This document shows positions 1-64,000 of a DNA stretch of 64,000 nt, one piece after another. Position 1 is the stretch's first letter. The number at the start of each line of letters is the position of its first letter. The DNA lies in IMG/VR virus record IMGVR_UViG_3300001528_000580, positions 160,001 through 224,000 of that record. One strand, written 5' to 3'. Both the position numbers and the translations under genes were made by a program. The notes under the pieces are model-generated. The model ran no database searches. It was given only the letters and a program-made list of their open reading frames with translations, and was not told the DNA's origin. The stretch is from a virus (taxonomy: Duplodnaviria > Caudoviricetes).

Positions 1-2
1 AA

Positions 3-491
3 TTAGAAGAATCTGATATTATAAAAATAATTAATTTAGCAAAGAGTAACAATGATTTATATTTTGTATATGAAATAGGAAAACTTTTAAAAGATAATGA
101 TACAAAAGCATTACAAGCTGTAACATTTTATTTAAATAAATATGGTAACGAAGATCTTTTAAAGAAATTGATTAAAAGTGGAAACATCAGAAAAGATTTT
201 GCTATTGAAGTAATTGGAGGTTATGAAGAAATAACTTATTTACAAGGTGATGAAGCAGATACATATATTGGTTATTTTGAAGAAGGTAAAAAAGGAAAGT
301 TATTTAGTAGCTTAACTGAATTTGATTATGGTGATGGTGGAGAATGGTTTTTTGAAGATGAAATTAGACCTCGTGGTTATGATTTTTTAAGTAACAGTAA
401 TTATGCAGTTGTATGTAATACAAAATTAGGTGATATTGGTTTTTATAAAGTAATTAAGGGAATCGGATTAAAAGGTAATCCAACTAAATAA
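3..491 (+). CDS. hypothetical protein, 5'-truncated by window edge
   Basis: Frame is open from position 3 to TAA at 489-491; the track start at 168 is internal. Confidence 0.7.
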   Translation, partial: LEESDIIKIINLAKSNNDLYFVYEIGKLLKDNDTKALQAVTFYLNKYGNEDLLKKLIKSGNIRKDFAIEVIGGYEEITYLQGDEADTYIGYFEEGKKGKLFSSLTEFDYGDGGEWFFEDEIRPRGYDFLSNSNYAVVCNTKLGDIGFYKVIKGIGLKGNPTK

Positions 492-499
492 TAAATATA

Positions 500-533
500 A
501 AAAATGGGGAACTTAAAAAGTTCCCCATTTTTT
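500..533. terminator. bidirectional intrinsic terminator
   Basis: ATGGGGAACT-TAAAA-AGTTCCCCAT flanked by A and T runs, between convergent genes. Confidence 0.85.
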
Positions 534-534
534 A

Positions 535-1545
535 TTATTCAATTTCTTCTTTTTTAGGTTTTAGTTTAAATCCTTCTTTACCATCTTTTTTAACGTTAGC
601 TTTAAAGTCAATATTAAAAGTTTTTGCCCAAATTTTAATTTTCTTTTTTAGTTCATCAAGTTCAATTGGTTCAAACATTCCTGCATAACTTTCTAATAAA
701 TCTATATTACTAAAAAATCCATCTCCTTTTAATATTCTTGATTTTAATTTTAACCAATTCTCTAAAAAGTATAAAAAGTCTTCGCCAACTTCTTTTTCTA
801 ATTCTTCATATTTATTTTCTTTAGATGCTTTTATGAAATCAGCAAATAAATCTCTTTTTTTTCTTCCATCGCTAATTAAATCACATTCATAATAATATCC
901 TTGAACATCTCTTATAAAAAATTGTTCTCCTAATCTTAAAGCCTCTATTTTTTCAAATTTAATTCTATTTTTATATTCAACAAAATCAAGACTAACACCT
1001 CTGTCAATTAGTTCTTTGCCTAAATACCACTTTTCTGTATATCTTCCTTTTTCAAGTTCTTCATCTGTAAGAATACCCTTTTCTCTTACAACATGTTCAA
1101 ATAAACTTTGATATTTTTCAATAAATATACCAAATTCTTGCATCTCATTTGCTTTTGCAAAATTTCCGCTACTAATACCATGATACATACAAAATGTTAA
1201 TTGACCTAAATATCTTTCGTCACCTAAACACCAAAGCATAAATCCACAACTATCAATTTCTCCTGTACCTATTGTAACAACATATTCAAATTCTTGTATT
1301 TGTTGCATAAGCAATATTAATGTACTACATGAACCACCTTGACTATTAATCCAAATATGCAATTCTTTATTTTTATCAGCTTCTTTTAGATCAATTAGTA
1401 GATCACTATATATTGAAGCAACTTGATCTGCTGTTTCAAAATCACTACTGAAAATTAGATCATATCTATCATTCATGTCATAAAATTTAATACTTTTATC
1501 GGCATACTTATCTAATAATTTGACTTCATTAATTTCTTCTCTCAT
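535..1545 (-). CDS. ClpP-like (S14) serine protease with C-terminal extension
   Basis: INSQGGS, GEIDSCG (catalytic Ser position) and MYHG motifs; GGAG SD. Confidence 0.8.
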   Translation of the reverse strand: MREEINEVKLLDKYADKSIKFYDMNDRYDLIFSSDFETADQVASIYSDLLIDLKEADKNKELHIWINSQGGSCSTLILLMQQIQEFEYVVTIGTGEIDSCGFMLWCLGDERYLGQLTFCMYHGISSGNFAKANEMQEFGIFIEKYQSLFEHVVREKGILTDEELEKGRYTEKWYLGKELIDRGVSLDFVEYKNRIKFEKIEALRLGEQFFIRDVQGYYYECDLISDGRKKRDLFADFIKASKENKYEELEKEVGEDFLYFLENWLKLKSRILKGDGFFSNIDLLESYAGMFEPIELDELKKKIKIWAKTFNIDFKANVKKDGKEGFKLKPKKEEIE

Positions 1546-1624
1546 ATAGTAGATCTCCTTATCTATAGGAATTGATTTTCCTTTGACAATAGACTATTAT
1601 AAAATTTTGTTTAATGAAATCTTA

Positions 1625-1969
1625 TTAAAAATGATTTTTATTATATGCCATGCTTAAATAACTTTTTTTCATTTTATTAAAATATTCATCTTTATTAATT
1701 GAATCAAAATATTCAACTTTATTTAATAAATGAAAATTATCATTATCTTCAACTTCAATTGGAACATTTCTATTTTTATGTCTAATAAAACATTCCATTT
1801 TATAAACATTAACATATATTCTTTTAGGAACACCACCAATTTTAACCATAAATGGTGTATAAAAAATATGTTGTTTTCTTGTAACTCCAAAACGATCAAC
1901 AAAAAATGCATTTTGATTTAAAATATATGGAGTAATTTTTTTTATTATATTATATTTATTAATTTTCAA
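1625..1969 (-). CDS. hypothetical protein
   Basis: 114-aa ORF abutting the rtcB stop. Confidence 0.55.
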   Translation of the reverse strand: MKINKYNIIKKITPYILNQNAFFVDRFGVTRKQHIFYTPFMVKIGGVPKRIYVNVYKMECFIRHKNRNVPIEVEDNDNFHLLNKVEYFDSINKDEYFNKMKKSYLSMAYNKNHF

Positions 1970-1970
1970 T

Positions 1971-3158
1971 TTATTTTCCCTTAATATTATATACTTCCTT
2001 CATAATATCAACAACATCAACAGTTGGTTCAATAAATTTAATAATCTCATCTTTGTTTTTATAAGCATCAGGAGCTTCATCAAGAGCATAATCAATAGAA
2101 GTTGTAAAAACACCATGTGCTTGCATGTCCTTTTTAACTTCTTCCAAATTAAGTTCTTTCTTGGCTTTTGAACGGCTCATTATTCTTCCTGCACCATGTG
2201 GAGCAGACCAATTGTATTCTTCATTTCCTTTGCCTGTACAAAGAGAAATTCCATCTCTCATATTGAATGGAATAAGAACCTTTTCTCCTTCTTTTGCAGA
2301 AATAGCGCCCTTACGAACAATCATATTGTCCAAATCAATATAATTATGTAAGGTAGTAATATATTCACTATATTCAAATTTTTTATTGTCAGAAAAGTTT
2401 TCACAAAGAAATCTTCCGATTTTATCAAAAAGCAAACGGTGATTTACTTCTGAAAATATTTGACAAGCATTTACACATGTCAGATATCTATCAAAATACT
2501 TAGAATTTTTATCTAAATATTTCAAATCTCTTTCACATCTATCATCACAATATTCTTCCGCTTTATTTTGATAAATATTTGCAACAACCAATCCAAAATT
2601 TCTTGAACCACAATGTAAACTAAGCCAATATTTTCCATCTTTATCTTGATTAATAGCTATGAAATGATTTCCAGATCCAATTGAAAATAATTGATTGATA
2701 ATATCAACTTTCATTTCATATTCTGCTTTTCTATCTTCTGAGATTAATTTTTTTGCATCTTCAAAAGCATTTAATTCACTTTTAAGAATTAAAGATTTTA
2801 AATCTTTTGAAATTCCATCTTTAACATATCCACCTGCTCCAAGTGGAACAGTTTGTCTGATCCATTTGTCAACTTGTGCAAAATCAATATTGTCAATTGT
2901 GTCTAATTTCATTGAACTAATTCTACAACCAATATCAACACCAACAACATTAGGACAAACTCTTGGATTATTTTTATCCAATCTTTGTGTAAATCCAATG
3001 ACTGAACCTTTTCCCTCATGATAATCAGCCATAATCCTAACTGTTGAATTTTCAGTTATTCCAGATGACATAATATGATATAGATGAGCAATAGCAAGTT
3101 CATCTCTCATATCAGTCATTATTTTTGCTACACCATTTTTCCCAATTACTTCAATCAT
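1971..3158 (-). CDS. rtcB: RtcB RNA ligase (3'-P/2',3'-cP to 5'-OH)
   Basis: MADYH, VGVDIGC, GSGNHF, LHCGSR, HN, RKGA, SAPHGAGR and DEAPDAYK motifs. Confidence 0.95.
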   Translation of the reverse strand: MIEVIGKNGVAKIMTDMRDELAIAHLYHIMSSGITENSTVRIMADYHEGKGSVIGFTQRLDKNNPRVCPNVVGVDIGCRISSMKLDTIDNIDFAQVDKWIRQTVPLGAGGYVKDGISKDLKSLILKSELNAFEDAKKLISEDRKAEYEMKVDIINQLFSIGSGNHFIAINQDKDGKYWLSLHCGSRNFGLVVANIYQNKAEEYCDDRCERDLKYLDKNSKYFDRYLTCVNACQIFSEVNHRLLFDKIGRFLCENFSDNKKFEYSEYITTLHNYIDLDNMIVRKGAISAKEGEKVLIPFNMRDGISLCTGKGNEEYNWSAPHGAGRIMSRSKAKKELNLEEVKKDMQAHGVFTTSIDYALDEAPDAYKNKDEIIKFIEPTVDVVDIMKEVYNIKGK

Positions 3159-3652
3159 TCTTCTTCTCCTTCAAATTCAATTCTATAATCTGTTGTCCAA
3201 TTATTTAACATTCCTTGTGAATCTCTATAAATAAATTGTCCAAATCCATTAATAAAACAATCTCTTTGTTTTAAATAACATTTGTTCTCAATATCATAAA
3301 CTCTAAACTTAATCTTTTTATTATTTAATTTTTCTAATTCTTTATTTATTGATTTAATTGATTCATCAATATTTATTCTTTGATCCATTAATTCTTTTTT
3401 CTGTTTATATAATAGTTTTCTACATTCTTTATCTTTAATTATTTCAAATTCTGTCTCATTTATAAAATAACCAATAATTTTGTTTTGATTTATCCATGAA
3501 ATAGAACAAGTACTTTCAATATAATAATTATAATCATAAACTTCCCATTTATGACCATCAACTTCTTCTTCAATTTTAGTAATTACACCATGATATAACT
3601 TATCTCTATGTTTGAATATAACATGATCATTTGGTTTATATTTAGGTTGCAT
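3155..3652 (-). CDS. hypothetical protein (SH3-like N-terminus, YopX-like IKFRVYD segment)
   Basis: ORF overlapping the rtcB start; weak motif resemblance only. Confidence 0.55.
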   Translation of the reverse strand: MQPKYKPNDHVIFKHRDKLYHGVITKIEEEVDGHKWEVYDYNYYIESTCSISWINQNKIIGYFINETEFEIIKDKECRKLLYKQKKELMDQRINIDESIKSINKELEKLNNKKIKFRVYDIENKCYLKQRDCFINGFGQFIYRDSQGMLNNWTTDYRIEFEGEEE

Positions 3653-3664
3653 AATATCATTCCT

Positions 3665-4210
3665 TTAATTTATGGATTCTATAATTTTATTGATCATATT
3701 ATAAAATCGTTTGTTTTTTATATTATAAGCATAATAATATGGAAATTTAACATGTATCTTATTATATTCTATATATAATGTTTGAAATGGTTTAGTATAA
3801 GATTGATAATATAAAAATGGATAGCTTTCTTTATCAATATAACAATCAAAACCATTTGATTTTAAAATATCTATAAGATGTTTAATTGATTTGATTTCTA
3901 TCTTATCAATAATCATTGCAATGTATTTTAAAATATCTATATATTTAGAATACATATCACAATAATTTTCGGAAATTTTATATAATCTAAATGGAGAGCT
4001 ACTCATAACAAAGTCATCAAATTTAAACAAATTACTATTTATGCAGAGAAAATCTCCTAATTTATTATTTGATAATTCATATCTATTTGTATCATTTTTA
4101 TTACGAAAAAAGTATTTTCCTTTATATTCAAGATATTCAGGATTTATTTTAAAAAATAGATCGTTAAATTGTTCTATATTAATAATATTTGTTATTTCCA
4201 TTATAGACAA
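3665..4210 (-). CDS. hypothetical protein
   Basis: 181-aa ORF in operon. Confidence 0.65.
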   Translation of the reverse strand: MSIMEITNIINIEQFNDLFFKINPEYLEYKGKYFFRNKNDTNRYELSNNKLGDFLCINSNLFKFDDFVMSSSPFRLYKISENYCDMYSKYIDILKYIAMIIDKIEIKSIKHLIDILKSNGFDCYIDKESYPFLYYQSYTKPFQTLYIEYNKIHVKFPYYYAYNIKNKRFYNMINKIIESIN

Positions 4211-4536
4211 ATCTCTCTTTCTATTTCTTTTTTGTATTTTTCATACTCTTTATCATGTGTTATAATATCATTATCTTCTAAAAACTTATTATTGATAGAA
4301 TCAAAATAAATATCTACACTATAATTACAAGACTCACATTGGTATTCTACACAAGAGTCTAAATAATCTGGTTCAATTCTTTTAAATCTTTTTCCACATT
4401 TAGAACAAAAACCATTATTAAATTTTATTGTTTGTTTTCTCTTTTCAATTGAATTTATTTGAAACAAGGTTAATAACTCACTTATAATGTAAGAAACAAT
4501 AATTAAAGAAATGGCAAATCCAATCATGTTAATCAT
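4201..4536 (-). CDS. membrane-anchored Zn-ribbon protein
   Basis: N-terminal TM segment, CSKC...CESC. Confidence 0.65.
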   Translation of the reverse strand: MINMIGFAISLIIVSYIISELLTLFQINSIEKRKQTIKFNNGFCSKCGKRFKRIEPDYLDSCVEYQCESCNYSVDIYFDSINNKFLEDNDIITHDKEYEKYKKEIEREICL

Positions 4537-4693
4537 CCTTGTATAATTTTTTTAATTTTATTTTTGCATTCTTCTTCAAATACCCATCAAAATATATAGC
4601 ACCACATCTATTGTAAAATCCAGAATTATATTTGCTCTTTTCATAATATATAAAAAACACTATGAAAAGAGCTATTGAAATAATTAAAAACAT
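4529..4693 (-). CDS. small membrane protein, short paralogue of 4201-4536 (not in ORF track)
   Basis: MFLIISIALFIVFFIYYEKSKYNSGFYNRCGAIYFDGYLKK..., 54 aa; AAGGA SD; shares TM-K(Y/F)NxGF-CG-IYFD with its neighbour. Confidence 0.6.
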   Translation of the reverse strand: MFLIISIALFIVFFIYYEKSKYNSGFYNRCGAIYFDGYLKKNAKIKLKKLYKDD

Positions 4694-4702
4694 AAATTCC
4701 TT

Positions 4703-5770
4703 TTATTTTTCTGCTAAAAGGTATTTGTTGTTAATACATTTAAAACTATTTCTACCATCAATACTTTTAAATACACAACCTTCTTTTCTATTACCTCTTT
4801 CAGTTTTACCATCAACAAATTTTAACATCTTTTCTAATGTATCAAGTTCATTAAAAACATCCATACTTGGATTAATAACTCTTACATGTTTCAAACCATA
4901 TTTTTTACAAATTTCATAGCGTTCATTTGGTGTAAAATACCTACGGTTATTAATGTCGAAAATATTGAATACAAAGAAATCATGTTCAGTGTAACGATCT
5001 CTATTTCCATTTATTCCAGGACCAACAAGTTCACCTTGAAAAGCGATTTCTTCACCATAGAATTTCATTTTTTCTGGTAATTCGTATTTATGAGCAACCG
5101 ACCAATAAATATTTTTATCTTTATCATAGTATTCTGTTTGTCTATTACAAACACCAACTGGATCATCTGGTCTATTTACAATAGAATGAAAACATGTCAT
5201 TGAAGCCCCATCATATTTATCAGTAACTTCCCACAATGTTCCTTTAAGTTCAGTGAAGAAATGAGCAAAATTTTGAATACGTTCTTCATCTGTTTTATTT
5301 ACAAATGAAGGAAATGATGCTTTAAATTCACCGTCAAGAGTTATTTTTCCAGTAATTTTATCCCATTCGAGAGCAACATCATCAAAATGTTTAACTCTCA
5401 AAATATTAGTTACATCATCGTCAATATTAAAATCTTTAAGTTCTGGGAACAATGCAATTGGAAGAATCAACCCTTGTGAAATAACTCCACGAAGGTTAAT
5501 TGTTCTAATTCTAATTGTTTCAAAAACATTTTTTTCTCCAATTGTCCAAGCACGTTTGCAACGCTCTTTAAGAAATTCATAGCGTTTGTCTTCAATAGGA
5601 AGCGCAGAATCAATTTCAAAGTAAACGGCAATATCATCCTTTTTAAAATTATCATTGATATGACAAACTACTTCCCAACCTTTACCACACATAGTGACTT
5701 TGACAAGAAAATCTGAATCTTTAATTTTTTCAACATTATTAATTTTCACAATACTGGCTAATTTTCTCAT
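4703..5770 (-). CDS. ATP-dependent RNA ligase, DRB0094/Rnl5 family
   Basis: N-terminal MRKLASI...YFEIDS...LRGVISQGL domain; KTDEERIQN; motif I KYDG; QGELVGPGI; EGCVFK; FKCIN. Confidence 0.9.
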   Translation of the reverse strand: MRKLASIVKINNVEKIKDSDFLVKVTMCGKGWEVVCHINDNFKKDDIAVYFEIDSALPIEDKRYEFLKERCKRAWTIGEKNVFETIRIRTINLRGVISQGLILPIALFPELKDFNIDDDVTNILRVKHFDDVALEWDKITGKITLDGEFKASFPSFVNKTDEERIQNFAHFFTELKGTLWEVTDKYDGASMTCFHSIVNRPDDPVGVCNRQTEYYDKDKNIYWSVAHKYELPEKMKFYGEEIAFQGELVGPGINGNRDRYTEHDFFVFNIFDINNRRYFTPNERYEICKKYGLKHVRVINPSMDVFNELDTLEKMLKFVDGKTERGNRKEGCVFKSIDGRNSFKCINNKYLLAEK

Positions 5771-5771
5771 T

Positions 5772-7046
5772 TTACCACTTCCTTATTTTGACATATCCAT
5801 TTTTGACACTTGTACTTTTTTGATTGTCATTATTTGATTTAATAGTTTTTTTCTTTTTAACTTTTGGTTTTACATAATAACATCCATTAGTTTGATAATA
5901 TTTTGGTTTAATATTATTTAAAACTGAACATGCAATTATTTGAACCAAAGAGAAAATAATAAATATAACAAATGCTATAACATAGTATCTTGGTTCTGTT
6001 GATTGTCTAATATAATCAAAGTCCTTAAATGATTTACGTTCCCAATTATTCATAATATTATCCATATAAATGTTTTTTATTTTTGTCGAATCAAACTGTT
6101 TACTCAATATAACTCCATCTTCAATAAGCCCATGAAGTTTTGTGTTGTCCAACCAACTTTGAACTTTACACCATTTTATGTTTTTATATTTATCTACACC
6201 AATAAAAACAACTAATTCATTTTTATTTAATCCTTTCCAAGAATTAATTATATCTCCAATAACATTGATATCTCTATCTTCAATTAATACAGTTATAATA
6301 TGAATTTCTTTTCTATAACCATAATAGGCATTCACCTTATTTAAAAGTGCAATGTCATTATTTGACACACTTGTACCAAATGTTATTATTGAATCAGCAT
6401 TATTTAATTCTACTGGATGTTTGCCAAAATCCTCATATGTTGATGAATATTTGAATACAGAGTTAGATTTTCTAACTTTATTTTTATATCTACTTATAAT
6501 TGGAAAATGATAAATATCTTCAAATTTATTATTCCAACTAGCTTCAAAACATCTTCCATCAATTTTTTGGTCACACCATTTTGCCGTTCCAAACTTAGTA
6601 GATATATGTTTTTCATTATCCCAAATACCAGACCAATAGTTATATTCATTTTCAGATATTATTCTTTGCTCTCCTGTTTCAAGTATGGCATAATAAAATG
6701 GCCCATGATAATCTGTTCTTGTTCTTGTTTCTGTTCTATATTTAGCATTTCCCTTTCTATCTGAACCTGCATATACTTGAACTGTATAAGTTACTTTTTC
6801 ACTCCATTTTTCTTGATGCTGAACATTTGTTACCTTATAATTTAACACTTCTTTGAAATAAAAAGATGACTCAGAAAAAAACCATGTTGTTACTAATGAC
6901 AATATAAAAATACCGAATATAGTAGACAAAGTTTTAATTTTTTCTTCAACATTTATATCATTATTCAAATACTTAAAGAACATGAACAATGTTCCAACAA
7001 GGAATAATGAGAATAATGCAATTAAAAAGTAAACAAATGTTGGCAT
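5772..7046 (-). CDS. multi-pass membrane protein
   Basis: Two N-terminal and one C-terminal hydrophobic segments; WKGLNKNELVV motif. Confidence 0.7.
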   Translation of the reverse strand: MPTFVYFLIALFSLFLVGTLFMFFKYLNNDINVEEKIKTLSTIFGIFILSLVTTWFFSESSFYFKEVLNYKVTNVQHQEKWSEKVTYTVQVYAGSDRKGNAKYRTETRTRTDYHGPFYYAILETGEQRIISENEYNYWSGIWDNEKHISTKFGTAKWCDQKIDGRCFEASWNNKFEDIYHFPIISRYKNKVRKSNSVFKYSSTYEDFGKHPVELNNADSIITFGTSVSNNDIALLNKVNAYYGYRKEIHIITVLIEDRDINVIGDIINSWKGLNKNELVVFIGVDKYKNIKWCKVQSWLDNTKLHGLIEDGVILSKQFDSTKIKNIYMDNIMNNWERKSFKDFDYIRQSTEPRYYVIAFVIFIIFSLVQIIACSVLNNIKPKYYQTNGCYYVKPKVKKKKTIKSNNDNQKSTSVKNGYVKIRKW

Positions 7047-7056
7047 AACATACCTT

Positions 7057-7614
7057 TTATTTCAAAAGATTATCATCAAGAGTACCTGTTTTAACAGCCT
7101 CTTGAACAGCACTAGAAGTAATCATAATTGGTTCTGGACATTCATTCACTTTATCTCCAACGATCCAACGATATGGAACTTTAGAGCAAAATGTATTATG
7201 TTCTCTCCAAATATCAACCAATGTATCTTGACTACGTTTATATTCTGATAATTTACCTTCAATTGTATTAGACATTTTCATATACATATCCGATGTAATA
7301 CCAAGTTTCTCTGATTCATTTACTACCTTTGCAGACAATAATGAACCATTTCCACCTGATCTTCCTTTACTCTGTTCCTGAACTACAAGAACAAAATTTT
7401 TTGCAAAATCATCAGTGACTTTATATTCATTTTTCAAGGTTTTAATCATGTTATCCATAGTGGTTTCTCTAATTTTATATTGAGATTGATATCTTTTTCT
7501 AAGAGAAACTTCTTGATTAATAACTCCAAATGTCCAGAATGTTGAAATTATTCCTAAAATAACAACAATTCCAACAATTGTTGCACAACTAATCAAGCAT
7601 ACTTTTTTATTCAT
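7057..7614 (-). CDS. membrane-anchored helical protein (LemA-like layout)
   Basis: N-terminal TM then helical domain; GGAG SD. Confidence 0.6.
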   Translation of the reverse strand: MNKKVCLISCATIVGIVVILGIISTFWTFGVINQEVSLRKRYQSQYKIRETTMDNMIKTLKNEYKVTDDFAKNFVLVVQEQSKGRSGGNGSLLSAKVVNESEKLGITSDMYMKMSNTIEGKLSEYKRSQDTLVDIWREHNTFCSKVPYRWIVGDKVNECPEPIMITSSAVQEAVKTGTLDDNLLK

Positions 7615-7652
7615 CTTAAACTCCTTTGTTTAATTATTGATCAAGTTATTAT

Positions 7653-7808
7653 TTATTTTCTAAACGTTAGATATATGAGCATCCCTATAGTTATAGGGAA
7701 AAACAATGATAATATAACAATAAAAATGTAATCACTGATTTTTTTAGGTTTATAACAATATGACCAGATTAAAAAGCATATTACAGCAATTGAAAAATAC
7801 CACAGCAT
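7653..7808 (-). CDS. small two-TM membrane protein
   Basis: Start moved to MLWYF, which follows an AAGGA SD. Confidence 0.55.
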   Translation of the reverse strand: MLWYFSIAVICFLIWSYCYKPKKISDYIFIVILSLFFPITIGMLIYLTFRK

Positions 7809-7878
7809 TAAAATTATTCCTTTATAATTTTCTGTTTCATATAAGTAATATAACACAAAAAAAAGAAAAAACAAGTCC

Positions 7879-8238
7879 TTATTTCAAATTTTTTATACTT
7901 TCTTGTAGGTGAAAATATGAATCTTCAAAAATAGCTATCATTTTTTTATACTCTTCTTCTGTATGATTTACACTATTAAATTCTTTTGCTTGAATAGAAT
8001 AAGATAATATGACATCTCCGACCTTATTACATAGTCGTTGATTATATATACAAGTTGCACATGGCATACTTAATATATTTTTGAAATTTTCTTTTCCCTT
8101 TTCTATTTCGATATTTGCACGATCAACCGCTTTTTCATATCCAACATAATACATTACACCGCCAAATAAGAAAAAAAGTGTTACAGTGATCAATGTTACT
8201 ATACCAAGTAACACGTAAGAAAAATACATCTTAAACAT
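7879..8238 (-). CDS. membrane-anchored hypothetical protein
   Basis: N-terminal TM segment. Confidence 0.6.
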   Translation of the reverse strand: MFKMYFSYVLLGIVTLITVTLFFLFGGVMYYVGYEKAVDRANIEIEKGKENFKNILSMPCATCIYNQRLCNKVGDVILSYSIQAKEFNSVNHTEEEYKKMIAIFEDSYFHLQESIKNLK

Positions 8239-8318
8239 TTTTAAATTCCTGTGGTTGTTTGCCTTGATAAAGGACTTCTATAGATGAATAAATATAAAAA
8301 TAAATTATATGATATGTT

Positions 8319-8762
8319 TTATTCAGATGGTGTTGGATCTACAATTTCTTGGATTTGATCTTTTGTTGATTTATCATTTTCTTGATGATCATTTTCATTA
8401 TATTTATCTAACAATAGATTTGTTTCGTTTAATGTTTCTACAACGCTTTCTAACATTTTTTGATATTCTTCTGGTGTTCTTTCCTCTTTTAAAAATTTCA
8501 TTATTCGCACATTAAGATTACTTAATGAAATTCCTGTATTTTTGATAATATAATTATGAAGTAATATACATTCACTTGAAACTTTATGTCTTATTAAACG
8601 TTGTCTATTGTTATAATTATTTTGTTCAATAATTAATTGTTTATCTTTATTGTATGTTATATGAAAAACTCTACGTGTTAATGTTAATTCAACAATAAGT
8701 ATTGACAAAAACAATATACCTATTGCAATATAAGCTAATTTCTTTTTATCTTTCAGAAACAT
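8319..8762 (-). CDS. membrane-anchored hypothetical protein
   Basis: N-terminal TM segment. Confidence 0.6.
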   Translation of the reverse strand: MFLKDKKKLAYIAIGILFLSILIVELTLTRRVFHITYNKDKQLIIEQNNYNNRQRLIRHKVSSECILLHNYIIKNTGISLSNLNVRIMKFLKEERTPEEYQKMLESVVETLNETNLLLDKYNENDHQENDKSTKDQIQEIVDPTPSE

Positions 8763-8879
8763 TTACATTAACCCTATATTTTTTGAATTAAACATTTTTA
8801 TATACAATTAGATGGATTTTTTATTTTTATTATAAAAATCCATCTCCTCACAATGAAAATATATTAAATTTTTTGTTAA

Positions 8880-9830
8880 TTAACAAACTTCACAATATTT
8901 GCAACATGTTACAAGAACATTATTATAATCTGAACTTAATACTTCTTTTTTAAATTCTTCAATTACCTCTTTTGAAATTTTTGCTACTCTCATTGCTTCA
9001 CAACATTTTCCAATTAAAGAAAATGCATTTCCATCTGTACCAACAAGTTTTACTTTTGGTTTTTTATTACTAATTTTTTTGTCGTTCCAATCATAAACTT
9101 TTGACATTGAACATTCATTATTAATAATATCGTTACACAAAGAGTTAATTAATTTTTCCCATTCATTTGATAATTCATAAAAGGCATTGTCAATAGTACC
9201 ATCACCAGTGAATGAAAAATCATTATAATATCCTTTTCCTGAACATTCAGAACATTGTTCATCATCTTCTTCATTGATAAAATATCCCATTCCATTGCAT
9301 TCTGGACATTCTTCTTTTTCACCATCTACATCAACATATCCACAACCATCACAATTACTGCAATTTTCTTCTGTTTGTTCTCCTGAAAAATAACCAATTC
9401 CATCACAATTATCACACGATTCATGATCAATATGACTTGCAAAATAATTCATAATATTATCAAATTTAATTGTAATTTCATTTTTTTCAAAATATTTTTT
9501 AAACAAACTATGCATTTCTTCAAAAAGATCAATATTATCTGACTTTTTTGAAAAAAATCCCTTACCAATAGTTTCAAACGATGCATATCCATTATCAAAA
9601 TATTGTTGATGTCCACCGTTATTAACTTGATAAGTATAATTCATAAGGTTAATAATTAAGAAAATTCTTTCATCAAGTTCAAGAAGATAATTATAACATT
9701 CTTCTGTTTCCATATCTTCAGAAAATAATTTTCTTGTTTCATGAATGATCGCAGAAATTTTATCGTTTTCTTTAAATTCTTTTGAGTTAATAATATTATT
9801 GATAAAAACATTCCGTTCAAAATTAATCAT
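8880..9830 (-). CDS. DUF4375/DMP19-like protein with DnaJ-type zinc finger
   Basis: YQVNNGGHQQYFDNG motif; four CxxCxGxG repeats; C-terminal VKLVGTDGNAF domain. Confidence 0.65.
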   Translation of the reverse strand: MINFERNVFINNIINSKEFKENDKISAIIHETRKLFSEDMETEECYNYLLELDERIFLIINLMNYTYQVNNGGHQQYFDNGYASFETIGKGFFSKKSDNIDLFEEMHSLFKKYFEKNEITIKFDNIMNYFASHIDHESCDNCDGIGYFSGEQTEENCSNCDGCGYVDVDGEKEECPECNGMGYFINEEDDEQCSECSGKGYYNDFSFTGDGTIDNAFYELSNEWEKLINSLCNDIINNECSMSKVYDWNDKKISNKKPKVKLVGTDGNAFSLIGKCCEAMRVAKISKEVIEEFKKEVLSSDYNNVLVTCCKYCEVC

Positions 9831-9860
9831 GATTTTATTCCTTATATAATTAGATCGTTA

Positions 9861-11372
9861 TTATATGACATTGCTTATATCATATTTATTTGCAAATGCG
9901 AAGTTGCTTTTGCAAAAATCAATATAAGATTTCAATATCATATCATTTGCTACATAAACATCATTTGATTTATGAGGTTCTGCTTTAACAAATTGAATAA
10001 GAGAATGAATAAACTCAAGTCTATCTACAAATTTCTCGTATTTGTTAGTAGAAGCACAAAATCTAAGTTCTATTGTAGAACCATTAGAAATATTAACTGC
10101 TGAATGTCTTCCGTAATCAGATACTCCCCACTCTGTTCTTCTTTTCATAACATGACTGCAATAATTATTGAATTCTCTACCACAAAAAACTTCCATCAAT
10201 TCAAAGTTTAAGTTAATAAAACAATCAAGGAATGAAATTTCATCAGAATTCAATTTATCTCTGCCAATGTGACAATGAATACCACAGTTATTATAATTTG
10301 TAATTCCTAATTCTTGAATAGTACCAAATAATCCTTCCCACGGAATCTTATTCATATGAGCTTTAAATGTTGCAGGATGAGAAACAATCTCTACCCCATA
10401 ACTGGGAATACTGGAATCCTTCTTAAAATAAAGAAGTTTTCTATTTGTGAAAATTTGTACTAATCGATCTATATTTGAACTATTGGAACAACCACCAATT
10501 TCAAATTCAACTCCAAGAAAAATAGGATTTACCTCACCATCTGTGGAAGTAAACTTCAATTTAAATGGTTTATAAGAATAGTTTAATATATGTGAATCTG
10601 GATTACATTTATTACAATGAGAACCATCCATATCAATACATTTGTAGTTAAGGTTATATGTGAATTCGCAATCTTCACAAGTAAAATAATTTTTTGAAAA
10701 ACATTTAGAACAAAACTTTTTAGTTCTTGTCATACCATCATTGAATCGAAAAGTATTCACATTATTAATATAAAAATGTGAACAACAATCACATTTTTTA
10801 ATATCAAGATGTTTGCTATCCTTACAATTTAAACATGTAAAGAATTGATTATTATTTTTATCATGGTAAACAATACCATTTTCTTTTAAAATAAATACGT
10901 TACAATGATTACATTTACGATATTTGTTTTCAAAGCATCTTTTGCAAATATCTGCAATAATTTCATCTTCTTTTAAATGAAGATTTCCACATGAAACACA
11001 GTTAACATATTTATCTTTACAATTATGACAAAGGATTTCATTTCTTTTTGTAATGCTAACATCTTTAATGTGAAACTTTTTACAACAACCACGGCATTCA
11101 AATTTAGCCTTTTCAAAACATTCATCACAAAAATCTTTCCCCATAAAAGATTTTTTAGATTCATCGGTTAATTCTTTGTCACAAAAACAACATGTATCTG
11201 CAAAACAGAATTTTGCATCTCCACTTCTAAGATAAATATCTTTTAATGTCTCATACAATTCTGCTTCACCATAATACCTATCATTTTCATTTTTATAGGT
11301 TTTAAACTTATTCATCTGCTTCATCATTCTCATGAACTCATCACTATCAGGTATATTAGGCATAATTACCAT
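9861..11372 (-). CDS. amidoligase (COOH-NH2 ligase) family protein with Cys-rich N-terminus, copy 1
   Basis: Many CxxC; GVEFEIG, KKDSSI, GVEIVSHP, CGIHCH, TIELR. Confidence 0.8.
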   Translation of the reverse strand: MVIMPNIPDSDEFMRMMKQMNKFKTYKNENDRYYGEAELYETLKDIYLRSGDAKFCFADTCCFCDKELTDESKKSFMGKDFCDECFEKAKFECRGCCKKFHIKDVSITKRNEILCHNCKDKYVNCVSCGNLHLKEDEIIADICKRCFENKYRKCNHCNVFILKENGIVYHDKNNNQFFTCLNCKDSKHLDIKKCDCCSHFYINNVNTFRFNDGMTRTKKFCSKCFSKNYFTCEDCEFTYNLNYKCIDMDGSHCNKCNPDSHILNYSYKPFKLKFTSTDGEVNPIFLGVEFEIGGCSNSSNIDRLVQIFTNRKLLYFKKDSSIPSYGVEIVSHPATFKAHMNKIPWEGLFGTIQELGITNYNNCGIHCHIGRDKLNSDEISFLDCFINLNFELMEVFCGREFNNYCSHVMKRRTEWGVSDYGRHSAVNISNGSTIELRFCASTNKYEKFVDRLEFIHSLIQFVKAEPHKSNDVYVANDMILKSYIDFCKSNFAFANKYDISNVI

Positions 11373-11513
11373 TTCACTCCTTAATGAAATTTTTATTTTA
11401 ATTTGTCATAACTATAAAATAGCATTGATTTTATTTATTACAAGCATAAAAACAAAAAAAATGAAAAAAATTTTATAAATTTAATAAATTAAAAAGATAA
11501 AAGGAGATTTGTT

Positions 11514-12059
11514 ATGAATTTAATAAGTAAAGAACTTATGAAGTTATCAAAAGAAATATACAAAATAGCATCAACTGGAAATTCAGGAATTGATTTTGAG
11601 TTGCACACAGAAGGTGAATTTGTTTTTAAAGTTGAATTTGATGGTAAAAAAATAAAATTTGGTAAAAAACCAATTGAAACACCAAGATTATTATCATTTG
11701 ATGCTATTGGAGATGAAGAAGGTTCTGAAAATATCAAAGAAAAGTTAATTGAAATTAAAAATGCATTCTTCAAAAAGGATGAATTATTTGATTACTTTGG
11801 TTCTTTAGCTCGCAATAAAGAAATAGAAGTTGGAACATATGAAGTAAAATTAACATTAGATAAAAATCCAGTAAAAACATTATTTAATGGTGGAAGAAGA
11901 GGATATTTAACTGGTGGTGAAGATATTACTTTTGATGAAGTTCCTTATACATTAACTTTTGAAGATGATGAAATTGAAAAAGGAAAATGTGAAGTTCAAA
12001 TTGTCTTTACAAATGCAATTGAAAAATGGTATGATGAAACATTTAAGAAGTACAGATAA
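11514..12059 (+). CDS. hypothetical protein with shared N-terminal leader motif
   Basis: GGAG SD; SKEIYKIA leader; counter-oriented. Confidence 0.75.
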   Translation: MNLISKELMKLSKEIYKIASTGNSGIDFELHTEGEFVFKVEFDGKKIKFGKKPIETPRLLSFDAIGDEEGSENIKEKLIEIKNAFFKKDELFDYFGSLARNKEIEVGTYEVKLTLDKNPVKTLFNGGRRGYLTGGEDITFDEVPYTLTFEDDEIEKGKCEVQIVFTNAIEKWYDETFKKYR

Positions 12060-12084
12060 TATAAAAAAATAAAATGCAAATAAT

Positions 12085-12113
12085 AAAAATGACTGGAATT
12101 TTCCAGTCATTTT
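12085..12113. terminator. bidirectional terminator
   Basis: AAAATGACTGGAA-TT-TTCCAGTCATTTT between convergent genes. Confidence 0.8.
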
Positions 12114-12505
12114 TAATTTAATCTTAAAAAATTATTGTTTTCATTATTCAATTCATCAAGAACTTTCTTACAAGCATCCTCTGCTATTTTAACACCAATT
12201 TTATAATATTTATCATTTCTTATGTCAAGATATTTTTGAAATATATTAAAAACTTCTTTTTTGAATTTTAAGTCATTAGAAATAATATATAAATATGGTG
12301 GATAACCAACTACATTATTTAATTCTAACTCTTCAAAATCTCTGATTAAGTGTTTTTTTCCACTTGAGGTTTCTTCGACATATATATCATGTGTATTAGG
12401 ATGTTGAGAATATTTAATTACTTTATCTTTTATTATTCTAAAAATAAAATAATTACCTTTTTTATCTGTATCTATTACAGCTATATATAGATATAAGTTA
12501 TTCAT
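12113..12505 (-). CDS. hypothetical protein
   Basis: 130-aa ORF, GGAG SD. Confidence 0.65.
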   Translation of the reverse strand: MNNLYLYIAVIDTDKKGNYFIFRIIKDKVIKYSQHPNTHDIYVEETSSGKKHLIRDFEELELNNVVGYPPYLYIISNDLKFKKEVFNIFQKYLDIRNDKYYKIGVKIAEDACKKVLDELNNENNNFLRLN

Positions 12506-12565
12506 ATTTATCTCCTAGTTGTCTATAGTACAAATAATATACAATAAAATTAAAAAAATATGAAT

Positions 12566-12754
12566 TTATTGCTCATCTTTTTCATATTTTTTCATTATAT
12601 TTACTATCTGTTTTCTTTGATTAGCAGATAAGTTTGATTTTTTCTGCTTTATAAGTTCATATTCTTTTTTTATATTTATTCCTATCATTTCAAACTCTGC
12701 TTCAATTTGTTTAAATGGGAATTTTATATCAATATCAAATAAAGATTTATTCAT
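12566..12754 (-). CDS. small hypothetical protein, paralogue of 12747-12932
   Basis: Shared EYELIKQKKSNLSAN; start moved to MNKSLF. Confidence 0.65.
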   Translation of the reverse strand: MNKSLFDIDIKFPFKQIEAEFEMIGINIKKEYELIKQKKSNLSANQRKQIVNIMKKYEKDEQ

Positions 12755-12932
12755 TTTCCATTTCCATAAGCATAACAATTGTTCGACGATCATTTGCAGA
12801 AAGATTTGATTTCTTTTGTTTAATCAATTCATATTCAGCAACAATATCAAATCCATTATTTTTAAATTCTTTAATAATTTCATCTTTTGTTTTGCGTTTT
12901 TCGTGACCATGATTTCCACAACTGCAACACAT
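12747..12932 (-). CDS. small hypothetical protein
   Basis: AAGGAG SD; EYELIKQKKSNLSAN. Confidence 0.7.
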   Translation of the reverse strand: MCCSCGNHGHEKRKTKDEIIKEFKNNGFDIVAEYELIKQKKSNLSANDRRTIVMLMEMENE

Positions 12933-13056
12933 AATTAAAGCTCCTTATTTGTTTGTTTATAAATAATATAATGTATTTTGTATGAAAGTCAAGTTTTTTT
13001 CTAAAAATATTTGATTTTTTTGAAATCTAAATTATATTATAGTATATGGATAAAAA

Positions 13057-13455
13057 ATGGAGATTAAAATGATTATTTATATAGAACTATCAAAGATTTT
13101 AAAAGAAAGATTAAATTTAGAAGGAAAAAATTTAAATGAATTATATGAAGATAATGATTTAAGACATATTATTGACTTAAGTAACTATCCAGAATTAAAA
13201 ACAAAATATAAAGATTATATTAGTAAACTAGATAATAAAGAATATTTAATAGATGAAGTAATTGATTGTTTTGAATTTGAAAGTGATAAAAAAATTGATT
13301 TATTTAGAAATTATATATTAACAAAAAAAGAATTAGAAAAATATGTCATTCCACTATTGAAAAAAGATGAAGATATTAAAAATTTTAATGAATTTATATT
13401 AAAAAATTTTAATGAAGATGAAGATTATATATTTTTTGAATATTATCCATTTTAA
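13057..13455 (+). CDS. hypothetical protein
   Basis: ORF downstream of a TTGATT..TATATT promoter-like sequence. Confidence 0.65.
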   Translation: MEIKMIIYIELSKILKERLNLEGKNLNELYEDNDLRHIIDLSNYPELKTKYKDYISKLDNKEYLIDEVIDCFEFESDKKIDLFRNYILTKKELEKYVIPLLKKDEDIKNFNEFILKNFNEDEDYIFFEYYPF

Positions 13456-13596
13456 TTAAAATTTCAAAATACAATAAAACAATTAAATAAAAATGCCATA
13501 AAAAATAAAAAAATCGCTTGTATTTTTATAGAAAAGCTGTATATTATATAAATACAAGGAATAAAAATATATAATTATTCTTAAAAAAGAGGTTTT

Positions 13597-14142
13597 ATGT
13601 CAAAAATAAAAAGTTATACAGAACTATGTAAATACATTACAGATGGTTTGCCAATTTCAACTATTTCAGTAGATAAAAATGATTTATCTTTTTGGAATAC
13701 TGATACAGTTGGGTATTTTCCAAATTTACAAAGATGGTTATCTTTAAATCCATCTAAAGAAGTTGGGCAAATACATTGTTCCAACTGGAAAGATACATTT
13801 GGTTTTATTAAAGATGTGAAAAATATTTCAAGTTTATTTTTTACAAAATTAGATAATAATATCGAATTTTTTGATTTAAACGATATTGATAGGATGAGAT
13901 GTTTTTTATTGATAATGTTCAATATTCTACCAAATGCCAAAAGAATTGTAATAGAAAATAATTATATCTATATTCTTGAAGATGATAATGTACAAATAGG
14001 ATATTTCATTAATTTTCTAAAATTAAAAAACATTGAAAATAAAACAATTACTTTTAGAAAAGAAAACATGGAAAAACAATTAGAAGTATTTGGATTAGGT
14101 GGTTCAGATAATACAAGAGTTATTCCTATAATTCAAGAGTAA
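13597..14142 (+). CDS. hypothetical protein
   Basis: 181 aa, GAGG SD, followed by terminator at ~14161-14193. Confidence 0.7.
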   Translation: MSKIKSYTELCKYITDGLPISTISVDKNDLSFWNTDTVGYFPNLQRWLSLNPSKEVGQIHCSNWKDTFGFIKDVKNISSLFFTKLDNNIEFFDLNDIDRMRCFLLIMFNILPNAKRIVIENNYIYILEDDNVQIGYFINFLKLKNIENKTITFRKENMEKQLEVFGLGGSDNTRVIPIIQE

Positions 14143-14229
14143 AAATAATTAAAATTTTATAAAGGACGTTATTCAAATATAACGTCTTTTTTTATATTTT
14201 TTTATTATTAAAAATAAAAGGAATAAATA

Positions 14230-14913
14230 ATGAAATTATCAAAAGGATTAACTAATATTGCTAAAATTCTAGTAGCAACAGATGAACGTAGAGGAAATGG
14301 ATCTTCATTTGAAGAGTATACTGGTGCTGTTACTTATACCTATAAGGGTCAAGAATATGAATGCACTGTTAAGAATGCATATTTTAGTATGGATAAAGAA
14401 GGTAATTTTACTTGGGAACAAGGAGATTTTATCAGTGGTGATTGGTGTAATGGAACATGGAAATCAGGTGCATGGAAAAATGGTGTTTGGCATAATGGAA
14501 CATTTGAAAATGGTACATGGGTAAAAGGCGTATGGCATGATGGTGTATGGTTAGATGGAATTTTTAAAGAAGGTTGGGTTTCAAATATTATTTGGCACAA
14601 AGGTATTTGGAAATATGGCGTATTTGAAAATGGTGAATGGTATGATGGAACATGGTTAGGTGGATTTTTTCATGGTGGTGTTTGGAAAAATGGTGAATGG
14701 GAAGGTGGAAAATGGTATGGTGGAGAATGGAACAAAGGAAGAATTAGAGGAACAGAATATACTATAAGTCCAGCAGAATTTGCCGATGGAGATGATGAAC
14801 TTGATGAAGATGATCCAGTAATAGTTGATCAAAAACAAATTCCAGTAGAAGAAAATGATTCTGATAAAGAATCTGAAACACCTTCAACAGATGATCAAAA
14901 TGGTGAAAACTAA
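14230..14913 (+). CDS. Trp/Gly-rich pentapeptide-repeat (GxWxx) protein with leader motif and acidic tail
   Basis: About 20 GxW/GxF 5-aa repeats; SKGLTNIA leader. Confidence 0.75.
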   Translation: MKLSKGLTNIAKILVATDERRGNGSSFEEYTGAVTYTYKGQEYECTVKNAYFSMDKEGNFTWEQGDFISGDWCNGTWKSGAWKNGVWHNGTFENGTWVKGVWHDGVWLDGIFKEGWVSNIIWHKGIWKYGVFENGEWYDGTWLGGFFHGGVWKNGEWEGGKWYGGEWNKGRIRGTEYTISPAEFADGDDELDEDDPVIVDQKQIPVEENDSDKESETPSTDDQNGEN

Positions 14914-15002
14914 TGGTTTAGTCTAATAATTAATATTTAGAGTTTATCCTTTAAAAGATAAACTCTTTTTTTATATACTTATAAATGAATTTAGGAGAAA
15001 AT

Positions 15003-15242
15003 ATGAGAAATTATTTAATGATTAAAAATATGTCAATAAAAGAAAATATGAAATTAATTATTGAATGTTGTGAATATAAAAATTGTAAAAAATATCTTAA
15101 TTTATTTAACTTAAATTTTTCTAAAAATGATATGTTAGAATTTTTATGGAATAATGGATTTGAAAAAGGATTAAAATATTTAACAGATGAAGAAATAAAA
15201 ACATATACATTATTTTTCTTATGTAAAAATTATGTTGAGTAA
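15003..15242 (+). CDS. hypothetical protein
   Basis: AGGAG SD before MRNYL. Confidence 0.55.
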   Translation: MRNYLMIKNMSIKENMKLIIECCEYKNCKKYLNLFNLNFSKNDMLEFLWNNGFEKGLKYLTDEEIKTYTLFFLCKNYVE

Positions 15243-15343
15243 AATTTCATTAAGAATAAATTCGTTTTATTTTTTAAAAAAAATGAATTTGTTTTATTTT
15301 TTTATAAATTCCTTTATAAAACTATAAAAGGAAAATAAATAAA

Positions 15344-15736
15344 ATGAAATATATTGAAATAGCAAGAGAAGTATATAAAATTGCGGCAAATGAAGCTACC
15401 GTTGATGCTTCAATGTGGGAAGATATAATTTATTTAATCAAAAATTTTAAAGGTGAACAAGACAGAAATGGTAAAATTATCTTAAAATTTAATTTTTGTG
15501 AATGGACAATTGATTTAAAAATAGATTATTTATTAGAAGAAAATGATGATACAAAAGAAATTTCAATAAATGAAAGTATTATTGAATTTAAAGTAAAAAA
15601 TGATGTTTATAATAAAGTAACAGAAAAATTAAAAGAAGATTTTGATAAAATAGATAATTTTGTATCAGAAATAACATCTATAAATAAAGATTTAGGAACT
15701 CAAATACAAAAAAATACATTTATGCAGTTTAGATAA
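15344..15736 (+). CDS. hypothetical protein with shared N-terminal leader motif
   Basis: AREVYKIA leader; AAGGA SD. Confidence 0.7.
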   Translation: MKYIEIAREVYKIAANEATVDASMWEDIIYLIKNFKGEQDRNGKIILKFNFCEWTIDLKIDYLLEENDDTKEISINESIIEFKVKNDVYNKVTEKLKEDFDKIDNFVSEITSINKDLGTQIQKNTFMQFR

Positions 15737-15739
15737 AAT

Positions 15740-15771
15740 AAAAAAGGAGCGAATATTCGCTCCTTTTTTTT
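15740..15771. terminator. bidirectional terminator
   Basis: AAAAAGGAGCGAATATTCGCTCCTTTTT palindrome between convergent genes. Confidence 0.85.
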
Positions 15772-16741
15772 ATACTAATAAATCAATATATTTATTACAA
15801 ATATCTTCAATCATATCTTTACCTTGAAGACAATGAATCCATTGTTTAGGAATACTATCAAAACCAAAATATGCTCCAGCAAGTGAACCATATATTGCAC
15901 CATAAGTATCTGAATCTCCTAATTTATTAATTGCCATTATCATTCCTGTTTTAAAATCATTAGCTTTTTCAAAACATTCCATTGCTAAATAGTAACTATA
16001 TACAATATTACCAGAAGCAGATTTTTCATAAAGTTCTTCAACTGTTATTGTATCTGAAAGAACTTCATTACAAACATTCATAAAAGAATATCTTTCTGGT
16101 GTGATACATTCTTTATCTACACATAAAAATGCATCTCTAATAGCTAAAGCGTATAACATTGTGAAATTCTTACAAATATTATTATTATGAGTCGTTTTTG
16201 CACTTTCAGAGGCAAAATAAGCGCACTCAACAGGAGAATCGATGAAGTATAAGGGTATTGGCAATATTCGCATTAGAGAGCCGTTTCCAAGCGTTGTTTC
16301 ATTACCATTAAAAATAGTTCCATTATCTTTAAAATTTTTTAATGCGTCTCTTGTTGCTCCACCTGATCCTATTGATTTTTCACAGCAAGATAAATATCCA
16401 TTATAAAGCCACTCATAATATTTTTTTAACTGGTCATTATAATTAAAACCATTTTCAATTAATGAATATGCAAGACATAGCATCATAGAAGTATCATCTG
16501 TCCATGTTCCAGCAGGTAAATCTTTAAAATTGTCATGACCATTTAAAGTTCCACCATGTAACATTTGTGTTACTAATCCAATTCTATCTCTCTCACTTTT
16601 ATTTTGAAATTCTACTGGCATACCAAGAGCATCACCAACTGCGCAGCCATAGAAAGCACCTTTTATTTTATTAATAATTGCATCTTTATTGCCAAACATT
16701 AGATATGTAAATTCTTTTTTTGTCATTTTTATGGTTCCCAT
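15770..16741 (-). CDS. ADP-ribosylglycohydrolase (ARH/DraG family)
   Basis: AVGDALG, WTDDT, GNGSLMR, TH, GDSDT motifs. Confidence 0.92.
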   Translation of the reverse strand: MGTIKMTKKEFTYLMFGNKDAIINKIKGAFYGCAVGDALGMPVEFQNKSERDRIGLVTQMLHGGTLNGHDNFKDLPAGTWTDDTSMMLCLAYSLIENGFNYNDQLKKYYEWLYNGYLSCCEKSIGSGGATRDALKNFKDNGTIFNGNETTLGNGSLMRILPIPLYFIDSPVECAYFASESAKTTHNNNICKNFTMLYALAIRDAFLCVDKECITPERYSFMNVCNEVLSDTITVEELYEKSASGNIVYSYYLAMECFEKANDFKTGMIMAINKLGDSDTYGAIYGSLAGAYFGFDSIPKQWIHCLQGKDMIEDICNKYIDLLV

Positions 16742-17472
16742 ATATATTGTCTAATTTTCATTAACTTTATTAACATTTTATTATCAGTATAATCTATTTT
16801 ATTATCTAACATATTATGAACACCAATTACTTTTTCTCTATCTGTTATATCGTTATCTGTTAAATATTTATAAATATATTCTGATTTGAATAATTTAGAA
16901 TTTTTAATTTCATCTAAAGAAGGATTTTTATATTTTGAATTTAATACATAGTAACCATCTTCTGATTTTTCAAAACATTCTTCTAGTGGATAACAAAAAG
17001 TTTCATGCCAGAAATGTAAAAAATATTCTGATTCTTTTTCTAAATTCTCACGTTCAATTTTCCACCAATTATATATTTCCAATACTTCATCTTTAATTGA
17101 TACTTCATTTATATTGATGAAGTTTTTTTCTTCCTGTTCACCAAATGGCAAATAGGAAATAAATCTATATTCATCTTCAAAATATGCAGCATCCAATTGT
17201 TTACTTTCTACAAATTGACAAAGTAAATTCATATTTGCATGTAAAATTCTATGTGGTGTATCTGCAAAATTCAATCTATCTACTCCACATTTAACTACAT
17301 CATATCGATCAAAGCCAAATACTCTTTTAAGTTTATATGCAGGAAAAATCCATTCTACAATAAAATCATAAATACTAACTGGCAACCAATCTATATTATA
17401 TAGCCATCCTTTAAATTTTGATATAGATGATTTTTTTTCTATTTTATCATCTTTTATTTTTAAAACTCTCAT
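16729..17472 (-). CDS. hypothetical protein
   Basis: 247-aa ORF in operon. Confidence 0.7.
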   Translation of the reverse strand: MRVLKIKDDKIEKKSSISKFKGWLYNIDWLPVSIYDFIVEWIFPAYKLKRVFGFDRYDVVKCGVDRLNFADTPHRILHANMNLLCQFVESKQLDAAYFEDEYRFISYLPFGEQEEKNFININEVSIKDEVLEIYNWWKIERENLEKESEYFLHFWHETFCYPLEECFEKSEDGYYVLNSKYKNPSLDEIKNSKLFKSEYIYKYLTDNDITDREKVIGVHNMLDNKIDYTDNKMLIKLMKIRQYIWEP

Positions 17473-17473
17473 G

Positions 17474-17935
17474 TTATACCTTTTTAAAATTCATAATTTT
17501 TGTTAAATAACTATTTGTATAAATATGTGTTTCAATATCAGAATTGACACTTTCTACATATGACAATACCTTTTTGAAATTAATTGTTTTTAATTTTTCT
17601 CCAAAAATAAAAAATCTTTTTGAATATCTTATTTCATAATCCAATAAATTACTTTCAAATTCTGGATCATCTAACATATTTTGATGATGTTCACTACATA
17701 CAAAAAAAAGATTTTCTGTATATGGATAGAATATATTACATTTTTTACCAACTACTTTAACAGTATTTTTATCTATATATAAATTACAATCGTAAAAAAT
17801 ATAGTCATAATATCCTTTAATCGTTTTTAATGTTTCATTATATAAATAAAAACAATCTTGTGATGAATATCTATTTATCAATAAAGTTTTTACACCTATA
17901 ATTTCTTTACTTCCTACATCATACATTTTTAGCAT
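17474..17935 (-). CDS. hypothetical protein
   Basis: 153-aa ORF in operon. Confidence 0.65.
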   Translation of the reverse strand: MLKMYDVGSKEIIGVKTLLINRYSSQDCFYLYNETLKTIKGYYDYIFYDCNLYIDKNTVKVVGKKCNIFYPYTENLFFVCSEHHQNMLDDPEFESNLLDYEIRYSKRFFIFGEKLKTINFKKVLSYVESVNSDIETHIYTNSYLTKIMNFKKV

Positions 17936-18551
17936 TCCTTTGTCTATTGCATTTTTGACAGATTCTTCTTATCCAACCACTTGTTTCAATAATTTTATTA
18001 TTTTCTGTCTCTGAACAACCACATATTTCACATATATTATAACATTCTTTTTGTGCTTCTTTTATTAATTGGTTTACCTTTTTATAATATTCTATCTGTT
18101 CCTCTTTTGAAATATTTTTCTTTGTTTTTAAATATAAATAATTAATAAATCTTATTATTGTATTAATCGGTTTTTTCATAAAACCAATTTTTTTAGTTAT
18201 AATATATTTATAATAATAAATTTTATTATTTCTTTTTATATAACTAATTATATTATCACATAAATGTTGACCATCAGGAATTTCATATAATAATACTTTT
18301 TCATTTAAATTAAAATAAAAGCATAAAGATCCAAACTTTTCTTTAACTTGTTCTGCTTCTATGTTAAATTTAAATGGTTTCAATTCTTTATTTATTAATT
18401 CCAATTTAATGGTTAGTTTTTCTAAAGGAATAAACCACCCATCTCCACAAGTAAAACCAGATGACATACATGAATTATATGAATCTAATTTTCTTTGTTT
18501 ATATAAAATTTTACCTAATTTATACAATTTTTTTTCATGTATTATGTTCAT
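17919..18551 (-). CDS. phage hypothetical protein with C-terminal Zn finger
   Basis: CGDGW, QVKEKFG.L.FY and CEICG...GW...C motifs. Confidence 0.7.
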   Translation of the reverse strand: MNIIHEKKLYKLGKILYKQRKLDSYNSCMSSGFTCGDGWFIPLEKLTIKLELINKELKPFKFNIEAEQVKEKFGSLCFYFNLNEKVLLYEIPDGQHLCDNIISYIKRNNKIYYYKYIITKKIGFMKKPINTIIRFINYLYLKTKKNISKEEQIEYYKKVNQLIKEAQKECYNICEICGCSETENNKIIETSGWIRRICQKCNRQRNAKNV

Positions 18552-18608
18552 TATATGCTCCGTATTTCAATAATATATTAATATAACACATGAAATAAAA
18601 AATACAAA

Positions 18609-19604
18609 TTAAAAGTTAAAATTTGTATTACTTCTCATATATTCTTTAAACTCTTGACGACATTTTTGAATATCTTTAAGAACATCATTAAAATTATGTG
18701 ATTTAATGAAATAGCACAAATGTTTAATAAAATCAACTTTATTCATTAAATTTTCAATGTCAGTAGTCGATTTAAAAAATCTAAATTCTAATGTATTTTT
18801 TGATGTAAGATTAAGAGAATCATGATGTTCACTTGTATCAGATCTCCCCCAACAACTTACAGTTTTACTTCTTTTTATACAGTATCTATTAAATGCTCTT
18901 TCTCCTACAATAGACATCAAATCAGAAAACTCATTTACAATAAAATCGGCAGTTCTAATATTATCATCTTCAAAAAAAGAACGATTTACGTGAAAATGAA
19001 TACCACAATTATCTGTAGATTGAATATCAAGTTCTTTCAATCTTTCAAATATACTTCTCCACGGCATAATTGATTTATGTGCCATTGCTGTTGCAGGATG
19101 ACTAACAATTTCAAATCCATAATTGGGAATACTTGTATCATATTTAGAATAAACATGTGGATTTTTAAAAAATTCATACAAAAACTTTTCAGCATTTGAT
19201 TTTTCTCCACCACTAATTTCATATTCAATACCGATAAACAAGTCTTCATCATCTTTCATTTTATAAAAAATTGGCTCTGGTTTATAGAAGTAATCTCTGA
19301 TATATTTTGGATTACGACAATCATAACACAAACACCATGATGTATCACGATCAAATACATTTCCACAACTTTCGCAAATGTTCAGATTTTTTTTACAATC
19401 ACAACAAAGAAATTTGCAACCACCTTCATTTAACCAAATCCGGTATGAACAATCTTTTTCAAGAAGAATATTACAGTTACAACATTCTTCATAAGATCTT
19501 AAATCACAGCACTTTTTACAAATTTTAATTCTTTCAACTCCCAAATCTTTTACAATTTCTACATCGATTGTGGCGTTTTTAGAATTACAGAAGAAACAAT
19601 TCAT
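18609..19604 (-). CDS. amidoligase family protein, copy 2
   Basis: CxxC-rich N-terminus; GIEYE, KYDTSI, GFEIVSHP, CGIHFH, TLEFR. Confidence 0.8.
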   Translation of the reverse strand: MNCFFCNSKNATIDVEIVKDLGVERIKICKKCCDLRSYEECCNCNILLEKDCSYRIWLNEGGCKFLCCDCKKNLNICESCGNVFDRDTSWCLCYDCRNPKYIRDYFYKPEPIFYKMKDDEDLFIGIEYEISGGEKSNAEKFLYEFFKNPHVYSKYDTSIPNYGFEIVSHPATAMAHKSIMPWRSIFERLKELDIQSTDNCGIHFHVNRSFFEDDNIRTADFIVNEFSDLMSIVGERAFNRYCIKRSKTVSCWGRSDTSEHHDSLNLTSKNTLEFRFFKSTTDIENLMNKVDFIKHLCYFIKSHNFNDVLKDIQKCRQEFKEYMRSNTNFNF

Positions 19605-19608
19605 CTTA

Positions 19609-20562
19609 TCAATCCTTATATTTGATATTTAATAATTTAATAATATTTTCTTTTGCTTGTTTATTGTGTTGTTCATAAACTGAACGATATATATCTTTAT
19701 TACTTAAATCTGTAAGAAATTTTTTTCTTCCATTGTAAAATTGTTCTTTGGTTATAAAGGTCAAATATTCATTTTCAATATTTTCATCAGCATTACATAA
19801 TTTATCGAAATTATAAAAATAAGAATAATCTAAGTCATGCATGATATTACAGAGTTTCATTATCATGTTAAAAAGTTTTGGACTATCACAAAATAAATAT
19901 TCTTTTTTTTCTTCAAATGAAATTGTACTTTTAATAATACTAGATGCAATATCTGTTTCTTTGCTTTCAATAATATTATTTTGTAATTTAACAGTTGATT
20001 GGTATTCGTTATCATTATCTATTGCTCCTGGAACATAAACACAATCATGATAACAAATTGCAGCACAAAGAATATTATATTCTTCATTTGTAAGATCAAT
20101 ATGTTCAAGTTGATTAAGTAAATCGATAATATGATCAATATTATGATAGTTATTGGAATTATTATAAAAACGCTTTGCTTTATTAAATACGATTTGTTTA
20201 AAAATATTTTTTTCAAGAATATATGGATTATATTCTTTTTTTTCACCAGAATCATTAATACAGACAAAAACTAAATCTGTGGACAAGACAATTTGTTCAT
20301 TTCTTACAACTTGAATTTTAAATGAGAGAGATGTTTTTCCGCAACATGGTTCATTAACAATAAATTTAATAACATCATTTGCGTGTACCGGATTGTGAAA
20401 AATTGTTTCTGCTATCTTTAAAGTTACAAATTTTTCATTTGGGAATAATTCTCTTGTAAAAAGAGCACCTGCTTCATCAATCCAATCAAGCATTCTTCCA
20501 CCATAGAGATTATTATTCAATCCAATATCAAAATTTTTCACTAAATGAGTTGTAATAAGCAT
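19609..20562 (-). CDS. hotdog acyl-CoA thioesterase fused to HD-domain phosphohydrolase
   Basis: NNLYGGRMLDWIDEAG (YciA-like); YHNIDH...YHD...HDLD...EY...F..GR. Confidence 0.8.
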   Translation of the reverse strand: MLITTHLVKNFDIGLNNNLYGGRMLDWIDEAGALFTRELFPNEKFVTLKIAETIFHNPVHANDVIKFIVNEPCCGKTSLSFKIQVVRNEQIVLSTDLVFVCINDSGEKKEYNPYILEKNIFKQIVFNKAKRFYNNSNNYHNIDHIIDLLNQLEHIDLTNEEYNILCAAICYHDCVYVPGAIDNDNEYQSTVKLQNNIIESKETDIASSIIKSTISFEEKKEYLFCDSPKLFNMIMKLCNIMHDLDYSYFYNFDKLCNADENIENEYLTFITKEQFYNGRKKFLTDLSNKDIYRSVYEQHNKQAKENIIKLLNIKYKD

Positions 20563-20643
20563 TTCAAAAATCCCTTTTATGTTTCAATATAAATAATATA
20601 GCACATAAAAAGAGAAAATCAACCATATATATAATTATTTTAG

Positions 20644-20964
20644 TTATTTTTTTGATTGTAAAGAAGATATTTCAGTTAACAACTTGTTATAATTATTTAT
20701 CTTTTTACAGATATCTTTTTTAAGTTCTAAAAATAATTTATTTTTATAATCATCATAATTTTGATTATCAATTGATGCAATTTTATAACTATTATTTTCT
20801 TTAATAACATTACCAATAATTTCATTATCAATTTCAAATAATTTTTTTAATCTATCATTATATAAATACATATAATGATTTCCATTTTTTCTAACATTAG
20901 AAAATTTGTGTTCTAATAGTTTTAATTTATCACCAAATGATAACTCAATGATTGTAATATCCAT
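20644..20964 (-). CDS. hypothetical protein
   Basis: ORF in operon. Confidence 0.6.
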   Translation of the reverse strand: MDITIIELSFGDKLKLLEHKFSNVRKNGNHYMYLYNDRLKKLFEIDNEIIGNVIKENNSYKIASIDNQNYDDYKNKLFLELKKDICKKINNYNKLLTEISSLQSKK

Positions 20965-21563
20965 TATATATTTAACTCTATTTGTAATTGATAATCTTGC
21001 ATAAAATATGTTTTTAATTTATACTTTTTTTGCAAGTAAAATCTTATAAACATAATATTTTCTTTGAAAACCAATTCATTTATATCTAAATCTTTGTAAC
21101 TAATAATTATAGAACTTGAAAATATATTATCGTCAATTTTTAGCAAGTAATAATGACAAATATTGTTTTTTATAAAATCTTTTATTTTACTTACAATCAT
21201 TTTTTCATTATCATTGTATTTTTTCAAGTTTTTATTTATTCTTTTATTGATTTTTGTACAAGTATTGATTGTAACTTCAAATTTTTCAAATTCTCTATCA
21301 TATTCTAAAACAATACCATATTTATCTCTAATCTTTTTTATTATATATGATATTGCATAATCATTATTTAAATAATCATCAAAAAATGAAATTGAATTTT
21401 TAGATATAATGCATTTATTAACATCAAAATTATTTTTAATCTTATTTGCTATATATTTAGGTAAAAATTCATTGATAAACTTTGATATATTATTGTTTAA
21501 TCTTTTTAAAACTTTTCTTTGTTTTTTCTTGTATGTTTTTCTTAATTTATCTATTGTATTCAT
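20964..21563 (-). CDS. hypothetical protein
   Basis: ORF in operon. Confidence 0.6.
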   Translation of the reverse strand: MNTIDKLRKTYKKKQRKVLKRLNNNISKFINEFLPKYIANKIKNNFDVNKCIISKNSISFFDDYLNNDYAISYIIKKIRDKYGIVLEYDREFEKFEVTINTCTKINKRINKNLKKYNDNEKMIVSKIKDFIKNNICHYYLLKIDDNIFSSSIIISYKDLDINELVFKENIMFIRFYLQKKYKLKTYFMQDYQLQIELNI

Positions 21564-21574
21564 TTTTATACCAA

Positions 21575-22150
21575 CTAAGAATTTAAATAATTACAAATAT
21601 CTTGTGCAATTTCAGAAGTAATACCTATTTCTTCTTCTGTTTGAAAAAATTTGGCATTATTAGGTATTCCGAATCCAGCATCTTCTCTATCATCAATTAC
21701 TGCACACTTTTCAATGTGTCCAAATGTATTATTAAATAACCACATTCTGATTTCTGAACCTCTTGCACAACTTCCGCTAAAATATTGTTTAGATAAATCA
21801 GGAGTATAACCAATTAACCTATTTCCTGGAAGTCCTCTTCTATTAAACATTTCTTTTGCATCTTCAATATTACTATATCTTTTCAACTTTCTCCATGTAC
21901 TACTCCAAAGAATATTTGCATCAGTTTTTTCACAAATATCATAAATTATTTTTGCAAGTTCTGGAAAAACCAATTCTTCACAGTTACAAAATTCTTTAGC
22001 ATATTTACTACGAACTGCTTTTCTTAATTTTTCATAGTCACAAGAATATTCTGGATTATTTTCTAATTCTTTAAATTTGTTATTTATCCAATTTCTAATA
22101 AGATAATTCGAATTAATTACACCATCCATATCTAAACAAATTAGCTTCAT
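21575..22150 (-). CDS. HAD-family phosphatase (Swiss-Army-Knife RNA-repair type)
   Basis: LDMDGVIN, SSTWR, TP, RGSEI, VIDD. Confidence 0.85.
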   Translation of the reverse strand: MKLICLDMDGVINSNYLIRNWINNKFKELENNPEYSCDYEKLRKAVRSKYAKEFCNCEELVFPELAKIIYDICEKTDANILWSSTWRKLKRYSNIEDAKEMFNRRGLPGNRLIGYTPDLSKQYFSGSCARGSEIRMWLFNNTFGHIEKCAVIDDREDAGFGIPNNAKFFQTEEEIGITSEIAQDICNYLNS

Positions 22151-22365
22151 AATTTTACCTTTTGTTTGTTATATTCTTTTAATAATTTGGATTTATCAAG
22201 TTTATCTCTACTCCAATTCATAGCAAGAATACAAAAATCAATCTTATTTTGTATACCATACCACTCAATTAAATCATGAACAATTAATTCATAATCATAT
22301 TTTCCAATTTCATCTTTACAATATTCTTCTAATTTTTTCATTTTATTAATCCATTCATTCCCCAA
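22147..22365 (-). CDS. hypothetical protein
   Basis: Small ORF in operon. Confidence 0.5.
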   Translation of the reverse strand: MGNEWINKMKKLEEYCKDEIGKYDYELIVHDLIEWYGIQNKIDFCILAMNWSRDKLDKSKLLKEYNKQKVKL

Positions 22366-22925
22366 ACACGATGCTTTTCTCTTATTATCTCATTACAACC
22401 TTCTGGTTGATCAACTTCCCATTCAATATCATCAGGAATTTCAACAACTTTCATAGGATATTTACCATACCAATTTTCTTCATCACCAGAACATGTTTCG
22501 CAATATTCTTCAATTAATTTAATTAAATTTGGATCTGTCCTGTTTTTATCATTAATATCTAAACCATAATGACTAAAGTTAAAATGTTCATTAAATAACA
22601 TAGTATATTCTTCAATATTATTATCATTTTTTTCTAATAATGAAAATAATATTTCATTTTTTTGAATTAATTTTAACTCTTCATTATTGCAATAATAATA
22701 ATTACAACAATTATCGTTAGGTTTCATTACCTTGTAAGTATGTGAATAGCAATCTACATTTTTTTTAATATGTTTATCTTTGTATTTTTCTATATCATCA
22801 GATGTTAGTTTCACTGACTTAATATAAATTGGAAACATATTTGTAATTCCATTTAATTCAAACCATCTTTTTTGTACATAATATGGAACTTGTGATTCTC
22901 CTAATCTACATAAAATTACTTTCAT
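22338..22925 (-). CDS. phage hypothetical protein
   Basis: C-terminal RTDPNLI..VVEIPDDIEW..EKHRVW motif. Confidence 0.7.
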   Translation of the reverse strand: MKVILCRLGESQVPYYVQKRWFELNGITNMFPIYIKSVKLTSDDIEKYKDKHIKKNVDCYSHTYKVMKPNDNCCNYYYCNNEELKLIQKNEILFSLLEKNDNNIEEYTMLFNEHFNFSHYGLDINDKNRTDPNLIKLIEEYCETCSGDEENWYGKYPMKVVEIPDDIEWEVDQPEGCNEIIREKHRVWGMNGLIK

Positions 22926-22934
22926 AAAAAATCC

Positions 22935-23300
22935 TCAATTTATTTTATATTTATCACAAAAATTAAAAACTTCATTTTTTAAATAAGGATAATATTTGAT
23001 GCAAGTTTGACGTGCATTCAGTGGTTTATCTGGTTTCGTAAATCTAGCACTTTCCCAATCAAATATTGCTTCTGAAATTCTAAACCAACCTATAATATTT
23101 TTTGGGTGATGCCAAGAAAACATACGATGTATTTTACTAATCATTTTATCAGGAATAAATAACAACATCATAATCATTTTATCCATATCATGAATATAAG
23201 TTAAAAGAGTATTACGACCAATATATTGTTTTTCAATACGAATCACTTCTCTACGGTGGGCAATATTATAATTTAACTTATATTTTAATCTTTCAAACAT
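22935..23300 (-). CDS. small HD-like protein
   Basis: H...HDMDK...HR...HH...DWESAR. Confidence 0.6.
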   Translation of the reverse strand: MFERLKYKLNYNIAHRREVIRIEKQYIGRNTLLTYIHDMDKMIMMLLFIPDKMISKIHRMFSWHHPKNIIGWFRISEAIFDWESARFTKPDKPLNARQTCIKYYPYLKNEVFNFCDKYKIN

Positions 23301-23402
23301 GTTTATCCCTTTTATTTTTATATTGCAATATATAGTAATATAGCATTATTTTTTCTTTTTTCAAATTTTTAAATAATTTTCTTTCTTTAAAAAAGGAAAA
23401 AT

Positions 23403-23750
23403 ATGAAATATAGTAAAAAATTATTATTAATTGCAAAAATATTATTTGCAAATGATAAAATTATTCAAACTATTTTAGATGCTGCTGTTAATAAACATGC
23501 TGTCAATATGGACTATGTAACTAAAACAGCAAATGAGTTAAAAAATTATATTGTAGTTCCATTAGAAATAAAACAGAGAAAATTAACAAATGGAACTACA
23601 ATGGTATTATATGCTGAAGATATAAATGATGGAAATAGAACAAAAACTTTTATTTTAAAAAATATTAAAAGAATTAATGAATTAGATAAAAGTTTTAGAA
23701 CAAAACACCCAATAAAAATACATCAAAAATTAGATAATTCATCAAAATAA
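23403..23750 (+). CDS. stand-alone WYL-like domain protein with leader motif
   Basis: A....V.MDY...VVPLEI...LYAED...KTFILKNI pattern; SKKLLLIA leader. Confidence 0.65.
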   Translation: MKYSKKLLLIAKILFANDKIIQTILDAAVNKHAVNMDYVTKTANELKNYIVVPLEIKQRKLTNGTTMVLYAEDINDGNRTKTFILKNIKRINELDKSFRTKHPIKIHQKLDNSSK

Positions 23751-24016
23751 CTTTTTGCAATATCAAAGTTATTAAAGTATTTTTTTGTTATATTATCAGT
23801 ATTATTATTTTTATAATACATTGATATAACAAACATTTTTTTATGTAAATGTTCAACATATTCATAAGAAAAAACATATTTAAATTTATCATTTCTTACA
23901 AACACATCTATTTCATCATCAATTATAATGTATATTGAATCATTTCTTATGTTAGATTCATCTTTTACATATATATAATCAATGTCATCTTTATATAAAA
24001 TAACATGATCAAACAT
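23723..24016 (-). CDS. hypothetical protein
   Basis: 97-aa ORF. Confidence 0.55.
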   Translation of the reverse strand: MFDHVILYKDDIDYIYVKDESNIRNDSIYIIIDDEIDVFVRNDKFKYVFSYEYVEHLHKKMFVISMYYKNNNTDNITKKYFNNFDIAKSYFDELSNF

Positions 24017-24030
24017 TTTTATACCTACTT

Positions 24031-25050
24031 TTAAAATATTTTTCTAGCTTTAGCTTTTTTATATAATAAATTATATTTATCTTTATTGTTAAAGATATAT
24101 GATGCATACTCTGCAACAGTTTTATTATTTTCCCATACAGAAATAGTTTTTATAAAATTAATTAAAGAATGTACTAATTGGAGTCTTTCAATAAATGTAT
24201 TATAACAAAAAGTAGAACTAAAAATTCTAAATTCAATAGTATTTTTACCCATAAAATTTATCATTTGATATCTATTCATTGATTTTCCCCAACCATCATT
24301 ATGTTTATTTGCTCTATAACAATAATAGTTAGGATTTCTGCCTGTAAAATTTCTCATGAATTCAAAATTATTATAGAAAAATAAATCAATATTTCTATTA
24401 TCTTTTTCAGTTAATATATCTTTATTAACATGAACATGCATACCGCATCCTCTTCTACTATTAATTTTGTAGAGAGATAAATCTTTCATTATTTTGTTCC
24501 AACCAAGTTTATTTTCATGAAATTTTAATGAACATGGATGACTAACAATTTCAACACCATATGCAGGTATACTACAATCACTTTTAAAATATAATAATTT
24601 GTCTGATATATCATCAAAATATGATCTACAAAAATTATTAACATTTTCTATTTTATCACAACCACCCACTTCTAATTCTACACCCATAAATATATTATCA
24701 GTATCATTTTCATCTAAATGAAATACTGGTTCAGGCTTATAAGAATATTGGAAAATAGGGTGTTTAAAACAATTGAAACAAACATTTTCATAATCAGTTT
24801 TAAAATTATCAGTAATAAATTTATTACAAATTTTACATACAGATAATTTACTAGAACATTCTTTACATATCAATAAATTATAACAACTTATATATAATTC
24901 ATTTACTTTAAAACAATTTCTACATAACTCACACCGACAAAAATTAAATGAACAACGTAAACATAAATATGCTTCTTTTTTAAACTCACCGTTTATCATT
25001 ACATTTTCATACTTTTTACCTTCATGATTATGACATTCAAAACACAACAT
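24031..25050 (-). CDS. amidoligase family protein, copy 3
   Basis: GVELEVG, KSDCSI, GVEIVSHP, CGMHVH, TIEFR. Confidence 0.8.
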   Translation of the reverse strand: MLCFECHNHEGKKYENVMINGEFKKEAYLCLRCSFNFCRCELCRNCFKVNELYISCYNLLICKECSSKLSVCKICNKFITDNFKTDYENVCFNCFKHPIFQYSYKPEPVFHLDENDTDNIFMGVELEVGGCDKIENVNNFCRSYFDDISDKLLYFKSDCSIPAYGVEIVSHPCSLKFHENKLGWNKIMKDLSLYKINSRRGCGMHVHVNKDILTEKDNRNIDLFFYNNFEFMRNFTGRNPNYYCYRANKHNDGWGKSMNRYQMINFMGKNTIEFRIFSSTFCYNTFIERLQLVHSLINFIKTISVWENNKTVAEYASYIFNNKDKYNLLYKKAKARKIF

Positions 25051-25113
25051 ATTAACTTACCTTTAATTTACTTTTTTTTATATTTTACTTTAAATAAAAA
25101 ATGAGGTTCAATT

Positions 25114-25302
25114 ATGAGAAAATTAGCAAAAGAATTAAAGAAACTTGCAAATGAGTTAAACATGTTTTTTATAGCAGAAGATCTTGAACAAATGAGTGAA
25201 GAATTAAAGGAAGCTGTTTCCGATAAAACTCAAGATAACTTCATGAAAAATATGAAAAACATGATGAAAAAAAATAAATTTAATGTCACTCAAGGCAAGT
25301 AA
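25114..25302 (+). CDS. small protein with leader motif
   Basis: GAGG SD; AKELKKLA; own terminator at ~25309-25341. Confidence 0.65.
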   Translation: MRKLAKELKKLANELNMFFIAEDLEQMSEELKEAVSDKTQDNFMKNMKNMMKKNKFNVTQGK

Positions 25303-25339
25303 TTTATCAAATGGCTATCAAAAAATTTGATAGCCATTT

Positions 25340-26533
25340 TTATTTTCTTATAGATAATTTCATTTCTTTTGCATATTGATTAATAAAATTTAAATTTTCT
25401 TTGGATACAACCTTATTATATTTTTCTTTCATTTGAACAATACTATTGTTATTAAGATTAATTTCAATTGTAACTCTTTGTGTAACATCACTTCTTAAAG
25501 ATACAATTGCACATCTTCCATTTTTACAAGAGCTAATATAACTATAAACGCAATTACATTGTGATTGTCCCTCTTTTTTTAATTCTTGTGCTTTTGTTAA
25601 TTCTATAAATTTAACACTATCATTTAATGTATAACTTAAACCAAATTCATCCCATGATGAATTATCATTTCTTGTATTTTCTCTTGTTAATTCATTGTGC
25701 CACTCCTCACAAAGTCTAATCATACTATTAATATTTCTTCCTGAAAGATTAAATTTATCTATATTATTACCATTAATTATATAATCTAATATTTCTGTTA
25801 TACAATTATAATCAAATAATGGTTGTTTTGATAACCATGTACAAAATCTTCTTGAAAAATTAATAACTCTACTTTTATCATAATTTGCAAAAGTCTTTTT
25901 ATCAAAATAACTCGATATTTCCATTGATAAATCAATATTACAACTTTGTGCTCTTGCAAATAAATAAACAAGAAATCCTAATTCTGAATCGAATGGATAA
26001 TTAGTTTCATAAAGGTACTTATTTTCAGTTTTAGAAAGTCCATATACTTTTCTGGCAGAAGTACCATTTCCAATTAATATCGTTCTTTCTAAAATTGGAT
26101 TTTCAACAATAGAATAAGATTTTCTCCAAAAATTATAAAAACATGCAGGAACATTATATTCAAAAATATAATGAAAAATAAACTGATTTAACTGATTATC
26201 ATAATTATGAGATTTAAAGTTGATATTATCATCTATATTATCTTTTATATAATTATTAAAAATAGATAAATTTTTTAATACACGAAAAAAATCATTACTT
26301 CTATCAGTTTTATTTGCAAAATAACTATAATTACGATTCAGCCGTTCTTCTGAACACTTCATTTTATTTTTTATTGCAGAAGTTATTAATCTAGAAAAAC
26401 AAGATAAAACCTTATCATCATTTCTTGAAATATAATCAATATTTACATTCCATGAATCTAAATGAAAATTTTTCAAATATTTTTTTGGTAAATTGATAGG
26501 GTATTTTTGAAAAATTAAAACATCTTGCATCAT
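25340..26533 (-). CDS. PcfJ-like domain protein
   Basis: WH...L..EG..Q.NCV.SY...C..G...IVSLR...VTIEI...IVQ. Confidence 0.8.
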   Translation of the reverse strand: MMQDVLIFQKYPINLPKKYLKNFHLDSWNVNIDYISRNDDKVLSCFSRLITSAIKNKMKCSEERLNRNYSYFANKTDRSNDFFRVLKNLSIFNNYIKDNIDDNINFKSHNYDNQLNQFIFHYIFEYNVPACFYNFWRKSYSIVENPILERTILIGNGTSARKVYGLSKTENKYLYETNYPFDSELGFLVYLFARAQSCNIDLSMEISSYFDKKTFANYDKSRVINFSRRFCTWLSKQPLFDYNCITEILDYIINGNNIDKFNLSGRNINSMIRLCEEWHNELTRENTRNDNSSWDEFGLSYTLNDSVKFIELTKAQELKKEGQSQCNCVYSYISSCKNGRCAIVSLRSDVTQRVTIEINLNNNSIVQMKEKYNKVVSKENLNFINQYAKEMKLSIRK

Positions 26534-26536
26534 TTG

Positions 26537-27391
26537 TTAAACCTCAATGATATTAAAAATTACTTTTTGTGTATAATAAAAATAATCATTTCCTATATTC
26601 CAACAATGAGTTAATTCATTACCAGAAATATAATCTTCCATTGCTGGTAAATGTGTGTGACCACTTATCGATACATCAACATGAATATCATAATCACGAA
26701 ATAAATTTCCATGTCCACTATATACATTCCAAATAGAACTTGGTTTATGTGTATTGTAAGCGTTTAATCCATATAAAGGAACCATGTGCGTAATAAGAAT
26801 ATTATCTTTATGTTTAATAATTCCATTTTTTATTTGTTCAATACATTTTTTATTTTCTTTTAATGCATCAAAATTTATAATACTTGCATCTAACCATCCT
26901 TCATCTATATTTTTAACATAATTTAATGCATCTTTTCTGTTTGAACAAGAACCATCATACCATAGAACATTTCCTACAAAATTAATGGTATCAAATTCTA
27001 CATTTCCTACAATATCAAGGCAATGTATATTATATTTATTTCCATTTTGATTTTCAGCATAAGTAAATGCTTCAATAGTTTCTTCAATAGAATTATGTGC
27101 AAACTCATGATTTCCTAAACAAAAAATTATAGGAATATCACAGATAATTTCATTTGTACTTCTTGGAGTAAAGAAATTATTGATAAATTTATATAGATTT
27201 ATTGGTTTAGCACTTCTATGTTTATAAAAATAAACATACCTTTCAACAACATCACCTGATATTGTAATAACATCAGGCTTATATGTATTAATTGCATTTT
27301 GTATCTGCATTTTTTGTGCAAACATATAAAAATCATTTCTATCATTTTGTGATAGATCGATATGTAAATCTGCGAGAGCTAATATTTTCAT
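26537..27391 (-). CDS. calcineurin-like metallophosphoesterase
   Basis: DLH, GD, GNHE, TH, GHTH. Confidence 0.9.
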   Translation of the reverse strand: MKILALADLHIDLSQNDRNDFYMFAQKMQIQNAINTYKPDVITISGDVVERYVYFYKHRSAKPINLYKFINNFFTPRSTNEIICDIPIIFCLGNHEFAHNSIEETIEAFTYAENQNGNKYNIHCLDIVGNVEFDTINFVGNVLWYDGSCSNRKDALNYVKNIDEGWLDASIINFDALKENKKCIEQIKNGIIKHKDNILITHMVPLYGLNAYNTHKPSSIWNVYSGHGNLFRDYDIHVDVSISGHTHLPAMEDYISGNELTHCWNIGNDYFYYTQKVIFNIIEV

Positions 27392-27468
27392 TTTATTTCC
27401 TTAATAAAAAACATATTTTTTCTTTGCATTAAAATAGCATGTTTTTTAAAAAAATCAAGTCATTTTAT

Positions 27469-27957
27469 TCAAATGAGTTCAAATTTTTTCAATAATTTTT
27501 GTTTTACCCAAACATTCGGTATAATATAATGATGAGTTAAACCGAAATCAAGATAATCATCATTTGGTAATTTATCACTTTCAAGAAATTTATTGAAATA
27601 TTCATTCAATACATAGCCAACTGCTCCACTTCTGCTAATTCCTGCTGTACAATGAATAAGTAATGTTTTTGTTTTATCAATCTTATTAGTTACAAAATCA
27701 AATATTTTATCAGCATCATCATCTGACATTAATACAACACCTTCCATTGGTTTATCCCAATCATGAAAATATTCAACAAGAACATTATCATTATCTAAAT
27801 ATTTTCTAGAAAAAGGTGGTTCTTCTCTAATAATATTTCTTGGTTTATATTCAGGAGTATTAATTGATATGACATTAGACTTTTTAAAAACTAATGCTTC
27901 TTCATCTGTTCCTTTTATGTTTATAAAATATTTTCTTGGTAACACTTTTATTCTCAT
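27469..27957 (-). CDS. protein-tyrosine/dual-specificity phosphatase
   Basis: HCTAGISRS (HCx5R) P-loop. Confidence 0.9.
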   Translation of the reverse strand: MRIKVLPRKYFINIKGTDEEALVFKKSNVISINTPEYKPRNIIREEPPFSRKYLDNDNVLVEYFHDWDKPMEGVVLMSDDDADKIFDFVTNKIDKTKTLLIHCTAGISRSGAVGYVLNEYFNKFLESDKLPNDDYLDFGLTHHYIIPNVWVKQKLLKKFELI

Positions 27958-28172
27958 TATTTTTTCTCCTTTTTACTATGTAATATCTGAATAATTTTTC
28001 TTATAATAGCAATAAGAGTTACAAAATCAACTAATATCCACAATAAAGCACAAGTAAATCTAATTGAACTTGAAATTTCATTTTCAATACCAGCATTTTT
28101 ATCCATTAAATAATAAACATAATGATGAAGTGCTCCAATTATGCAATAAATCAACAAAACATAAAGTAACAT
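27957..28172 (-). CDS. small membrane protein
   Basis: Two hydrophobic segments. Confidence 0.6.
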   Translation of the reverse strand: MLLYVLLIYCIIGALHHYVYYLMDKNAGIENEISSSIRFTCALLWILVDFVTLIAIIRKIIQILHSKKEKK

Positions 28173-28173
28173 A

Positions 28174-28764
28174 TTAATTCCTTGATTTTATAATATTTAA
28201 AATTTCAATAGCATTTTTTTTCAAATCATTTAAGTTTCCATTATTATCAAGAAAAATATGAACTAGATTATCGTCAATACCTTTTTCTGATTCATGAGAA
28301 ATATCTACTATATTATCACTATTTCTCAAAATTTTAATAACAATTCCATTATTTCTTGAAACCATTTCAGCTTCATTATTAAATCTTATATCAGAAACAA
28401 TAAAAAAGTCGTTTGGATTATTCAATACTTTTTTTTCAAAAACCTTAACCCAAACGTCATATCTAAAAATTTTTCTGAACATTTCAGTTCCAATTAATTG
28501 CATTAATTTTCTAGGAGTAATATCCCAAAATTCATCTTTCAATTCTTTTAATTCTTGGTTATATACTTGTTCTCTCGAAAAACCAAAATAGTTTATCATC
28601 ATATCTTTAATTGGTGTAGCAAATGAATCAAGAATTATATCGTTTTTTTCTTCTTTAAAAAAATTTGCTAATGTATCTTTTCCTGTATGTGCTAAACCTG
28701 AAATACCAATTAGCTTGATATTTTTAGGTAATTCTTTGTTGATATAAAAATTATTTATTTTCAT
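28174..28764 (-). CDS. deoxynucleoside monophosphate kinase
   Basis: GLAHTGKDT, FA.PIK, TPRKLMQLIGTE, SDIRF.NE, H.SE. Confidence 0.88.
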   Translation of the reverse strand: MKINNFYINKELPKNIKLIGISGLAHTGKDTLANFFKEEKNDIILDSFATPIKDMMINYFGFSREQVYNQELKELKDEFWDITPRKLMQLIGTEMFRKIFRYDVWVKVFEKKVLNNPNDFFIVSDIRFNNEAEMVSRNNGIVIKILRNSDNIVDISHESEKGIDDNLVHIFLDNNGNLNDLKKNAIEILNIIKSRN

Positions 28765-28781
28765 AAACCTTCTACTCTTAG

Positions 28782-29204
28782 TTAAAAATTAACAACTTTC
28801 AATTCTTTTTTATTTAAAAACATATTATCTGATTTTTTTGCATTACATATTGCGCACATTGGTTGTAAATTGTTTACACAACCAGGTCCACCTTTTGATA
28901 CTGGATAAATATGATCTCTTGTAAGCAATTTTTCTTTTAAACCATTATTATTTATATACAAATGCATAATCCAATTATTACCACTTATCTTAGATTTTTC
29001 AATTGCAATATAACTTGCTTTTTCTCCACAACAAGAACATTGACAACCTTTTTCTGTATAAACCCTTAATTTTTTTCTGTTGATATGAACATCAACACCA
29101 TTCAATTTGATAGAATCACCACCTTGAAGAATAACATCTCGAACTTTTTTTAGAGTATCTTCAACATTGGTAAGAATAGAATGACGAACGTAACCTTTCA
29201 GCAT
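28782..29204 (-). CDS. HNH endonuclease
   Basis: CSCC...TRDHIYPVSKGG....NLQPMCAICNAKK. Confidence 0.85.
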   Translation of the reverse strand: MLKGYVRHSILTNVEDTLKKVRDVILQGGDSIKLNGVDVHINRKKLRVYTEKGCQCSCCGEKASYIAIEKSKISGNNWIMHLYINNNGLKEKLLTRDHIYPVSKGGPGCVNNLQPMCAICNAKKSDNMFLNKKELKVVNF

Positions 29205-29288
29205 ACATTTTTCCTTACTTTTTGTTTTGACTTTAACTAATATAGCACATGGTTTGTAAAAAGCAAATTTTTTCAGAAATTTTTTTGC

Positions 29289-29377
29289 ATATATATAATT
29301 AATATTTATTAATATAATTAATTAATAATTAATAATATAAATATAATTAATATATATATTATAATTATATTTTATAT
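29289..29377. other. 89-bp pure A/T tract at the coding-strand switch
   Basis: No G or C between 29288 and 29378; repeated ATATAATTAAT; divergent promoters on both sides. Confidence 0.6.
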
Positions 29378-29474
29378 CTATATTTTTTAATAAAAAATAA
29401 CAAAAAAAATTTGCAATTTTCTAAAAATGTAATATATTATTCTAAATTGAATAACAAAATAGGAATTTTGCCAA

Positions 29475-30473
29475 ATGTGTATTGCTATTGTAAAACCTGT
29501 TAACAAATCAATTCCGAGTAATGATATTTTAATAAAATGTATGAATAACAATCCTCATGGAGCTGGATATGGTTTTTTCAGAAATGGTGAATTAAATATA
29601 AAAAAGGGATTTCTTTCTTTTTATGATTTAAAAAGATCATTAGATGAAGATAATATTCAAGAAGATGAACCAGCATTTTTTCATTTTAGGAAAGCATCTT
29701 TTGGTGGATTAGATATAAGAAAAACTCAACCATTTCCATTATCTAATTCTACTGATTTTATGATGAAGAAACATGTTATAGGATGTCGGTTTATTTTCAT
29801 GCACAATGGTACGGTAAAATATACTGATGAAGAATATGAACCGTTTAAAGAACGTTATGCATATGAAAGAAGCATTTCAGATACTATGCTGTTTGGAATA
29901 AATGTTTGGAATAAAGTTATTAATCCTTATGCAAAAAATGATTATTCTATTGAATCATTAGTTTCAAAATATATTCTTAAAGGTGATAAAGTAACAAAAA
30001 AGCAAATAGATTATTGTATAGAAAATAATAAGTTTGCTTTTATGAATGATGAAGGTAAAATTACATTATTTGGAAGAGGATGGAAGGTAAGGGATGGACT
30101 TGTTTATTCAAATGATAAATATTTTAATGATAAATACGAATCATCAAATTTAAAGCCAGTTAGACAATGTAATTTTTGTTATACAAAGACAACTAATTAT
30201 GAATATGGTGATGATGTAGTTTATTGCAAAAATTGTGAAAAAGAAAGATTGAATAAAGAACCAAGTAATTCGTTTAAGTGTCAAGAATGTGGAAATTTGT
30301 TTTTAAAAAGTGAACAATCTTCATTGATTAAAGACATATGTTCTGAATGTGAAAAAAATAATCATACATGTAGTCATTGTGAATCAGTATTTATAAGCGA
30401 AAGTTCTCTTGCTTATGGTAATGAAGGAAATGAAAAATATTGTCAAAAGTGTTTATTGCAGGTATGTTATTAA
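29475..30473 (+). CDS. class II (Ntn) glutamine amidotransferase with C-terminal Zn fingers
   Basis: N-terminal MC, NPHGAG, HFRKAS.G, HNG, SDT; CxxC tail. Confidence 0.85.
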   Translation: MCIAIVKPVNKSIPSNDILIKCMNNNPHGAGYGFFRNGELNIKKGFLSFYDLKRSLDEDNIQEDEPAFFHFRKASFGGLDIRKTQPFPLSNSTDFMMKKHVIGCRFIFMHNGTVKYTDEEYEPFKERYAYERSISDTMLFGINVWNKVINPYAKNDYSIESLVSKYILKGDKVTKKQIDYCIENNKFAFMNDEGKITLFGRGWKVRDGLVYSNDKYFNDKYESSNLKPVRQCNFCYTKTTNYEYGDDVVYCKNCEKERLNKEPSNSFKCQECGNLFLKSEQSSLIKDICSECEKNNHTCSHCESVFISESSLAYGNEGNEKYCQKCLLQVCY

Positions 30474-30530
30474 TAAATTTAATATTTTTTAATTTTAAAC
30501 TGTAAAATTAAAAAACGTAGGAATAAAATA

Positions 30531-31946
30531 ATGTTTAATTATGATGAATTTGAAAATTTATCTTCTGGTATAGAACAAGGAGATTATATAAAAGAGTATT
30601 TAAAGCCAACAGGAAGTTCAACTGCTGATGAAAAATACCAAATTATTACTGAAAGAATTAATGAAATAAACTGGAAATATATTAGTCATAAATGTGATTT
30701 AAAACCAGAATTTTATACATATAAAATATCATTAACTGAATATGGTTTTACACAAGGATATGAAACAAGATATAATGATATTGGAATGGTTGATTTATTG
30801 TATGGTGATATAATTTGTGAGTTTAAAGATCTATCAATTATACACGAAAATAAAATGATCATGGAATATATCATTGATTATATAAAAAATAATCAACAGT
30901 GGGTTGAACCGCCATTTGGTAAAGTTGAAGGTGTCGCATATCCACCATATAGAAAATATTGGTTTGGTTATTTTTTAACATATGATTTTTATCATACTTA
31001 TACTTATGAAATTGTCAGACAAAGTTCAAGCTCTGGAATATCTTCATCTAGTATAAGTTCTAATTCAAGTGATTTTAAAGAAGTAAAAACAGAAATAAAT
31101 GATTTTATATATAAATTTTGCGGTTGTCCACAAAACTATTTGATAAAATATCAAACTTTACCAATTGATTTTATAACAAATAATATTGAAAATCTTTCTA
31201 TTGATGACTTATGTAAACATCAGTTATTTGACAATCAATTTTTTTCTGATAATATTTATGGAATAACTTATTTTAAATCAAATGATAACAATGATAGTGA
31301 ATCATCAAGTAGCTCATCTTCTGAAAGTAGTACAGAACAAGTTTTAGTCAATTGGAATTTTGAATTGTTATCAAAATATCAAAGATGGGATTTAACTGAT
31401 AATGATTTCATAAATAATTTTATTAAATCTAATTGGGATAAAATAAATTGGGATAATGTTTGTAAATATCAAAACGTACCATCTGGATTTAGTGATAGTG
31501 TAATATTTGAAGATAGTCAAACCTTAACTGAAAAAATTGGATTTGATACAGATGTTAAAATTGAAGAATATAGAGATATTAATCCGTATTTTCAAACATT
31601 GGATAATAAATTAGAAAAAATATCTTCATGGTTTAATATCGAAAATCCAGATGATTCTAATGATCAGAAATATTTTTTCGCTTATAAATCAGTTACAAAA
31701 GATAATAAAGAAAATTATAGACCAAGAGAATCTTTTATACAAGGTAATAGTTACGATTGTTCTATGAAAAATACAAATGAACGTTATACAAATAGATATG
31801 CAGTAGGGATACAAGAATCATTTTTTGAACATTATGGAACTGATAAATTTATAAAAGTGAAAGTATTTGTAAGAGATATTTTTGAAATGACAGATTTTGG
31901 ACGTTTATATGTAAATAAATTTGAGGTTGTAGAAGATGTAGTTTAA
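30531..31946 (+). CDS. hypothetical protein with Trp-containing repeats and Ser-rich linkers
   Basis: INWKYIS/NWNFELLSKYQ/INWDNVCKYQ repeats. Confidence 0.65.
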   Translation: MFNYDEFENLSSGIEQGDYIKEYLKPTGSSTADEKYQIITERINEINWKYISHKCDLKPEFYTYKISLTEYGFTQGYETRYNDIGMVDLLYGDIICEFKDLSIIHENKMIMEYIIDYIKNNQQWVEPPFGKVEGVAYPPYRKYWFGYFLTYDFYHTYTYEIVRQSSSSGISSSSISSNSSDFKEVKTEINDFIYKFCGCPQNYLIKYQTLPIDFITNNIENLSIDDLCKHQLFDNQFFSDNIYGITYFKSNDNNDSESSSSSSSESSTEQVLVNWNFELLSKYQRWDLTDNDFINNFIKSNWDKINWDNVCKYQNVPSGFSDSVIFEDSQTLTEKIGFDTDVKIEEYRDINPYFQTLDNKLEKISSWFNIENPDDSNDQKYFFAYKSVTKDNKENYRPRESFIQGNSYDCSMKNTNERYTNRYAVGIQESFFEHYGTDKFIKVKVFVRDIFEMTDFGRLYVNKFEVVEDVV

Positions 31947-32074
31947 AATCTCTCCTATTTTAAATAAAATTTTATATTTTTTTGTAGTTTAGCTTGATAT
32001 TATTAAATATCATGCTATATTACATATATATGTATTTTGGCGTTTAAATGTTATTGGGAAAGGAGTGATTTAAA

Positions 32075-32389
32075 ATGGAAAAATTTATTTTAAGTGAAGA
32101 AGAAATGAATCGTGCAACTAGTATCAATGGAAGATACTATACCATTATCACTCGTCCTGCAGATTGTGGAAAGACAAAAATATCAGCAGTATGGGTGAAA
32201 AATGGTCAATTAGTTGCAGATTGGGCGACTAAAACTGTTAACTATATGTATGAGGTTAATTCTACTATCATGAATTTAAACTCTGAAATATTTAATAAAA
32301 AAGATACTATAAAGTTTTATGATAGAACTTATGATAGAACAAAAGAAAGCAATAGAAGAAAATTTTCTAATTTTAAGAAAAGAAAATAA
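32075..32389 (+). CDS. hypothetical protein
   Basis: AAGGAG SD; sigma70-like promoter upstream. Confidence 0.7.
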   Translation: MEKFILSEEEMNRATSINGRYYTIITRPADCGKTKISAVWVKNGQLVADWATKTVNYMYEVNSTIMNLNSEIFNKKDTIKFYDRTYDRTKESNRRKFSNFKKRK

Positions 32390-32395
32390 ATATCT

Positions 32396-32434
32396 AAGTA
32401 GTAATTGAATAACGCCACAATTACTACTTTTTTT
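32396..32434 (+). terminator. intrinsic terminator with complementary loop
   Basis: AAGTAGTAATTG/CAATTACTACTT stem plus T run. Confidence 0.7.
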
Positions 32435-32470
32435 ATTGGCGTTATTTTAATATATAAAGGTATATAAATT

Positions 32471-33124
32471 ATGTTGGTTAATTATTGTGAGTCATTGCTA
32501 TTAGAATGTAGAAAATATGTACCAGATGAATTAAAGAAAAATATTGATAGTTTATTATCACTAAGAGAAGATATGGATGAAGTTAAAGAAAAATTTAATC
32601 CATGTTTTGATGTTTTTACTAAAGATGAATTTAAAAACAAATTTGAAGAAATAATATTTAACAGTAATAAATTTAAAGATTCTTATTTTCATAATAATTT
32701 TAAAGAAGAACATAATAGAGAACCAGAATTAAAAGATGTTAAATTGGAAGAATTTGATGGGTATGAAATATTTGAATTTGTAAAGAATAAACCAAATATA
32801 GATTTTGACTTAGAAAATTTTGAAACCAATGATTTTTATATTTATGGTGAATCTATATGTAATAAAATATTAGGAATACAAACATTAGAAAATGAATTGA
32901 CATTTCTTGGTTTTTATGCAGGTGGAGATTGGGAAGTTCCAATTATTGGAATATTATATATTTATAAAAATGAAATTTATTGTTATATTCCAGAAGATGG
33001 AAATATATATGATAAAGAAAATATGTGCGCATATAATGAATCTAAAAATGATATAATTGAAGTTCAAGATGAAGATATAATTATAAGTGATATTTTAAGA
33101 AAATTTTGCAAAAATGTGGTATAA
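32471..33124 (+). CDS. hypothetical protein
   Basis: 217 aa; AGGDWE.P motif. Confidence 0.7.
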   Translation: MLVNYCESLLLECRKYVPDELKKNIDSLLSLREDMDEVKEKFNPCFDVFTKDEFKNKFEEIIFNSNKFKDSYFHNNFKEEHNREPELKDVKLEEFDGYEIFEFVKNKPNIDFDLENFETNDFYIYGESICNKILGIQTLENELTFLGFYAGGDWEVPIIGILYIYKNEIYCYIPEDGNIYDKENMCAYNESKNDIIEVQDEDIIISDILRKFCKNVV

Positions 33125-33214
33125 TTTTCACACCATAATATTCATAAATATGTATTTTTACACTCAAATATATTTTATTTTATATTTACCTTTCTGAAAA
33201 GGGAATATAATAAA

Positions 33215-34063
33215 ATGAGAATAAATGAAATAAAGTTATTTAATGGAAAGCATCTTGTTACTTCTAAGGATGGAAAAATAGATGCAATTGACGGTTCAAA
33301 TTTAACTGGATTACAATTTACACAATTAGAAGATGCACCAAATTCATTAATACCAAATAGAATTGTCAAAGTAAATGAACTTGGTAATAAATTAGAATTA
33401 GTAGAATTTGATGTCAATAACAATAAAGTTATAGAATTTGGTATTAGTAATGTTGAAAATGAAATAAATTGGACTGGAAATCATTGTCAAATTACTCATG
33501 GATTAAATGGATTTGTATTATTTCAAATATTTAATCATGATGGAGTAGGGATACCAGTTGTACCATTATATATAGATGAAAATAATATTGCATTTTATTT
33601 AAACGATTCTGATTTACCTACAGATGAAAATAAACATACCATTTTCTTTTATAAAGGTGGCATGGAAACAAAATTTGCATCAAATCATGCAATTATAGAT
33701 AATATGCCTGTTGAATTTACTTTTATTGATGAACAATATGGAAGAGTATGTTATTTAGATTCTACTACACCAAAAATAAGTTTTATTGACAATGTTTTAA
33801 ATTTAAAAGAAGTGCAATTAAATATCGTAAGTGCTAATACTGATATTACAGGAAATATTGTTCTTATACCAATTGTAAATAATACAGAATTAGATCCAAT
33901 TATTGTTCCTGTTTCTGATGTATTAACTATTCAAAAAATAAGTTTAGATGTTACTGGTAATTTGTCATTTAGACGTGATTATGAAAATGTAAATGATACA
34001 TTAAAAGATGAAACACCTGTTACTGCAATAATAACCAATATAAGGTTTATTGTAGAGGTGTAA
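33215..34063 (+). CDS. putative virion/tail-fibre-associated protein
   Basis: FTQLEDAP..L...IVKVN..G..LE fibre-type repeat; ITHGLN motif; beta-rich. Confidence 0.55.
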   Translation: MRINEIKLFNGKHLVTSKDGKIDAIDGSNLTGLQFTQLEDAPNSLIPNRIVKVNELGNKLELVEFDVNNNKVIEFGISNVENEINWTGNHCQITHGLNGFVLFQIFNHDGVGIPVVPLYIDENNIAFYLNDSDLPTDENKHTIFFYKGGMETKFASNHAIIDNMPVEFTFIDEQYGRVCYLDSTTPKISFIDNVLNLKEVQLNIVSANTDITGNIVLIPIVNNTELDPIIVPVSDVLTIQKISLDVTGNLSFRRDYENVNDTLKDETPVTAIITNIRFIVEV

Positions 34064-34064
34064 T

Positions 34065-35243
34065 ATGCATGATAAAATATTTGACATCGCTAGAAATAAT
34101 GATTGTATTATGGCTATAACACCTGACAATGCAGGTACATTTATTAGTCCTATTAGAAACGATCTTATAAAATTAAATCAACAAAGAAATTTTTATAAAC
34201 AGTTTCAAATATGGTTTGATTTTGTTGAAGCAGCAAAGCAAATAACTATTGGTGCTGATTTTGAAATGAAATTTTCTTTTACAAAAATCGGTACAGCATA
34301 TAATGCTTATCCTTATATTTTTTATCCATATCAAGGAACATATAGTGCTGGTGTATATTTTAATACAACAACAAGTCAACCATTAAGATTGCAATGTTTT
34401 CTTTTTACTACCGCTGCAATAAATATGACAATAGTATTGAATCAAAGATATGATTTTGTTATAAGAAGAATAAATAATCAAATTTCATTATTTTTAAATG
34501 ATCGATTGGTAACAACAAGGTCATCAAATGCTGCATGGCTTACAACTGTATATCCTTTAAGTTCTGATTCTATAAATATTCATGAATTAACATTAAAGGT
34601 TAAAGATAAAACAATATTTAGTTATCCTAATGAATCTGAAAGATTAGGTCTTGTTAGTAAAACATCTGTTATAACAACTGGAAATACATTTGATTCTTGT
34701 TCAATTTATACTTATCCGTCTAAAATAGTATTACCATTTGATTTTAGAAATAGAGCAGTAATAGATTACTCTTTTGCAATGAGATTCAGATTCAATAATA
34801 TTGATTCTTACTCAACAGCATTACCAATATTATCACAAGGATTTACTGCTGCAACAGGACAAAAGGTAATGAGTTTACATGGAATAAGATCATCTAACTA
34901 TTTAAGGTTATATTTTAGTGTTGGAACAAATAATATAGGATTAAATTCTCCACCTTTATATCAAGGTCAATGGCATGATGTTGCAATATCTTTTACTCCG
35001 GGAGTTGGAACAACCAGAAAAGCATTAATATATACAAATGGAGTTTTTACAGAACAAACTTTACTTACTGGAATGATATATCCTAATTTAAATCCAACTG
35101 TTGATACTTTAATAAATACTAATGCTCAATTGTTTGCAGATCCTACTTCATTAGGTAATAGGTATTTTAAATGGCAATTGAACAAATTTTTTGTTTTTAA
35201 TAAATCATTAACAAAAGAAGATATGATTAATATTTTTAATTAA
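34065..35243 (+). CDS. LamG/concanavalin-like beta-sandwich protein (putative receptor-binding)
   Basis: WHDVAISF...IYTNG...FFVFNKSLT LamG-like signature. Confidence 0.6.
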   Translation: MHDKIFDIARNNDCIMAITPDNAGTFISPIRNDLIKLNQQRNFYKQFQIWFDFVEAAKQITIGADFEMKFSFTKIGTAYNAYPYIFYPYQGTYSAGVYFNTTTSQPLRLQCFLFTTAAINMTIVLNQRYDFVIRRINNQISLFLNDRLVTTRSSNAAWLTTVYPLSSDSINIHELTLKVKDKTIFSYPNESERLGLVSKTSVITTGNTFDSCSIYTYPSKIVLPFDFRNRAVIDYSFAMRFRFNNIDSYSTALPILSQGFTAATGQKVMSLHGIRSSNYLRLYFSVGTNNIGLNSPPLYQGQWHDVAISFTPGVGTTRKALIYTNGVFTEQTLLTGMIYPNLNPTVDTLINTNAQLFADPTSLGNRYFKWQLNKFFVFNKSLTKEDMINIFN

Positions 35244-35260
35244 AATAAAAGGATAAAAAG

Positions 35261-35668
35261 ATGAAATATATAAGAAAAATAAATGGAATAATTGAAGAAT
35301 ATGCTCTCATAAAAAATATGGGTAAGCAATGGTATAAAAATAATGGTTATTTAGAATATTATGGTAATAATCCTATTGAGTATATTGATATTATAGATGG
35401 CAATATAGTTGAATTAGATATTCCAGAAGCAGTTAAAGAAAATAAATATACAAAAAATCAAATAAGAACATCTTGTCGTGAATTGAATATTGAAAATAAA
35501 TTAAATGAAATATTGAATTTATCAACTGATTTTAAAATATTTTGGGATGAGTGTCTTGAAGTTGATTTAAACTATCCAATGACACAACAAGCTCTAAAAA
35601 TGGCAAAATTTACAGATGAAGATATTAAAAATATTATTGATTATATAGAATTACATAGCGTTATTTAA
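35261..35668 (+). CDS. putative fibre chaperone / hypothetical protein
   Basis: Small ORF between two LamG-like paralogues. Confidence 0.45.
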   Translation: MKYIRKINGIIEEYALIKNMGKQWYKNNGYLEYYGNNPIEYIDIIDGNIVELDIPEAVKENKYTKNQIRTSCRELNIENKLNEILNLSTDFKIFWDECLEVDLNYPMTQQALKMAKFTDEDIKNIIDYIELHSVI

Positions 35669-35680
35669 AATGGTGATATT

Positions 35681-37423
35681 ATGCATGATATAGTATTTGA
35701 TGCAGCTAAAAGAAATGATTGTATATTAGCACTAACACCTGATAATGGTGGAAGTTGGATTAGTAGTTTTAAACCTAGAACTTATAGAAATTATTATATT
35801 AATCCTAGTAGTTCAGTTGGAACAGGAGAACCATTTTCTGATTTAAAAACTATTTTATTAACAACAAATTTTTCTTATCAAGATGATTTCAAATTTGAAT
35901 TTACAATAAATTTAATAGATAATGATTATCCATTAACACAATATTTTTCATTTTATCAATCAGATGGTAGAATACAATCATTTTGGGGAAGAAGAGAATC
36001 TGATGGATATATGAGATTTAATTTTTCAACTTCTGTATTAACAAATTCAGATATATTTTTTGATTATATTCCATTTGTTTCTGGATTACATAAAGTAGTT
36101 ATTGAACTTATTGGAGATACATTTAGTGTTACTGTTGATGGAGAAAATAAACAAATAATTGGAACTAGAAAAGATGGTAGTTCTGATCCAAATAGAGTAA
36201 TTAATTTTAATGCTCCTGCTAATATATTATCAGCTAAATTAACAAATTTAACTTCAAATTCTGTTTTATGGACAGCAGGAAAAGATGTTTTATATAATTC
36301 TATTGTTTATCCTTATGAAAAACCAAAAAGAAATTTTAGTGAAACAGGTAAAGATAAATCGTGGTATGATATTGTTAGTTCTGGTTATAACAATATTGGA
36401 GTTGATGATTGCGAATTTTATATTGAATATGAAAATTATAAGGATTATCCTGGACAGATATTTTATAGTAATTCTCAAAATGGAAGTATAAATATTTATT
36501 TCATTGAAAATAATCAAAATTCTTATACATCTTTTCAAGCATTTAATGATAATAGTATATATTTATATCCAAATGATTCTTCCGAAATAATAACAACAGG
36601 TAAACATAAAATATTATTTAGAAGAGAAAATGGAACGGCAACAGCTTATATTGATGGAATACTAAAATCTACGGTAATATCTTCATCAGGAAATAAATTG
36701 TTATATGGAACAAGTGTTCCTATATCAAATCTTAATGGAACAATTTATAAAGCATATCTAAAAAATTTAAGAACTGGAAAAACTGTTTGGTTATATCCAA
36801 CGGAAATAGAAAGATTGAATTTAGCAGATAAGATTAATTATCGTTGTGATCGAGGTGTATTTGAACAAGCATCTTCACCTTCATCAACTATTAATACTAG
36901 AATTGATACTCAATTGGATTTAAGAGGATCAGTTTCAGATTATACTGTTATTGTTGATTTTGATGCAGCAATATTTAATGGGATAGAACAAAAACAAGAA
37001 TTAGCTGGACAAGGTCCGTGTATTACTGCGGCACAACGTCCAGAAATTTGTTCATTAGCTTATTATTCTAGATCTGTTTCAAATTCTTATGCATTACAAT
37101 GTGCTCAAGAAATTAATGGAGTAAGAGTAAATTGTTGGAAAGAAACTGGATTGCTTACTGGTAGACATAGTGCAGCAGGTAGAATAACTGTTAATAATAA
37201 TAACACAACTACTATTTCTATATTTTTAGATGGAAATAAAATAATAGAACAAAATTATCAAGGTGTTCCTAGAGGAACAGCATATACAACACATACTTGT
37301 TATTCTATATCAGATAATAGAAATGGATTGTGGGTTGCAAAGTATAATAAAATATATTCTGTTTTGTTATTTAATTCAAGTTTAAGTGATTATGATATTA
37401 AACAAATAAGTTTTAAAGGTTAA
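35681..37423 (+). CDS. multi-LamG-like protein, paralogue of 34065
   Basis: Shared N-terminus MHD.(I/V)FD.A..NDCI.A.TPDN.G..IS; repeated HK....YIDG/FLDG; LFNSSLS C-terminus. Confidence 0.6.
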   Translation: MHDIVFDAAKRNDCILALTPDNGGSWISSFKPRTYRNYYINPSSSVGTGEPFSDLKTILLTTNFSYQDDFKFEFTINLIDNDYPLTQYFSFYQSDGRIQSFWGRRESDGYMRFNFSTSVLTNSDIFFDYIPFVSGLHKVVIELIGDTFSVTVDGENKQIIGTRKDGSSDPNRVINFNAPANILSAKLTNLTSNSVLWTAGKDVLYNSIVYPYEKPKRNFSETGKDKSWYDIVSSGYNNIGVDDCEFYIEYENYKDYPGQIFYSNSQNGSINIYFIENNQNSYTSFQAFNDNSIYLYPNDSSEIITTGKHKILFRRENGTATAYIDGILKSTVISSSGNKLLYGTSVPISNLNGTIYKAYLKNLRTGKTVWLYPTEIERLNLADKINYRCDRGVFEQASSPSSTINTRIDTQLDLRGSVSDYTVIVDFDAAIFNGIEQKQELAGQGPCITAAQRPEICSLAYYSRSVSNSYALQCAQEINGVRVNCWKETGLLTGRHSAAGRITVNNNNTTTISIFLDGNKIIEQNYQGVPRGTAYTTHTCYSISDNRNGLWVAKYNKIYSVLLFNSSLSDYDIKQISFKG

Positions 37424-37583
37424 TACAAAAATTATATTTATAAAATTAATTATATTTATAATTTTGATAAATTATTGAAATATTTGTCAGAATTATAATA
37501 ATTTTTGAATTTTTTCTTTTTTTCATTTGACTTTTTATTTTTATGAGCTATATTACTTTATAGAAACAGAAAAAAGGTTTATA

Positions 37584-37850
37584 ATGTTAGAAAAACGCAT
37601 ATATGTGGCATGGGCTTATACAGAAAATGCCAATGAAAAAATAAAGATAAATAGAGAAATTTATAATTCACTAAAAGATCTAGCTATTGTTAAACCTGTT
37701 GGTTTTGGATATGCAAATTCTGTTTATAGTGTAATAGAAAAAACTGTTAGAAAATTATCAGATGATGAAAAAGCATTAATTGCTGATGGTGGAAATCTTT
37801 GTTTTGGATACAGAAAATCAGGTGATTTATTTGTTATTTATACTGATTAA
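37584..37850 (+). CDS. hypothetical protein, paralogue of 49528
   Basis: L..(D/E)EKALIA..GNL..GY; start moved to MLEKR. Confidence 0.65.
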   Translation: MLEKRIYVAWAYTENANEKIKINREIYNSLKDLAIVKPVGFGYANSVYSVIEKTVRKLSDDEKALIADGGNLCFGYRKSGDLFVIYTD

Positions 37851-37868
37851 AAAAGAAATGGAGAAAAT

Positions 37869-38090
37869 ATGACTTATCTTTTGTTTATCGTTATTTTAGG
37901 CACTCTTTTGAGTGTAGCTATTTATGACAAAAAAGGTTTTAATCTTTTAAGGATATTGGTATGCTCCATTCTTGTTTTTATTGTTTTGAATTGTTGGCTT
38001 ATTATTCCGGCTATTTTTCTTGTAATACTTATTATCGTAGGTATTGTTTTGTTTAAGAAATCAATGAATGATGATGTAGGAGAGGAGTAG
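37869..38090 (+). CDS. small hydrophobic membrane protein
   Basis: 73 aa, 2-3 TM segments, GGAG SD. Confidence 0.65.
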   Translation: MTYLLFIVILGTLLSVAIYDKKGFNLLRILVCSILVFIVLNCWLIIPAIFLVILIIVGIVLFKKSMNDDVGEE

Positions 38091-38099
38091 TTCCGAGTT

Positions 38100-38161
38100 G
38101 AGGTACACAGTTAGATTTAAATATACCTCCTAAAAAGTCTAACTGTGTACCTCTTTTTTTT
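38100..38161. terminator. 19-bp stem-loop terminator between convergent genes
   Basis: GAGGTACACAGTTAGATTT/AAGTCTAACTGTGTACCTC plus T run. Confidence 0.8.
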
Positions 38162-40604
38162 ATTCTTCTTCTAATTCAATTTCAGCTTCAATTCCTTCTT
38201 CTATTTTTGTATATTCATAATTAAAAGATTGTTTATTTGATTTAGTAACTTTTAACATATTACGTTTTATAGCCTCACCACCCCATGATTCAGGAATATC
38301 TTTGTAATTTTCGATTTTAATACAATTAAAGAAGCAATCAGTGGTTGAAGTAAAATTATTACTACTATTCCAAAGTTTGTTTTCAGGTGCGTTAGAATTG
38401 ATTCTAGAGCAGTTATAACACATTTCTGCAATATTAACTTCCCAATTAAATGATTCAGGAAGAATGTCATTTAAATTAATATTTAAATATATACAATTTC
38501 CAAATAATCCAGAAATATTTCTTGCATCAGATGAAATTTTGAAATCTATTACTTTAGTTAATGCAGAACCAGAAAAAGCATAACTTATATTATCTTCATT
38601 TTCAAATATAAATCCTGTTGGCATTGCAGAAATAGATGATTCTGCAAACATTCCATAACAGTTCCTTGCATTTACACCAGTTTTAAAATTATATGGTATA
38701 GAACTGAGTTTTTTAGTTTTATAAAACATAAGAGAATTATCTAAACATGAATCAGGAATAGATAAATTTTGTATTATCATAATACCAGATTCTTGAAACA
38801 TTTGTTTTAATGTTTGCACTTTTTTCCCAATAAAAAAATTTTTGTTTAAATAATTTAAAAATTCACATACTGCAAACATTTGTGAACAGTCGCTTACATT
38901 ATCACCTATTTTAAAATTAACAGGTAATTCTCTTAATCTTGTATAAGTGAACATATTTTGACAATTAGTTACATTATCATGAATCGTAAAATTAATTGGT
39001 AATTTTGTTAATCCTGAATCAAAAAACATAAATCTTAAAATAGACGCTTTTTCTCCTAAAATACAAGTTTCTGGAAGATATTTTAAAGCATATGTGTATT
39101 GAAACGATCCTGTCAAATCTGTTGTATTTTTTCCAAATGTAAAGTTTTTTGGCAATCTTGATAAAGAATTGCAACCACTAAGCATTAAATAGATAGAAGT
39201 TACTGAATCAGGTATTTTAAAACTATTAGGTAATTCTTTTAAATATTTACAATCATAAAAAGTACCAAATAATTGTGTTATTCCTTCTTTAAAACAAAAA
39301 CCATTTGGTAATCTTTCTATATTTGAATAAGAAAATGTATAAACAGCTTGTTTAACTGATTTACCCATATTAAATCCAGCAGGAAATTCTTTTAATGATT
39401 TTAATTTATCAAAAGCATATGATACATTTTCAACTTTATCTGGAATTGTAAATCCTTTTGGGAAAAACAAAAGACCTGCCATATTACTAAAAGCACTTTG
39501 TATTGTAGTGACATTTTTGCCAATTCTAAATGAACTTGGAAAATATTTTACTTTTATACATCCTTCAAATATATTGTTCATATTAGTAACGTTATCTGAT
39601 ATTAAAAATGATGGATGAATAAACTCCATATTATAACAATTTTTAAACATGTTATAGCATGTTATAGTTGAAGTTTTTAATTGAACAGCTCTTACTACAC
39701 TTTGACAATTTAAGAAATCTACACCATCAAAATCACCATAAAAAGTTATTTCCATTTTTTTATTTTTAGGTAATCCATAATAATATGTTCTATTTCCAGT
39801 AACATCTAATTCTAATTTCTTTTCATCACCAAAATAAACAATTGTATTTTTAGGATTTCTTAATGTAAAATTAAAATTTGTATCTTTTGTAGAATCAACA
39901 ATTATTTTTGTGCAATCGAAATTAGTTGGTCTTTTATCAGAAATGTTAAGAACATTTTCTCTTTTTGTTATAATAATAATTTTATTTGGTTCATCTTTTT
40001 TATTATAAACTTCAAAATTATCTGTTAATACATATATATTATCTTTTATTTTATAACAAATATCATCTTTTCTTGTTATTCTTGTTATATCATTATTGAA
40101 ATTTTGCCATATATTTAATATGTCATTATTAAAACTTACATCACTTAATTCTTGTGAATATCCTCCTTGCATAACAATGAATGGTAAACTAACAATTGGA
40201 ATGTTATCTTTTTTAGTAATTAAAATTACTTCATTTGGATTATTTAAATTATTATAAACTTCAAAATTATCTGTTAAATCATATTCATCGTTTTTTCTAA
40301 TATAACAAACTTGATCTGGTGTTGTTATTAACTGTAATTTATTGTTTATCGTTGGTGGATATAAAAATATTGGTGGTTGTTTAATAACATTACCTGAATT
40401 ATCATATTCAATATTAACATCATGTGCATCAGAATTTTGAATGTTATATTTGTTTGTTAATTCAGTTATTATTTTTAAATTATCAGGTACTTCAGGAGAA
40501 AGATATCTTGTGAAGTCAGTAAATGTTTTACTTGTTATTCTACTTAATCCCTTTTCTTTTCTTATTCTTTGTTTTTCTAAAAAATCACTATAATCACTTC
40601 TCAT
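38160..40604 (-). CDS. BspA/DUF285-like leucine-rich-repeat protein
   Basis: About 25-aa repeats (LP.NF.I...VT....MF..C); C-terminal IPESWGG; duplicated LTDNFEVYN segment. Confidence 0.75.
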   Translation of the reverse strand: MRSDYSDFLEKQRIRKEKGLSRITSKTFTDFTRYLSPEVPDNLKIITELTNKYNIQNSDAHDVNIEYDNSGNVIKQPPIFLYPPTINNKLQLITTPDQVCYIRKNDEYDLTDNFEVYNNLNNPNEVILITKKDNIPIVSLPFIVMQGGYSQELSDVSFNNDILNIWQNFNNDITRITRKDDICYKIKDNIYVLTDNFEVYNKKDEPNKIIIITKRENVLNISDKRPTNFDCTKIIVDSTKDTNFNFTLRNPKNTIVYFGDEKKLELDVTGNRTYYYGLPKNKKMEITFYGDFDGVDFLNCQSVVRAVQLKTSTITCYNMFKNCYNMEFIHPSFLISDNVTNMNNIFEGCIKVKYFPSSFRIGKNVTTIQSAFSNMAGLLFFPKGFTIPDKVENVSYAFDKLKSLKEFPAGFNMGKSVKQAVYTFSYSNIERLPNGFCFKEGITQLFGTFYDCKYLKELPNSFKIPDSVTSIYLMLSGCNSLSRLPKNFTFGKNTTDLTGSFQYTYALKYLPETCILGEKASILRFMFFDSGLTKLPINFTIHDNVTNCQNMFTYTRLRELPVNFKIGDNVSDCSQMFAVCEFLNYLNKNFFIGKKVQTLKQMFQESGIMIIQNLSIPDSCLDNSLMFYKTKKLSSIPYNFKTGVNARNCYGMFAESSISAMPTGFIFENEDNISYAFSGSALTKVIDFKISSDARNISGLFGNCIYLNINLNDILPESFNWEVNIAEMCYNCSRINSNAPENKLWNSSNNFTSTTDCFFNCIKIENYKDIPESWGGEAIKRNMLKVTKSNKQSFNYEYTKIEEGIEAEIELEEE

Positions 40605-40728
40605 AGATATATCTCCTTTTCTAAATAGAAAAATATTTATTTAATTTATAACATTTTTATTTTAAACTTATTTTTAATAACTTATCTATATTTTTTTAAT
40701 ATTTTTTTATATTTTTCTCATTATTGAC

Positions 40729-40756
40729 TTGACAAATATAAAAAGTAATGTATATT
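40729..40756 (+). promoter_or_regulatory. sigma70-like promoter of tRNA cluster 1
   Basis: TTGACA...TG-TATATT; near-identical cassette at 43919-43946. Confidence 0.7.
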
Positions 40757-40805
40757 AAGTGTTGTAACAAGGAAAAATAAAAAATCCTGTGTTGTTTTAA
40801 TATAT

Positions 40806-40882
40806 AGCGGAGTGATAGCAGAGGTTAGCTTGTCTGGCTCATAACCAGAAGGTCATTGGTTCAAATCCAATCTCCGCTACCA
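40806..40882 (+). tRNA. tRNA-Met(CAU), initiator-like
   Basis: AGCGGAG/CTCCGCT acceptor, TCTGG-CTCATAA-CCAGA anticodon arm, TTCAAAT T loop, encoded CCA. Confidence 0.9.
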
Positions 40883-40924
40883 ATAAAAATATATAACCAA
40901 ATTTGGTTATATTAAAAATATGAA

Positions 40925-41064
40925 AGCCAGAAAGTATAAAAAAACGGTTCTGGTAACGGAATTAGCATCTCCGTTCCGTTCATTTAGAATGATGCGAAAA
41001 CATTAGGGAGTAGCACAACATAAATGACAATCTATTTGCACTATGATGCACGTAGAAGATGCCA
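40925..41064 (+). ncRNA. putative structured RNA between tRNAs
   Basis: GC-enriched, no ORF; complementary pairs CCAGAA/TTCTGG, AACGGA/TCCGTT, TCATTTA/TAAATGA, GCATCT/AGATGC. Confidence 0.35.
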
Positions 41065-41074
41065 TTTTTAAAAT

Positions 41075-41156
41075 GCCAGTCGGGCCGGATGGTAAGGCAG
41101 CAGATTTGTAATCTGCCGAGAAATCATAGTGGGTTCGATTCCCACGGCTGGCTCCA
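41075..41156 (+). tRNA. tRNA with UGU (Thr) anticodon and long variable region
   Basis: GCCAGTC/GGCTGGC acceptor, GCAGA-TTTGTAA-TCTGC arm, 12-nt variable region, GTGGG-TTCGATT-CCCAC, CCA. Confidence 0.8.
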
Positions 41157-41232
41157 TTTTTGTTTAGCTTTTAATATTTTTTATATTTTTCTTATACCAG
41201 TAATATTAATTATTATTGGTAGGAGTTCAAAT

Positions 41233-41871
41233 ATGAGAGATAGCAAGAGTTATAGCAAGGCAGGAAAATTAGGATATATAGCTTCATTAGAAAAAAGAAA
41301 AATACAATATCAAAAAAGGATTGATGAGTATAATAAAAATCCTAATAAATGTCATTTTTGTAGTAAAAAATTTGATTAAGAACATAGACATTTAAAGTTT
41401 TGCAATCATTCTTGTTCTGCTTCTTTTAATAACAAAAGTGATAAAAGAATAAAAAGAGAAATATTTTTTTGTTTATTTTGTAATAAAAAGTTAAATGGTA
41501 AACAAAAAAAATTTTGTTCTAATAGATGTCAACAGGATTATGAATGGAAATTAAGAAAAGAAAAAATAGAAAAAATTGGTGAATTTCCTCATTTTTCAAC
41601 TATGAATGAAACTAATTTAAGAATAGTAAAAAAATATTTATTAGAAAAATATGGAAATAAATGTCAAATATGTGGTAATACAGAATGGTTAGAAAATCCA
41701 ATACCATTAGTTTGTGATCATATAGATGGAAATCCAGAAAATCATAGTATAGAAAATTTCAGATTGGTTTGTGGTAATTGTGATATGTTATTGCCAACAT
41801 ATAAATCTCAAAACAAAGGTTTAGGTAGATTTTGGAGAAGAAAAAGATATAGAGAAAATAAAAGCTATTAA
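41233..41871 (+). pseudogene. Zn-finger HNH endonuclease interrupted by one in-frame TAA (41377-41379)
   Basis: AGGAG SD; frame continues after the stop (FCNHSC, FCSNRC) into CQICG...DHIDGN..N....N.RLVC.NC. Confidence 0.75.
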
Positions 41872-41888
41872 TAAACAAAGGTGTTTAT

Positions 41889-42170
41889 ATGAATAATAAC
41901 CCTGCTGAAAACCAACCTGATTTAAGTAAATATTTTAAGGGGATAACATTTAAAAATTGTGTATTTGAAAACTGTACTGTTGATGGTGTTCCATTGGAAG
42001 ATTATAAAAATATTCCAGAAGGTATTTTAATTAAAAAAGATGGTGAAGTTTACCAACCAAATAGAAATCTTACAGTTACAGAAATTTCAGAAAATAAAAA
42101 TCCATTGTTAAAATGGTCAATCTTTGTTGTATTAATTTTGTTAATAATCTTGTTTTTTACTATTATTTAA
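41889..42170 (+). CDS. small protein with C-terminal TM anchor
   Basis: Hydrophobic C-terminus. Confidence 0.6.
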   Translation: MNNNPAENQPDLSKYFKGITFKNCVFENCTVDGVPLEDYKNIPEGILIKKDGEVYQPNRNLTVTEISENKNPLLKWSIFVVLILLIILFFTII

Positions 42171-42187
42171 TAAGGGTTATTATCACA

Positions 42188-42520
42188 ATGAAACTAACTA
42201 TTACAATTGAAAAACTAGAAAATGATGGATTTTTTTGTTTTATATTGCAAAATAAAAAAGTACTTTTAAAATCAAAAAATGTGTGCTTTGTTATTGATGA
42301 TTTTGCTATTCAATCCGACTTATTTCAAAACTTATCTGTTTATAATATTACTTCATGTAGTATAAATATTGGTAGAATAGATCAGCCATTTGGTTTTAAT
42401 TTTTCAAGAATGGATTATCATAATCATTGCGTCTATGAAAATTATGTTGAATTATTAGCTTCATTAATGAAAAAACGTTATTTTTGTTGTGCAGAGGGGA
42501 AAAATAAAATATGTATTTAG
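42188..42520 (+). CDS. hypothetical protein
   Basis: Start moved to MKLTIT. Confidence 0.55.
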   Translation: MKLTITIEKLENDGFFCFILQNKKVLLKSKNVCFVIDDFAIQSDLFQNLSVYNITSCSINIGRIDQPFGFNFSRMDYHNHCVYENYVELLASLMKKRYFCCAEGKNKICI

Positions 42521-43221
42521 AATTTAAACATGTTGATGAAATACGTTGCGATTATGATATTATTGAAACTCTTATTAATAATATTGATGATAATTACTAT
42601 GAATCGATTATAATTTCTCCTGATACAGCCATGTTTGATAAATATATAGAGATTTATGATGGAGTAAAAGTATCTTTGTTAAGAGTAAGTCGTCTTAATT
42701 TTAATTCAAGAACGTATGTTATAAGAAATTCATATGAAAAAGTTCATATTATTAATTTATACAATTATAGATCATTTGATTCTAAAAAATTTATAAATGA
42801 TTATATAACAAAATCAACATATGCAGGATTTTATTTTGATGATTTTACTCAAACCAGCGTAAAGGAAAATATTTTATGTCTTCCAGAAATCATATTAGAA
42901 AAATCCTATTTTTATGGTTATTATGACGATTATAATCCTATTTTAAATAGAAATTTTAATATAGACGATTTATTAATATTACTTAGTCGAACGGATAAAT
43001 TAGTCAATAGTTCTGATTATATTAAATACACAGATGATATTTTAGGTATGATTTATTGCTTACATAATACATTAAAAAGTGATAATAATAAAAAAAGATT
43101 TGATAGAAATATTAAACAAATGTCACATTTAATTTATAAGATTGGATTAGAAAATGAACCACATTTTATTCAAGATTTAATGAACATATATAATGATAAG
43201 AGAAGGATTGCATATTTATGA
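42511..43221 (+). CDS. hypothetical protein
   Basis: 236-aa ORF in operon. Confidence 0.65.
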   Translation: MYLEFKHVDEIRCDYDIIETLINNIDDNYYESIIISPDTAMFDKYIEIYDGVKVSLLRVSRLNFNSRTYVIRNSYEKVHIINLYNYRSFDSKKFINDYITKSTYAGFYFDDFTQTSVKENILCLPEIILEKSYFYGYYDDYNPILNRNFNIDDLLILLSRTDKLVNSSDYIKYTDDILGMIYCLHNTLKSDNNKKRFDRNIKQMSHLIYKIGLENEPHFIQDLMNIYNDKRRIAYL

Positions 43222-43883
43222 TAGAAATCTGCAATGATATACCTTATGTGTTAGGAACTGTCAGAAGAATTATCAATAACTATGATGATAATTCTAGAAT
43301 TCATATTTTTAGCAATTATTATATTATACAGAAAATTCATTCTTATTTAAGTGAACTTAGAATTCCACATTCTATTTTTGCAAATGATAAAAAAACATTT
43401 TTATATAGATTCTATGATATAGGTACTAATAAAATATTTAACTTATTTTTTCATTGTAACGATCATCAAATTCCAATTCAAGAAATAAAAAATAATGAAC
43501 CAATATTAATAGTAAATCATTATCAATATTTAACAGAATATGTTATAAGAAATAAATGTATAAAAGATAATAAAAATATATTTTTATTACCAATAATAAC
43601 GGAAACAGCACCAGATATTTACTATTTGATACTATTACTTTGTATATCTTATGAAAAATATGGTGATTATAGATATTCACATATAATTAATGATGTAAAT
43701 TCTTTTATATATTGGAACAATATATATATTAACAACAAAGATGATAATGGCAATAATTTATTATTAAAAGATAAATCAAAAATATTAAAGAAAATAATGT
43801 ATTTTTTTAAGAAATATGATATTCTTTCTTATGAAAAAATGAAAACTATAATTAATACTGCTAGATTATTTAATGACAAATAA
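43218..43883 (+). CDS. hypothetical protein
   Basis: 221-aa ORF in operon. Confidence 0.65.
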   Translation: MIEICNDIPYVLGTVRRIINNYDDNSRIHIFSNYYIIQKIHSYLSELRIPHSIFANDKKTFLYRFYDIGTNKIFNLFFHCNDHQIPIQEIKNNEPILIVNHYQYLTEYVIRNKCIKDNKNIFLLPIITETAPDIYYLILLLCISYEKYGDYRYSHIINDVNSFIYWNNIYINNKDDNGNNLLLKDKSKILKKIMYFFKKYDILSYEKMKTIINTARLFNDK

Positions 43884-43918
43884 TCTTATATTTTTTTTAT
43901 ATTTTTCTCTTTATTGAC

Positions 43919-44026
43919 TTGACAAAATAAAAAAATGTGTTATATTAAGTCTTAGAAAGAAAAAAATTATTTTAAATATTTTTTATTAAAAATAATTTGA
44001 CTTTTTAATAATCAATGCTATATTAT
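43919..44026 (+). promoter_or_regulatory. tandem sigma70-like promoters of RNA cluster 2
   Basis: TTGACA(43919)..TATATT(43941) and TTGACT(43997)..TGC-TATATT(44019). Confidence 0.7.
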
Positions 44027-44073
44027 AGTATTGAAACAAGGAAAGAAAAAATCCTTGATGTTGTTTGAAAAAA

Positions 44074-44191
44074 ACGATGTGCTATAAAAAGTTTCAACGT
44101 AGTTGATTATAAGTTCGATTCTTATTATTCCACCAAAAATTAGGAATATTGTTGGCGATTGGTAAGCCAAACTTTTTATGTTATTCATCGT
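44074..44191 (+). ncRNA. scaffolded tRNA-mimic RNA 1 (permuted T-acceptor-D, Y-RNA/YrlA-like layout)
   Basis: ACGATG/CATCGT and ATAAAAAGTTT/AAACTTTTTAT closing stems; ATAAG-TTCGATT-CTTAT; TATTCC-ACCA..GGAATA; TTGGC-GATTGGTAA-GCCAA. Confidence 0.75.
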
Positions 44192-44205
44192 ATTTTATAT
44201 TTTTT

Positions 44206-44333
44206 ATGAGGTGGTTTGAAAAAGTTTCAACGTAAATCAATGGTTAGATTAATTTGCTGATAACAAATATGCTGTTGGTTCGATTCCAACCGTTTTTAGA
44301 TCGTAAGATCAGGCTTTTTCTAGTATTCCTCAT
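44206..44333 (+). ncRNA. scaffolded tRNA-mimic RNA 2 (Ile-GAU cloverleaf, 4-bp acceptor, no CCA)
   Basis: ATGAGG/CCTCAT and GAAAAAGTTT/AGGCTTTTTC stems; D arm AATC/GATT; ATTTG-CTGATAA-CAAAT; GTTGG-TTCGATT-CCAAC. Confidence 0.75.
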
Positions 44334-44346
44334 TTTATAAGTTTTT

Positions 44347-44453
44347 TTGAGGTGTTTGGTAAACTTTCAACGTATATTGGCTATACATTTGTCTGCAAAA
44401 CAAACTAAGTGGTTCGAGTCCACATTTAAAGGAGTTTTCCGCTTATTCCTCAA
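44347..44453 (+). ncRNA. scaffolded tRNA-mimic RNA 3 (Cys-GCA D/anticodon/T arms, no acceptor)
   Basis: TTGAGG/CCTCAA and GGTAAACTTT/GGAGTTTTCC stems; GTAT/ATAC; TTTGT-CTGCAAA-ACAAA; GTGG-TTCGAGT-CCAC. Confidence 0.75.
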
Positions 44454-44466
44454 TCTTATACAAGAT

Positions 44467-44540
44467 AACCCCGTGGTGTAATGGCAGCACAAGTGGTTTT
44501 GGTCCACTTAGTCTAGGTTCGAGTCCTGGCGGGGTTGCCA
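44467..44540 (+). tRNA. tRNA-Gln(UUG)
   Basis: AACCCCG/CGGGGTT, AGTGG-TTTTGGT-CCACT, TTCGAGT, G-CCA. Confidence 0.92.
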
Positions 44541-44548
44541 CAGATTAT

Positions 44549-44579
44549 AGCAGTATCATTAAAATGATACTGCTTTTTT
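44549..44579 (+). terminator. intrinsic terminator
   Basis: AGCAGTATCATT-AA-AATGATACTGCT plus T run. Confidence 0.85.
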
Positions 44580-44656
44580 ATTTAACAATATTAATTTGAT
44601 TTTTTATTTTTTTTATGTTATATTATTTAACAATAAAATTAAATGGAGTTTATAAC

Positions 44657-45010
44657 ATGAATGAAGAAAATAAAAAAGAAGTTATTATTAATATAGCATT
44701 GTTAATTTCATTAATATTATTATGTATTATGATATTTTTTAATAATTATAAAAATCATCATAATATTAGATATATGTCTGTTAAAGATTCACCATTTACT
44801 TATGATATGATTGGAGAATGGAATAACAATGATGGGAAAGATGTAAAATTATATCATGTGCAGATAAATGGTTGTGATTATGGAATGATTACAAGAATTA
44901 ATTCAGATAACATTTCATTTTTTCATGATTTTAAGTGTAAAATATGTAAAGGAAAATTTATTCCACACTGTTTTTCTACTAATGACAAAATTTCTGAAAA
45001 TTTTGAATAA
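44657..45010 (+). CDS. membrane-anchored hypothetical protein
   Basis: GGAG SD before MNEEN; TM segment; H..C..C. Confidence 0.6.
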   Translation: MNEENKKEVIINIALLISLILLCIMIFFNNYKNHHNIRYMSVKDSPFTYDMIGEWNNNDGKDVKLYHVQINGCDYGMITRINSDNISFFHDFKCKICKGKFIPHCFSTNDKISENFE

Positions 45011-45086
45011 TTTTATATTTATACTTGATTTTTCATATTTTTAGTATATATTATTGTTATAAAAATATATAATAAGGATTATATTT

Positions 45087-45869
45087 ATGGATAAAATTAA
45101 AAAATGTATTTCTAATGCTATTCTTCAATATCCTACTCTTTATTTAAAAGATACATATGAATTAAGTGAGCTTTTTGTTCTTGATCAATTATATTTAACA
45201 ATTGGTGGTGGTTATGAGTGGAATACAGAAGGATATTTAAATTCATGTGAAGATGACAATCAATTCAGTGAAATTCCTGATGTATTTTTTAAACATAAAA
45301 TGTACTATATTAATATGAATGATGATTTGTATCATGATGACGAACATATTATCTTATATAAAGTTTTAAAAGATAAAAGAGAATTTAAAAATTTATTAAA
45401 AAAACATTTTGTTTTTAGTAATGGTAATGAATTAATATTTTATGAACCTGAATTAATAGAATATATTAAAAATGTAGAAGAAAAATTTAGAAAAAATGCA
45501 AAAAAATTTGGAATTAATGTTGTTAATGGGTTAAGTTGTTTCAACCATAAATATAATAACTTTAAATATGATCCAAATATTTTTACTCCTAGTAAACTTA
45601 GTAAGTATAGTGCTATTTCCGAGTTTTTCTATGAGAAATCAGCAGAAAATAATGAACCAATATATATTCATCCTGATAACTTTTTGTATATTAAAAAAAT
45701 TACGGAATATGTAATAAATTTTTATAGTGATGTTAATCTTTATAAATATGATTCTTATTATCAAGAATATTTTAAAAATAATGATTTGGATGGATTTGAA
45801 AAATTTAGAAAAAAAGAAATTGAATTTTTCAAAAATGTGTTAGTTAAAGTTAACAATTTGATCAATTGA
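45087..45869 (+). CDS. hypothetical protein
   Basis: 260 aa, AAGGA SD. Confidence 0.7.
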   Translation: MDKIKKCISNAILQYPTLYLKDTYELSELFVLDQLYLTIGGGYEWNTEGYLNSCEDDNQFSEIPDVFFKHKMYYINMNDDLYHDDEHIILYKVLKDKREFKNLLKKHFVFSNGNELIFYEPELIEYIKNVEEKFRKNAKKFGINVVNGLSCFNHKYNNFKYDPNIFTPSKLSKYSAISEFFYEKSAENNEPIYIHPDNFLYIKKITEYVINFYSDVNLYKYDSYYQEYFKNNDLDGFEKFRKKEIEFFKNVLVKVNNLIN

Positions 45870-45912
45870 TGTATTTTTCTATTTTTTTTATATAAAAAGG
45901 ATATGATATATC

Positions 45913-46221
45913 ATGAGTCCATATGTTTTAGTTATTTTAAATATTATTGATAAGTCACTTGATTTAACAGGTGATTTAATAGATATTGACAATAAATACA
46001 ATAGAAGAATTATTAAGTATAAAGATAGAGAATCAAAATATTTATCAAGATTAAATGCTAGTAAAATTTTATTAAAATCTGCGATTGCTGATTCTGATAA
46101 ACAAAAAATTGCCAAATTTCAAAAAGAGTGTGAATATTATAATGAAATATATTTATACTATAAAGATAAGGTAAAAGAGTATGAAGAACTATATAAAAAT
46201 AATAGTAATAGCAGTAATTAG
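45913..46221 (+). CDS. helical hypothetical protein
   Basis: 102 aa; overlaps the downstream lipoprotein gene. Confidence 0.55.
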   Translation: MSPYVLVILNIIDKSLDLTGDLIDIDNKYNRRIIKYKDRESKYLSRLNASKILLKSAIADSDKQKIAKFQKECEYYNEIYLYYKDKVKEYEELYKNNSNSSN

Positions 46222-46450
46222 TATATTAGTATTTACTGGTTGCACTTCACCAGATATAATTGTAAAGGATACATTATCTCCTGTTTTAATAACTAAGAGT
46301 GGAACTTTTGTAACTGAAACAGAATATTATTCTCTTATTGATGGTGAAGCAGTTAAACAACGTTTAAAATCTAAAGTTGGTGATTATTATTTGCCTGAAA
46401 ATTTAATAACCATTAAAGATGGTAATGTTGTTTTATTTAAAGAAAAATAA
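46181..46450 (+). CDS. lipoprotein
   Basis: Signal peptide with lipobox FTG-C. Confidence 0.7.
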   Translation: MKNYIKIIVIAVISILVFTGCTSPDIIVKDTLSPVLITKSGTFVTETEYYSLIDGEAVKQRLKSKVGDYYLPENLITIKDGNVVLFKEK

Positions 46451-46532
46451 TTCATTTTTTTATATTATAACTCCTTGAAAATTTGATTTTTTGTGTTATA
46501 TTACTTATAAATAAAATTATAAGGATAAAAAT

Positions 46533-47081
46533 ATGGATTTAACCGAAAAATCAAAAAAATTAGCTTATATACTAAGACATAAACCAGAATCAGCTAATTT
46601 AAAACTTAAAAAAGATGGATATGTAAGCGTATCTGAACTTGTTTCAAATACAGATATTACTTTTGAAGAATTAGAATCGATTGTTTCTAATGATAAAAAA
46701 GGACGTTATAAATTTAATGATGATAAAACACTTGTAAGAGCAAATCAAGGACATAGCATTAGTGTTGATATTTCATTTAGAGAATTACCACCACCAATAC
46801 CATTATTTCATGGAACAAGTGAACATTTATTTAAATTGATTAAACAAAGTGGTAAAATTAAAAAAATGAGCAGAAATTATGTTCATTTATCTAAAGATGT
46901 TGAAACAGCAAAGAATGTAGGATCAAGGCATAAGTCAAACAGAAATGAAAAATTGATTATCATTACTATAGATACAAAGAAAATGTATAGTGATGGTATT
47001 AAATTTTTTGTATCTGATAATGGAGTTTGGTTAACAGATGATATTAATTCAAAATATTTTTTAGATATATTGGAATTTTAA
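46533..47081 (+). CDS. kptA: RNA 2'-phosphotransferase (Tpt1/KptA)
   Basis: LRH.P, D.K.RY, RANQGHS, LFHGT, R.YVHLS, N.VWL. Confidence 0.95.
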   Translation: MDLTEKSKKLAYILRHKPESANLKLKKDGYVSVSELVSNTDITFEELESIVSNDKKGRYKFNDDKTLVRANQGHSISVDISFRELPPPIPLFHGTSEHLFKLIKQSGKIKKMSRNYVHLSKDVETAKNVGSRHKSNRNEKLIIITIDTKKMYSDGIKFFVSDNGVWLTDDINSKYFLDILEF

Positions 47082-47083
47082 TT

Positions 47084-47575
47084 ATGGAATTATGTTATGT
47101 AAATTATAATGATATGGAATTGTGTATAAAATATATAAAAGAAGATAATATTTTTACATTATCTAAATTACAGAATGTTTCATTTAAATCTATTAAAAAT
47201 ATTCAATTTATTATGGACAGTAACGTTAGTAGATTGTTGATTACTGATGATTTAGATAAAAATTTTTTGTTTACTCCAAGAATATATGGGGAAACATTAA
47301 TAGCTAAAATTTTATCTAATATGAATGAAAAAGAAAAAGGTAAATTACCTTTTATTCATAAACCATCTTCAACAGATGACATGTTATTCTTTATTAACAT
47401 AGCTTTAAGTGTTTCACATAGAAAAGATGATATTCAATTTGATAATGATAAGTTTATTTTTGAAGTATACAATAAGGCTATTGTAGAAATTAATGAAAAA
47501 TTGTTTAAAATTTTTTCATTGTTAAAAGAAAAAGTAAAAGATCATAATGTAGGAATTTCAAATATTTTAAAATAA
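47084..47575 (+). CDS. hypothetical protein
   Basis: ORF in operon. Confidence 0.6.
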   Translation: MELCYVNYNDMELCIKYIKEDNIFTLSKLQNVSFKSIKNIQFIMDSNVSRLLITDDLDKNFLFTPRIYGETLIAKILSNMNEKEKGKLPFIHKPSSTDDMLFFINIALSVSHRKDDIQFDNDKFIFEVYNKAIVEINEKLFKIFSLLKEKVKDHNVGISNILK

Positions 47576-47586
47576 CGGAGTCTAAA

Positions 47587-47982
47587 ATGACAGTTCCATT
47601 AGTTTGTATAATTTGTGTTTTGATTTTTACTGTATTTGTAATATATACAGTATTAGAGCTTAATGAATATAAGATTAAATATGAAAAATTAAAAGAAAAT
47701 TACCATAAAGATTATAATAACAATATTCAAAGCCTTGTTATCAATAGTCAATTGTTGTATATATCTTTGCTAGCATTATGTGCTAAAGATGGAGATAATG
47801 TTCTTTTAAAAAGAGTAGAAGAACTTATTTTAAAAAGTGGAGTGACAGAAGATATATATAAAGATCCAAATAAATATGCTGATTTTATAAAGAAATTGCA
47901 AGAAAATAAAATAATTGCAAAATATGATGTTGAAAATCAAATGTATATTTTTGAAGAAAATACAGGGGAGAATGATATATGA
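47587..47982 (+). CDS. membrane-anchored hypothetical protein
   Basis: N-terminal TM segment; GGAG SD. Confidence 0.65.
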   Translation: MTVPLVCIICVLIFTVFVIYTVLELNEYKIKYEKLKENYHKDYNNNIQSLVINSQLLYISLLALCAKDGDNVLLKRVEELILKSGVTEDIYKDPNKYADFIKKLQENKIIAKYDVENQMYIFEENTGENDI

Positions 47983-49514
47983 AAGTTTTATTTGTGAGAG
48001 AAGGGTTCGCACATAATTCATCAAGCAATCATGGAGTTATAAAAAAAATAGATTTAAATAATTCTATTTTTGGTTATACTGATGATTATGATTATCAATC
48101 AGATACTTTTGTATTATCAAATAAAGAAGATAAATCTAAATATATTTTAACTCAAATAGTTTTATTTATAAGGAATAAGTATATTTCTGATTCTTTAATT
48201 ATTCCAACTAACTCTGAAATTAATAAGAAAATCAAACAATTGATTAAAAACTCTATTGTTAAAGATTTTTTTAATTTTCCAAATATTAATACTGAATTTG
48301 ATGTTGATCATCAGTCAATTTGGAATTTTCCACTTCCTTTATTGTATAATAATGAATCAGAATTATCAAATTTAATTGATGAACATTTTTTATATGATTT
48401 GATAAATTATTTATTGTCAGATGATATTTATATTGTTGGTGGTCATGATAGTATGCCATTAGAACATTATTCTAAGACAGATGTTATTTATCTTGCTAAT
48501 TATTTGAAAAGTTATGGAAAAATTTTCTCAAGAAAAGATGATACAGGAAATTGGGTTTTATCTAATGTGGATAATGGTGATGTAATTGTTGTAAATTTCG
48601 ATAATGACAATGTCGATAATGCTAAATTAAGTATTCCATATCTTATTGATCTTAATATTACAGATCAATGTACTAATGGCTGTGAATTTTGCTATCGTTC
48701 ATGTAATGCAAATGGTAATTATGTTAAATCAACTGATATTAGTAATATCATGGATTTCTTGCATTATTCAGGTGTTACAGAATTTGTTATAGGAGGTGGT
48801 GATATTACATTGCATCCAGAAATGAGATTTTTATTTTCTACATTTAGAAAATATAAAACATCTTGTACATTACATTATAAAAGTTTTATCAATATTGTTG
48901 AAAATGGTCTTATTGTAAAATATATGAAATCATTCAAAGCAATAGCTATTAGTTTAAGTGATGCTGATGAAGAAACCATTATAAAAATAAATAATATTAT
49001 AGAGAATTTAAAGGAATATTCGTATCAAAAGAAATTTAGTTTACAATTTATTGCAGAATTAACAACATTTGAAAGATTAAAATTTATTTTTTCTAAATGC
49101 AAAAATAATCCTATCAATATACTTGGGTATAAAGATTTTGGTAGAGGTGTTGATTATAAAGAGGATAATAGACTTACAATTATTGATGATAAATACATTG
49201 ATGAAATTTTAAATTATTCTTCTATTTCGTGTGATACTATTTTAAATTCTTCTATTTCATGTGATGCAATATTTGCAAATAGATATAAAGATATTTTATT
49301 GAGAAAAAATGCATCAGAATTACATTTAGCAAAACAAGATGGTCTTTGTACTTGTTTTTATGATGCTGTTGGTGGATTTATTCAACCAAGTTCTTATTCA
49401 AATGAAAAATTTAAATTAAATATTAATAATTACCTTGTTCGTAATAGTTGGATAAATAGAGATAAGAAAGATAAATTTAAAAATAAACTTAAAAGTATTT
49501 TTAAGAAATTTTAA
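47979..49514 (+). CDS. radical SAM protein with N-terminal extension
   Basis: CTNGCEFC (CxxxCxxC), GGGD; N-terminal R.GF..NSSSNH and VDHQS. Confidence 0.85.
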   Translation: MKVLFVREGFAHNSSSNHGVIKKIDLNNSIFGYTDDYDYQSDTFVLSNKEDKSKYILTQIVLFIRNKYISDSLIIPTNSEINKKIKQLIKNSIVKDFFNFPNINTEFDVDHQSIWNFPLPLLYNNESELSNLIDEHFLYDLINYLLSDDIYIVGGHDSMPLEHYSKTDVIYLANYLKSYGKIFSRKDDTGNWVLSNVDNGDVIVVNFDNDNVDNAKLSIPYLIDLNITDQCTNGCEFCYRSCNANGNYVKSTDISNIMDFLHYSGVTEFVIGGGDITLHPEMRFLFSTFRKYKTSCTLHYKSFINIVENGLIVKYMKSFKAIAISLSDADEETIIKINNIIENLKEYSYQKKFSLQFIAELTTFERLKFIFSKCKNNPINILGYKDFGRGVDYKEDNRLTIIDDKYIDEILNYSSISCDTILNSSISCDAIFANRYKDILLRKNASELHLAKQDGLCTCFYDAVGGFIQPSSYSNEKFKLNINNYLVRNSWINRDKKDKFKNKLKSIFKKF

Positions 49515-49527
49515 AAAAGGAGTTGCT

Positions 49528-49851
49528 ATGATTAAATTTGATAAGGATTCAGATAAAATATATCAATTCTATGTATTTGATGAAAAAGAAGAATGTGTTC
49601 AAAAACATTGGAGTAATTTACAAAAGTATTATAAAATAAAAGATAATGCAATTATTAATTTTTTAGGTATTATTAATTTTTTAGGAGTTCCACATGCTGT
49701 ATATAAAATTACAGAAAAAGAAGGCATAACCTTAACAAATGAAGAAAAAGCACTGATTGCAGGTTTTGGAAATTTATCTTGTGGATATATTGAAAAAGAA
49801 TATAAAGGAGAACCAGTATTTGCTATTGCCTTGACAACACAAGGATTTTAA
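49528..49851 (+). CDS. hypothetical protein, paralogue of 37584
   Basis: LTNEEKALIAGFGNLSCGY. Confidence 0.65.
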   Translation: MIKFDKDSDKIYQFYVFDEKEECVQKHWSNLQKYYKIKDNAIINFLGIINFLGVPHAVYKITEKEGITLTNEEKALIAGFGNLSCGYIEKEYKGEPVFAIALTTQGF

Positions 49852-49854
49852 ATT

Positions 49855-50358
49855 ATGATATTTATTCCAACAGAAAATGTAGTTAAAAGAAATAATGGCA
49901 AAGGTGGATTGTATTTAATTTGGACATATCAACAAACTTATGATCAAAATTATATTATTACTTTTGAATGGACAAAAACTCCAATTTATAATAAAAAAAC
50001 GGATGATGTAAAATATAAATTTGATCATGATCCATTTTATTTACATGTTGATACAATATGTTATCAAGATATTTTACCATGTTCATTTGCACCGTGTAAA
50101 TGTAAACCTCAATTAAGATATAATAAAATAATTGATAAATGGTTTTGTAATTGTGCGAGTTCTGCTATTACAACTAAAAATGACGATCAATCAGAATTGG
50201 AAGAACTTCTTTGTTTTGATTATGAAAAAAATTCTTTTGATAAACCTGAATATTGTAATAATCCAGTAGAAGCTATTTTTCAATGGAATATTTCAATGGC
50301 AGATAGTTATAAGAAGATAAATGAAGAATATTTAGAAAAATTTAAGAAAATCAAATGA
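49855..50358 (+). CDS. hypothetical Cys-containing protein
   Basis: C.C.P..WFCNC..EAIFQWN. Confidence 0.6.
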   Translation: MIFIPTENVVKRNNGKGGLYLIWTYQQTYDQNYIITFEWTKTPIYNKKTDDVKYKFDHDPFYLHVDTICYQDILPCSFAPCKCKPQLRYNKIIDKWFCNCASSAITTKNDDQSELEELLCFDYEKNSFDKPEYCNNPVEAIFQWNISMADSYKKINEEYLEKFKKIK

Positions 50359-50411
50359 ATTATAAATCTCCTTTTTAATAAAAATTAATATTATTATTTA
50401 TTAAAAAGGAG

Positions 50412-50771
50412 ATGAAAATGAAATATGTAAATATTTTTGTTTATGGTTCATTAAAAAGAGGTCGTGGAAATCATGATTATTTTTGTCAAAACATGACTCA
50501 ATGTATTCCATGTACAATAAAAGGAACATTGTATGATACTGGTTGGGGTTTCCCTGCATTAGAATTATCTGGAGAACAAGTTGTTCATGGAGAATTAATA
50601 ACTGTTCCATTAGCAGATTTACCAGCATTTGATTATTTAGAAGGAGTTCCTAGATTTTATCAAAGAAATGAAATTGAAATAGATATAAATGGTGAAAAAA
50701 TAAAATCATTTGTTTATACAATGGATTGTTCAAGAAAAGGTTTTAAAAAAGTAGAAAGTGGCAACTGGTAA
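50412..50771 (+). CDS. gamma-glutamylcyclotransferase (AIG2-like)
   Basis: FVYGSLKRG..NH, G.LY..G.FPA, V.GE, D.LEG. Confidence 0.92.
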   Translation: MKMKYVNIFVYGSLKRGRGNHDYFCQNMTQCIPCTIKGTLYDTGWGFPALELSGEQVVHGELITVPLADLPAFDYLEGVPRFYQRNEIEIDINGEKIKSFVYTMDCSRKGFKKVESGNW

Positions 50772-50783
50772 TATAAGGATATT

Positions 50784-51279
50784 ATGAAAAATATTATTCC
50801 ACAAAAGTTTTTAGAAAAATGTAATATACATTCTTATCGTTCTTTTATTTTAAAATATAGAACTATGAAAGATTGTTATAATGCTTTGTTAAATGGATCA
50901 CTTGGTGTTGATAGTTTGGAATTAGCGATGACTATATATGGTCACGCTGTTCCTTTTCGGAAAAGTAATATATTATCTTTGTGGTGTGCAAAAAGAGTAG
51001 AAAAGTATATGAAAAAAGAGTCTAGCCACGAAGCAATTAAATTAATGGAAAAATATATTAAAAAAGAAATTATGTTTGAAGAATTAGCTAAATTAGGTAA
51101 TAAATTATCAAAAAAAAAAATATGATGCTAATGAAAATACAGCAGTTGAATTACTAGGTGATGATCCTAGAGAAGTATTGGAATACGTTTCGTTTAGTGC
51201 CGTTAATATTGCAGGTGAAGAAGAAGCAATTGCTCAAATGAATAAGTTAAAAGAATTAGGAAATCCATTTTATGATTAA
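50784..51279 (+). pseudogene. hypothetical gene frameshifted at an A11 run (51110-51120)
   Basis: Removing one A extends the ORF through YDANENTAVELL...QMNKLKELGNPFYD to TAA at 51277-51279, filling the gap before the next gene. Confidence 0.65.
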
Positions 51280-51526
51280 GAAATTTTTTGTAGCAATTTC
51301 AATTATACTTATACTATTAGGCATGTTTTGCCCTTTATTAACACATATAATTAGTGGAAAAGAGAGAGCAAAAACAACTACAAATATAAACATTGAAAAC
51401 ACAAGTAGAAATATAAAGAAAGATAATATAATTGATAATGAAATTGCTGAAAAGTTAAATTTATTAGAAGGTAAAGATTGCAAATATATTGTAGTTATAA
51501 TTGTTGACAAAGATAAAAAGGATTAA
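51272..51526 (+). CDS. small secreted or membrane protein
   Basis: N-terminal hydrophobic segment. Confidence 0.55.
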   Translation: MIKKFFVAISIILILLGMFCPLLTHIISGKERAKTTTNINIENTSRNIKKDNIIDNEIAEKLNLLEGKDCKYIVVIIVDKDKKD

Positions 51527-51528
51527 TA

Positions 51529-51915
51529 ATGGATATAACTGACCATGATATAAATTTATTAGTTCCAAATTATGAATTATGTTTAAAATTAAATGAAACT
51601 GGTCTTTTTGTAAACAGTAAATTATCTGTAAAAAAAGAAGATAATGATATTTATTATTTTGATAGAGAAAATCAAGATAATATTTGCGCTCCAATGTTAT
51701 GCGAAATATTAGAAATATTATTTGAAATTTCAGGAAGAAATAATATACATTTAGATATGATGATGTTTGGAACAAAATGCAATACAATAAAATTAGATAC
51801 ATTCAATCCATATTTTTTTCAGGATAAAAACATTCATACTTATTTTAATGGGAAAGGTACATTTTTTGAATCTATTTGTAATGTTTTGTTAACAACTTTT
51901 GAGGAATTAAAATGA
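51529..51915 (+). CDS. hypothetical protein
   Basis: ORF in operon. Confidence 0.6.
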   Translation: MDITDHDINLLVPNYELCLKLNETGLFVNSKLSVKKEDNDIYYFDRENQDNICAPMLCEILEILFEISGRNNIHLDMMMFGTKCNTIKLDTFNPYFFQDKNIHTYFNGKGTFFESICNVLLTTFEELK

Positions 51916-52589
51916 AAAAGTTAAAGTTAATATTTATTATTCAACTGTATTTTTTATTTGTTTTTTGTTTTGGTAATGATGTTGTAGAATATTATCAAAA
52001 TGAGGCAACTAAATATGGATTTAAATTAGTTGAAAAAGTGGAAGAGCCTAAACAATTAAATATAAGAAAGTTGAGCAAAAAAGAATTAATAGAGCATTGG
52101 AATAAATTATTTGAATTATTAAAAAAATATGATATAGATTTCAAAAGATTTAAAATAAATAGTGTTTCAATGGTTAAATCAATAAAACATAATGGTGATA
52201 AACATTTTGGATATAAAATAAAAAATGATATTTATTTAACTGAAGAATGGTTAGATTTTGTGTTTTTTCATGAAATATATCATATAGTGGATGATGGTTA
52301 TAATAATGATGAATGGGAAAAACTTAATAACAAGAGATTTAAATATTCAGATAGACCATCAAAAAAATTTGTTCAAGATTTTGTTAGAGAATATTCACAA
52401 ACAGATATAAAAGAAGATAAAGCAGATGTATTTGCTATTCTTATTACAAATGGTAAAAAGTTTTTAGAACGTCATAAAAATAATATGATTATGAATAAAA
52501 AAATAAAATTTATCATTAATGAAACAATAGAAAATAATTTAGTTTCAAAAGAATTTTGGGAAAAACATCTTGAAATAAAAATTGATTAA
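51912..52589 (+). CDS. exported zinc metallopeptidase-like protein
   Basis: Signal peptide; HEIYH (HExxH); Y....EDKADVF third-ligand motif. Confidence 0.75.
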   Translation: MKKLKLIFIIQLYFLFVFCFGNDVVEYYQNEATKYGFKLVEKVEEPKQLNIRKLSKKELIEHWNKLFELLKKYDIDFKRFKINSVSMVKSIKHNGDKHFGYKIKNDIYLTEEWLDFVFFHEIYHIVDDGYNNDEWEKLNNKRFKYSDRPSKKFVQDFVREYSQTDIKEDKADVFAILITNGKKFLERHKNNMIMNKKIKFIINETIENNLVSKEFWEKHLEIKID

Positions 52590-52692
52590 TAATATTTTTA
52601 AAAGATTTTATATAAATTTTTTATATTTTTTCATTTTTCGAGTTGCATTTTTAAATTTTTAAGCTATATTATATTTATTGAAAGAAAAGCAT

Positions 52693-52769
52693 GGTCTGGT
52701 AGCTCAACTGGATAGAGCAACTGCCTTCTAAGCAGTAGGTCGTGGGTTCGAGTCCCGCCCAGACTACCA
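52693..52769 (+). tRNA. tRNA-Arg(UCU)
   Basis: GGTCTGG/CCAGACT, ACTGC-CTTCTAA-GCAGT, TTCGAGT, CCA. Confidence 0.95.
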
Positions 52770-52804
52770 ATTTTTTAAATATAAATCTAAGGAGATATGT
52801 AAAA

Positions 52805-53251
52805 ATGAAGTGGAATATTGCAAGAGCATTGAAAGAAAAAACTCGTATTGTTTCAAAGATTAATATTATTGATTCATTGATCAAAGAAGAAAATTCAATT
52901 GAAGAAGGAAATAGTCGTTCATGTGATATTATTGAAAAAGTATCACAGAGAATGGAATTGATGGAATATTTGATTAAATTGAAAACTGCAATTTCAGTAG
53001 CAAATGCAGGTATTGCTGATAAGTTAAATCGTATGGCAGAATTGAAGGGTTTATTGATCTTTTATAAATCATTGAATTGTCGTGAGGGACAATTTGTAAA
53101 TAGATACGATTCAAATTCCGATAAAACTGTTATTACCGCTGTTATTCATAAGCAAGATGCAGCAAAAAAAGTTGAAGAAATCCAAATTGAAATTGATAAG
53201 TTGCAGGATGAAATTGATGATTTTAATGCAATAACTTTGATTGAAGTTTAA
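52805..53251 (+). CDS. DIP1984-like coiled-coil protein
   Basis: IARALK.K.R..., L..LK.AI..AN, ...IDKLQDEIDDFNA.T.IEV pattern; AAGGAG SD. Confidence 0.65.
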   Translation: MKWNIARALKEKTRIVSKINIIDSLIKEENSIEEGNSRSCDIIEKVSQRMELMEYLIKLKTAISVANAGIADKLNRMAELKGLLIFYKSLNCREGQFVNRYDSNSDKTVITAVIHKQDAAKKVEEIQIEIDKLQDEIDDFNAITLIEV

Positions 53252-53261
53252 AAAAATATTT

Positions 53262-53477
53262 GAATCTCTAATTTTAGTATTGATATTGTTTGATGTAGTT
53301 TCTTAATGAACTCCATTATGGGGTTTGATTAGGTTCACAGCCAAATCTTCTAAAGCATAGATAGTGATTGTGTATTATAAAATTTAAAATTTGGTTGATT
53401 AAAATTTAAAAATTAAGTTTTAAAACTTAAAAATTTGTTGAAACTATTCTACAGTTGATAGAAAAAATTAGAGATTC
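53262..53477 (+). ncRNA. putative structured RNA downstream of the DIP1984-like gene
   Basis: 14-bp closing stem GAATCTCTAATTTT/AAAATTAGAGATTC with nested stems and AAAA(T/C)TTAAAA repeats. Confidence 0.55.
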
Positions 53478-53595
53478 TTTTTATTAATTTTTTGAATATT
53501 TTTCATATGGTAGCTGATAAATTCATTTTGGTTATGCCGTTCTAAATAACCAAATAATATGAATATCAGTGTTAACAAAAAAACAAAGGAGCCAT

Positions 53596-54906
53596 ATGAA
53601 TTACGTAATTGATACAAGTACTATTTTGTATAACTGGAATTCTTTAAGATCTTTCCCAAATGAAAATATTATAATACCTTATCAGGTTTTAAATGATTTG
53701 GATAGATTTAAAACAGATTTCGGTGAAGTTGGAGATAATGCAAGAGCGGCATGTAATTTTATTTGTAAATATGTTAATTCAAGTGAAAAGTTTACATTTA
53801 AAAAAATCTTCAAACTTGATAACGGAAGTAGATTGTTTTTATGGGAACCAGTAGAAGGAGTTGATTCAGACGGAAAAATTCTTAATACAGTAAAAAGTGT
53901 ACAAGAAAGATATCCAAAAGAAGAAATAATCCTAGTAACCAAGAAAACAAGTTTTAGATTATTGGCTCATGGTCAAAAAATTCAGTCAATTGATTTTAAC
54001 GATGTAGGAGAATTTGAGGATAAATCAGGTTGGCAATATGTTGAATTTAGTGCTGATGATTTTTCAAGAGTAAATACAACTATTGGATCTTTATATTATG
54101 ATGAAAAATTTAAAGATTTTGTAAAAAATAGTTATATTGTTCCTACCTGTGAAGGTAAGCCATACGAAGGAGTTGTTTATCGAGTTTTAGGAGATGGTCA
54201 TTTAAAAGTAATTGATAGAAAACCACATTCTTGTGGTATTGTTCCTAAAAATCTTGAGCAAATGATGTCATTTGACTTATTGATGAATGATTCTGTTCCG
54301 TTGTGTGCTCTTGTTGCAAAAGCTGGAACTGGAAAAACATTAATGGCTATTGCCAGCGCATTGCAAAAAGTTCTTGTAGAGAAAGAATATAGAAAATTAG
54401 TTATTACAAGACCAGTAGTACCAATTGGTAGAGATATTGGATTTTTACCAGGTGATATGGAAGATAAAATGGAACAATGGCTATTACCATTTTGGAATAA
54501 CATTGAATATATTAGTTCAATAAATAATGACGCAGGAAAAAGAAAATTTTCTAAGGAAAAATTAAATATGCTTCTTGACAAAGAAGCAAGAAAAGAATTA
54601 ATACAGATATTACCAATTACTTATATGAGAGGTAGTAGTATATCAAATGCTTATATTATTATAGATGAAGCTCAAAATACTACACCAAATGAAATGAAAA
54701 CTATTATTACTCGTATTGGAGAAGGAAGTAAATTAGTTTTAACAGGTGATATTGAACAAATAGACGATAGATTTCTTAGTAAAGAATGCAATGGATTAAC
54801 TATGGCAGTTCAGAAATTTTATGGTAAAGATTTATTTGGATTTGTTAAGTTAGAAAAATCTGAAAGATCTCCATTATCTGAATTAGCGAATAGTATTTTG
54901 TTTTAA
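53596..54906 (+). CDS. phoH: PhoH-family ATPase with N-terminal PIN domain
   Basis: YVIDTS PIN motif; AGTGKT, IGFLPG, YMRGSS, IIDEAQN, TRIGEGSK, GD..QID; AGGAG SD before 53596. Confidence 0.92.
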   Translation: MNYVIDTSTILYNWNSLRSFPNENIIIPYQVLNDLDRFKTDFGEVGDNARAACNFICKYVNSSEKFTFKKIFKLDNGSRLFLWEPVEGVDSDGKILNTVKSVQERYPKEEIILVTKKTSFRLLAHGQKIQSIDFNDVGEFEDKSGWQYVEFSADDFSRVNTTIGSLYYDEKFKDFVKNSYIVPTCEGKPYEGVVYRVLGDGHLKVIDRKPHSCGIVPKNLEQMMSFDLLMNDSVPLCALVAKAGTGKTLMAIASALQKVLVEKEYRKLVITRPVVPIGRDIGFLPGDMEDKMEQWLLPFWNNIEYISSINNDAGKRKFSKEKLNMLLDKEARKELIQILPITYMRGSSISNAYIIIDEAQNTTPNEMKTIITRIGEGSKLVLTGDIEQIDDRFLSKECNGLTMAVQKFYGKDLFGFVKLEKSERSPLSELANSILF

Positions 54907-54943
54907 TATAACAAAAAAGTTTTTGGGAAGAAAGGTACTTCTC

Positions 54944-55406
54944 AAAAAACGCTTGAAAAAAATATTTCTTGTGTTATATTACAATTGTAATAAGAAAATG
55001 TAATAACATGGTGCTATTATATTTTTAAGCTATAATATTTTATTAAAAGAAAAAACATGGTCTCTATTTTAAAAAAGGATAAATAAAAATGACAGAAAAA
55101 CAAGCAGATCAGAAGTTTCAAGAACTACAATCGTGGTTTAATACAGTTGGTTGTCCGGAAACCTATCTCAGTGATGGTGAATATGAAAGTTCTTCTGTTG
55201 CAACTATTTTTGGAAATGGATTTCCAAGCGAATGTTTAGTAACACCACCACAAAATATCAAAAAGATCATCAAAGAATTGAAAAGGTTCTATGATGAAAT
55301 GGAATAACAAGGTGCTTCCAAAAAATATTATAAAAAACGCTTGAAAAAAATATTTCTTGTGTTATATTATAGTTGTAACAAGAAAAGTAGTGACATGGTG
55401 TTATTA
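54944..55406 (+). repeat. ~75-bp direct repeat containing a promoter (54944-55019 and 55332-55406)
   Basis: AAAAAACGCTTGAAAAAAATATTTCTTGTGTTATATTA identical in both copies, then near-identical through CATGGTG. Confidence 0.85.
55089..55307 (+). CDS. hypothetical protein
   Basis: 72 aa, AAGGA SD, lies between the repeats. Confidence 0.65.
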   Translation: MTEKQADQKFQELQSWFNTVGCPETYLSDGEYESSSVATIFGNGFPSECLVTPPQNIKKIIKELKRFYDEME

Positions 55407-55437
55407 CATTTGATAATTTATAAACTAAGGAGTAAAA

Positions 55438-56649
55438 ATGAATTTTGAAACTGCATTGAAAATTTATAAAGAACCTGATAATAAGGGATATAAGGTTGTT
55501 CAATTTGCAAAAGATGTTCAAAATGGTACATTTACATTTACAAGTGCAATTGAAATGAAAAAACTATTTTCCCAAATGTTGAATACAAATTATTCAAAGT
55601 ATGTTTATGTGAGTAAAAGCGTTGGTTTGTATGAAAATACAATTTTCAAGCTCGGTTTAAGTTTTTTTAATAGTGTTGAAAAAATCGACAAATTTTTTGA
55701 AGATAATAAAAAACAAGATAAAAAATGTTCATGTTGTAATTCTAACAATAATGTTGCAAATTTTTGTTTCCGTTCAGGTATGCGCCGTATAGTTGAAACA
55801 GAAAATTTTGACAAAGAATTTATTGAAATTTGTCGTAAAGCAAAATTTGCTGTTAACGCTAATGATCATGGAGTTGCTTATATTTGTCGTAAATGTTTTA
55901 CTAAAATATTGACAAAAGCATATATCAATTTTAATAACATTAGTGTTGACGCTATTAAGGGAGAAATGAGCGATTTACTTATAAAAAGTAAAGCTATTGT
56001 AGAAAATTCAAATAAAAATGGCAATGGTTGCCTTGATGTAAATAAAGAATATAAAAAGGAGTCAAAAGGTATGAACGAAAAGTTTGCAAAAATTAACAAT
56101 GTTACAACTGCCACTGATGGACAGCTTGCAATCGTAAAGGACGGAGTAGCTTATATTCTAACAGAGGATAATCAGTTGGTTGCAGTAGCGGCTAGCGTTA
56201 CTCCTGATAGGGCTTATGCAAGTATTCGTGTAGTTGCAAATGATGTAAAGGAAAGAGATATTGTTCTTGATCCTTGTAATGGTAATCCAGTTTTTGTTGA
56301 AAAAACAGAAGGAACACGTATTACTTTTAGGGATGTAATCAATGCTACTTCTGTAGTAAGAGATTTTGTTCCTGATGAGATCACTGGTGAAGCAACTGTC
56401 ACCAAGTTGATTTCTGTTATTAAGCTCGTTCGTAGCAATAGAAATGTTCTTCCCATTATCAATAGATATGGTAAGGATACAGTATTTGAAGTAATGGTAA
56501 ATCAGTATCTCAGTTATGGAGATGTTGATGCAACCAGAATTGAAGCAGAAATCAATCCGACTATGATTCAGTTGGATATGACAAGGTCGATGAAGAACAT
56601 GACCGATAAGGTTGGTGAACTTGTCGATAAGTTAGGAGATAAAGAATAA
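55438..56649 (+). CDS. hypothetical protein (central Zn finger; possible internal start at 56071)
   Basis: CSCC..CRKC; AAGGAG SD at both starts. Confidence 0.7.
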   Translation: MNFETALKIYKEPDNKGYKVVQFAKDVQNGTFTFTSAIEMKKLFSQMLNTNYSKYVYVSKSVGLYENTIFKLGLSFFNSVEKIDKFFEDNKKQDKKCSCCNSNNNVANFCFRSGMRRIVETENFDKEFIEICRKAKFAVNANDHGVAYICRKCFTKILTKAYINFNNISVDAIKGEMSDLLIKSKAIVENSNKNGNGCLDVNKEYKKESKGMNEKFAKINNVTTATDGQLAIVKDGVAYILTEDNQLVAVAASVTPDRAYASIRVVANDVKERDIVLDPCNGNPVFVEKTEGTRITFRDVINATSVVRDFVPDEITGEATVTKLISVIKLVRSNRNVLPIINRYGKDTVFEVMVNQYLSYGDVDATRIEAEINPTMIQLDMTRSMKNMTDKVGELVDKLGDKE

Positions 56650-56661
56650 CAAGGAGAATAC

Positions 56662-56955
56662 ATGGAAAAAGAAGTTTTTGTAGATGGTGTAGGGCAGATA
56701 CACTTTACAGGTGGAATGATTCGCCTTGACTTCATAACCATTCAGCCAAATGGTGAAAATGGTGAAGATGTTAAGCCAGAAGTTAAAGAGCGTGTTATTA
56801 TGACACCTCAAGGTTTCTTGAGTGTATATGGTACTATGAATCAGTTGATTGAAAAATTGGTTGAAAATGGAGTTTTAGGAAGAAAGGATGAAGCAATTGT
56901 AGAATCCGTTCCAGAAACAAAACCAACGACTAAGCGTAAGTCAACAAAGAAGTGA
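56662..56955 (+). CDS. small conserved-looking hypothetical protein
   Basis: FVDGVG.I...GGMIRLD..RVIMTPQGF; AAGGAG SD; terminator at ~56965-57009. Confidence 0.75.
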   Translation: MEKEVFVDGVGQIHFTGGMIRLDFITIQPNGENGEDVKPEVKERVIMTPQGFLSVYGTMNQLIEKLVENGVLGRKDEAIVESVPETKPTTKRKSTKK

Positions 56956-57024
56956 TAAACTTCAATACCATGATGATTGTATAAATATGATCATCATGGT
57001 ATTTTTTTTAAAAAGGATTAATCT

Positions 57025-57453
57025 ATGTCAGAAAAAAACCTATATGATAATATTCTAATTGAAGATTGTGGTGTATTTGTCAATGGTGATTTTTATCCAT
57101 TTATTTCATTCTCAAAGATTAGTAAAGTATCAGAAATATATAATGATGAAACACAATATTGGGGTTATACTTATAAAAGATCTGGATATGAATTTTATAT
57201 AAAACTAAATAATAAAAGCTGTATTGAATTATCGTTGGAATTAACATGTAATCAATACATTAATTATACAAAAAAGTTTTTATTTATTGAACAAGATGCG
57301 AGAAAATTGAATCCAGAGTATGATAAATTTTTTGATAATGTAAAGAAAAAAGTTGAAAATAACAGAAAAGCAGCAATATTGTTGCATGATGAATTGACAG
57401 AAAGATATATTCAATGGGACAAGAGCCATCGAATAGAAATTGGTACAAAATGA
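57025..57453 (+). CDS. hypothetical protein
   Basis: 142-aa ORF. Confidence 0.6.
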   Translation: MSEKNLYDNILIEDCGVFVNGDFYPFISFSKISKVSEIYNDETQYWGYTYKRSGYEFYIKLNNKSCIELSLELTCNQYINYTKKFLFIEQDARKLNPEYDKFFDNVKKKVENNRKAAILLHDELTERYIQWDKSHRIEIGTK

Positions 57454-58334
57454 TAAATAAAGAGTTAATCATGCAGATAAGTGAAACTATAATTCAAAAT
57501 TCACTGAATATAAGTGGAAAATTACCTCCTAATATTGGTGGGGGGTGGAGTAGTTCTAATTATAAAGTTAATGAATTTATCAAAAGAGCAAGGAATATTG
57601 GTATTATATTTGAAAAACAAAATGGTGGACATTACAAAGCAGTAGCTAGAGATTATCCTGTTAACGATACATTAACCATTAGTTTGCATAGACCTACAAC
57701 AGATGGCGCTAAAGATATGATAAGATATATGACCAAATATAATATTATACGACTAGGATATTATATTTCAGAATTATCTTTTGATATTGGTAAAAAATTT
57801 AGTGAACATGAAAATAAATTGTTTGAGCTAAATGACAATCTGGATTTTGATTTTTTATTAAGAATTGATAAAAAAATAAATAGAAAAAAAGTATTAGACT
57901 ATACAAAAACTTGCTTTTTGTTATGTGAAAAGTTTGATTTTCAATATCTAGTAGATAATACAATTGAAAATCATAAAAAGAATATTAAATTATCCTTTGC
58001 TTATGAAAAGCAATATGATAAGTATAAATTAATAAAATTTCATAATACTAATGATGTAAAAATAATATTTGGAGATATATATTATTTTGTAAATGATTAT
58101 AATATTAAAGATTGGACTTTTGTATTGAAATATAATAAACCATATGGTATAATTGGCTTGAAACATGGTATATTGTTAAATATAAAAGGAGAAAATTTTG
58201 TTAAATTAGATGAAGAACTATTAAATATTATAGTAAATATTGCTAAAGAAATAAACCTAGTTGATAATTTAACTATTGGTGATTTTGATAGTTTTTCTGA
58301 ACAACTTATTTCTATTTTATTTGAAGAAAATTGA
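57450..58334 (+). CDS. hypothetical protein (possible HicA-like N-terminal motif)
   Basis: G..F...GGH.K.....TISLH; ATGA overlap with upstream gene. Confidence 0.55.
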   Translation: MINKELIMQISETIIQNSLNISGKLPPNIGGGWSSSNYKVNEFIKRARNIGIIFEKQNGGHYKAVARDYPVNDTLTISLHRPTTDGAKDMIRYMTKYNIIRLGYYISELSFDIGKKFSEHENKLFELNDNLDFDFLLRIDKKINRKKVLDYTKTCFLLCEKFDFQYLVDNTIENHKKNIKLSFAYEKQYDKYKLIKFHNTNDVKIIFGDIYYFVNDYNIKDWTFVLKYNKPYGIIGLKHGILLNIKGENFVKLDEELLNIIVNIAKEINLVDNLTIGDFDSFSEQLISILFEEN

Positions 58335-58422
58335 ATTTTTTATAAAAAATCACTTGATTTTTTTTATATTTAGTGTATATTAACTTTGTAGCAATAAAAA
58401 AGCTATGTGTTATTTGAAAATT

Positions 58423-58848
58423 GGGGTTGTATAGGATTCGACTGATACGTTGGATTTACTTGTGCATGTAGTAGTTGATCAGTTGGCTACTTTAAAAGCT
58501 GATCAAAAAATAATTGTCGAAGATAATTATGCTCTTGCCGCTTAATTAAAGTGGCACACGAAACTGATGATGCTAATAGTCAGGAGTATGTGAAATTATT
58601 AGCTTTGTTCGGTAACTGAAAGTCTGTTCCTAAGTTGATGAATACCGACAAGATGAACGTAGGAACCTCTGATGCTAAGAATTCTGAAATTTCATAGACT
58701 TAGCAGAAAAAAGATATGAATATTCTTGTCATAGAAGAAAAACAATGATATTCTTGTCAAGAGAATTAAAACATTTGGCTAAACATGTGAATGAACAATA
58801 ATGAAAATTTATCAACACGGGAGGTTCAATTCCTCCCCAGCTCCACCA
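58423..58848 (+). ncRNA. ssrA: tmRNA
   Basis: GGGGTTG..GGATTCGAC 5' end; tag ORF (A)VEDNYALAA* at 58516-58545; T arm and CAGCTCCACCA 3' end with G3-U70. Confidence 0.95.
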
Positions 58849-58861
58849 TTATAAATATTTC

Positions 58862-58895
58862 AAGCCATAATTTGTAGCACAAATTATGGCTTTTT
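58862..58895 (+). terminator. intrinsic terminator
   Basis: AAGCCATAATTTGT-AGC-ACAAATTATGGCTT plus T run. Confidence 0.85.
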
Positions 58896-59008
58896 ATTTG
58901 ATTTTTTATAGTTCTATGCTATATTATTATATAAGAACAAATTATGAATAACAACAATTAAAAGAAAATAATTATATCAGATCAAAAAGAATTATATAGG
59001 AGTATCAT

Positions 59009-59314
59009 ATGAATATAATCTATCAAAAAGATATGTTGGAAAAAGCTATTACAGCTACATTTAATAAAATTAACAATAAATATCTAAGATTTTTAAATGA
59101 TGTATATAATTATATTGAAGAATGTGCATCAGAAGGTTATACAGCCGTTACTTTTTATGAAGAGATAACAGGTGGTGGACGTATTATTAGATTTAATAAC
59201 GATATTATTTATATAATTAAACTTAATTATTATTGGGATTGGCTTCATCTGTTAAGATATACTGGATTTAAAATAGATCTTCGTAATGATTCTATTAATG
59301 TTTCATGGCAATGA
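59009..59314 (+). CDS. hypothetical protein
   Basis: AGGAG SD. Confidence 0.65.
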   Translation: MNIIYQKDMLEKAITATFNKINNKYLRFLNDVYNYIEECASEGYTAVTFYEEITGGGRIIRFNNDIIYIIKLNYYWDWLHLLRYTGFKIDLRNDSINVSWQ

Positions 59315-59380
59315 ATGTATATAAATAAAATGCAGAATATATAAATATCTTATGACTAACTATTATAAGGAATAATAAAT

Positions 59381-59737
59381 ATGCCATTTTCAAATGAAAA
59401 AGCATTAGAACTTATTTCTACAATTAATTCTTTAATGGAAAGTAAACATGTTAAGATATTAAAATTTTTAGCTAATGATATAAAAAAGGAAGTTAGTGAT
59501 GATTTAAATATTACAATTTACGATCAACTAAATGAATATATTTCATTTTTAAGAATTAAAAAGGATTGTTTAACTTTTGATATTTTTGTAGGAATGGTTA
59601 CAGAAAATTCTATTTTAATTTGCATGTTTTATGCTTCTAAAAGTAAACTTGTTTGGTCAAATGTTTATAATAATTATGGAGAAGCATGTAGAAACAAATA
59701 TGAGTATCTTCCTATTATTAGAAGATTATTTTTATAA
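59381..59737 (+). CDS. hypothetical protein
   Basis: AAGGA SD. Confidence 0.6.
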   Translation: MPFSNEKALELISTINSLMESKHVKILKFLANDIKKEVSDDLNITIYDQLNEYISFLRIKKDCLTFDIFVGMVTENSILICMFYASKSKLVWSNVYNNYGEACRNKYEYLPIIRRLFL

Positions 59738-59789
59738 GTTATTGAACTATAATTTTATAAAAAACTCTTTATAAAAAGAGGTTTTTATT

Positions 59790-60164
59790 ATGGCTGTTAT
59801 AGTATTTTGGATTGTAATTATAGGATTACCATTGCTAGTTATTTTAAATTTGATATATATATCAAGTAAAATAAAGCGATTAACTAATCTTACAAAGAAG
59901 CATCAATTTGATATTTGCTATTTATGTAATGCTACAAGCAAAATAGCAATAAAGCAAAAGCTATTATTTTGTATGATGTTATTGTTTAATAAAGATACTC
60001 ATGAATATGGAATAAAGAATATGAATAAATTTTTCGATATTCCAGATGAAATTTTAGATAATAAAGAATATTTAATAGATTTTTTTGAAAAACTATCTCA
60101 AGAAGATTCATTTGGTATTTCAATAAGGAATGGTAAATATCATTTTGAATTTAGAAATAGGTAA
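59790..60164 (+). CDS. membrane-anchored hypothetical protein
   Basis: N-terminal TM segment. Confidence 0.6.
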   Translation: MAVIVFWIVIIGLPLLVILNLIYISSKIKRLTNLTKKHQFDICYLCNATSKIAIKQKLLFCMMLLFNKDTHEYGIKNMNKFFDIPDEILDNKEYLIDFFEKLSQEDSFGISIRNGKYHFEFRNR

Positions 60165-60217
60165 CAAAATTTATTAAATAAAAAAGTAAATTACATAAAT
60201 TTTAAAGGAAAAATAAT

Positions 60218-61201
60218 ATGTATAATTGCGAATTGTGTGGTTGTGATACAGAAGATGATTTAAAAATAAATAAAGTGTATCAATTAACATTTAACGGAAA
60301 ATCATATCAGCAAGATTTTAAATCAGTTCCTATTTGTCGAGAATGTATTAAAAAGATATCATGTTATACTTGTGGTTGTAAATATTTTCTATTTCTTGAC
60401 GAAGATAATAAACCATATTGTAGAACTCATAGATTAAATTCTTCAGCAACTTGTCCTGCTTGTGGAGAAAAGAAAAAATTTCGTCATGTTTATTTAGGAA
60501 GTTGTTATCCTAAAATTCAAAGTTATTGGTTTAAACCTGTTCCAAAATTTAAAGGAAATGATGATTTATATTTTGGAATTGAATTAGAGGTAGGTGGTGC
60601 AAAGAGCAAATTTAATATTCTAAATTTTATGAAAGATGTTAAAAAAGTAACTGATTTAATATATTTTAAACGTGATGGTAGTATTAATAATTATGGTGTT
60701 GAAGCAGTAAGTCATCCAGCCACATACGAATTTCACAACAATAGTGATATATGGAATAATGTTTTTGTTAGTTTAAATAAAAATGAAATTCCAGAAGATT
60801 CAAGTTGCGGATTGCATGTTCATGTTAGTAAAAGAAATTTATCAAATAAACAAATCGCATGTATTGATGCATTTGTTAATACACAAGATGAATTTATTCG
60901 TGAAATAGCTGGTAGAGAATTAAATAGATATTGTAAAAAAATAATTAAAGAAACAAATGAATGGGGAGTTTCACATAGTAGTTTTTTAAATTCAGGAAGA
61001 TATAATAGCGTTAATTTAACAAATCCAAATACAATAGAATATAGAATGTTTGCAAGTACAAATGATTATAATGTATTTATGAATAGATTGAAATTTGCAA
61101 GAAATTTAACTTTGTTTTGTAAAGATAAGGAATTATCAGAAGTATTAGAAAAAGATCATATTTTAAGAAAGTTTCAAGAATTTTCTTCTCAAGTATGTTA
61201 A
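60218..61201 (+). CDS. amidoligase family protein, copy 4
   Basis: GIELEVG, KRDGSI, GVEAVSHP, CGLHVH, RY..VN, TIEYR. Confidence 0.8.
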   Translation: MYNCELCGCDTEDDLKINKVYQLTFNGKSYQQDFKSVPICRECIKKISCYTCGCKYFLFLDEDNKPYCRTHRLNSSATCPACGEKKKFRHVYLGSCYPKIQSYWFKPVPKFKGNDDLYFGIELEVGGAKSKFNILNFMKDVKKVTDLIYFKRDGSINNYGVEAVSHPATYEFHNNSDIWNNVFVSLNKNEIPEDSSCGLHVHVSKRNLSNKQIACIDAFVNTQDEFIREIAGRELNRYCKKIIKETNEWGVSHSSFLNSGRYNSVNLTNPNTIEYRMFASTNDYNVFMNRLKFARNLTLFCKDKELSEVLEKDHILRKFQEFSSQVC

Positions 61202-61281
61202 TATAATTTTATTTTAAAATAGAAGTAGATTTTTATTTACTTCTATTTTTTTATTTTTTTATATTTTAAAAAGGAGTTAAA

Positions 61282-61695
61282 ATGAAAATATTTTTAGGTG
61301 GAACAGTTGGTAGTATTGATTGGCGCAAACCATTAATGAAATTATTTGATAAATATGGTATTGATTATTTTGATCCAGTATTACCAGAAGGAGAAGATTG
61401 GACAGAAGAATCAAGAATTAATGAAGAAACACAGAAGAAAACTTGTAATATTCATCTATATGTAATTACTCCTGAAATGAAAGGTATATATAGCATAGCC
61501 GAAATTGTTCAATCTTCAAATGATAGATATAATGATACTATTGTTTGTTTTTTAGATAACTATCATGGATTAAATTTTTCAGAACACCAACACAATAATT
61601 TTGTTGCTATATCAACTCTTCTAATAAATAATCCTAACACTTATATATTTTTTAATCTAAAGGATACAATAAATAAAATTTTTGAAAATTTCTAA
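61282..61695 (+). CDS. nucleoside 2-deoxyribosyltransferase-like protein
   Basis: IFLGGT..WR...FDP..W...E...LYVIT....YSIAE. Confidence 0.75.
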   Translation: MKIFLGGTVGSIDWRKPLMKLFDKYGIDYFDPVLPEGEDWTEESRINEETQKKTCNIHLYVITPEMKGIYSIAEIVQSSNDRYNDTIVCFLDNYHGLNFSEHQHNNFVAISTLLINNPNTYIFFNLKDTINKIFENF

Positions 61696-61868
61696 AAAAA
61701 TATTATTTGTTGCTTGACTTTTCAAGAATACGTGTTATAATATAGTAAATTCAAATTCTGAATATTCTTATAAGGAAAAAGTTTTAAAAATTTTTTATAT
61801 AATCATATTTAAAATATTATTGTTAAGATAATATTTAAATTGAACTAAACAAAATAAGGAGTAAACTT

Positions 61869-62132
61869 ATGGCTGATAAATTTCGTTGCGAATATTGTAG
61901 ACAAACATGGGATGAGAGTGAACTAGATGGTTCAATGATCTGTCCAGAGTGTTTGGAACCTTTTGAAGAAGATCCATATGATGAATATGATGAATTTGAT
62001 GACGAGTTCAGTGATGAATATGATGATGAAGAAATTGATGATGATTTTGATGATGTTGAATATGATGATGATTACGAAGGTGATGAAGAAGAAATGAAAG
62101 AATTTGAAGATAGGGATGACGACAATTATTAA
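61869..62132 (+). CDS. Zn-ribbon protein with extremely acidic tail
   Basis: CEYC..CPEC, then a D/E-dominated tract; AAGGAG SD; own promoter. Confidence 0.7.
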   Translation: MADKFRCEYCRQTWDESELDGSMICPECLEPFEEDPYDEYDEFDDEFSDEYDDEEIDDDFDDVEYDDDYEGDEEEMKEFEDRDDDNY

Positions 62133-62164
62133 ATAAAATTATATAATAGCAAAGGTGCATTATA

Positions 62165-63121
62165 ATGAATATGAAGCAATTTGATGAGTTGATGAAGGAA
62201 TGTACTGGAAAGAATGTATTTGTAGGATTTTCTGGTGGTGCTGATAGCACTATGGTATTGCTTATTGCAAATCATTTTAAGAAAATTTATAATTTTAATA
62301 TTAAAGCAGTTCATTTTGAACATGGATTGCGAGGCAATGAAGCATTAGGTGATGCAAAGCATTGTGTTGATTTTTGCAACGATATGAACATTGACATTGA
62401 AGTTGTTCATCTTAATTTGAAAAATTCTTCACAAATTGAAGGAATTGCTAGACAAGCTCGTCTAAATTGGTGGAATGATAATTGTGATGAAAACTCTGTT
62501 GTAATGCTTGGTCATCATCTTGATGATCAAATTGAAAACTTTTTGATTAGAATGTCAAGAGGTTCAAATATTACAGGTTTAATCGGTATTCGTTCTATTT
62601 CTAAAATGAATAAGTTTACTATTATTAGACCATTGCTGGAAACAAGTAAAAAAGATATTGAAAAATATCTCACAGATGAAAGTTTTGATTGGGTAATTGA
62701 TAATACAAATAATGATTGTATCTGCCAACGTAACTATATTAGGAATAAGATTTTACCAAAATGGTATAAACAACATGGATTTATCTATGGTGGAATTAAG
62801 CAAAGTTTGAATACTATCAGTGAAGATGCTGATTTTATTGAAACAGAAGTTAAAAATAAATTTGATGAAATCAAAAATATGGATGGAATTTCTATTAACT
62901 TCTGGAAATCGCTTCATAGCGCCATTAGGGTTCGATTGTTGAGAATGTGGGTAAATACTGTCGTTCCTGAATATGTCCCCTCTAAAGCGTTTGTAGGGCA
63001 GTTTAACAACATGTGTGAATCGTTTAACAACACCGACCACAAACATTTGAAAATTAAAGGGAAATACGAGATTTTATTTAAGGCATACAAAACATATATT
63101 TTAAATTGTGAAGGAAATTGA
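62165..63121 (+). CDS. tilS: tRNA(Ile)-lysidine synthetase
   Basis: SGGADS PP-loop, H.EHGLR, E..AR..R, GHH.DDQ.E, RPLL, D.TN, RN.IR. Confidence 0.9.
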   Translation: MNMKQFDELMKECTGKNVFVGFSGGADSTMVLLIANHFKKIYNFNIKAVHFEHGLRGNEALGDAKHCVDFCNDMNIDIEVVHLNLKNSSQIEGIARQARLNWWNDNCDENSVVMLGHHLDDQIENFLIRMSRGSNITGLIGIRSISKMNKFTIIRPLLETSKKDIEKYLTDESFDWVIDNTNNDCICQRNYIRNKILPKWYKQHGFIYGGIKQSLNTISEDADFIETEVKNKFDEIKNMDGISINFWKSLHSAIRVRLLRMWVNTVVPEYVPSKAFVGQFNNMCESFNNTDHKHLKIKGKYEILFKAYKTYILNCEGN

Positions 63122-63122
63122 T

Positions 63123-63341
63123 ATGAGTAGAACATTTAGAAAAGTACCAATCTTTGTTGACCCGCTTTTTGGAAAAAATAATGAGAAAAGAAAAAGAAAA
63201 GTGAAAAATGTTGAAAAGAAAAATCAAAGGCTGGTAGTATTTGATGGAAAAAGTAATGATGAAGTATGGTATTCTAAAGATGATGATACAAGAGAAAAAC
63301 TTTTGGAAAAAGCAGAAAAAATAGATGAAAATAGCAATTAA
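63123..63341 (+). CDS. small basic hypothetical protein
   Basis: MSRTFRK start after AAGGA SD. Confidence 0.55.
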   Translation: MSRTFRKVPIFVDPLFGKNNEKRKRKVKNVEKKNQRLVVFDGKSNDEVWYSKDDDTREKLLEKAEKIDENSN

Positions 63342-64000
63342 TAAAATATTATTAAGTAATTCTAACAGAAAATTAGATTCAGATATTATTGTATATGATG
63401 ATATATATAATAATGTTTCAAATGAATCTAGTTTTCTGTTTTGTTCTATTAAAGAAGCAAGATATTGGAATAAAAGAGAGAATTTCGATAAAGGATATGT
63501 TATTGCTCCATATTTTGACTTAGGGGTTACATGTTTTCTTCCAGCTATTCAAAATGAATATGTTAATTTCAATGGTGAATTTAAATTAGTTTGTCAACTC
63601 AATTCTGATGATATTGGAAAATTTTGCAGAAGTAATAGTGGTGATAAATTATGGTCAGGTCAAGTACTTGATGAAGGATTGATCTCTATAATTAAAGATA
63701 AATTACAACCAGATGATTTATTATATTTGAGTGATTATAAAAATTTTGATGGTTGTGAATTTCGTTGTTGGGTAATTGATGAAAAAGTGATTGAAATTAC
63801 AACTTATGATAGAATAAATACAAAATCATTAATTTTAGATAAATATGATGAAGTATTAAAATATGTAGAAAATATTAACAAATATTGGACACCAGATTCA
63901 TTATTTACTGTTGATATATGTTTTTTTAATGGAAATCCTAAAATAGTAGAATATAATTGCTTTGCTACCAGTGGATTTTATAATGCTGATGTTAATAAAA
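63325..64000 (+). CDS. ATP-grasp protein (DUF4343/R2K-like), 3'-truncated
   Basis: Manual translation: F.R..SG.K.WSGQV...EFRCWVID...FTVDI...KIVEYN...SGFY. Confidence 0.75.
   Translation, partial: MKIAINKILLSNSNRKLDSDIIVYDDIYNNVSNESSFLFCSIKEARYWNKRENFDKGYVIAPYFDLGVTCFLPAIQNEYVNFNGEFKLVCQLNSDDIGKFCRSNSGDKLWSGQVLDEGLISIIKDKLQPDDLLYLSDYKNFDGCEFRCWVIDEKVIEITTYDRINTKSLILDKYDEVLKYVENINKYWTPDSLFTVDICFFNGNPKIVEYNCFATSGFYNADVNK

What the first reader, a model, noticed from the sequence alone, without database searches (positions are those of the whole stretch)
44074..44453. Tandem array of three ncRNAs sharing one scaffold, each with a different tRNA-mimic cargo
Seen: three units (44074-44191, 44206-44333, 44347-44453) follow 5'-GA(T/G)GTG-N-[10-11 bp stem ending TTT]CAACGTA-cargo-[stem']-N-TATTC(A/C)TC-3'. 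The outer stem covaries (GATG/CATC vs GAGG/CCTC). The inner stem changes sequence but keeps pairing. TTTCAACGTA and the TG/TATT internal loop are invariant, as expected for a protein-binding handle. The cargoes are different tRNA parts, and none has a free CCA end. The array lies between tandem promoters and tRNA-Gln plus a terminator, so it should be co-transcribed. Established: bacterial Y RNAs (YrlA) join a Ro60-binding stem to a tRNA-like module and often sit with rtcB. Inference: a modular handle-plus-tRNA-mimic system, either a divergent Y-RNA family or a new class, acting as decoys or adaptors for tRNA-binding enzymes. I do not see the usual Ro-binding consensus, and no Ro60/TROVE gene is in this window.
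Basis: partly seen in the sequence, partly recalled or inferred. Interest (0 to 1): 0.92.

Follow-up and report, generated by a model that had tools for sequence, protein, structure and literature searches.

The report
Phage Y RNAs carrying tRNA mimics
The three tandem RNAs are real and are most likely Y RNAs, partner RNAs of the ring protein Ro60 (which this 441-kb phage also encodes far from the window), each mounting a different tRNA look-alike on one conserved stem; this is a new variant of a known RNA-repair particle, not a new class.

Summary
Observation confirmed. Units 44074-44191, 44206-44333 and 44347-44453 share a two-helix handle (P1, a UG/UAUU internal loop, P2, then UUUCAACGUA). 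Seven of its 18 pairs show compensatory changes. The units are co-transcribed with tRNA-Gln from two strong promoters.

A covariance model found two more units elsewhere in the genome (88487-88574 and 90100-90249).

The genome encodes a divergent Ro60 at 340290-341834(-). It scores below Pfam cut-offs but matches solved Ro60 structures by sequence (E 1e-8) and by predicted fold (TM 0.7).

The same handle lies just upstream of Ro60 homologues, on the Ro60 strand, in all 20 related loci that have upstream sequence (Lentisphaeria, Victivallaceae, Kiritimatiellae MAGs and two viral contigs). One of these loci is a classic rtcR / Y RNAs / rsr-rtcA-rtcB operon whose units give sub-threshold Rfam YrlA hits.

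So these are divergent YrlA-type Y RNAs. New here:
- a handle subtype that Rfam misses;
- cargoes in several tRNA topologies on one handle;
- genuine anticodon-type loops (Ile, Cys, Lys), which published YrlA lacks;
- RNA genes placed far from the Ro60 gene.

Ro60 binding and the decoy or adaptor role are inferred, not shown. This scan has noted similar handle-plus-tRNA-mimic arrays on other DNA.

The parts
43919..43946 (+). Promoter 1 of the RNA operon (TTGACA, 16 nt spacer, TATATT, with TG extension)
   Evidence: Consensus scan, 11 of 12 matches.
43997..44024 (+). Promoter 2 (TTGACT, 16 nt spacer, TATATT, with TG extension)
   Evidence: Consensus scan, 10 of 12 matches.
44074..44191 (+). Unit 1, a Y RNA with YrlA topology. 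Handle: P1 44074-44079 / 44186-44191; P2 44083-44094 / 44169-44180. Cargo: V hairpin, T arm (~44109-44125), closed acceptor-like stem with ACCA in its loop (~44126-44148), D arm (~44153-44169). No anticodon arm.
   Evidence: Fold; pair counts; R2 62.5 bits, E 9e-13. The T arm and acceptor 3' strand resemble the phage tRNA-Ala.
44206..44333 (+). Unit 2. Handle: P1 44206-44211 / 44328-44333; P2 44216-44227 / 44311-44322. Cargo: an unpermuted tRNA body (D arm, anticodon arm with loop CUGAUAA = Ile GAU, T arm) closed by a 4-bp AACG/CGUU stem, plus an extra hairpin at 44299-44310.
   Evidence: Rfam tRNA 50.1 bits, model positions 4-67 only; R2 59.3 bits. Acceptor positions 1-3 cannot pair (sequence).
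44347..44453 (+). Unit 3. Handle: P1 44347-44352 / 44448-44453; P2 44356-44367 / 44431-44442. Cargo: D arm, anticodon arm (loop CUGCAAA = Cys GCA) and a 4-bp T arm. No acceptor stem.
   Evidence: Rfam tRNA 27.3 bits, positions 10-63; R2 64.8 bits. The anticodon stem is identical to that of a phage tRNA-Ile(GAU).
44467..44540 (+). Canonical tRNA-Gln(UUG) with encoded CCA, co-transcribed with the three units
   Evidence: ARAGORN; Rfam 57.8 bits, full model.
44549..44584 (+). Intrinsic terminator (11-bp stem followed by a U run) that ends the operon
   Evidence: Terminator scan.

Best explanation
The three units, together with two more at genome 88487-88574 and 90100-90249, are Y RNAs of a divergent YrlA-type lineage.

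Their 5' and 3' ends pair into a conserved handle: P1, an internal loop with 5' UG and 3' (Y)AUU, P2, then single-stranded UUCAAC. This handle is the docking module for Ro60. The phage encodes its own Ro60 at genome 340290-341834(-), about 47% identical to Ro60 of Lentisphaeria and Victivallaceae, the likely host lineage.

The variable inner part is the effector module. It is a tRNA mimic in one of several topologies:
- permuted T arm, closed acceptor, D arm (unit 1);
- D arm, anticodon arm, T arm (units 2 and 3);
- a bare anticodon-type hairpin (unit 4);
- a permuted body with a possible extra anticodon-type hairpin (unit 5).

Units 1-3 are transcribed with tRNA-Gln from two strong promoters and presumably cut out by tRNA-processing enzymes.

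Inferred: the resulting particles belong to the phage's RNA-damage toolkit (RtcB, a DraRnl-type ligase, Tpt1, PIN-PhoH, tmRNA). The tRNA-like modules either tether Ro60 to tRNA-binding proteins or compete with real tRNAs for them, for example for host anticodon nucleases.

Shown: the structure, its covariation, the family link to Ro60 genes, and the presence of Ro60 in this genome. Not shown: physical binding, processing, or any effect on tRNA-binding enzymes.
For: - Handle structure: compensatory changes among the three units and among 16 family members. In the latter, 90% of cells are paired, 15 of 18 pairs change on both sides, and slid controls give 45-55%.
- Model R2 finds exactly five copies in the 441-kb genome (E 2e-13 to 4e-10) and nothing else at E<=1.
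- Phage Ro60: a weak collinear TROVE match. Pfam vWA_Ro60 27.2 bits and TROVE 19.4 bits. phmmer against solved Ro60 and Rsr structures gives E 1e-8 over about 414 residues. The AlphaFold model (pLDDT 84) has Ro60 structures as its top 12 hits, TM 0.62-0.73.
- Linkage: in 24 loci fetched through Ro60 homologues, R2 gives 55 hits at E<=0.01, all on the Ro60 strand, in 21 loci. The three loci without a hit have 137 nt or less upstream of the gene. Most units end 47-591 nt before the Ro60 start.
- In four whole bacterial genomes (1.9-7.6 Mb), the only hits are at the Ro60 locus.
- In a sample of 121 genomes of that phylum, hits occur only in genomes with this Ro60 subfamily.
- Locus L287 reads rtcR, three units, rsr, rtcA, rtcB. 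Its units hit Rfam YrlA at 50.8, 39.2 and 26.5 bits, with P1 and the UG aligned to YrlA's P1 and AUG loop.
- Phage unit 5 hits YrlA at 30.6 bits.
- Published: Y RNAs are modular, with a Ro60-binding stem plus an effector module that is tRNA-like in YrlA (PMC4201824; doi 10.1101/312249).
Against: - No experiment or RNA-seq shows that these RNAs exist as discrete species or bind Ro60.
- In this phage the RNA genes lie 136-250 kb from the Ro60 gene, unlike the adjacency that defines YrlA loci.
- Units 1-3 give no YrlA hit even at E<=10. No family member reaches Rfam's gathering score of 69 bits.
- The published Ro-binding motif GNCGAAN0-1G is not present literally.
- Alignment A5 was fitted to the model, so its pair counts lean towards the structure.
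- E-values from R1 and R2 are rough.
Confidence: 0.83

Rival explanations
1. The handle RNAs form a separate class that binds some other, unidentified protein. Their position next to Ro60 genes in bacteria reflects shared regulation within rtc RNA-repair operons, not direct binding.
For: In the phage, no unit is near the Ro60 gene. The literal Ro-binding motif is absent (PMC4201824 compared). Rfam YrlA scores are below the cut-off.
Against: Strand-specific placement 50-600 nt upstream of Ro60 in every informative locus is exactly the criterion used to define YrlA (PMC4201824). The handle architecture aligns with YrlA's Ro60-binding module. No TerD or DUF2828 candidate partner exists in the genome. 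Flanking ORFs have no recognisable family.
Confidence: 0.08
2. The units are precursors of working tRNAs (permuted or with extended ends). The handle would be cut off and the ends rejoined by the phage's RtcB or RNA ligase plus Tpt1, as with the permuted tRNA genes of red algae.
For: Unit 1 is a permuted tRNA body with an internal ACCA. RtcB, an RNA ligase and Tpt1 are all encoded in the window.
Against: Removing the handle from unit 1 leaves no anticodon loop. P2 is 11 bp where an anticodon stem is 5 bp. Units 2 and 3 cannot form acceptor pairs 1-3 or have no acceptor stem at all. Unit 4 is only a hairpin. There is no bulge-helix-bulge motif. The genome already has regular tRNA-Ile(GAU), Cys and Lys genes with encoded CCA. 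The same handle flanks cargoes with no tRNA features beside bacterial Ro60 genes.
Confidence: 0.04
3. The units are decaying tRNA genes or duplication debris. The flanking stems would be generic RNase III-type processing helices with no specific partner.
For: They lie in a tRNA operon. The cargoes resemble phage tRNAs.
Against: Paired positions vary with compensation while the unpaired motifs stay invariant. The handle is conserved between a 25%-GC phage and 40-60%-GC bacteria. The 28 other regular tRNA genes of the phage have no such handle (R2 finds only five copies).
Confidence: 0.03

Closest known systems
YrlA-type bacterial and phage Y RNAs bound by Ro60/Rsr (Rfam RF02553; Chen et al. [quoted passage not shown]
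   Same: - A closing stem formed by the two RNA ends, with an internal loop carrying a conserved UG.
- A second helix, then a conserved single-stranded element, then a tRNA-like module.
- Units 1 and 5 have the YrlA order V, T arm, closed acceptor, D arm.
- Relatives lie on the Ro60 strand just upstream of rsr in an rtcR / rsr-rtcA-rtcB operon.
- Several Y RNAs occur per locus.
   Different: - The handle sequence differs: GAGGUG ... UUCAAC ... UAUUCCUC in place of GNCGAAN0-1G.
- Every member scores below Rfam's cut-off (at most 51 bits against 69).
- Units 2-4 carry anticodon-type stem-loops or unpermuted tRNA bodies, whereas YrlA lacks an anticodon loop.
- In the phage the RNA genes are scattered in tRNA islands 136-250 kb from the Ro60 gene.
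Deinococcus radiodurans Yrn1, the Y RNA that tethers Rsr to PNPase
   Same: As described in PMC4201824, Yrn1 has D-like and T-like arms in the tRNA order, with an anticodon-arm-like stem-loop between them and the Ro60 stem at the acceptor side. Units 2 and 3 have the same layout.
   Different: The Yrn1 loop has 6 nt. Here the loops are canonical 7-nt CUNNNAA loops. The handle sequence also differs. The resemblance rests on the published description and was not tested with a model.
Circularly permuted tRNA genes of Cyanidioschyzon merolae
   Same: In unit 1, and probably unit 5, the 3' half of a tRNA body precedes the 5' half.
   Different: There is no bulge-helix-bulge junction, no reconstituted anticodon loop and no evidence of circular intermediates. 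The acceptor end is sealed rather than processed.

Membership tests
YrlA-type Y RNA (Rfam RF02553) | The 5' and 3' ends pair into a long stem with an internal loop (the Ro60-binding module) | tested here: met
   P1 plus P2 is 94% paired with 7 of 18 compensatory pairs in the three units. In 16 family members it is 90% paired with 15 of 18.
YrlA-type Y RNA (Rfam RF02553) | A Ro60 (TROVE plus vWA) gene is present in the same genome | tested here: met
   A 514-aa ORF at genome 340290-341834(-). PDB Ro60 hits at E 1e-8; Ro60 fold at TM about 0.7.
YrlA-type Y RNA (Rfam RF02553) | Encoded within about 4 kb of Ro60 on the same strand (criterion of Chen et al. 2014) | tested here: not met
   The phage units lie 136-250 kb from the Ro60 gene, which is on the opposite strand. 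The criterion is met by the same handle in 20 of 20 related loci that have upstream sequence.
YrlA-type Y RNA (Rfam RF02553) | Score at or above Rfam's gathering threshold (69 bits) | tested here: not met
   Units 1-3 give no hit at E<=10. Unit 5 scores 30.6 bits. Relatives score 26.5-50.8 bits.
YrlA-type Y RNA (Rfam RF02553) | 5' motif GNCGAAN0-1G (the proposed Rsr contact) | tested here: not met
   The 5' strand reads (N)GAKGUG. Only the terminal UG aligns with YrlA's conserved AUG.
YrlA-type Y RNA (Rfam RF02553) | tRNA-like module in the order T arm, closed acceptor stem, D arm, without an anticodon loop | tested here: inconclusive
   Met by unit 1 and by unit 5 in its YrlA-model reading. 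Not met by units 2-4, which carry D arm, anticodon arm, T arm, or only an anticodon-type hairpin.
YrlA-type Y RNA (Rfam RF02553) | Physical binding to Ro60 | not testable with these tools
Ro60 / Rsr protein (the presumed partner) | HEAT-repeat TROVE ring followed by a vWA domain | tested here: met
   Pfam hits lie just below the cut-offs. phmmer against 9nen, 1yvp and 2nvo. Model pLDDT 83.6; the top 12 PDB matches are all Ro60.
Canonical tRNA gene | 7-bp acceptor stem with a free 3' end (CCA) | tested here: not met
   The tRNA model matches only positions 4-67 (unit 2) and 10-63 (unit 3). In unit 1 the acceptor stem is closed by a loop.
Permuted tRNA gene (spliced type) | Bulge-helix-bulge junction and an anticodon loop restored after joining | tested here: not met
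   The junction is an 11-bp helix, one internal loop and a 6-bp helix. No 7-nt anticodon loop can form from it.

The most novel reading that the evidence does not exclude
The phage uses the Ro60 handle as a universal mount for a set of baits. These include genuine anticodon stem-loops (Ile GAU, Cys GCA, Lys UUU) and a tRNA body with a sealed acceptor end. Each bait would capture or compete for a different host tRNA-directed protein, such as an anticodon nuclease, and bring it, or the damaged tRNA, to Ro60 and the phage's repair enzymes. On this reading Y RNA cargo is swappable and is selected by the host's tRNA-targeting defences.
Probability: 0.25. Interest if true: 0.75.

Novelty: new variant of a known kind. 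Interest (0 to 1): 0.56.

Why it matters
What the tRNA-like module of bacterial Y RNAs binds has been an open question since 2014. This phage offers a natural series for testing it: one handle, one Ro60, and five different tRNA-derived modules, four with canonical anticodon-type loops. That makes the tether hypothesis and the decoy hypothesis (Hughes et al. 2020, PMC7790460) directly testable.

It also shows three further things:
- A Ro60 and Y RNA subfamily common in gut and rumen Lentisphaerota and Kiritimatiellia escapes current Pfam and Rfam thresholds.
- Y RNA genes need not lie beside Ro60.
- ARAGORN can miscall such units as tRNA genes. Here it did so twice: 'tRNA-Ile' at window 44225-44299 and at genome 90101-90172.

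Tried and rejected
- Exact-motif scans of public collections returned only chance or unrelated repeats. These were TTTCAACGTA plus TATTCMTC; the tandem motif in viral contigs and in metagenome contigs; and the five-unit consensus GAGGTG..AAASKTTCAACG.
- blastn of the region against phage records matched only tRNA-Gln.
- Neighbouring ORFs as bait: the 221-aa ORF and Tpt1 have no relatives in viral contigs. The 260-aa ORF has only near-identical homologues on short Logan contigs that could not be fetched.
- Flanking ORFs have no Pfam, PHROG or NCBIfam family that suggests RNA binding.
- Leads from earlier notes of this scan: TerD and DUF2828 are absent from this genome. Two large orphan ORFs (657 and 706 aa) gave nothing in the Atlas.
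- My first loose Python handle finder was too noisy in this 25%-GC genome. An apparent sixth copy at genome 29140 lies in coding sequence.
- TROVE at the default threshold gave no match. Only relaxing the E-value revealed the Ro60 gene.
No expression data and no contexts of the closest phage relatives could therefore be obtained.
- Complex prediction was not used because it does not take RNA.

Full report
**Observation**

The window is bases 160001-224000 of a complete 440,868-bp phage genome with terminal repeats and 25% GC.

Each unit has four handle elements:
- a 6-bp outer helix, P1;
- an internal loop with 5' UG and 3' UAUU;
- a 10-12-bp inner helix, P2, whose last pairs use the UUU of the invariant TTTCAACGTA;
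- the cargo.

On an unbiased MAFFT alignment the 18 handle pairs are 94% paired, and 7 of them change on both sides. Sliding the partners by 1-3 columns gives 41-56% pairing and 0-2 such pairs. U.G wobbles fix the strand as +.

The 10-mer occurs three times here, once more in a coding region elsewhere in the genome, and never on the minus strand.

Two strong sigma70-like promoters precede the array. A terminator follows tRNA-Gln.

**More members**

A covariance model of the three units (R1) found two further units outside the window. One is at genome 88487-88574, with its own promoter and a U run. The other is at 90100-90249, directly before tRNA-Leu.

A second model built from 16 family members (R2) finds exactly these five in the genome, at E 2e-13 to 4e-10, and nothing else at E<=1. 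ARAGORN's 'tRNA-Ile' at 90101-90172 is an artefact of unit 5, and the one at 44225-44299 is unit 2.

**The partner protein**

The default TROVE search was negative, and so were TerD and DUF2828. With a relaxed E-value, two weak collinear TROVE stretches fell in one 514-aa ORF at genome 340290-341834(-).

Evidence that this ORF is a Ro60:
- It scores just below Pfam's cut-offs for vWA_Ro60 (27.2 against 27.7 bits) and TROVE (19.4 against 23).
- It matches human and Xenopus Ro60 and Deinococcus Rsr in the PDB at E 1e-8 to 1e-7 over about 414 residues.
- An AlphaFold model built with 22 homologues (pLDDT 83.6, pTM 0.75) has Ro60 structures as its 12 best PDB matches, TM 0.62-0.73, including a Thermus phage Ro60.

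The protein has more than 1000 homologues. A large block at 42-48% identity comes from Lentisphaeria, Victivallaceae and Kiritimatiellae MAGs.

**Link between handle and Ro60**

Using the Ro60 alignment I fetched 22 bacterial loci and 2 viral contigs.

- R2 gives 55 hits at E<=0.01 in 21 of these 24 loci, every one on the Ro60 strand.
- The three loci without a hit have at most 137 nt upstream of the gene.
- An independent rule-based scan places most units 47-591 nt before the Ro60 start. It finds none on the opposite strand in 171 kb.
- In four whole bacterial genomes of 1.9-7.6 Mb, the only hits are at the Ro60 locus.
- In a sample of 121 genomes of that phylum, the close Ro60 subfamily is in three genomes, and those are the only three with handle hits.
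- Across 16 members the handle is 90% paired, 15 of 18 pairs change on both sides, and slid controls give 45-55%. This alignment is model-fitted, which is a caveat.

One Victivallaceae locus reads rtcR, three units, rsr, rtcA, rtcB. That is the arrangement of the Salmonella rsr-yrlBA-rtcBA operon (PMC7790460). Its three units hit Rfam YrlA at 50.8, 39.2 and 26.5 bits against a cut-off of 69. Our P1 and UG align with YrlA's P1 and conserved AUG loop. Units of a related viral contig and phage unit 5 (30.6 bits) also hit YrlA.

The family consensus is: P1 ending in G, UG, 1-4 nt, P2, UUCAAC, cargo, P2', a few nt, (Y)AUU, then P1' starting with C.

**Cargoes**

- Unit 1 has the YrlA order: V hairpin, T arm, closed acceptor with ACCA in the loop, D arm. 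Its T arm and acceptor 3' strand resemble the phage tRNA-Ala.
- Units 2 and 3 are unpermuted tRNA bodies whose acceptor end is replaced by the handle. Their anticodon loops are the canonical CUGAUAA and CUGCAAA.
- Unit 4 carries only a 4-bp hairpin with loop CUUUUAA, the loop of tRNA-Lys(UUU).
- Unit 5 is a permuted body (T arm, 8-bp closed acceptor, D arm). The stretch before its T arm can form either a CUGAUAA hairpin or, in the YrlA reading, a variable region closed by an ACG/CGU helix. I cannot decide between the two.

CUNNNAA loops on stems of at least 4 bp occur in 4 of 5 phage units and 4 of 28 distinct relatives. My rough expectation by chance is about 0.01 per unit.

Published YrlA lacks an anticodon loop (doi 10.1101/312249).

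**Mechanism**

Established: Y RNAs are modular. The terminal stem binds Ro60, and the other module binds an effector or gates the Ro60 cavity. In Deinococcus it tethers PNPase. The ligand of the YrlA tRNA-like module is unknown, and a role as a competitive inhibitor of an anticodon nuclease has been proposed (PMC4201824; doi 10.1101/312249; PMC7790460).

Shown here: these RNAs belong to a handle family tied to Ro60 genes, and the phage has a Ro60.

Inferred: they bind it. The cargoes then act as tRNA-shaped tethers or decoys within a phage RNA-damage toolkit encoded in the same window:
- RtcB at 1971-3158(-);
- a DraRnl-type ligase at 4703-5770(-);
- Tpt1 at 46533-47081;
- PIN-PhoH at 53569-54906;
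- tmRNA at 58423-58848;
- TilS at 62165-63121.

**Rivals**

- A non-Ro60 partner is possible but has no candidate.
- Spliced permuted tRNAs are excluded by the anatomy.
- Decay is excluded by covariation and by conservation of the handle between a 25%-GC phage and bacteria of about 40-60% GC.

**Novelty**

Ro60 with tRNA-like Y RNAs in bacteria and 22 phages is known, and jumbo phages with ROT/TROVE have been noted (PMC4201824; PMC7824862). New here are the handle subtype, several cargo topologies on one handle in one genome, anticodon-type loops, and separation of the RNA genes from the Ro60 gene.

Earlier notes of this scan describe comparable handle-plus-tRNA-mimic arrays on other DNA. They prompted my search for a hidden partner, but the evidence above is my own.

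**Limits**

E-values from my own models are rough. Host assignment is only suggested by the Ro60 similarity.

Noticed in passing
G000:C1:88487-88574 and 90100-90249 (outside the window; loci L258, L259): Two further handle units. Unit 4 has its own promoter and carries only a Lys(UUU)-type anticodon hairpin. Unit 5 is a permuted tRNA body just before tRNA-Leu. ARAGORN's tRNA-Ile at 90101-90172 is an artefact of unit 5.
   Followed up: yes
G000:C1:340290-341834 (-) (L277:4290-5834): A divergent Ro60 gene that Pfam thresholds miss. Its neighbours are an AAA_28 NTPase and two methyltransferases. No Y RNA lies next to it.
   Followed up: yes
G000:C1:88655-88730: Two Cas12a-type repeats (AATTTCTACTTATGTAGAT) form a mini-array behind a copy of the unit 4 promoter, 140 kb from the phage's Cas12a locus. 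A weak R1 hit (18 bits) at 88686-88849 has a handle-like 5' end that overlaps the second repeat.
   Followed up: no
G000:C1:88740-90080: About 1.3 kb with no ORF, higher GC than its surroundings and many hairpins, between unit 4 and unit 5. No Rfam family matches at E<=0.1. It may hold one or more large uncatalogued RNAs.
   Followed up: partly
window 1971-3158(-), 4703-5770(-), 46533-47081(+), 53569-54906(+), 62165-63121(+), 58423-58848(+): RNA-repair and tRNA genes are spread through the window: RtcB, a DraRnl-type RNA ligase, Tpt1/KptA, PIN-PhoH, TilS and a tmRNA.
   Followed up: partly
G000:C1:256421-256495: ARAGORN calls a tRNA with anticodon CUA (an amber suppressor). This hints at TAG recoding in part of the genome.
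   Followed up: no
L280:2026-2097, L300:5782-5852, L284:3067-3139: In relatives, ordinary tRNA genes are interleaved with the Y RNA units next to Ro60, just as tRNA-Gln and tRNA-Leu follow the phage units.
   Followed up: partly
L288:7201-7519, L283:8769-9036, L289:3956-4153: Some bacterial loci have a second cluster of two or three handle units about 3 kb downstream of Ro60. In L288 it lies between a Kinase-PolyVal gene and a cpYpsA (SLOG) gene.
   Followed up: partly
window 41602-41871; G000:C1:87713-88393, 90493-91467, 91542-92114: HNH_3 endonuclease genes flank both RNA islands that hold the units. This suggests the islands are hot spots for homing-endonuclease traffic.
   Followed up: no
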